From Octopus vulgaris (taxonomy: Eukaryota), in assembly GCA_951406725.2 (NCBI GenBank), contig OX597834.1:992001-1056000 (forward strand): DNA of 64,000 nucleotides. The letters run 5' to 3'. Of this stretch, positions 1 through 64,000 are shown piece after piece. The stretch's first letter is position 1. Each line of letters opens with the position of its first letter. The translations under genes were made by a program, and so were the position numbers. Under the pieces are notes generated by a model, which ran no database searches, was not told where the DNA came from, and saw nothing but the letters and a program-made list of their open reading frames with translations.

Positions 1-898
1 TTTTGTTTTACGACCTCTTCCAGTGACTCTGAAACGTTTCATTGGATTTTTTTCAGTGCTGTCAAGTTCACTTTCAGATATTTCCCATTTAGCTACTTTA
101 ACAGCAGAATCAAATAGTCAGTCAGAGTTTTTAACACCAACCAAATTGGAGTAAAACAAACAAACTGCTTTGGCAAAATATCCGTTGGGATATGACGTTT
201 CCTTTTAGCATCCCAATGGGTTTTCCCTTTCATTCACTCTAATTCAGAATCATACTCCTCTTTACATTTGTTCACCATGATAGCAGGTGCTTGCTTTTCT
301 TCTATAGAATAATTTCCATATGCCACACCACAAAATACTCTTTTCTCTGCCAAGATGTTATGGAAAAATAAAATTATTAGTAGATTCTCCAGCTGTTGTA
401 TCACTATGAAAAGCTTACAATTATATTTCACTGGAGACAGATTAGCAAGATTTAATAAGGGGGAGGGGAATCTTAAAAATTAAATAAGCGAGGAGGGGGT
501 GCCAAAAAATCTGAAAAAGGCAAGACTTCCTTTTGTACACCCCAAAAACACCCCTTTTTCCAGAATCTCCTTACCCCAAAACGTAGGTTTTTGGCAAAAT
601 AATACTAATAATAATTTGCGAGAAAATGAGTTGAGGACAGGAGTACGAGGGAATCTGAAAAATTAATAAGCGGGGAGGGGACAAGATATGATATAAAGGT
701 GATTTGGTTAAACTAAAGCGTTAAACCCGGTCAAAAAAACAAAAAAAAATGTCTGTAATAGGTGTAAAACAACTTGCTCTAAACGAATATGACATAAGAA
801 ATGCGCACTCGCGAAAGGGGAGTAGGGGAGAGGCCTCGGAAATTTCACATCTTCAGTCCACGGCCTTTAAACTAGGACAAAAATAGTGTAATTGGTGT

Positions 899-2176
899 TG
901 TAGGAAATACGACCGTATGTGGAGGTTGATGATGTAGGTAAGTCACACGGTCGCATTCCTAACGAAATAAGATAAGCCATAAATACAATTTATACAATGC
1001 AGTGCCAACAGAATATAGATGAATTGACGACAAGACGTTCCACTGTTTGAGAGAAGAGAAGATTTTATTTACAATGGTGTTAATGTTAGAAGGTTGTGAG
1101 TGCTAGCAAGTGTGTGTGTGTGCATGCAACACGTGTTTGTGTCTGTGTGTTCGTGTGTGTGACAGATACAATAAGGGTGAAAGCGTGTGACATAGTAGGT
1201 ACAGAGCATAGAGTTAATGATGGAAATTGGTTTACAGTTCATAAGGTACACGATATGTAAGAGTTCAATATCAAGATGTTGTGTCTCGGGCGGAGGCCGG
1301 TTGGGCGAATTATTGTCGAGCCGCGGTCGTGGTCTCAATCGACGAGCGGGTTCTCTTAATATAGAATTCTTCAGATGGACTGTTTCTACTTGGTGAAGGG
1401 ATTCACTCTAACAGCGTGGTTCTGTGAAGTTGGTGTGTACATGTCTGAAGTGGACGATGGTGATGGCGACTTGAAGTTGGTACAATGATGGTGACGACGG
1501 CGTCGGAGATAGAAGGCTTTCTGTGGTGAGTGTACATTAGCGTCGTCGTGGGTGATCGTCTGTCGCTGTGACTGGAACATGTTGAGTAGCTCTGTGGTCA
1601 GAGGTTTAGTTGAGTCACTTGTGCTTATTTTTCTCTTGATATAGATATTCTTTCAGATATATATACTGCAACTGTTTTTCCGTGGTGAGATATTCACACT
1701 AACAGCATGAGTTGAATCTGTAGTTATCTTGTGTACAAGTTGAAATCTTCGGAGATGCAGACGATGTTGGTGATGGCGTTATGTCTGTCGCTTGGTTTAC
1801 AATAGCGTCTTCATATTATGTTTCGCTTGGTTGTCATCTGCCTTTCGAACCGGAACATGGTTGAGTAAGCTCTGTGTGGTTTCCGACCAAGACCTTAAAA
1901 GGTCTCAAGCCAAAAGACATGAATCGTGAAATGATCAGCCTATTTAAAGAGTTAAGATGGCTCAAATGAAAAGTCCTATCCGAAAGCCGTGATTGGTCAG
2001 TTTACACACTGGCGCGAAGTAAGTAGAGAGACAGACCGTGCTTAGATGCTAACCAATCAAAATAGTGGACACAACAACGTTAAACTAGCCAAAGATGTTT
2101 GTAATCTCAAACGAGATCATTCTTAATATTTTTCTCAAACAGTGAAGATAGCACTGAAGAAAACAATATTGCTACA
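899..2176 (-). mobile_element. Solo LTR (probably Gypsy-type) nested in the left arm of the Merlin element
   Basis: Termini TGTAG...CTACA with 4-bp TSD GTGT (895-898, 2177-2180). Removing it restores the Merlin left arm to match the right arm. Minus-strand TATA-like motif ~1940, CCAAT motifs ~1991 and ~2053, AATAAA ~1065. Confidence 0.75.
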
Positions 2177-2246
2177 GTGTAAAACTACTTGTTCTAAACG
2201 ATTATGAAGAACACACACTCACACATGAATCATAAACTCTGTATTT

Positions 2247-2456
2247 TGTTGATCCTACAAACGCGTCGGTGCACACACAGACGATAGACAGATTGTGAGG
2301 GTCAGTTAAGAGATCGGTTGTTCGCCCAGGCATTCGTGCCTGTTACTTAAAGCAATACCTCGCCAAGTTCCTCTTTATGGAAAGCATCAAACCTACTGCC
2401 AAGAGAATACACGTATTCTTATTGGCAGCAGCAAGTCTTTATCCTGGCCCGAGATA
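2247..2456 (+). pseudogene. Merlin transposase C-terminal fragment (displaced duplicate)
   Basis: Translates VDPTNASVHTQTIDRL*GSVKRSVVRPGIRACYLKQYLAKFLF...LYPGPR*; duplicates 3110-3222. Confidence 0.75.
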
Positions 2457-2705
2457 ATTTTTTCCTCCAAACGCAACCCATCTCATTTCTTTATCATCAC
2501 TGTCGATGGACCACTCAAAGAGATACGTATACATTATCATTTTCGTAACATAATTTCTGTAGTATTTCAAGATGTTTCTGACACGTATTTTGATTCACAT
2601 GGCGGAGATCCAACATTTCTTCACTTTTTCCAGAATTTCTTCTCTTTTTTTTTATGGCGTAACGCTTTAGTTTAACCTAAATTTTCCACGACTAATGCAT
2701 TAGTC

Positions 2706-3222
2706 GTGGAAAATTTGAACATTTCGTATCCGACCTCAATTGATTGGCGATCCTTCTGCTCCGAGGTTTGTCAGCATTGGGTAGAGAATTACCAGGACCA
2801 AATCGGTGGACCAGGAGTTGAAGTAGAGATTAATGAAACAGTTATTGTAAGGAGAAAATACAATCATGGAAGACTCACAAAAACTATCTGGCTTTTCGGT
2901 GGGATAGAGCGAATAGGCAAAAAAAAGTTTTGATACCTCTTTCATCTGAGTGTGGTGAAGAGGAAAAGCGAGATGCCGCCACACTGATCCCCTTAATTAC
3001 CCGATATATACGCCAAGGGTCGGTAGTATATAGCGATTTTTGGGCTGCGTATAACTCTCTTGGAAATCTCGGGTATACCCACTTCCGCATCAACCACAGT
3101 GAAAACTTTGTTGATCCGACAAACACGTCGGTGCACACACAGACGATAGAGAGATTGTGGGGATCAGTTAAGAGATCGGTTGTTCGCCCAGGCATTCGTG
3201 CCTGTTACTTAAAACAATACCT
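2706..3222 (+). pseudogene. Merlin/ISXO2-like transposase catalytic region, frameshifted
   Basis: IGGPGVEVEINET..RRKYNHGR..WLFGGIER, then frameshift to RDAATLIPLI..VYSDFWAAYNSL..H..INHSENFVDP..HTQTIERLW. These are hallmark Merlin motifs; the first catalytic D appears as N. Confidence 0.85.
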
Positions 3223-4325
3223 CCCATCTCGTTTCTTTATCATCACTGTCGATGGACCACTCAAAGAGGTATGTATACATTATCATTTTCGTAACATAAT
3301 TTCTGTAGTATTTCAAGAAGTTTCTGACACTTATTTTGATTCACATGGCGGAGATCCAACATTTCTTCACTTTTTCCAGAATTTCTTCTCTTTATTTTTT
3401 TTTTTTGCGAAATATGTACAAAAATACGGAGTTTATGATTCATGTGTGAGTGTGTGTTCTTGATACTCGTTTAGAACAAGTAGTTTTACACCAATTACAC
3501 TATTTTTTCTTAGTTTAAAGGCCGTGGACTGAAGATGTGAAATTTCCGAAGCCTCTCCCCCACCCCCCTTTCGCGAGCGCGCATTTTTTTCATCATATTC
3601 GTTTAGAGCAAGTTGTTTTACACCTATTACGCTGTTTTTGTGCCCGGATCAGACGCTTTCGGAAATTCCCGATATAAATTTTCCGAGGCCTCTCCCCCAC
3701 CCCCTTTCGCGAGTGCGCATTTTTTTTGTCATATTCGTTTAGAGCAAGTTGTTTTACACATATTACACTATTTTTTTTTTGTTTTGGTGCCCGGGTCAGC
3801 CCCTCAGACGCTTTCGGAAATTCCCGATGTGAATTTTCCGAGGCCTCTCCCCACCCCCCTTTCGCGTGCGGGCATTTTTTTTTTCATATTCGTTCATAGG
3901 AAGTTATTTTACACCTATTACACACATTTTTTTTGTTTTTTTGACCGGGTTTAACGCTTTAGTTTAACCGGTGATTTGACTGCTATTTCTAGCAGGCTAG
4001 CTAACTACGTAGAAGCTACTTTAGTTGCTCGTATGCGTGGTGTATGCATGCTTGAATTTGTATTTGTATATTGATGGTTTGAAAAGACTCTTCTTTTCAC
4101 AATACCAATAGTCATGATTTTAGTAATAAAGAGACACAAATGTAAATAGTTGTCGTAAAAGCTGTATATCATGAGCTAAGCGAAAAATAAAAACCTCATC
4201 TTAGCGGCTCAAAGAATGGGCTTCCATCAACACTGAATTGATTTCCATCAACATGTATGTATTTACGTGAATATGTAGAATAGTAAACAAAAGAAACGCT
4301 TTCAGAAAAGTTATTTGGAGGTTAC

Positions 4326-4452
4326 CTTCATTCGAGTTAATTATTTCAATATCTTCGGTAGTGTTGTGCGGATTTTCAGGATTGAAAACTCTATTAAGCA
4401 CTGCCGTGTCATAGTCGCTGATTGCTACACGGTCGCTTTTCTCTTCATGCAT
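4326..4452 (-). CDS. TTC36: Tetratricopeptide repeat protein 36, first coding exon
   Basis: MHEEKSDRVAISDYDTAVLNRVFNPENPHN resembles the recalled TTC36 N-terminal motif D.AVL..IFNP..P. Ends at donor GAAG|GTAAC (phase 1). Later exons are not seen in the window. Confidence 0.7.
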
Positions 4453-4559
4453 AATGGCTTGCAAGAAAATAAAAATATAATAAACAAAAACCTTCTGGTA
4501 AGCACGATAATACACAAATCGATTACGAAGATTGTTAACAATGGGGCAGAGCAAGAAGG

Positions 4560-4625
4560 AGACTTTCTGAAACGATTTTTGATTGGACAAAAGTTATTGT
4601 GGGCGGGGCGTCATTTCCAGTTGTT
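4560..4625. promoter_or_regulatory. Candidate bidirectional promoter between TTC36 and TICRR
   Basis: ATTGG (CCAAT box) at 4582-4586 and GC box GGGCGGGGC at 4601-4609, between two divergent coding regions. Confidence 0.45.
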
Positions 4626-4925
4626 TAACCGCATCTCACCCACTAATTGAGATGAAAAGCTTTCCGTCCACGACATCTGTTTTGTGTAGAGTATCTAGAA
4701 TTGTTTTATCTAATATGTGTCCTTCCTTTTTTAAAGCTGAGGAGTGTGATATGAGAGGAATTTGACTGATATTTCTAGCAGTTCGGACGAGCATGTAGAG
4801 GTTTTCTAATCTTTAGTAATTGTTTAGCGAGGTCAGTGCTGATAAAGCAGGTAGTACCAAGGACGTTCTAGTCTTCTTTATTATCTGATGTGTCCATCCT
4901 ATTTGTTTTAAACCTTAATGTTAAT

Positions 4926-5260
4926 AAATTTTTTGATTCTGGAAAACTTACTGAACATCACAAATTCAACGATTTCAAACTTAGACATTTCGAAGAATTC
5001 GAAAAAGAATTACAAAGAGAGTTCGAAGGTGATGGTTCCAGCGTGCCGAAGGTCAACAGTGGAGATTCTTCCGAAAGGAGGAAGTCAAACACTCCATCAG
5101 CAGCTGAATGTTTGAAAAGGACTTTATCCTACGCTGTCTACGACTTCCATTGGGAAAGTCCAGACATCACATCTCCTGCCAGGAAGATCGGAAGGAGTAG
5201 TATTCGGTCTTCCAGAAAACACAGTGCCGTTGTTTCAAGTGAGATTTCTCCACACAACCT
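4926..5260 (+). pseudogene. TICRR: Treslin N-terminal coding segment, truncated at both ends
   Basis: KFFDSG..DFKLRHFEEFEKEL..YDFHWESPDITSP matches recalled vertebrate Treslin FKFFDS..WEDFEEEL..DYQWDRPEITSP. No ATG or AG acceptor immediately upstream; cut at 5261 by a palindrome. Confidence 0.8.
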
Positions 5261-5357
5261 TGTATAAGTAGTTATATGCTTATATTATCCATTATAGTAA
5301 TATTTGTCTGTTGAAACCTGTTTTAAGGCGGTCAATAGTTTAATTAAAGATGTATCT

Positions 5358-5409
<52 letters not shown>

Positions 5410-5427
5410 GTGTATATATACATGTGT

Positions 5428-5473
<46 letters not shown>

Positions 5474-5861
5474 GTCTATATATATACACATGTATATATA
5501 AATATATATATATACACATGTCTATATATATACACATGTATATATATATACATGTATAGACACATCTTTAATTAAACTATTGACCGCCTTAAAACGGGTT
5601 TCAACAGACAAATATTACTATAATGGATAATGTAATGGATAAAATTCAGACAAACTTACCTCTTGCTGTCAAAAAAAGTGGATTAATTCTCAGCAAAACA
5701 TACTGTTATGCTAGACCAGTGGTTTTCAACCAGGGTTCCACAAGAAGTTGCAAAACTGCTAAAATCGGCAGTAATTTTTAATTCTCCTGTGCAGATATGC
5801 GTGCATAAGACTATTAAATTATTGCACAGGGGTTCCTCGAGCCAGTGGAATGTTTGAATTA

Positions 5862-6245
5862 CGCTCTGTGATAGTGTCAGGTTCTAATTTTTGCTTCTGA
5901 TCTCTCTCTGTGCCGCCCTCTCTATCTCAAACTAATTTTTGTGTAGGTGGAGGTGTGGTGGGGAGACAGATGAACAATGTCTCATGAACCATTTCTTAAA
6001 CATACACGATATAGTCTATAAATTTGGGATGTTTTTGAAAGATAATATATTTTATCATCAGAATATATATACTTTCTCACACTACAATTAAGGTATATTT
6101 ATTTTAAATCGTTCATCTTTTCCCGCCCACAACAAAACTTGGCGCGAAAACTTTTCTAAATATCAGCAGAATGAACAACTGAGATAGAGAGGGGGTGGGC
6201 AAAGAGAGATCAGAAGCAAAAATTAGAAACTGAAACCACACAGCG
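5862..6245. mobile_element. MITE with TA flanks (Tc1/mariner-type) at the palindrome centre
   Basis: Imperfect ~65-bp TIRs CGCTCTGTG..TTCTAATTTTTGCTTCTGATCTCTCT..CTCTCTATCTCA and their reverse complement; TA on both sides. Confidence 0.6.
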
Positions 6246-6247
6246 TA

Positions 6248-6390
6248 ATTCAAACATTCCACTGGCTCGAGGAACCCCTGTGCAATAATTTAATAGTCTT
6301 ATGCACGCATATCTGCACAGGAGAATTAAAAATTACTGCCGATTTTAGCAGTTTTGCAACTTCTTGCGGAACCCTGGTTGAAAACCACTG
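6248..6390. mobile_element. hAT-like non-autonomous element end (mirror copy at 5717-5859)
   Basis: Terminus GGTTGAAAACCACTG (reverse complement CAGTGGTTTTCAACC) abutting GTCTAGCA, which resembles a Charlie/Buster-type target. Confidence 0.55.
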
Positions 6391-6394
6391 GTCT

Positions 6395-6447
6395 AGCATA
6401 ACAGTATGTTTTGTTGAGAATTAATCCACTTTTTTTGACAGCAAGAG
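6395..6447 (+). pseudogene. TICRR: Probable 3' remnant of a TICRR exon with in-frame stop
   Basis: SITVCFVEN*STFFDSK followed by a strong donor AG|GTAAGT. Position is consistent with Treslin KITFYWVDT, and the phase fits an acceptor at 16813. Confidence 0.4.
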
Positions 6448-6672
6448 GTAAGTTTGTCTGAATTTTATCCATTACATTATCCATTATAGTAATATTTGTC
6501 TGTTGAAACCCGTTTTAAGGCGGTCAATAGTTTAATTAAAGATGTGTCTATACATGTATATATATATACATGTGTATATATATATATGTTATATATATAT
6601 ATTTATATATACATGTGTATATATATAGACATGTGTATATATATATATATGTATACACATGTATATATACAC

Positions 6673-6714
<42 letters not shown>

Positions 6715-7129
6715 AGATACATCTTCAATTAAACTATTGACCGCCTTAAAACAGGTTTCAACAGACAAATATTACTATAATGGATAATATAAGCATATAA
6801 CTACTTATACACACATACAATAAATACAGACACACACATTAGTCAGACATATAGCCACATATACACACACTGCAAGAATATATTTATTTATAAAGTTTAA
6901 ACAGAACATGGAATGAAATGTATTTATTTATAAACTTTAAACTGAACTTCTATTGTTTTATAAGCCTAACAGCGAACCTGACGCAAATACACGAAGTTGA
7001 CGACTTTCACTTCTGACAGCTAAAAGCATGACAGTATGCCAAATCTTCTTTTGCCCAATGATTTGTTCACACTTCAATTTACTATCTTCTAGAAATGTTT
7101 CTTTTCTAAATTATTGATTTGTTATTTCT

Positions 7130-7532
7130 TTTTCCTTGTGAAAATTCCGGGGAGGGGGTTACCCCCCTTTCGGAGCAATTCCGGACCAAAATATGGGATT
7201 TGCAGCATATTAGGAGGTCAAGTTACTTGATTCCACGCAAAAAATCTGATTTTTTTTTCCTTGTGAAAATTCCGGACCAAAATATGGGATTTGCAGCATA
7301 TTAGGAGGTCAGGGTACTTGATTCCACGCAAGAAATCTGAGGTTTTTTTCTTCTTCCTTGTGAAAATTCCGGGGGAGGGGTGTTACCCCCCCCTTCCCGG
7401 AGCAATTCCGGACCAAAATATGGGATTTGCAGCATATTAGGAGGTCAGGGTACTTGATCCCACGCAAAAAATCCGAGTTTTTTTTTTTTTTTCTTAGTGA
7501 AAATCGTGCGGGTGTTAATCTGTAATTTTACC
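7130..7532. repeat. Three tandem subterminal-type repeats, probable orphan DNA-transposon end
   Basis: Three copies of TTCCGGACCAAAATATGGGATTTGCAGCATATTAGGAGGTCA..TACTTGAT..CACGCAA, ending in GTAATTTTACC. Confidence 0.6.
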
Positions 7533-8487
7533 GTCAATTCTGACCTTTCCCCACCTAAAATTGCGGGCCTTGTGTTGACTGGATTAAAATCTCTCTGAAA
7601 ATGCTCAACTATTGTTTTTCATAAAGCATTTATCTTCGTAAGTTTTGTGTCAATTATGATGTATTGGGATAAATATATTGATTCTTAAACCAGAGACCTT
7701 TTTCTACCACCTACAATCCACACACACACACTTTTAAAAAAAAAGGTCTATTACTTCAAATGTTAATGGTTTCTGTTAAGACTCAGCAACTTTTAACGAG
7801 TTCTTGACTAGAATTTGGTTTGTCAACTGTTAATAACTTTCAGTTCTTTAGACGTTCACATGATTGGGTAACAAGGCTAACGTGGGTGAGTAGAGGGGCT
7901 TATACGTGTCACTCGGCTAGCTAGAAATAGCAGTCAAATTACTCTCGGATCCATACTTAACCTCTTTAAAAGAAAGAGAGAAGGGCGTATTCAGTAAAGT
8001 AGTCCAAGATACACTATATCTAGAAAAAATAAGTGAGAGTAGTTGGTCACGATGTAAAGATCATGCAGTTGTTCAGTCTAGGAGCCCAATAACAAATCAA
8101 CTTATTTGTTTATGAAAGAAATCGGTACTTGGAGAGTGAAAACGTTTTTTTCTCTCTTTTTGTTTTCTAAACTTTTCTGATTGAATACTTTCCCTCTTTA
8201 TTGTAGTCCTGTAAACTCCTTATCCACTTTTTCATGCTTGCATATGTGTCACACGGAATTTGTAAAAGCAGATTTTCTACGACTGGATGCCCTTGTTGAC
8301 AACCCCTACCTGTTTCCGAGCAAAGTAACTGATCCCCGTGGCTAGACATGTTTTTCACGGAAGACGAGAAACGAACATAATCTATATGACATGGTGTCAA
8401 CACCAGGACACATTCTGTATATATATATCATCATCATCGTTTAACGTCCGTCCGCCTTCCGTGCTGGCATGGATGTATATATATACT

Positions 8488-9957
<1,470 letters not shown>

Positions 9958-10326
9958 CTGATTTTATTCAATTTCCAGGTACCCAATAAACTCAAAATGT
10001 CATGTAATGGGATAATAGTGATAATTCAGAGATTTAAAAGAAATAAGGATGATTATAGTTGGAAGGGCAACTCTTCTGAAACAAAAAGTATCAAGTCCCC
10101 AATACTTTTTGGTAGCAGCAACATTAGCATTTTGGATATAATTCATCTGTTTTTGTGGATCATAGAATCATCAGTGAAGAACGTGTAGAAGTCAGTTATG
10201 TCTACTAAAAAAAAATAGCAACATCATTTAACGTCTGTCTTCCTATAACAGTTGACTACAATGCTGCTATGCCAGTCATTGGGTATAATACCTTTCTATA
10301 CATCCTGATTAACTATATGGGTGAAG

Positions 10327-12794
10327 TGTATCAGACTGCCAGAAGGGAAGCTAGGAGGCAGGTTCATTTAGCCATAGGAGAAGCAGATAAGAAAAAATCT
10401 GCCAATGTTCTGCGTCGTGAGGACGAAAGAATTAAGGCATTTCGTGTTGCAAGACAGTGTGTGAGAGAGAATCCTGATGTGGTAGGAGAGAAATGTGTCC
10501 ACATGGATGATGGCTCACTTGCATTTAATGAGGCTGAAAAGAGAGAGACTTGGAGAAGCCACTATGAAAGGTTGCTGAATAAAGAAAATGAATGGGCGAA
10601 AAAGAGTCTGCCGAATGTCGACCCAACAGAGGGACCAGCTATCCGAGTTGACAGTACCTTGGTAGATAAGGCAATTAGAAGTATGAAGACAGGGAAAGCC
10701 CCAGGCCCATCAGGAATCACTGCAGAGATGCTCAAAATATCTGGCAGTGTCGGCTATAGCCTAGTCACCCGTATTGTAAACCAGGTGATACACAAAGGAG
10801 TCATTCCCAATGACTGGTGTAGCAGCATAATAGTTAACTGCTACAAAGGTAAAGGTGACACTTTAGATATAAATAATTACAGAGGTAACAAGCTGTTGGA
10901 TCAGGTAATGAAGGTCACGTAGAGGGTCATAGCCCAACTGATTAGGGAGAGAGTCAGCTTGGATGAGATGCAGTTTGGTTTCATGCCAGGGAAAAGCACC
11001 ACTGATGCCATATTTCTGGTAAGACAGCTGCAGGAGAAATACCTAGCCAAACATAAGCCCCTGTACCTGGCTTTTCGTTGACATGAAGAAAGCCTTTGAC
11101 AGGGTCCCTCAATCCCTTATCCGGTGGTCAATGAAGAAACTAAGGATAGATGAATGGTTAGTGAGAGCTGTGCAAGCCATGTACAGGGGTGCTGTAAGGT
11201 GAGGGTTGGCAACGAGCACACTGAAGAATTCAGGGTAGAGGTAGGGGTCCACCAAGGTTCAGTCCTCAGTCCCCACCTATCTATCTTAGTCCTCCAGGCA
11301 ATAATGGAGGAATTCAAGACAGGATGCCCCTGGGAGTGCCTCTATGCTGATGCCCTTGCACTAATTGCTGAGTCACTATCAGAACTGGAGGAGAAGTTTC
11401 AGGTGTGGAAACAAGGATTAGAATTGAAGGGCCTTAGAGTCAACCTAGCTAAAACCAAAGTCTTAATAAGTAGGAAAGCAGGCAAACCACAAATCCCTTC
11501 AGGTAGATGGCCCTGCTCGATCTGTTGTAGAGGCATAGGTAGAAACTCTTATAAGATGTACTAAGTGTAAACTATAGACACATAAGAGGTGCAGTAATAT
11601 CAAAGGAAGGCTAACTAGGAAGATAGTTTTTGTATGTGGCAGATGCTTGGGAGCAATAAACACTGAAAATGCACTGAGAACAACTTCCGCCACATTCCAG
11701 GGAGGAAAACTAGAAGTGGTTGATAGCTTCCATTACTTAGGTGACCAAGTCAGTAGCAGGGGAGGGTGCGATAAAAATAGCTTGGGCAAAGTTCAGAGAG
11801 CTCTTACTTCTGCTGGTGACAAAGGACCTCTCGCTCAGAGTAAAAGGTAGACTGTATGACATGTGTACGAACAGCCATGCTACATGGCAGTGAAACATGG
11901 GCTGTGACTGCTGAGGACATGCGTAAGCTTGCAAGGAATGAAGCCAGTATGATCAGATGGATGTGTAATGTCAGTGTGCATACTCGACAGAGTGTAAGTA
12001 CCTTGAGAGAAAAGTTGGACCTAAGAAGCATCAGATGTGGTGTGCAAGAGAGACGTTTGCGCTGGTATGGTCATGTGGCGAGAATGGATGAGGACAACTG
12101 TGCGAAAAAGTGCCACACCCTAGCGGTTGAGGGAACCTGTGGAAGAGGTAGACCCAGGAAAACCTGGGATGAAGTGGTGAAGCACAACCTTCAAACCTCA
12201 CCAAGGAAATGACTAGCGACTGAGACTTTTGGAAATATGCCGTGTGTGAGAAGACCCGGCAAGCCAAATGAGACCATAATCTGAAGGCCTATGCCAGGGG
12301 CATTACCAGCCCTCTTATGTGTACCTTTTCCTTCTTTGGACACTAAAACTCTGCTTGCGAAGACCTGTTGAGGCAAGTGAAATCAAATTCGATGACTGGC
12401 GTCCGTGCTAGCAGGGTGCAAAGAGAACCGTTCGAGCATGATCGTTACCAGCGTCACCTTACTGGCACTCGAGCCCCGTGCAAGTAGGGTATTGAGAGCA
12501 CCATCCGAGCGTGATCGTTACCAGCATCGCCTTACTGGCATCTGTGCTGGTGGCATGTGTAAAAGATTTGAGCAAGGTCGTTGCCAGTACTACCTGATTG
12601 GTTTCATGCTGGTGGCACGTAAAAGTACCCACTACACTCTCGGAGTGGTTGGCATTAGGAAGGGCATGCAGCTGTAGAAACTCTGCCAGATCAAGATTGA
12701 AGCCTGGTGCAGCCATCTGGTTCGCCAGCCCTTAGTCATTCGTCCAACCCATGCTAGCATGGAAAGCGGACGTTAAACGATGATGATGATGATG
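10327..12794 (+). mobile_element. RTE-clade LINE, 5'-truncated and degraded
   Basis: RT fragments (MKTGKAPGPSGITAEML, VGVHQGSVLSP, LYADAL, RRLRWYGHVARM, GRGRPRKTW) broken by stops and frameshifts; (GAT)n tail. Confidence 0.9.
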
Positions 12795-12799
12795 TGACT

Positions 12800-13770
12800 A
12801 GGCTGTATCCTACTCTGCCAGATATTTTAAGCATCTTGGAGGTAATTCCTGATGGACTAAGGGCTTTCTCTGCCATCATATCCTAAATTGCTCTACCTTC
12901 TATGCTTCTGTCAACTACAATAGCTATTTTCTTTATTTGGTTCACATTGGAAAGACCTTTTTTTCTTCCACACATTATCCTAATAGCATTTCATAGTAGC
13001 ATTCACATCTATTTTCCAAATCACTAATATTAAATGTTCCATCATCCATCCAAACACTTCTTGCCCACAACATGTTGATTCCCTCTGATACACTGTTTTA
13101 CAATCTCGATCATTTCATGCCTCTGATGTCATCATGCTGCAGAACATTGGCAGACCTCTTACTTTCTGCTCCTCCCTTTGCTCTATATATACCTGTTGCC
13201 TAGCTTCTTTTCTAGCTACTTTAATTCTTTGCAGCCTCCATTTTTCTAGTGTTTCCAAGCCTGTCTCTTAGTTTTAATGACCGTTCACCTCATTGCTCCA
13301 CCTATTTCAGCCAGCTACACATTTGATCTGTTGCTCAAATGTGATAATTTCTCTTCTATATTATATGTCTCTATCTCCTCATCATCAGATGCTTCAATTA
13401 GTACTTTTCTGCATTTCTGTCTGTTCATTGTATTTTTAAGCTTCCGTAACATCCTTTTCCAAACTGGTTGTTTTATATCTAAGCCTGAAGTCACTAGCCA
13501 CTAACCTTTGTTGAGTTGTACATTCTTCACTCAAAAATGTACAAGCATCTGTCTGTCCCATTTTCTGGTGAAAATGTAGTCAACCTGGCTTGTGTACCCA
13601 CAAGATTGATAGTGATCAGATAAATGGTTGGTTTCTTGAAGTTAATGTTACAGGTCATCTAATCATTTGCATCAAAGCTTTGATCCCTCCTCAATTCTAG
13701 GACCAAAGTTTGTGTTTCTGTGTACTCTATGGAATCCAAGTCCCAATATGTTTGTTGAAGTCTCCAGACA
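12800..13770 (-). mobile_element. Old degraded RTE-like LINE fragment (endonuclease/linker region)
   Basis: Minus-strand remnants at ~13565-13650 resembling NFKKP..LIT and SQVDYIFT. Confidence 0.45.
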
Positions 13771-15058
13771 TTCATCATCAAGGAATGTGTGTAAGGGCTT
13801 CATAAAATTGGTCTGTTGTACACTCATCTGTGTATGTATATATATTTATATATATACATACCAACCCATGCTAGCATGGAAAACAGATGTTAAACAATGA
13901 TGATGATGATGACATATGCATATATTGTATGTGTGTGTGTGTATATATATATATATATACACACACACATACATACATACATGTGTGTGTGTGTGTGTGT
14001 GTCCTTGTATTCATATAACATGACAGTTCCGAACATGCGTCATTGCCATGCTAGTGAAGTCATTTGTTTTCAGTCTTCTGTGAAAAACATGTCTGACCAT
14101 GGGGAAATTATTATTTTGCTTGGAAACAGGTGAGGGTTGGCAACAGGAAGGGCATCCAGCTGTACAAAATCTGCCTTAATAAACTCGGGCAAGCATGGAA
14201 AAGTGGACAGTCAAATGAAGATGATGATAACATCATTAATTTTAAATCTGTTTTTCCATGCTATCATGGGTAAGATGGAAGTTTATTTGGGACACCATTT
14301 TAGGGCTGGATGCTCTTTCTGTCACCACCTTTTAACCTGTTTTCTTGTATGGTAAATGTGAGAGATCAGATATGGCCTGTTTGAACATAAAACAGGTAGA
14401 ATATTAGGGCAGAATATGGCCAGTTTCCTTCCACCAAATTTTTCTCATTAGATATTGGTCAGCCTCTAGCTATGGTAGAAAATAGCTTTGCTGCTGCACA
14501 GACTGAAGTCAAACCACATGGCTATGACATGGATTTATTAACCACAAGATATATCACATAATGATACCTTGAAGAAACATCAATGTGGTCATTTGACCTG
14601 GTAGAAAAACAACCAAATGTCCTACAAATCACATCTGCCTTAAACAAAGAAGGACACATTGGATAATGTAGTTCTAGATACCCTTCTAAAGACTGGGAGC
14701 TCACAGCTGGAATGCTTTTGGTCATAAATTTGCTTAGTGAAGGTTGACTTCAGAGTTAAACAACAATCAATATATTTATACTAGTGAAGTTATGTCTCCC
14801 ATAGTCAAGTAACCAAATTACATCTTAACCTCTATCAATAATTAAAATTGTATAAATTGTATGTTAAATAATTTTAGTACCTATTTTGTAAGAAATAATG
14901 AGATAACTTAGTTAAGATAATGTTTACTTAGAAAAAGCATGTGGATTGCAGAATTAATAAATGCTCAGCCAAAATGTGTTGCTTTATCCACTGTACCCTG
15001 CTGCCTGTGAAATTAGGATTCACTTTCGATGCTCTCTCTCTCTCTTTCTATCTATCTA

Positions 15059-15095
<37 letters not shown>

Positions 15096-15904
15096 ATGAT
15101 GATATATATATATATATATATATATAAATATATATATATATCCTATTCACTGCATTACATCACCCATGTAATGAGTGATGACATTAGACTTGTGCATATG
15201 CCACCAACATCCTTAACACCCTATCTCCCTTTCATTCTCTCTTACTCTCTTTGTCACCACGCCATGATAACTAAAACCATGGGCACTCTGTCAACTGGTT
15301 GGCAAATGAGTGGTAGTAATGGAGGTTTGATAGGATCTCATCTAGTGTTGGTAGCCAGAGTAAAGAGCACCCAATACACTGTAAAGTGGTTGGTGTTGGG
15401 AAGAGCACCTAGCTGTAGAAACCATTCCAAAATGGAACATGCAAATGAGATGTGATCCTCAACAACTTAGAATTACAGTCTGTGCTGTATAGAATGCAGT
15501 CCATCCTTAGCAACATAGAATGCATTTTATGGAAAGTGGATGTGAGATGGTGATGACAATGACATCATTGTTGTCTTTTTGTTTTGAGTTCAACTCTTAC
15601 CCAGATCCACTTTGCTTTCAATCCATCTAGGGTTTATAAAGTAAGTGCTAGGGTCAATGTACTCAACTATTACCAAGAAAGTAATAACTCAGCATAGCCA
15701 ATATATTTTGAAACTGTATTACAACAACTAGAATCACTTTTTCAATCCTCAGTCAACACTTACTTGAGACTAGAAAAGTGAAATATAATCTTCCACTAAG
15801 TTATCCCCTTTCTTGTAATATGTGAAGTTTCAGCATTCAAATATAAATTTGAACTTTTTTTTTTTTTTGTTATATATATATATATCTACTTTGAAGCACA
15901 GTCA

Positions 15905-16350
15905 CCATCCTCATTTAACATCCATTTTCTGTGTTGACATGAGTTGGATGGTTAGTAAACTGGGGAGCTGCACCAGGTTCCAATCTCATTTGGCATGGTT
16001 TCTACAGCTGGATGCCCTTCCTCATGCCAACCATTCCAAGAGTGTAGTGGGTGCTTTTTACACACCACCAGCACAGGTACCAGTTGTGAAACACCATCAT
16101 TAGCCATGACTTCTCAAACACAGTATATTGCCAGAGGTCTTGGCCACTTGTCACTGCCTCTGTGAGGCCCAAAGTTGAAAGGGTGCCTTTTACGGGCCAC
16201 CAGCATGGGTGCCAGTTACGCAACACTGGCATCAGTTGCAACTACAATTTCCTGTGGCTTGATGGGTCCTCTCAAGCATGGTATACTGCCCAACGTTCAA
16301 AGGGTGCTTTTAATGTGCCCTCAGCACAGGAGCTAGTTATATGACACTGT
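15905..16350 (-). mobile_element. RTE 3' end fragment
   Basis: Similar to the 3' UTR of the 10.3-12.8 kb RTE (GTTTCTACAGCTGGATGCCCTTCCT..GAGTGTAGTGGGTGCTTTT). Confidence 0.6.
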
Positions 16351-16804
16351 TCCTTAATGCTTTTGATACAAACCTGTCCAAGACCAACTCTGGTTCCTTA
16401 ATACAAACTTGAGCTTTCAGATTATTCTGTCAAATATGATGCTTATTTATTCACATTATTTTTTAATTAATGCTGCAATATTTCGTAACTTTAAGATTTT
16501 GAGGATATGGTTATTTTTAGAATGGCCTTGTGGACCAGATCTTGCTGGTTTGAACATAAAACAGGTACAATATTTAGTTTAAATGCAGAAGGGTTAATGT
16601 GATTTAAGGACCTTCCCTCAAAATTTCATGTTAATTTATGTTCCAAACTCTAAAGTTTGTTGCTATTTTCAAAGTTAGTGGAAATAACAGCAGTGCATTT
16701 CAAAAGCAATCTAGCAACAAAGAGGTGAAGAGTTTGGTGTGTGTATGGGAAAGTTATAAATAACAGCAGTGTTCAATTTCTTTTAAATATCTTAATCTTT
16801 TTAG

Positions 16805-17254
16805 ATTTCCAGGGAAATGGCAGATTCAATCAATATTGTATCTGAAGCTTTAACTCAACTTGGAGGAAAACTTATTCCATTAGATGCCTTAGTAAATACT
16901 GGCAAAACATACTGGTCCTCTGTACATACAGTTACAAGGCAGATTGAGGAAAAGTCTTCTCTAACAAAAAATGAACATCCAAAACCAAGTGAACAGCCTG
17001 CAGGTTTCCAAAGTATGAGTGGTACAGATGATAAGGAAGACACACCAAAAATCAATGATATCCCTCATTCTCCAGATAGTATTGGTAACATATGTTATAA
17101 TCAACCATCAAGATGTATCCTCCCTGTAACCTGTTTACTTGACTATTTCATCTCCAAACCAAACAACTCTAATGTTACACCAGTTAACAATTCCAGCCAA
17201 ATTTGCAACCCAAGTAGCTTATGTTCCATTCAGGCTAGATTAACTTATCACAAA
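16805..17254 (+). CDS. TICRR: Treslin internal exon (alternative acceptor at 16813)
   Basis: Polypyrimidine tract plus AG; open frame MADSINIVSEALTQLGGKLIP..ILPVTCLLDYF (cf. TVCELLHHGGGTVLP..MLPTDATLNRL); donor AAAG|GTAAGC. Confidence 0.75.
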
Positions 17255-18363
17255 GGTAAGCTTCTCACTTAAATATTATTGTTCGTTTTTACATTTATTT
17301 TCTTTCACAGTTGATAAAATATCCTTGTTCCTTTTTGTAGTTTGTTTCTACAGTTAACAAAATAAAGAAAGGGGATAACTTAGTGGAAGATTATATTTAC
17401 TTAGTAAAAGGTGGGTGGATGGTAAAATTTGTCAATCAGAGGTGAAGAAAAATCTTGTTTGTATCTATTGTTCTATGCTGCCTGTGTAGTAAGAGATAGC
17501 AGTGGGCTTCTCCTCTCCACTGTCCTGCTCTGCATGTGTAACTAGAGATGGCAATGAATTTGTCCGTTTCTCATCTCTCTGTCGCCCTCTCCTGTTCTTT
17601 GCACTTTGTCCATTCAATGAGAGATAGCATTGAACTTATGCATATTCCACCACCGTCTCGATCACTCTACCTCTACCACCATCAAGGCACCTATGTATGA
17701 GGAACTGTTCTTATCTGATGCTTTTCATCATCCCCCGTCTTCACTTCCTCTTCTCAAGCCACTTGCTGTTTATACCTACCACCGTCTGCCTCCATCTCTC
17801 ATCTTTATTACCAGTCATCATGTGTCACTTAATGATCATCCTCCAAAATTTGTGGGTTGTACTTTTGTTAGAACTCTATTTCATTATATTATATCGAAGT
17901 GGTTAGTGGAAGAAACAGTAGATTAAATGCCTTACAGTACTGACTTACATCTCTATACATTCTAAGTTCAAATCTCGCTGAAGTCATTATAATGAACTGT
18001 ACTCTTCCATTAAATGCCTGAGCTTGGACCAATGTTTAACAATCAATATTTCCACAAACTTTTTAAGATTGCATCTGGCAGACTCGGTGGCATTTTGTCT
18101 GTCTTTACTTTCTGAGTCCAAATTCTGCAGTGGTAAACTTTACCTTTCATTTTCTTGTGCCGATAAAATAAATACCAGCTGGTTAATGTAATCAACTGAA
18201 CTCCTCCTCCCAAAATTGCTGGCCCAAAAAATTAGAAACCAGTATTTCCATGAACTGTGGTCAGGCGAGATGACAAAGGACGAAGGTGTCTGGTGCCTTG
18301 CTGTACTGAAGAAGACTCATACTCTGCAGAAGTGTTAAGATCAGTCCTTCTGGTGGTGTAGAG

Positions 18364-21199
18364 CAGGGGTCTCCAAAGTTTTCCAGCGGAGGGCCACATT
18401 GCTGAATTTTTAAAGCTACGGGGCCAAGGTTCTAAATTATTTATTTTACCAAAATAATATAAATAAATAGTGAATTAATAATTAAAAAAGTTTATTTATT
18501 CAGTACATAATCACAATGTATATAATATCAGTAACAATCAACATGTTTTTTAAACTTTGATCAATAGGGGAAACATGAAATTGTTTCATTTCTGACAAAA
18601 TTTTGTCCAACTGAGGTTCAAAATGAGTGGTTCCAATAACAAGCAATGCATTTAAATGTTCATCAGACAATTGTGATCTGTAGCAGGATTTTGTGTATTT
18701 CATCTTTGAAAAGTCTTCTCACACAAATATGTGGTGCCAAAAACTGAAATGAATTCACAGGCAAACCTCCTTAAATGAAGAAATTGGTCGGATGGAAGGC
18801 ATTTGTAGAATTCAATCAAATTTCCCTCTTTATATTTGTCCTTCAGGATGTCATTGGATTGCAAATCAATAACTTCCATTTGTAACTCAGAATTATAGTC
18901 TCCAATAACAGAGTTAAATGGATTTTCAAAAATTCTTAGTTTTGAAGAACATGCATCAAGATCAGAAAAACGTTCTTCAAACTGTTGTTTCAAAGCTAAA
19001 ATGACATCTTGAGCAAACAAGTTTGGAAATGGAGTGGCAGCTTCCTGTCTATATTTGTCACATCATGAAAAATGAGTAAAGCAGCTTCTTGTTAACTGAC
19101 TTTCAAATAGTATTAATTTCTTACGAAAAGCTTTCACCTTTGAGTACAAATCACAGATGAGTGAAGTTTCACCTTGTATCCGTAGGTTGAAATCATTGAG
19201 ATGCATAGTTAAATCGGCTGAAAATGCTAATTTCCAGAGCCATTCACTGTCTTTGAGCAACACCTGTGAATGGTTTTTCTCATTTAAAAATATTTCAATT
19301 TCAGTTCGAAGCTCAAAAAATCTAGCCAGAATTTTTCCATAGCTAAGCCATCTTACTGAAGTATAGTAAGGTAGGTCTGGAAACTCAGCATTCATTTCCT
19401 CCAAGAAATCACGAAATTGGCGATGTTTGAGTCCATGAGATCTTATGTAGTTAACAGTGGAAATCACAGGATCTAATACAGATGATAAATCAAGATGCTT
19501 TCCACACAGTGCTTGCTGATGAAGAATACAATGCAATACCAAAGGTTTCAATCCACCGGAATTCTCAATTACTTTGTTAATTTGCCCAACTAAGCCCTTT
19601 TTGGTTCCACACATATTTCTGCCACCATCTGTTGTTATGCATTTTAGTTTTTTCCATTCCAAATTATACTCAGCCACTGACTTTTCCACTTCTCTAAAAA
19701 TATCTATGCCTGTTGTTGTTCCATGCATGCTGTGCACAGATACAAGTTCCTCAGTAATCTCAAAATTGGCATTTATTCCTCTGATGAACAATAACAATTG
19801 GGATGTGTCTGATACATCAATTGACTCATCAAGTGCAACAGAAAAGCATACAAACTTGCTGGCTTTGTCTTTTAGCTGTGATTTAATATTTCTTTCAATA
19901 TGTTCAACCCTACGAGCAACAGTGTTCGCAGAAAGAGTAATTGCGGAAAATAAATCTACGTTTTCTGGACACATTTCCTTAGCTACCTCATTCAAGCACT
20001 TTTTAATAAGTTCACCATCTGTAAATGGCTTACCTTTCTTCGCCAAAAGGTTAGCAACATGGAAGCTTGCTCTTGTTGCTCTCTCTTTTTCTACAGCCTT
20101 CTTCTTGAAAACAAACTGCATTGATGATAAATTCTTCTTTAATTTGTCAAATTTCTCTTTACGTAGCTGTCCAATGAATTGGTAGTACTGTGATGAATGC
20201 TTTTTTTCATAATGTCTCCGAATGTTGTACTCTTTAAGTACTGCAATTGTGTCGGTGCATATAACGCATAGTGCCTTGTTGTTTGACTCTATGACAAAAT
20301 AGTCTATGTTCCATTGTTCCTTAAAAACTCTACACTCAGAGTCGATTTTTCGTTTTCTTCCTTGAGCTAACATTTTTACCATGGGTCGACAGATTTTGCT
20401 CGACGATATATGTAAAAGGACGAAACAAGTAAAAACAATATTCACAGGTCACTCGATACGTGCATTCACTTCGGCAGCGACGACGACAAATGACTCACAC
20501 TTGTGCACAACGAAAACGCCAAGTATGTGCTGACTGACGGAATGCGCATCGAACTTTACTCCACGCTGATTGGCGACTGCACCAGGATTAGAAACCACCA
20601 CACAACGTCAGGCTCAACCCTCTCTATTCATCGCTCGTGAGATGTAGGTAACATCGATAAATCGATATTTGTCTTCTTTTATTATACTAGGCACGGGACT
20701 TTTATTAACGTCATACTTGTCGTATCTGCTCTCTCGACAGTTGACGGAATAGGTTGACTTTTCTGCGACATCAATAAAGCTAGAAATTGAATCTCTGCTT
20801 CATTGTAAGCAGCACCATCCATCTCACTGACAATCGCCTATTATCTAAGATGAATGATAGGTAGCTCCATAGCGAAGTTAATTCATTTTATGGTGGTTCT
20901 GATGGGTCAGTTAAAACGGGGGGAGTGGAAAAGAACCTATATTTACACTAAAGTTTAGTGTATAAATTTTTAATTCGCCGGCGCAATTTAAAGACATTAA
21001 TTGATGGCAAATCAATTAGCGTCGTCTTGCGTCTATTTGCTGTACTATATTTGTCAAACGTATTAAAAGGGGTGTAAAGTATATTTGTTTTTGTATGATT
21101 TCGGCAAGGCTTGTTTTTCGACATTTGTTTTATAATTTTGGAGGACAGCTCGGCGGGCCTGATTAAAAACCTTGGCGGGCCGTACTTTGGAGACCCCTG
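18364..21199 (-). mobile_element. SPIN/Buster-type hAT transposon, full length (2836 bp)
   Basis: Perfect 16-bp TIR CAGGGGTCTCCAAAGT; perfect 8-bp TSD GTGTAGAG at 18356-18363 and 21200-21207. Confidence 0.95.
18500..20382 (-). pseudogene. hAT transposase (GTF2IRD2/SPIN-like) with one stop and one frameshift
   Basis: RKRKIDSECRVFKEQW, BED-type C2H2, FSVALDES, TTDG, HCILHQQAL, VRWLS, FGTTYLCE. In-frame TGA at 19063-19065; 1-nt loss near 18708. Confidence 0.9.
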
Positions 21200-21905
21200 G
21201 TGTAGAGCATTCATGATGATGCCATGTAAAAGCAGCCAGCCATAGAAACCAAGCCAAGTTCAGACTGGAGTGTGTTGTAGCTTGCCAGTTCTGGTCAAAC
21301 AATCCAACCCATGCCAGCATGGACAATGAACATTTAATGATGATGATGTGATAATATATTAGCTTTAATATTAAATTAGTGTCCCATTACCAGTGTATTT
21401 CTTGCCATTATTAATAATGTAATGCCTTTTCATTTATTCACCTGTCTGGAACTGCCCCTGTCTCTATAATACAAACTTCCTATTTTAAAGTGATCTAAAT
21501 TAAAACCTTTCATCAAAATTTCCTAATAATTAATGTTCCAAACACTATCTTAATAATTACAGTTATTTTACTAAATTCTTCATTATTTAAAAAATTGAAA
21601 CGCAGACAGAACTACAGTAACAAAAGAGGTAATAAACAAACAACTATTTGCTATGCATTAACGATAATTGATGTTGAAAGAGAAGGCATTAAATTTCACT
21701 ACTTTTATTGGATTCAATTTGATTCAGTTGCCTACTGGATGAAAACCTCAGCATGTTCTCTCCACCAATCACTGTCTGATGTGGAGGTCATGAATTTGAA
21801 CTTGAGATCATTACTCCTATTGTATAAACTATTAAATTCTGAAGTTTTAAACTTTCATTCTCATCTTTAAACTCTATTAACTTGGTCTTTCTTGCTGTCT
21901 TTCAG

Positions 21906-21975
21906 ACGAACAGGTTCAAGATTTGTGCTCTCTGCTACTTGTGCCTTCTAACAATTCTTTTAAGGAAACTTTAAC
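21906..21975 (+). CDS. TICRR: Treslin small internal exon
   Basis: TTTCAG acceptor and GTAAGT donor; phase-1 join gives DEQVQDLCSLLLVP (cf. KEIQETWTVTLEP). Confidence 0.7.
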
Positions 21976-22824
21976 GTAAGTAATCTATTCTATGAATATT
22001 TATACATCAATGTATTTATTTATTTAATTTGTTTGACTTGCAGACTAGAATTGTTTTCTAATTTATCTTTCTATCATTTAAGTGGTTTTTTTATTCGGTT
22101 TATACAAATAGAAGCAAGCAAACTAATTACGTCATGCATATAATTGTAACAAGATTTGAAATGAGATTTTAAACTATAGCCCAGCACATTCAGTCACAGA
22201 TTTTAATGAAATTATATTACTTTCTACAAATGGGAAAAAAAATTCCTTGATTCAGCTTTCATGTCTTTTAGTTTCACCTTACCTTTATATAACAAGAAAA
22301 GTCAATTCACTATATGAAGTCAATATTGCTAGCATTCCATCAAGCAAAGCCGAAAGCTACATTTCTGTTGATAAAGTCATTCGAAGTTATTTCCCTTGTT
22401 GTTTTTTGCTCTTTTTTTTTATAGGTTTAGTTCTCACTTCAGCATTTATAGTGATTTTTTTCTGACAGCGAATAAAGCTCGTTATTTTATTTTATTACTT
22501 ACAAATGTGATCAGTGTCTCTTCGAAATTGAACGATCGGTCAATCTTATTTTTTAGCACTTCTTTAAGTTTTTATGAACACTTCTGAGCACTTATTTGTT
22601 TTAGCATGGAATTTTAAACCCATCTCTTCATTATGACTTTTTTAAAGACAGTCTTCAGATTTTCAAATTTTGAATCTGCTAAAGTAAATTAAACGCAAGA
22701 AATTTTCTTGTAAGAGAAAGTTAATAGTATTAAGATATCTTGATCCAATGTGGTATGGTTGTATTATATACTAGCAAAGATACCCGGCATTGCTCGGGGT
22801 TAAAATGGCATAGTTTTTTATTGT

Positions 22825-23320
22825 TTTACTTGTTTCGGTCATGTGGCTGCAGCCATGATAGAGCATCACCTGTCGTCAAAGAAATCGACCCCAGGATTTA
22901 TTCTTTGTAAGCCTAGTACTTATTCTATCAGTGTGTTTTGCCAAACGGCTATTTTATGGAGACGTAAACACAACAACATTGGTTGTCAAGCGATGGTAGC
23001 GGTACAGACACACACAAATATACACATGTATACGACAGTCTTCTTTCGGTTTCCATGTACGAAATCCACTAACATATAGAAAGGAACACAGAAGGTGGTG
23101 AGCTGGCAGAAACATAAGCACGCCTGGTGAAATGCTTAGCGGTATTTCATCTGCCACTATGTTCTGAATTCAAATTCTGCTGAGGTTGACTTTGCCTTTC
23201 ATCCTTTTGGGGGTCGATTAAATAAGTACCAGTTACGCACTGGGGTCGATATAATCGACTTAATCCGTTTGTCTGTCCTTGTGTGTCCTCTCTGTGTGTA
23301 TCCCCTTGGAACACAGAAAT
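22825..23320. mobile_element. Two SINE fragments (minus 22825-23070, plus 23095-23320)
   Basis: The first matches the 8.5 kb SINE body; the second matches the units of the 26.8-27.6 kb array. Confidence 0.6.
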
Positions 23321-23544
23321 AAACAGGGAGAGAAATAGAAAAAATGGCTAGCGATCTATCATGGCGAATGCCAGGCAGAGGGGTCACACAGGAGAGCTAA
23401 GAAGAAGGGGAGATAATAAAGTAGTGGTGATCCCAAAACGAAGGCGTATGTGAGAGCATGTATGTGACCTTGATATGTGCATGTGTAGGTGTGTGGATGA
23501 TGGTGTAGCTGCTGGGAAGTGGTCAGTGCTAGTGTGTGCGGTGT

Positions 23545-24196
23545 GGATGGAACATATAGGGATGGTGGGGTTGGAATGTGTAGGGATGAAGGGTGAAAAT
23601 GAAAACGCAGTTCCTTTCAATTCTTAATATCCAGTCTCAAAACATATCTATTCCACTTTTTGTTTTTAAAAACTTTGCATCCCACCCCACTTCATCTTCA
23701 TAGCCTTGCAAACTTCTTGATGGCCTCAGCACATACTGTGGGATGGAACATATAGGGATGGTGGGGTTGGAATGTGTAGGGATGAAGGGTGAAAATGAAA
23801 ACGCAGTGCTTTCAAATAAAAATGTCTTGTATTTCTTTGCACCAATTCTGCTGACAATCTCTTGTCACTCTCATTAGAAATGTTGTGGACCAACGATTGT
23901 CCCATTGGAAACATGTTACTAACATTGCCTTTGTTCAACAAATGCAGTCATCATAATTTAAAATCCATCATCCATGCTGGCATGAGCTGGACAAGTTCTG
24001 ATGGGCCAAAGGACTGCTTTGGCATGGATTCTGTGGCTGGATGCTCTTCCTAATTCCAACAACTTCACAGTATGTGCTGAGGCCATCAAGAAGTTTGCAA
24101 GGCTATGAAGATGAAGTGGGGTGGGATGCAAAGTTTTTAAAAACAAAAAGTGGAATAGATATGTTTTGAGACTGGATATTAAGAATTGAAAGGAAC
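23545..24196. repeat. Templated insertion: 67-bp direct repeat flanking a 131-bp inverted copy
   Basis: 23545-23611 equals 23741-23807; 23610-23740 is the reverse complement of 24066-24196. Confidence 0.9.
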
Positions 24197-25149
24197 GTTA
24201 TATGTAATACAATTAAATCCAGAAGGTTCTGGAATAGAGTTGGTTTGATCAAAATCATTCAGAACTAGCTGTAATTTAACAGCAGCTTGAAACCTCAAGT
24301 ATTTTCTTACTGCTAATGCAGAAGCCCAATTTTTCTTATATCAGTCGCTGTTAATACAGTTAGGAATCCCAACCTCATCTGTACAGGTGAAAATTATTAT
24401 TTTTTTCATTGCGTTACATGCAATTTTTTAGGTGCTGTATGGCTTAATGGTTAAGGAGTTGGCTTCGCAAGCACATGGTCAGGTATTCAATCCCACTGTG
24501 TGGTTTCTTAGATAAATGTTATTTTCTAAAGCCTCCAGTCAACCCATACCTTGTGACTGATATTAGGAAGGTAGTAACTGCCCATTAAGTGACTTGTACT
24601 TGTAATTCAAATGGTGTGACTTCATCCTATTTTGTGTCATACTGGTTCTGAGAATTACATTAAGGGTACATATGTCTGTGATTTGACTGCTTGCCCACTT
24701 ACACATTAATTCAAGAGCAGGTTATTCAGTTAGTCAAACAATTGAATCCTCCTTGTGAAAGGACAAAGATCAACCACCTCCACATACAGTCTGATTTCCC
24801 AATCATTATCAGGTGTTTCATTAGTACCAGGCTCGATTTGAACTAGAAACCTTTATTTCTAAACTAAAAGTAAGAACAGCATCAACCACCAGAGTACTGA
24901 TCCATCATCATCATACGTCTGCCTTCCATGCTGACATGGGTTGGTCAGTGTGACAGGAGCTGGCCAGACAGAAGACTGCACTAGACCTCTGCATCTGTTT
25001 TGGCATGGTTTGTATAGTCGGATGCCCTTCCAAATGTCAAACACTGGCAGGAATCACCAAGTAACTTGCAAGGCAAAGAATCTTTGAGTGGGGGGCATTC
25101 GAGGAGGTGATCTTGTATCAAATGATGAAAGATTAAAGTGTGTTCCATG

Positions 25150-26100
25150 TACTTTAGAAATAAAGGTTCTTAGTTTGAATCCAGTCAGTAATATACCTGA
25201 TTATGATGAGGTCAAACCAATTGAAATGTAATTGTAAATATCAAAATACGTTGGACCTTTAAAGAATAGAGTGATTTGGAAAATTATAAACCTTTGAAAT
25301 TTTCTTGATAAAAGTTTTTTTATTAGTGATGTTGCCTTATTTTAGTGAAAGAGATTGTTTTTAGTTGAATTTCCTTCAAGCACAATAACTGTATAATGTG
25401 ATTAAGATTTGTTTTTGATGTCATTAAACATTATTGCAATATGAGCTGTTAAGTGGCAGATGTAATGGAGATATCTGCTACAGATAAAATGTCTGAAGAA
25501 TGGAAGTATGTCATCTGCATATATTTGTATTGGTTTATGGTTATTGATGAAGGGTGAGATGGAAAATGAACAGATTAATGCACAAGAAGATATGGTCCAG
25601 CTTGTGTAGTCATTTTGGATCCATGTAATTAATTTTGGGCTTGTACTTTAGGAAAAGGTCTGACCTGGATGCTTTTATGTTATATTGAGTAAAATAGCTT
25701 TGGTGTTTTGACATGTATTTCAATCATTTTGTTTTGTAGATTACCAATTAATTTTAGTATCTTTGAATGTACTGTTAGTGACTTCAAGAGAAGAAATTTT
25801 CAAGTTTTGTAAGGATGATAGCACAATAATTAACAAGGTCTGAATGCTTTTCTTTCATGTGGGTGAAACAAGATGGAAATAGAAAAGATTAGAATATGAA
25901 TTAGTTCTGGACTGCATTGATGATAATAATGAGCTTGCTGCTATGGCATATAGCAAACCTGGGCAACCTTTTCCAAGAAATTAGTTGCATGAGACATGGC
26001 TCATCATAAGGTAGGCTGCACTATTAAAAGAATTCAAGGTAATTTTTCACTTGATACACTATTCAGAAAGTTCTGTCTTATAGTAAGTAGGAAGGAAGAT
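25150..26100 (-). mobile_element. Highly degraded LINE reverse transcriptase remnant
   Basis: Minus-strand TATGCAGATGAC (YADD) at ~25510-25521; boundaries are approximate. Confidence 0.3.
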
Positions 26101-26258
26101 TGTCCAATGTTACCAGTCCATACTGACTTTCATAACAGCCTATATAGTATTTTATAGTTAATTCTATATATTTTATCTCATCTGAAATGTTTGAGTAGGA
26201 TTTTTTTCCTTTTGAATTCTTAATTTATTCCTATAAAACTTTTTTTTCTTTTTTGCAG

Positions 26259-26674
26259 TAGAAATAACTTAACAGATCATGGACAAACACAATGAACACA
26301 GCTTAGATAAAATGATGCCTCCTTTTGAATTTGTTGTTGAAAATCCTGAGAAACTGCCATCCAATTCTTCAGCTTCCACTTCTAAAAATAAGTTTTTAAC
26401 TCGATCTACACAACAGCCATTATCATTACAAATGGAAATATATGGTTATCTCGAAACTTCTGATCTCAACAACTGCTCCGATCATGTGTTTTTCTGTACA
26501 CCACTTTCAGAACATTTAACCTCGTATCCAACCAGTTCTACTCACATTAAGCAATCTCTGAGAACAGCACACAAAGGAACTTCACCAAAGAAAAACATCA
26601 AAGAAAGAGCATCCTCAAAAATAGCCTTGTTCCAGAATTTACTCCACAGTTTGACTAAAACTAATTTTCGCTTG
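26259..26674 (+). CDS. TICRR: Treslin internal exon (5' frame discordant with previous exon)
   Basis: Strong T-rich acceptor; LFQNLLHSLTKTNFRL (cf. LFQQLVSRLTAEELHL); donor TTG|GTATGG, phase 0. Confidence 0.7.
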
Positions 26675-26759
26675 GTATGGCATAATAATAATATTTATTC
26701 TTTGTGTAAGGTGTTGAGCTAATGATTCTGACAGCTCATGACCCTAAAGTTTGTCAATG

Positions 26760-27590
26760 TTAATTCTGTGTATAAGGCAGCAAACTGGCAGAAATGTTAG
26801 CATGCCAGGCAAAATGCTTAGCAGTATTTCGTCTGTCTTTACGTTCTGAGTTCAAATTCCGCCAAGGTTGATTTTGCCTTTCATTCTTTCAGGGTTAATA
26901 AATTAAGTACCAGTTGTGTACTGGGGACGATCTAATCAACTGGCCTCCTCCCTAAAAATTTCAGGCCTTGTGCCTGGAGTAGAAAAGAATATTAATTCTC
27001 TGTATAAAGGTGGCGAGCTGGTAGAATTGTTAGCATGCTGGGCAAAACGCTTAATGACATTTCGTCTGTCTGCACATTCTGGGTTCAAATTCCGCTGAAG
27101 GTCGACTTTGCTTACATTCCTTTGGAGTCAATAAATTAAGTACCAGTTGATCACTGGGGTCAATGTAATCGACTGACACTCTTCCCCCAAATTTCTGTCC
27201 TCGTGCCAAAATTTGAAACCTATATTAATTCTGTGTATAGTGACAAGCTGGCAGGATCATTAGCAAGTCAGGCAAAATGTATAGTGGTATTTCATCCATT
27301 TTTACATTCTGAGTCCAAATTATGTCGAGGTCAACTTTGCCTTTCATCCTTTTGGGGTTGATCAAGTAAATATAAGTTAAGTTAAGCACTTGGGTTGATG
27401 TAATCGATTTACCCCCTCCCCCGAAATTGCTGGCCTTGTGCCAAAATTTGAAACCAATATTAATGCTGTGTGGAATTAGGATGGTGAGCTGGTATAGCAG
27501 CATTTTGCCCATTTTTTGAGCAGTGAGGTCAATGTAATCAACTCCTCCTCGAAATTGCTGGCCCTGTACCAAAATTTGAAACCAATATTT
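26760..27590 (+). mobile_element. Head-to-tail array of four tRNA-SINE copies
   Basis: ~230-bp units with GAGCTGGCAGAA, a GAGTTCAAATTC B-box and GTCGACTTTGCCTTTCATCCTTT..GATAAATTAAGTACCAG; the last copy is internally deleted. Confidence 0.75.
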
Positions 27591-29654
27591 ATTCTTTGTG
27601 TTTATTAGTTCTATTAACTTGTTCACTTTCAGGTACTTAACCATTTATATCTAACTTCCATAGATTCTTTTCTCTGTGAATTATGTTGTACCCTTTTTTC
27701 TTAAACTCTTATTTTATAGTGACTGCTTCTTCCTGTGCATTGATCTAGTATGTGTATGTTTGTATATTTTTTGTTTGTTTTTCATTATCATAGATTTACA
27801 CCTGATTTCCTATGCTTACATGGGTTGGACAGGTCTTATCCAGCCATGTCTCTTGTTACCTGTTGCAATTCCTAGTCATCTTATTCATCCTTTGCCACTC
27901 CATCCCATGTCTTCTCTTCCACAAGCTCCTACCTGGATTGCCTGGCACCTCTTTGCTCAGTTGTTATCTTTCATACTACATGACCATGCCAATACATTCT
28001 TCTTCATCTCATCTGTTCCACTGTTCATGCACTCTAACATTACACATCTGAACGAGTATTTTACTAACCTTGTCCATATAACGGTTATTTCATAAGTTGA
28101 ACCCCAATATAAACCCCCTATATTTGTTTTGATTCTTCCAATAAACGTCCATGTAGTTGATTTCTCCTTGAAATACAGCATAAACAGAATAATGAGGTTA
28201 GCTTCATAAATTAGCTCAGTCACTCAAAACTACAACACTAATAGAAATTAATATACATAGTGATATATAGATGTTTGTACACGCCTGCTACCGCCTGTTT
28301 AATACAGTCTTTAAAATAAAAAGCATTCCCAATATGTTTATTCCCAATAGTTGCATTCCTAAGTGGAAAGCGAGAACAAGGGACATCATTCAATGTTTCT
28401 TATTAAGGGGAATTAATTAATCTTTTCTTACTTTCCTAGGTAATTTTAAGCTCATCAACTGAAGCTACTATTTTATCTTCAGTTTACTCAGTTGCTTGTG
28501 GAAATTCTCAAAACAAAACAGAAACTGAATTTAATTTATAAGTTTTATATTATTCTTCTAATCTTCATTCTAGTTCATTTCAAAATGGACTAGAATTGAA
28601 AACATATTACTACACTGTACATCAAATGACAACCAACTGTAATTTATTGTTCCAAAAATGTACGATATTCATTAGAGGTAGGTACCAAACAAAACATGGC
28701 TAAAAATTTCTGTCATAACTTTACAGATTATCTGCCAACCACTCAAGAGTGTAATGTGTGCTTTTTACATGCCACCAATACAGGTGTCAATTAATATAAA
28801 ACCATCTATCATCTGAAACGGTAATGGTTTTTAATGAGCCAACAAGGGAACTTTCATTAGTCAAGCTGCTAAAAATATCAGCTAAATTTCCTCAAATCAC
28901 ATGTCATCTTTTCAGTATACAAAAAGACAAAATAGTTGTGATTGAATCCTTTCTGACCATAGGCCTGTGCAGAGAAGAACTGGTGTTAATAACATTTTCT
29001 CAAAATACTTCTTAAAGTTCTATCATCATATTATGTTTCTTGACTAATGAGTTTTATTTAGATAAAGCTCATTAACCAGATGATTCTTGAAAGGAATCAA
29101 CAATGCTGAGACCAATTTAAGAATGGGTATCTTAAATTCCAAACAATTGGGAAATAAAATGTTTTAATTCTTTCTGGGTTGGGGGAAATAAAATGGGGTT
29201 TGGCAGTTGTTAAGTCTATTTCATCCCAAAAGCTGTTTTTTTTTTTTTTAAATTAATGAAAATCACATTTTCACATAAAATGTATCACAAATATCACATC
29301 AAGAAAGCTTGTACTGTAGAAGTCAAGAGAGGTAAATATTCTGTCATTTCCTAATGAACCAGCAGAAGGACCTAGAGTCCACATGGGATAAATAGTGAGT
29401 GGAAATGTCAATTCCACATTGAAATTTAGCCTGACCAGGGACCCTGAAAGTGTAATCCCCTTTCTGTGACCTTGAGACAATCCAAACCAAGGGACACCAA
29501 TTGGCTTACCTGTTATTGGATTCTTCTTGTTAGTGTGATTTCAGAAATATACTATGAATGTGTGATATTGCATAAAAAAGTGAAAATATTTTATGTAAAC
29601 ACATGTTTACACTTACAGTCACATCTTACTTAATTCCTTCTTGTTGAATTTCAG

Positions 29655-29916
29655 ATGGTACAAATTAAAATTGATGAGGAAACTACACCTTATATAGGTG
29701 TCCTAGAACCTATCACTATCAATCTAGCTGCTGTGACAATTCTTCCAATGGGCCTCAATAGACAACTGAAAGAGCTTTTCCCTGTTTTTCCAGTTTATGG
29801 ACATTGTTCTAATTCAAAGATTTCTAGTGCTTGTGATTTTGACAAACTAGATTCCGTTTTACAGCGATATTCCACCAAGATAATGCATTCAAAACATTTC
29901 ACCAAGGATCAGTCAG
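29655..29916 (+). CDS. TICRR: Treslin internal exon
   Basis: TTTCAG|ATG phase-0 join; MVQIKIDEETTPYIGVLEPITINLAAVTI (cf. [29 protein letters not shown]); donor CAG|GTAAAT. Confidence 0.75.
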
Positions 29917-30354
29917 GTAAATTAAGTTTTCGCTTCAATTTCTCCTTGTTTCCACATGGTATTGTTATCTTGTCTGCACATGATATTTTTATGTACAAGA
30001 GAGTGGCGAAAGACAGAAGTGAAAGTGATTTTAATAGATCTCTAGGTTAACGAACCCCTGGCAACTGTTGATTGATACTGAAACCTGTTATAACTTGTAT
30101 ACAATTCAACTTACTTAATTTAACAATAATAACATCAATCATTATTTGGTTCCTGCTACTCTCCTTTAATTGATCTGCTTCCGTCTATTCGTCCCCTCTA
30201 ATGAATAGTTACCGTAAAGACAACTATCAGATAACACTTGCCTAAACCCTGCAAATGTCTAAATATGCATAACTATACAATACATGGAGACATGGAAAGT
30301 AGAGCTCAGATTATTAAAATTTAAATTTTTTTTTGTAATTCTGTTCAATATTAC

Positions 30355-31478
30355 TCATTATCATCATCGTTTAACGTCCACTTTCCATGCTGGCATGGGT
30401 TGAACGGTTCGACTGGGGTCTGGGAAGCCAGGAGGTTGCACCAGGCCCAGTCTGATCTGGCAGTGTTTCTACAGCTGGATGTCCTTCCTAACGCCAACCA
30501 CTCCGTGAGTGTAGTGGGTGCTTTTTGCATGCCACCGGCACAGGTGCCAGGCGAGGCTGGCAAAGGTCACAATCGGTTGGTGATTTTTACGTGCCACCGG
30601 CATGGAGGCCAGTCGAGGCAGTGCTGGTAACGGCCAAGTTCGGATCGGTTTTTTTTACATGACATCGGCACTGGTATTACAACTGCAATTTCCATTCATT
30701 TTTTGATCGATTTCGATTTCGCTTGTCTCGACAGGTCTTCGCAAGTAGAGTTTTGTGTCCCAAGAAGGGAAGGTATGCATAAGTGGACTGGCTACATCCC
30801 AGGTAGAGGCCACGGGTTATGGTCTCATTTGTCCTGCCAGATCTTCTCACGCACAGCATACTTCCAAAGGTCTCGGTCTCTAGTCATTGCCTTGGTGAGA
30901 CCTAATGTTTGAAGGTCGTGCTTCACCACCTCGTCCCAGGTTTTCCTGGGTCTACCTCTTCCACAGGTTCCCTCAACCACTAGGGTGTGGCACATTTTCA
31001 CACAACTATCTTCATCCATTCTCGCCACATGACCATACCAGTGCAAATGTCTCTCTTGCACACAACTGATGCTTCTTAGGTCCAACTTTTCTCTCAAGGT
31101 GCTTATACTCTGTTGAGTATGAACACTGACATTACACATCCATCGGAGCATACTGGCTTCATTTCTTGTGAGCTTACGCATATCCCCATCAGTCATGGCC
31201 CATGTTTCACTGCCATGTAGCATGGCTGTTCGTACACATGCTTCATACGGTGCCTTTTATCACCAGCAGAGGTAAAAGCTCTCTGAACTTTGCCCAAGCT
31301 ATTCTTACTCTAGCAGTTACACTTTCAGCACACCCGCCCCTGCTACTGACTTGGTCACCTAGGTAACGGAAGCTATCAGCTACTTCTAGTTTTTCTATAT
31401 AGTTGTTATCTGCACATGTTTATTGCTCCTGAGCATCTGCCACATACAAAAATATAGTTAGCCTTCCTTTGATATTGC
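30355..31478 (-). mobile_element. RTE LINE 3' fragment (same family as 10.3-12.8 kb)
   Basis: MLHGSETWA..GRGRPRKTWDEVVKHDL; (GAT)n tail at ~30355-30370; ends at a (TA)n tract. Confidence 0.88.
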
Positions 31479-31965
<487 letters not shown>

Positions 31966-32057
31966 TACTTTGATACTTTGATACTTTGATAGGTTTCGGC
32001 CATTATTGGCCCAGGCCATGTCTAACTTAATAGCACCACCTGGTGAAGTCTTTCAAG

Positions 32058-35000
32058 TCAGAATTTGGGCACTATGGCCCACTCAAGTAGAGAGTTATTG
32101 TTTACAGAGACATATCCGGGTGTAGGGGGTTTATCTGGGATTTCTTGAAGGAATCTGTCCAAAGACTTCTTGAACCCTATAGGGTCAGTTTCTGTTTTAA
32201 TGTGTTTTGGTGTAATGTTAAAGAGAGCGGGGCCAATTGAGGTGAAATAATTGTGCCGTATTGTTGTTATGAGATGAGAGTGCGATTTTTGTTTTGGGCG
32301 GATGGCACGGGGCCCAAGCCTTGGATGTACCTTAAAGGTGATGCCAACATCATTTGGGCAATGCTGATGGAATATTTTCCACATCATGCAGATGATGTAG
32401 CGCTCACGACGACGTTGGAGAGAATAGAGTTTTAGCTTTTCTAGTCGACCCCAATAGTCGAGGCCTGTCATGCCATCTATCTTTTTTGTGATTGCCCTTT
32501 GAGGTGCTTCAACTTTTATGATACCTTGTATTGTGTGGGGAGACCACAGTGGACAACAGTATTCAAGGTGGGGTCGGGCAAAAGTGGAGAAGAGAAGGAT
32601 AATGGTGTGGATATCTCTCGACTGGAAAGTTCTGAGAATCCAGGAACACATTCTGCGGGCCATGTCAACTTTGGTGTTTATATGAGTGGCCCAGCTTACG
32701 TTGTTGTCCACAATTACTCCCAAGTCTCTGATGTTGTTGGACGCCGTGAGAGTTTCACCTGAAGGAAGGGAGTATGGGAGTTTCAGGGCATCCTCTTTTC
32801 CAAAGTGGATTAGCTCAAATTTATCCTCGTTCAGCAGCATATTGTTTTTTTCTGCCCATTGGATAACAGCCAGTAGATCTGACTGAAGGCATGTCCGGTC
32901 ACTCGCCTCATTTATGACCTTCTGTAGCTTGGAGTCATCTGCAAAGATTTTTATGTTGCTGTGCTTGATGATGTCATTAATGTCATTAATGTAAATGATG
33001 AAAAGAAGTGGGCCCAGCACAGTGCCTTGCGGAACGCCACTACTGACTTTGGCTGGGCTTGATTTTACCCCTTCAACTACAACATGTTGAGATCTGTCTG
33101 TCAGGAAACACTTAATCCATTTCAGTAACTTTCCAGAGACACTAATGTTGGATAGTTTTTTCAATAGGATCTTGTGATCGACCCTGTCGAAGGCCTTACT
33201 GAAATCAAGGTAGATGACATCGGTGTTGAGCCCTCTCTCAAAGCTCTCAAAATGTCCTCAAAGTGATGCAGGAGCTGCGTTAGGCAGTCCCTTCCATTAC
33301 GGAACCCATGTTGGTTGGAGATCAGCCGTCTGTTGCTTTCCAGAAATTGGGTTATTCGAGATCTTACCACCCTCTCAAATACCTTGATGATATGAGAGGT
33401 GAGTGAGATCGGACGGTAATTCACTGCAAGGGACTTGTTTCCCTTTTTGAAAACTGGGACAACAGACTGGGACAGAAGGTTTTTTGGAATATAGCCAGCA
33501 TCCAGTGAGTTTCTCCACAGATTAGCAAGGGGAGATGCAAGTTGGTGTCGACACACCTTCAGGACACAAGCAGGGAACCTATCGGGGCCTACTGCTGAAT
33601 TGTGTTTTATTTCGTTTATCGCCGCTAAGACATCAGGGGCACTAAACGTTATGTCTGATATAGTGTGTTGGGGGTTGACATCACTGATACAGCCCAGATC
33701 GGCCATATCAGGATTGCTGAAAACAGAGCAGTATTGTTTCTGCAGTATCTCGGCCATGGATTTGGCATTATCTTGGAGAGTGCCAGTTTCGTCAATTAGA
33801 GGGCCTACAATGGAGACAGTGACCCTGCGTTTCCTCGCAAATGAAAAGAACACTTTGGGGTTGAGTTTGATTTTTTCAATGGCCCACTTCTCCTCAGCTG
33901 ATCTTTGGTTATTGATGAGGGTCTTCATGCATTGTTGGAGGTTATATTTTTTGGATTCAAGCAGTGCGATAGCCGTCGAATGTGTGTGTTGCTGTTGGCA
34001 GTACTTTAGTTTGTTAATTTTTTTGTTTGTTCTTTTTATTTTTCTGATAATGGTTTTTCTGTTTTGGGGGATTCTGCACTTTTTGTTCACAGGTCTTGGT
34101 GGGGAGTGTTTTGCACATATGTCTGTGACGGTGTCTACAAAGATCTGCCAAGATGTTTTATGGTTGGTGGAGATGTGTGTATGTGTAAAGGACCAGTCAA
34201 CATTTGATAGCTCGTTCCTGATTGCATCCCAGTTGGCTTTATGGAGATCCATGTTGTCAAATGGGTGGGCTGGAGGAAGGTCACTAGGATTAGCTTTCGG
34301 CTGGTGGAATTTCATGTTACAGAGAACCATGTCATGGTCTGAAAGAAGGGTTTTTTCCACTGTAACGTTATGTATAGTGTTAGTGTGGTTACTAAACACT
34401 AGGTCCAAAATGTTCTGATGTCTTGTTGGTGCAAGGACAAGTTGGGACAAGAAAAACTCATTCGTAAAGTCGAAAAGTGACTCTGCTGCTTCTTTGTCAG
34501 CGGTTGAGGCGGGAGTGCTTGGTTTCAAACAGTTTGTGGTCCAAGTCAACACAGGGTAGATTGAAGTCTCCCATCATGAGTATGTTGCTAGAATGGCACT
34601 GTTGAATAAAGCACTTAACGCTGTTGAGGCATTCTTTAAAGCACAGTATGGGTGTTTGGGGCGGCCTATAGAGCCCAATTACTGTCAGGTCATTGGCTTT
34701 GTTGTGCACGGTGACTGATTCACAGTAGCCGTTGGAGAATATACTATTTCCATCTGCCGTAAATGAATCATGCAGGAAAATGGCAGTTCCACCCTTCCTC
34801 CTGCCGATACGATCCGCGCGGATGGTTGTGAAATTCTTCACTCTCACTTCGGCTTCCAAGTGGGAGTTGTCAAGGTGGGTCTCAGTGAGAATGAAGAAAG
34901 GGATGTGGTGTGAATGGTTACCAACCCAGTCTTCAATGAATTGGACCTTCCATTTTTGTGCATTGATGGAAGGGCTGACACCTTGTGCATTGAGTAGGAA

Positions 35001-35177
35001 TGTGGAGGTTAGTGTAGTGGCTGGTTTTGACTGTTGCAGGGGGCTTGGATTTTTTGTGTGTGTTAGTGGCAGCAATGTGGGGAATTGGTGCACTGGGGTA
35101 ATAGCATAGGATGGTGTTGAGTGATGGCTAGAATGTTTTTGTGTATCTCTTTTGCCATGTTCAACATGGCTAAAAAA
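32058..35177 (-). pseudogene. LINE-A ORF2 (AP endonuclease plus reverse transcriptase), two 1-nt indels
   Basis: LTETHL, YRPP, MGDFNLP, SDH; [34 protein letters not shown]. Indels near 34545 and 33230. Confidence 0.88.
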
Positions 35178-36268
35178 GAATTTTCCTGCTTAGGGAGCAG
35201 TTTTTGGCTGGAGGTGTGGTTGCACTGTTGGATAGGGTTGTAGTTTCCACTTTTGTTGTTGTTGTTTTTGTGTCTTCCTGAAAAGACTGGACCAGCATTA
35301 CTGCAGCATGGTGTGTTTCTATTTTTATTGTTATTCAGGTTTGTGTGTTGGCTTGAGGCCCCGTTTCTGTTTGTGCGTCGGGTCCCTGGAAGATGAGTGA
35401 AGGGACAGTCACTCAGTAGACATGTTCTCTCACGTTGGGAATACCGGCAGATTTTGGGACTCCGAGTTGTGTGTGTTTTGAATTTCGATTTACTATTTGG
35501 TGGTGTTGATGTTATTGTGGGATTCGTGCTTTGGCCTTGGCCGGTAGTGCGTCTAGTGCCGGGTAGATGCGTGAAGATGCAGTCACTATTTGTGCAGAGT
35601 CTCTGGCGCAGTGAATAGCGGCATATTTGGGGATTTCTTGTTTGTGCCGTGGGGGGCGCATTCTGCTTCCTATGTTTCTTTAAGTTTTTGTTACTGCAGT
35701 AGTATTGAGGTGGTGATGTGGGGGAAGAGGGCAGTGGTTTCTTATTTGGTTTTCTGTTGGTATTTTTGGTGATTGAAGACGATGGTGGCAGCGGTGGTGA
35801 TGATGATGATGATAATTGTGGTGGTTGCTGTGAGAGCGGTGAAAAGATACTGGCATTTAGTGAATCATCTAGTAAGCTAGAGTTGAGGAGTGGCTGTTGT
35901 TGTTGTTGTTGTGCTTGACCGATGTTAGGGTCAGCCATTGTGCTGGGAACCAGGAGTGGCTCATTCTGTTGTTGTTGTTGTTGTGGCTGCTGATTTTCTA
36001 GCTGTTGTTGTTCTTGAACTGTGAAAATATGTAGAAGCTTTTCATAATGGCCTCTTATCAGTTTGAAAGATACTTCGATATGTTTCAGCTTGCTACGAAT
36101 CTGTTTGACGGATCGTGTGTTGACCACTTGTGATGTTTTTTCGGCAATCTCATTCAAACACAAGACATTTAGATTTTCTGTTTGGGAAAGAGAGAAACAT
36201 GTGTTTATTAAAACATCAATTTCGTTATCAGACCAATTTCGTCTGTTGCAGGCCTGCAAGTTAGTCAT
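35063..36268 (-). CDS. LINE-A ORF1: Myb/SANT-like N-terminus, poly-Q/P/S linker, two CCCH fingers
   Basis: Intact 401 aa; W S..E...L..RS.KQIRSKLK; two copies of IC-x7-C-x4-C-x3-HLPGTRRT. Confidence 0.75.
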   Translation of the reverse strand: MTNLQACNRRNWSDNEIDVLINTCFSLSQTENLNVLCLNEIAEKTSQVVNTRSVKQIRSKLKHIEVSFKLIRGHYEKLLHIFTVQEQQQLENQQPQQQQQQNEPLLVPSTMADPNIGQAQQQQQQPLLNSSLLDDSLNASIFSPLSQQPPQLSSSSSPPLPPSSSITKNTNRKPNKKPLPSSPTSPPQYYCSNKNLKKHRKQNAPPTAQTRNPQICRYSLRQRLCTNSDCIFTHLPGTRRTTGQGQSTNPTITSTPPNSKSKFKTHTTRSPKICRYSQRERTCLLSDCPFTHLPGTRRTNRNGASSQHTNLNNNKNRNTPCCSNAGPVFSGRHKNNNNKSGNYNPIQQCNHTSSQKLLPKQENSFLAMLNMAKEIHKNILAITQHHPMLLPQCTNSPHCCH

Positions 36269-36918
36269 GTTTGTTTTTCTTTTGTTTGTTTTCCTTTTGA
36301 TTTTTGAAAATATATATATTCTTTCTTGGGAGTTAAAGAAGTGTATATATATATAAATGTTCTCTCTTAAGGGTGTGAGTTTTTGATTATTTGGTTGTTT
36401 GAGGATATTAAAAGAAAAACAGGTGTATATAATAATTTGTAGTTAAATGAAAACGTACTTACGGGTTTGTAGGCAAACACTTGGTTACAAATATATATAT
36501 ATTTAAGGTCAGTTAGTTTTGAAGCTGTGTAGCTTGCTACTAACTTGGGAGAGAAACAAATAGACGTCCGTCCACTTCAACAGTTAATCCACATATATAA
36601 ATATATATATATATATATATAAATATATATAAATAAATATATATAAATATATATATATATAAATAAATATATATAAATATATATATATATAAATAAATAT
36701 ATATAAATATATATATATATAAATATATATAAATATATATATATATAAATAAATATATATAAATATATATATATATAAATAAATATATATAAATATATAT
36801 ATATATAAATATATATATATAAATATATATAAATATATATATATAAATATATATATATAAATATATATAAATATATATATATATAAATATATATAAATAT
36901 ATATAAATATATATAAAT

Positions 36919-36951
<33 letters not shown>

Positions 36952-36971
36952 AATATATATATATATAAATA

Positions 36972-37687
<716 letters not shown>

Positions 37688-37772
37688 TGATTGATTGATT
37701 GATTCTAGTTTCAGCTTATGAGATGTGGCCATGCTGGGGCACCGCCATTTGGTGTTGCTACTTGGTTTCACT

Positions 37773-40700
37773 TCATGGAGGCTTTCTAGCAACTGCTATT
37801 TGGTGCATGAGAGAGTTCGATGCAGCTGCCCTCATCTGCCCCTCCTGCCGTGAAGTTGGTTCATCTGGGACACCTGACAGGAAGAGATCCAGCTTCATTT
37901 TAAAGACATCTGTATCCACCCCATGCAGGTCTCTCAGGTTCTTCGGGAGGATATTAAAGAGCTGTGGGCCTCGGAAGCCCAGGCTATCACAGAATCTTGT
38001 CCTACATCTTGATGGCAGGTTTGGAGTCCTAGGCACCACGCAGTGGCGCCCAGTTCTGGCGTTTGCGTAACTCTCGATGCCAAAGTTCAGGACACTTCCC
38101 TCCAGGATCTTCCAGATGTATATTATGGCATATCTTTCCCGCCTACGCTCCAGGGAATATAATTTTAATCTCTTGAGTCTTTCCCAGTAGCTTACATTCT
38201 GCATAGAGGCTATCTTCTTTGTGTAGCTTCGTTGGATTGCCTCAAGTTCTGTGATCAACTTGACACTGGATGGTGACCATATCTGAGAGCAATAGTCAAA
38301 GTGGCTTAGGACAAGTGTCTTCCAGAGGACCATCATGGTTTCTTGTTCTCTTGTTCTAAAGGTTCTAAGAATCCATCCAGCCAGCCGTCTACATTTCATT
38401 GTCAGTTTAGCAACATGTACATGAAAGGTCGCGTCATCACTCATGTGAATACCCAGGTCACGCACTGATTGTGCCTCTGGGATTGCAATCCCTCCGGGTC
38501 CAGTGTATTCATTGGGTATTGCATTCAGTTTTGCATGCTGATAGTATAAAGCTTGAAACTTTCCAGCATTGAACTGCATGCTATTCTTTTCAGCCCACTT
38601 GTATATTTCGTCCAGCTCACATTGCAGGTGTTTAGTGTCCTCAGGGTTCTGTATTGCCTGTGAAACTTTTGTATCATCTGCATAACTTGTGATCGTGGCT
38701 CTCTGCGTGGCTGAGGGCATGTCTGAGAGGGCCATTATGAACAGTAGTGGTCCCAGAACAGTGCCCTGCGGAACACCGCTCACTATTTGTGTGTTAATGG
38801 AGGTGGCCCCATTGGCTACTACCACCTGACTTCTATCCTTCAGAAAGTCATGAAGCCATTCTCCCAGTTTTCCAACTATGTTGAGATCACGCAGTTTGTG
38901 ACATATCATTCCATGATCGACTTTATCAAAGGCCTTTGCAAAGTCGAGATATATCACTTCCACATTTGAGTGGTTGAGCAGCCGTTTCAGCACCCAGTCA
39001 TAGTGTTGTAGGAGCTGAGTTAAACAGCTTCTCCCTGGTCGGAAACCATGTTGGGTGTCGGGCAGCAAGTCATTCTCTTCAAGGAAGGTGATCAGCTTCC
39101 TTCTGACTATTCGTTCCATGACCTTGCTGATGTGTGAGGTCAGAGAGATAGGTCTGTAGTTCTTGGCTTCCGCTCTGCTACCTCCTTTATGAATGGGGCA
39201 TATTTTACCTTCCTTCAGTTTTCCTGGAAGTTTGCCAGCTGCAAGGAAGCTCTGAAAGAGGAACTGCAGTGGTCTTGCTAGGACTCTCTTACATACTTTT
39301 AGGAGGATTGCCGGGAATCCATCGGGGCCAGTAGCTGAGTCTGTTTTCATTTCATCTATAGCCTTGGTTACATCGTCTTCCTTTATATCGATGTAATCTA
39401 TCGTCGCTGCCTCTGATTTTATATCTGCAGTGGTAAAAAAGTCAGTTGGATTGGTGATTTGGAGATGCCCAAGGGTGGAGTGAAAACACTCTTGAATTGC
39501 TCATTCAGTATTTCACTTACCCTCATTGGTTTTCCTGTAAGTGTGCCATCCTTTTCAAGGAGTGGCCCTATTCTACAGTGCACTGTAGCTGTTTCTTTGG
39601 CATACCTGTAGAAAGCTCTGGGGTTAGATTTTATGTTTTCTATAGCCCAGGCTTCTTTGTCTGCTCTTTCTTTTTCATGGGAGAGTTGCAGACATTTTTC
39701 GATTTCCAACAGTTTTATTTTTAGGCGGGACTTTTCACTGCTTTCAATCTGTTTGTTTAGGCGATTTGAAAATTTCGTACGCCGTCTCATTAAAATTTTC
39801 CTCTCTCTGGGGATTTTGTTCTTGTGTACAGTGGCCTTTCTCTCTGGGACACATTTGTAGCATATGGCTTGCATTACAGACATGAATTGTTGAAGTTTCA
39901 CGTCGATGTCTGGCGAGTTTTGTTTGAGGATCTCTTTCTCAATTTGTTTCCAGTTTGCCTTATGGTAGTTCAAGCTGGAAAGATTTTGAGGGTTTCTTGT
40001 AGGCTGCATGTCCGTGCTCTCTTTTGGCCCGTACATGGTCAGCTCTATCATGTTGTGATCCGAGAGTAGTGTCGGTGTCACTTTCACATTATGGATGAGA
40101 TCCATGTCATTTGTGAAGCAGAGATCCAGTGTGTTACCTGCCCTGGTTGGTTGGAGTATTACCTGCTCCATGTACAGGGTGTTGATGAGGTTCAGGAGGG
40201 ACCTCGCCTGTCCTCGTTCACATCTTGTCATTCCTGGGAGAGAAAGGCCCTCGGGCCATCTGACATTGGGCAGATTGAAGTCTCCCATAAGAAGCACACC
40301 TATGTGTTGTTCTAATGTGGTTAGAATTTCTTCTATTTTTATAAGGCAGTCTTCGAACTTGCCCACATGGCTTGGGGCATCTGGAGGGCGATATGTAGCA
40401 CACACAACTACATCAAGTTGCCTAATATGTACAATTAGTGTGTCACACACCGAGTTTGAGTATGACAAGAGGACCTGGGGTGTGAGGTCCTCACGGATGT
40501 ACATAGCAACACCTCCATGACTCCTTTCTTTCCTGTTGGTCCGTAGTACAGCATACTGTGGTATGTGTAACTCCGCATCTGCTATGTCCGGTTTCAGGTG
40601 CGTTTCTGTAAGTGCTATGCATAAGGCTTGATTGCATGCAACAAAGTCTCTCAGGAACGGGATCTTTGTCCTGTTACTGAGTGTTTGCAGTCCTCTGATG

Positions 40701-40864
40701 TTCAGTAGGAGTATCGAGGTGAGGTGTACGTTGTTGCCGGCGGTGTCCATCCTGTGTCTGTTTGCTGTGGTGGTCTGGTATATAGTGGGTAGTCCCACCT
40801 GCGGGCTTGGGTTTGATGAAGCCAGGTCAGCTGCTGTACAATCTTTTGTGCCATGCACAAAAAA
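37773..40864 (-). pseudogene. LINE-B ORF2 (APE plus RT) with a single 1-nt homopolymer loss
   Basis: [52 protein letters not shown] at 39473-39475 versus GGGG in the other copies. Confidence 0.88.
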
Positions 40865-41613
40865 GATTGTTGCTCAGCAGCTGCTCTTTCGATAATATCA
40901 TGTTGGCTGTTTGTGGCGCGCACAACATCTGCGTACCTCCGCTTTGGGGCAGGTGGTGCGTAGTCCATCCCTTTTCTTTGTGTTGATGGTTTGTCCATCT
41001 GCCTCGTGTCTCTGTGGCAGGGTCCCCGATGTGCAAAGCGGCAGCCTGCACCTTCCTTTCCGTGCCAGCAGGAACCTCTCAGGTAGAACATACACACCCG
41101 TGTGCGCTGTTTGGTTCCATCCTTTGCGGTTCCACTTCTACTCCTGGTTGTTTCACTCTTTGGTCCTGCTTGAGCTTTTTCTTTTCCTTTAGCTCTTCCA
41201 GTCCTTCTTTTAGTTCTTCTTCCTCCCTCTACCTCTTCACCGGGTTCTCCGTCTCCATGGCCCTTGCTGCCGGTTGGAGAACTTGCACCTGGGTTCACTT
41301 CCCGGGCAGGTTTCTCATTCAAAACCTCCTCCTGGGCGTCCACCAGGTGGGGGTGACTTCTTTCATCGTCTCCATTCTTGCCATCTTTGCCCCGCTCGTT
41401 CTCAAAGATGACATCAAGTGCGCCAATGTGCGACCGTACAAGCGCATATGAGCGCACGAATTCCTGTCTCTTTCGCTCCATCTGAGCCGCTGTCCTCTTG
41501 TAGCCTCTGCTCTTCAGCGCAGCCGCAATCACCTCGCTAGGGCTATCTCCGCCGGCGCACTCCCATGCTCGTACGAATAAATCCAGCTCGTCACGTCTCC
41601 ATGCTCTGGACAT
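40702..41613 (-). CDS. LINE-B ORF1: Myb/SANT-like N-terminus and one CCCH finger
   Basis: Intact 303 aa; WRRDELDLF..W..IAAALKSRGYKRTAAQMERK; CMFYLRGSCWHGKEGAGCRFAH. Confidence 0.75.
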   Translation of the reverse strand: MSRAWRRDELDLFVRAWECAGGDSPSEVIAAALKSRGYKRTAAQMERKRQEFVRSYALVRSHIGALDVIFENERGKDGKNGDDERSHPHLVDAQEEVLNEKPAREVNPGASSPTGSKGHGDGEPGEEVEGGRRTKRRTGRAKGKEKAQAGPKSETTRSRSGTAKDGTKQRTRVCMFYLRGSCWHGKEGAGCRFAHRGPCHRDTRQMDKPSTQRKGMDYAPPAPKRRYADVVRATNSQHDIIERAAAEQQSFLCMAQKIVQQLTWLHQTQARRWDYPLYTRPPQQTDTGWTPPATTYTSPRYSY

Positions 41614-41669
41614 GCTGGATAATCCGTCTATCCGTTTATCTATCTAATTATGTTCGAGAGAAGACAGGA

Positions 41670-64000: not shown

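Follow-up and report, generated by a model that had tools for sequence, protein, structure and literature searches.

The ORF1 of LINE-B, a LINE present on the minus strand of the window (the whole stretch of Octopus vulgaris DNA analyzed here, 64,000 nucleotides of contig OX597834.1), contains a conserved slippery heptamer, U UUU UUG, at which a minority of ribosomes likely slip by -1, which would yield ORF2 as an ORF1-ORF2 fusion. U UUU UUA or U UUU UUG was found in the -1 phase at all 21 readable junctions (7 octopus families and 14 metagenome elements), and on comparison of these sequences we regard it as a genuine candidate site of -1 frameshifting throughout the clade.

The LINE-B junction and its octopus relatives

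The features of LINE-B and of its neighbor LINE-A are listed in Table 1. The initial annotation of this DNA had described the LINE-B ORF1 as reading S-F-L over the heptamer, with a -1 frame stop shortly upstream and ORF2 in the -1 frame, and each of these points was borne out: the codons TCT TTT TTG are located at 40866-40858, three sense codons (A-T-I) separate the TGA from the heptamer, and the ORF2 frame opens directly after this TGA, spanning 1039 aa from stop to stop in intact copies. Since the TGA blocks the ORF2 frame, ORF2 is unreachable in frame from any upstream start. The overlap of the two ORFs ends at the conserved endonuclease Asn (40702-40700).

Table 1. Features of LINE-B and LINE-A in the window
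Feature	Position	Strand	Remarks
LINE-B ORF1	40702..41613	minus	303 aa; stop TGA 40704-40702; weak Myb/SANT-like N-terminus, one CCCH finger, F-L helix from slip site, Q/P-rich tail
LINE-B slippery heptamer U UUU UUG	40858..40864	minus	phased for -1 shift from ORF1 to ORF2
TGA in ORF2 frame	40874..40876	minus	just 5' of heptamer
Long predicted hairpin	40828..40883	minus	U-run in 5' arm
LINE-B ORF1/ORF2 overlap	40702..40864	minus	frame 0 codes the ORF1 tail, frame -1 a Thr/Ser/Pro-rich linker of ORF2
In-frame ORF2 ATG	40748..40750	minus	from ORF1 codons Gly(GGA)-Trp; 46 nt 5' of ORF1 stop
LINE-B ORF2	37773..40873	minus	APE endonuclease and reverse transcriptase
LINE-A heptamer U UUU UUA	35171..35177	minus	phase as in LINE-B
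LINE-A hairpin	35146..35179	minus	encloses U-run
LINE-A ORF1	35063..36268	minus	Myb/SANT-like, two CCCH-type fingers, F-L helix

The LINE-B junction (40700-40950) is a feature of the family and not a copy error, because 28 of the 37 B-type matches represent one variant and the heptamer is invariant, none of the matches differing within it. All 40 scored matches to the junction (of 1751 candidates) were 99-100% identical, and many copies carry a 1039-aa ORF2. The family is young, despite the frame break in the copy present in the window, whose ORF2 is split into two parts (39419-40873 and 37773-39500).

LINE-A and LINE-B had been said to share little similarity in ORF1. This was not upheld: both proteins gave a weak Myb/SANT-like match and contain CCCH fingers and an F-L..M-A-x-K helix, and because of these shared domains and helix the hairpins of the two elements are not fully independent evidence. 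The ORF2 of LINE-A has no Met ahead of the endonuclease.

Genome searches revealed five further octopus families, C (15 loci), B', A', D and E (6 loci). In each of them U UUU UUA or U UUU UUG occurs in this phase, preceded at a distance of 2-8 codons by a stop in the -1 frame. Family D (~39% endonuclease identity to LINE-B) codes its Ser as AGU, lacks the hairpin, and has its first Met only deep inside the endonuclease. The sister family B', which has intact 1039-aa ORF2s, retains Gly-Trp in ORF1 but reads GUG where LINE-B has AUG, which suggests that the LINE-B AUG is incidental to the coding of ORF1. Two other AUGs precede the endonuclease Asn in B'. A motif search for further B-like families in the octopus genome gave nothing with two of the three motifs, and families other than these seven may exist.

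Conservation of the heptamer and of the open -1 frame

A metagenome scan with the endonuclease alignment returned 80 of the 110 confirmed loci. In a quick endonuclease tree of 66 rows (fragments left out, no named reference LINEs), 16 metagenome loci grouped with the octopus families in a core clade of 31 rows (SH-aLRT 98), many members of which have ORF1s with PHD-like and tandem CCCH domains. The junction was present in 14 of the best 20 metagenome loci (L106-L125), and the heptamer in all 14; the six loci left out either start 3' of the site (L113, L117) or lie on contigs that begin in or just before a broken endonuclease (L116, L118, L122, L124). Pairwise endonuclease identities among the surveyed elements are 26-71%, B and B' excepted.

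All 21 core elements have a heptamer of the form X XXY YYZ in phase with an overlapping -1 ORF. Its last base is A in 17 of them and G in LINE-B, B', E and L123, whereas the consensus for -1 sites given in passages of PMC3542737 and PMC2569925 has A, C or U at this position. The residue preceding Phe-Leu varies (S, D, H, A or L), and its codon invariably ends in U. A profile search added 15 non-octopus ORF1 proteins in which this residue is P, H, S, D or A, all of which have codons with a final U, and never K, E, Q, M or W; the other seven matches comprised two octopus ORF1s with S-F-L, four fragments and one gene model that skips the site.

When 20 overlap windows were examined by phase, 20, 0 and 7 of them contained a heptamer in the three phases, with 5.9 expected from shuffles, and none of the 66 other Phe-Leu pairs in the same elements is coded xxU UUU UUR. 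The P values obtained overstate independence, because the surveyed elements are related: a synonymous codon test on the heptamer gave a joint P of 10^-27.9 for 20 elements and of 10^-15.5 when each of 12 clusters was represented by a single element, and the absence of stops in the -1 frame over the ORF1 tail, observed in 21 of 21 elements, gave P 10^-11.4 under synonymous recoding, again with a single element per cluster. In all 21 the ORF2 frame is open from the slip site to the endonuclease, over up to 214 codons, and stretches of equal length 5' of the site contain 1-18 stops in the -1 frame in every element. The third reading frame was dropped as a control for the open frame, being biased by Met-rich tails, and the synonymous null was used instead.

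Outside the core clade, 14 of 16 distant loci with -1 geometry carry an in-phase A AAA AAC, U UUA AAC or U UUU UUG/UUA (4.6 expected). This set includes L129 and L150, which have no heptamer, and excludes the near-duplicate L130 and two broken copies, L133 and L176. The overlap is present and the canonical heptamer absent in L129, L130 and L150. Distant LINEs that combine other ORF1 types with an in-phase heptamer are L126, L127, L128, L140, L142, L145, L146, L153, L155, L156, L161, L162, L164 and L172. No such in-phase site was found in metagenome loci whose ORFs overlap in the +1 frame or that have one long ORF only. Taken as evidence from sequence, the clade-wide survey strongly supports the interpretation that these junctions are sites of frameshifting.

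RNA structure at the slip site

The initial annotation had also placed the U-run of LINE-B within an extended hairpin, and the structure was recovered as written. It contains a 4-nt bulge, has a predicted MFE of -31.9 kcal/mol, which none of 200 dinucleotide shuffles equaled (z -4.53), still forms in a 251-nt fold, and exceeds synonymous ORF1 recodings that keep the heptamer and the open -1 frame (z -3.2, 0/300). The synonymous null was passed by the enclosing hairpins of A, B, B' and E (z -3.7, -3.2, -3.3 and -2.9), which represent two lineages; it was also passed by L121, in which the heptamer lies in the loop, and weakly by L123 (p 0.03).

The broader proposal, that the slip site within a hairpin forms a functional unit conserved in related families, did not hold, as the structure passes the null in that form in only 4 of 21 elements. 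B, B' and E retain it and C has a weak form; against the null it is either missing or unremarkable in C, A', D and 12 of the 14 metagenome elements, which make up the 15 of 21 that fail. The hairpin is thus ruled out as a clade-wide feature; it is genuine but confined to two octopus lineages. A survey of related LINEs for both S-F-L and stem covariation had been suggested in addition: the site was recovered, with the heptamer in 21 of 21, but two-sided changes in the stem numbered 0 among 8 B-group rows.

It is rather doubtful that the enclosing hairpin is the functional signal that sets the shift rate, by masking the slip site or by refolding around the ribosome. Besides its performance against synonymous recodings, 90.8% of the cells in the 8 B-group rows are paired, and A and A' retain the upper stem despite a change of GCC/GGC to GCU/AGC (judged by eye). 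However, the B-group changes are all one-sided (seven), 66 of 500 shuffles reach the same paired share, most relatives lack the structure, and its 3' arm, which codes M-A-x-K-(I/E), is purine-rich and could pair with any U-run. A stimulatory structure is expected 5-9 nt 3' of the heptamer, as stated in passages of PMC3542737. By this spacer rule a ribosome positioned on the heptamer would already have melted the 5' arm and loop, and a stem that contains the slip site presumably cannot be the barrier met by the shifting ribosome. For this reason, and because most relatives have no such hairpin, it is unlikely to be the stimulator; a damping or a non-translational role is possible.

Among the octopus families, no significant 3' structure was detected at the canonical spacer (40-nt z -1.3 to +1.3), the values for LINE-B at 5-9 nt 3' of the heptamer being +0.5 and +1.3 (folds without pseudoknots). 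Five metagenome elements (L109, L114, L120, L121 and L123) have a predicted hairpin ~6 nt 3' of the site, in the canonical layout (z -2.5 to -4.5). Pairing of the post-slip sequence with the 3' end of the element was analyzed in 10 full-length elements at three offsets. It was clear in L111 only, marginal in A (3.8%) and L120 (2.9%), and absent in B, B', A', D, L106, L110 and L115. The predicted L111 duplex (~18-20 bp, -31.9 kcal/mol, the best of 320 control windows) joins a segment 22 nt after the heptamer with one located 46-21 nt before the ORF2 stop, 3.7 kb apart, and is a candidate long-range stimulator. The heptamer is therefore constant and the structure variable, an enclosing hairpin, a 3' hairpin or a 3'-end duplex being predicted in different elements.

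Possible routes to ORF2

According to the frameshift model, tRNA-Phe and tRNA-Leu would slip in tandem on U UUU UUR. Most ribosomes would continue unshifted to give the 303-aa ORF1 protein with its C-terminal helix and Q/P tail, and those that shift would keep the N-terminal and CCCH domains, the tail being replaced by the linker, endonuclease and reverse transcriptase; the predicted fusion consists of the first 250 ORF1 residues followed by 1036 codons of the -1 frame (~1286 aa). Slippage of this kind would hold ORF2 at a low ratio to ORF1, comparable to that of retroviral Gag-Pol. The stimulator would differ by lineage, and the octopus hairpin, being lineage-specific, would at most modulate the shift. 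Since the final G lies outside the consensus, the shift may be weak in LINE-B, and this G together with the lack of a 3' structure suggests a low rate.

Alternatively, ORF2 could be made separately, alone or beside frameshifting, by termination-reinitiation near the ORF1 stop or from an in-frame AUG, as in SART1 and L1. In B, C and E an AUG with a favorable context indeed precedes the ORF1 stop by 46, 46 and 52 nt, the ORF1 stop lies 1-25 codons from the endonuclease start, as re-initiation predicts, and stop-start overlaps (UAAUG or UGAUG) in frame with ORF2 accompany the slip site in 3 of 21 elements (L111, L114 and L121), whose sequences possibly provide two routes to ORF2. Re-initiation nevertheless leaves the heptamer, its phase and the long open -1 frame unexplained, and we consider it unlikely. 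The ATG just before the endonuclease domain, which had been raised as a caveat, does exist in LINE-B, but its weight is reduced: it is GUG in the active family B', it lies 46 nt back, whereas caliciviral re-initiation, in the source passages describing it, starts within ~1-14 nt of the overlap, and 9 of the 21 elements have no AUG before the endonuclease Asn (among them we count L115, with its first Met at codon 248), 12 having none at least 5 codons before it. The UAAUG stop-start that marks the SART1 type is absent from the ORF1 stop of LINE-B. An AUG route that runs parallel to the frameshift is possible in this element.

Two further explanations concern the U-run itself. It could serve as a polypyrimidine tract which, with an AG, forms a splice acceptor joining an upstream exon to ORF2; an acceptor-like word, UUUUUUAG, is present in 15 of 21 elements, and the octopus gene model P0013 (family D) fuses ORF1 to ORF2 at this point in silico. 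This is extremely improbable, given that the AG is missing in B, B', C, E and L123 and in another phase in L125, that A AAA AAC and U UUA AAC sites are unable to be acceptors, and that none of 30 A and none of 30 D genomic copies (query starting after the AG) was linked to an upstream donor. In eight runs, of which six are only guessed to be RNA, the contigs had no joint at either slip site and three were colinear across the LINE-A site, which is not evidence on expression or splicing. Slippage of a polymerase (RNA polymerase II or the reverse transcriptase of the element) on the U-run, yielding in-frame RNA or DNA copies, is very improbable as well. Of 30 copies in each family, 14 in A and 4 in B have a run of altered length, with other runs of 5-7 bases altered in at most 2 of 29 A, 1 of 24 B and 3 of 16 D copies, and four A copies (-2 or +1) have ORF1 and ORF2 brought into one frame (loci surveyed in A, B and D: L192-L221, L252-L281 and L222-L251). 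On the other hand, most changes (in LINE-A, at 35177-35172: -1 in seven copies, -2 in three, -3 in three and +1 in one) are of the -1 and -3 types that fail to fuse the frames, none was observed in 29 copies of D, a family without the hairpin, and polymerase slippage needs no fixed phase and fits poorly with U UUA AAC sites. The changes may be long-read assembly errors at a hairpin, or else real mutations, such as those caused by reverse transcriptase slippage.

Several known systems are comparable. In passages of PMC2569925, PMC5009743 and PMC3542737, the alphavirus 6K/TF and HIV-1 gag-pol junctions share the -1 shift and the heptamer U UUU UUA. The alphavirus site shifts at 10-18% with a 3' structure that is diverse or not compact, so that, as in this LINE clade, the site is conserved and its 3' stimulators vary (passages of PMC2569925); PMC5009743 ranks A AAA AAC and U UUA AAC with the most shift-prone sites and names U UUU UUA as the HIV site. 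These viral sites have been tested by reporter assays and mass spectrometry; in LINE-B the heptamer is U UUU UUG, and the stem already begins within it. The closest parallels among LINEs are the Dictyostelium elements TRE5-A and TRE3-A, APE-type non-LTR elements with two overlapping ORFs, for which a figure legend in the review PMC5911963 states that a -1 frameshift is required for ORF2; they belong to another LINE lineage and host and have a C-terminal zinc finger in ORF2, and the accessible text of that review gives no heptamer or clade-wide conservation for them. Metazoan Ty3/gypsy elements similarly join a gag-like ORF to a reverse transcriptase ORF through a heptamer shift, with pol in -1 in 28 of 51 animal elements (passages of PMC5009743), but these are LTR elements with a protease and particles. 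The intact 1039-aa ORF2 gave no protease match in Pfam, and the fusion would therefore stay uncut unless a host enzyme cuts it.

SART1 and mammalian L1 resemble LINE-B in having a bicistronic LINE RNA and low ORF2 output. For SART1 re-initiation has been described, and for L1 it has been proposed; it can tolerate non-AUG starts (passages of PMC5972666 and PMC1965478), and the restart occurs at or after the ORF1 stop (PMC5972666); in the elements studied here, unlike these, the ORF2 frame opens at the slip site, 30-214 codons before the ORF1 stop. Source passages also suggest +1 shifting or re-initiation for Paramecium LINEs and state that HeT-A gag needs a frameshift. Further background was drawn from parts of PMC10294476, PMC9115989, PMC5405496, PMC5391098, PMC5006619 and PMC11835228. 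We found no report of a slippery site in a CR1-type LINE in a search covering the main texts of largely open-access papers; among the matches listed, no CR1 paper contained the word 'slippery', and the searched parts of octopus and CR1-group papers had no 'frameshift' passage on these elements.

As to classification, the intact 1039-aa ORF2 contains APE and reverse transcriptase domains and no RNase H match (Pfam), and a short tandem-repeat tail is present in A, A', B, B', D and several metagenome elements, both as in the CR1 group. The C-terminal motifs of these LINEs are, we presume, CR1-like. The label CR1-type rests on this structure, on these motifs and on the CR1 annotation of O. vulgaris (13 recently active families, according to passages of PMC13282606). 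Canonical vertebrate CR1 elements have an esterase-type ORF1, in contrast to the PHD- or Myb-like and CCCH types found here; no esterase was detected by Pfam in 10 ORF1s, which gave weak PHD, CCCH and Myb-like matches instead. Identity with Zenon, described in passages of PMC13343379 as missing ORF1 and having a poly-A tail, was ruled out by the presence of ORF1 and a tandem-repeat tail, and the expressed octopus LINE RTE-2_OV, a single-ORF element in the source passages, is not this element.

Synthesis of the second protein has been settled for few LINEs only, and there by re-initiation. If the frameshift model is correct, a large group of animal LINEs would make a fused ORF1-endonuclease-reverse transcriptase at a fixed low ratio, which would bear on RNP assembly, cis-preference and host restriction. 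As one joint reading, plausible but put forward tentatively, -1 frameshifting may be the usual route to ORF2 in a large part of animal CR1-type LINEs, with varied ORF1 types and heptamers (U UUU UUR, A AAA AAC, U UUA AAC); the active enzyme would then be a Gag-Pol-like fusion minus the C-terminal helix of ORF1, stimulators (local hairpin, 3'-end pairing or none) would have been swapped between lineages, and the octopus hairpin would be a brake that hides the slip site. The surveyed junctions would at the same time be a large set of natural -1 signals; some of them have no obvious 3' structure, and in some the heptamer ends in G. For annotation, a conserved frameshift would mean that ORF2s called from the first AUG are truncated and that gene models invent an intron at the site: the predicted intron of P0013 ends at the AG after the U-run and skips the slip site, and an unrelated name is attached to the model.

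Two more LINE-B copies occur in the window, at 45554-48700 (minus strand) and 48639-51869 (plus strand), in back-to-back arrangement on either side of a long (TA)n tract; with the nearby LINE-A and LINE-B they form a local cluster of four related insertions. In the second of these copies (49423-49867, plus strand) the stretch matching 41225-40857 is replaced by 7 other bases; the break, whose end lies at the hairpin top, fuses ORF1 in frame to ORF2. The 3' ends of LINE-B (near 37700), LINE-A (near 31970), L061, L083 and L094 are short tandem tails, and most inspected copies of these families are inserted in (TA)n microsatellites, which suggests a target preference. Elsewhere in the window, a 461-aa open frame (19063-20448, minus strand) resembles what we take to be a fragment of a hAT/SPIN-type transposase, and a fragment of another LINE ORF2, presumably RTE-like as judged by eye, is located at 10209-10922 (plus strand).
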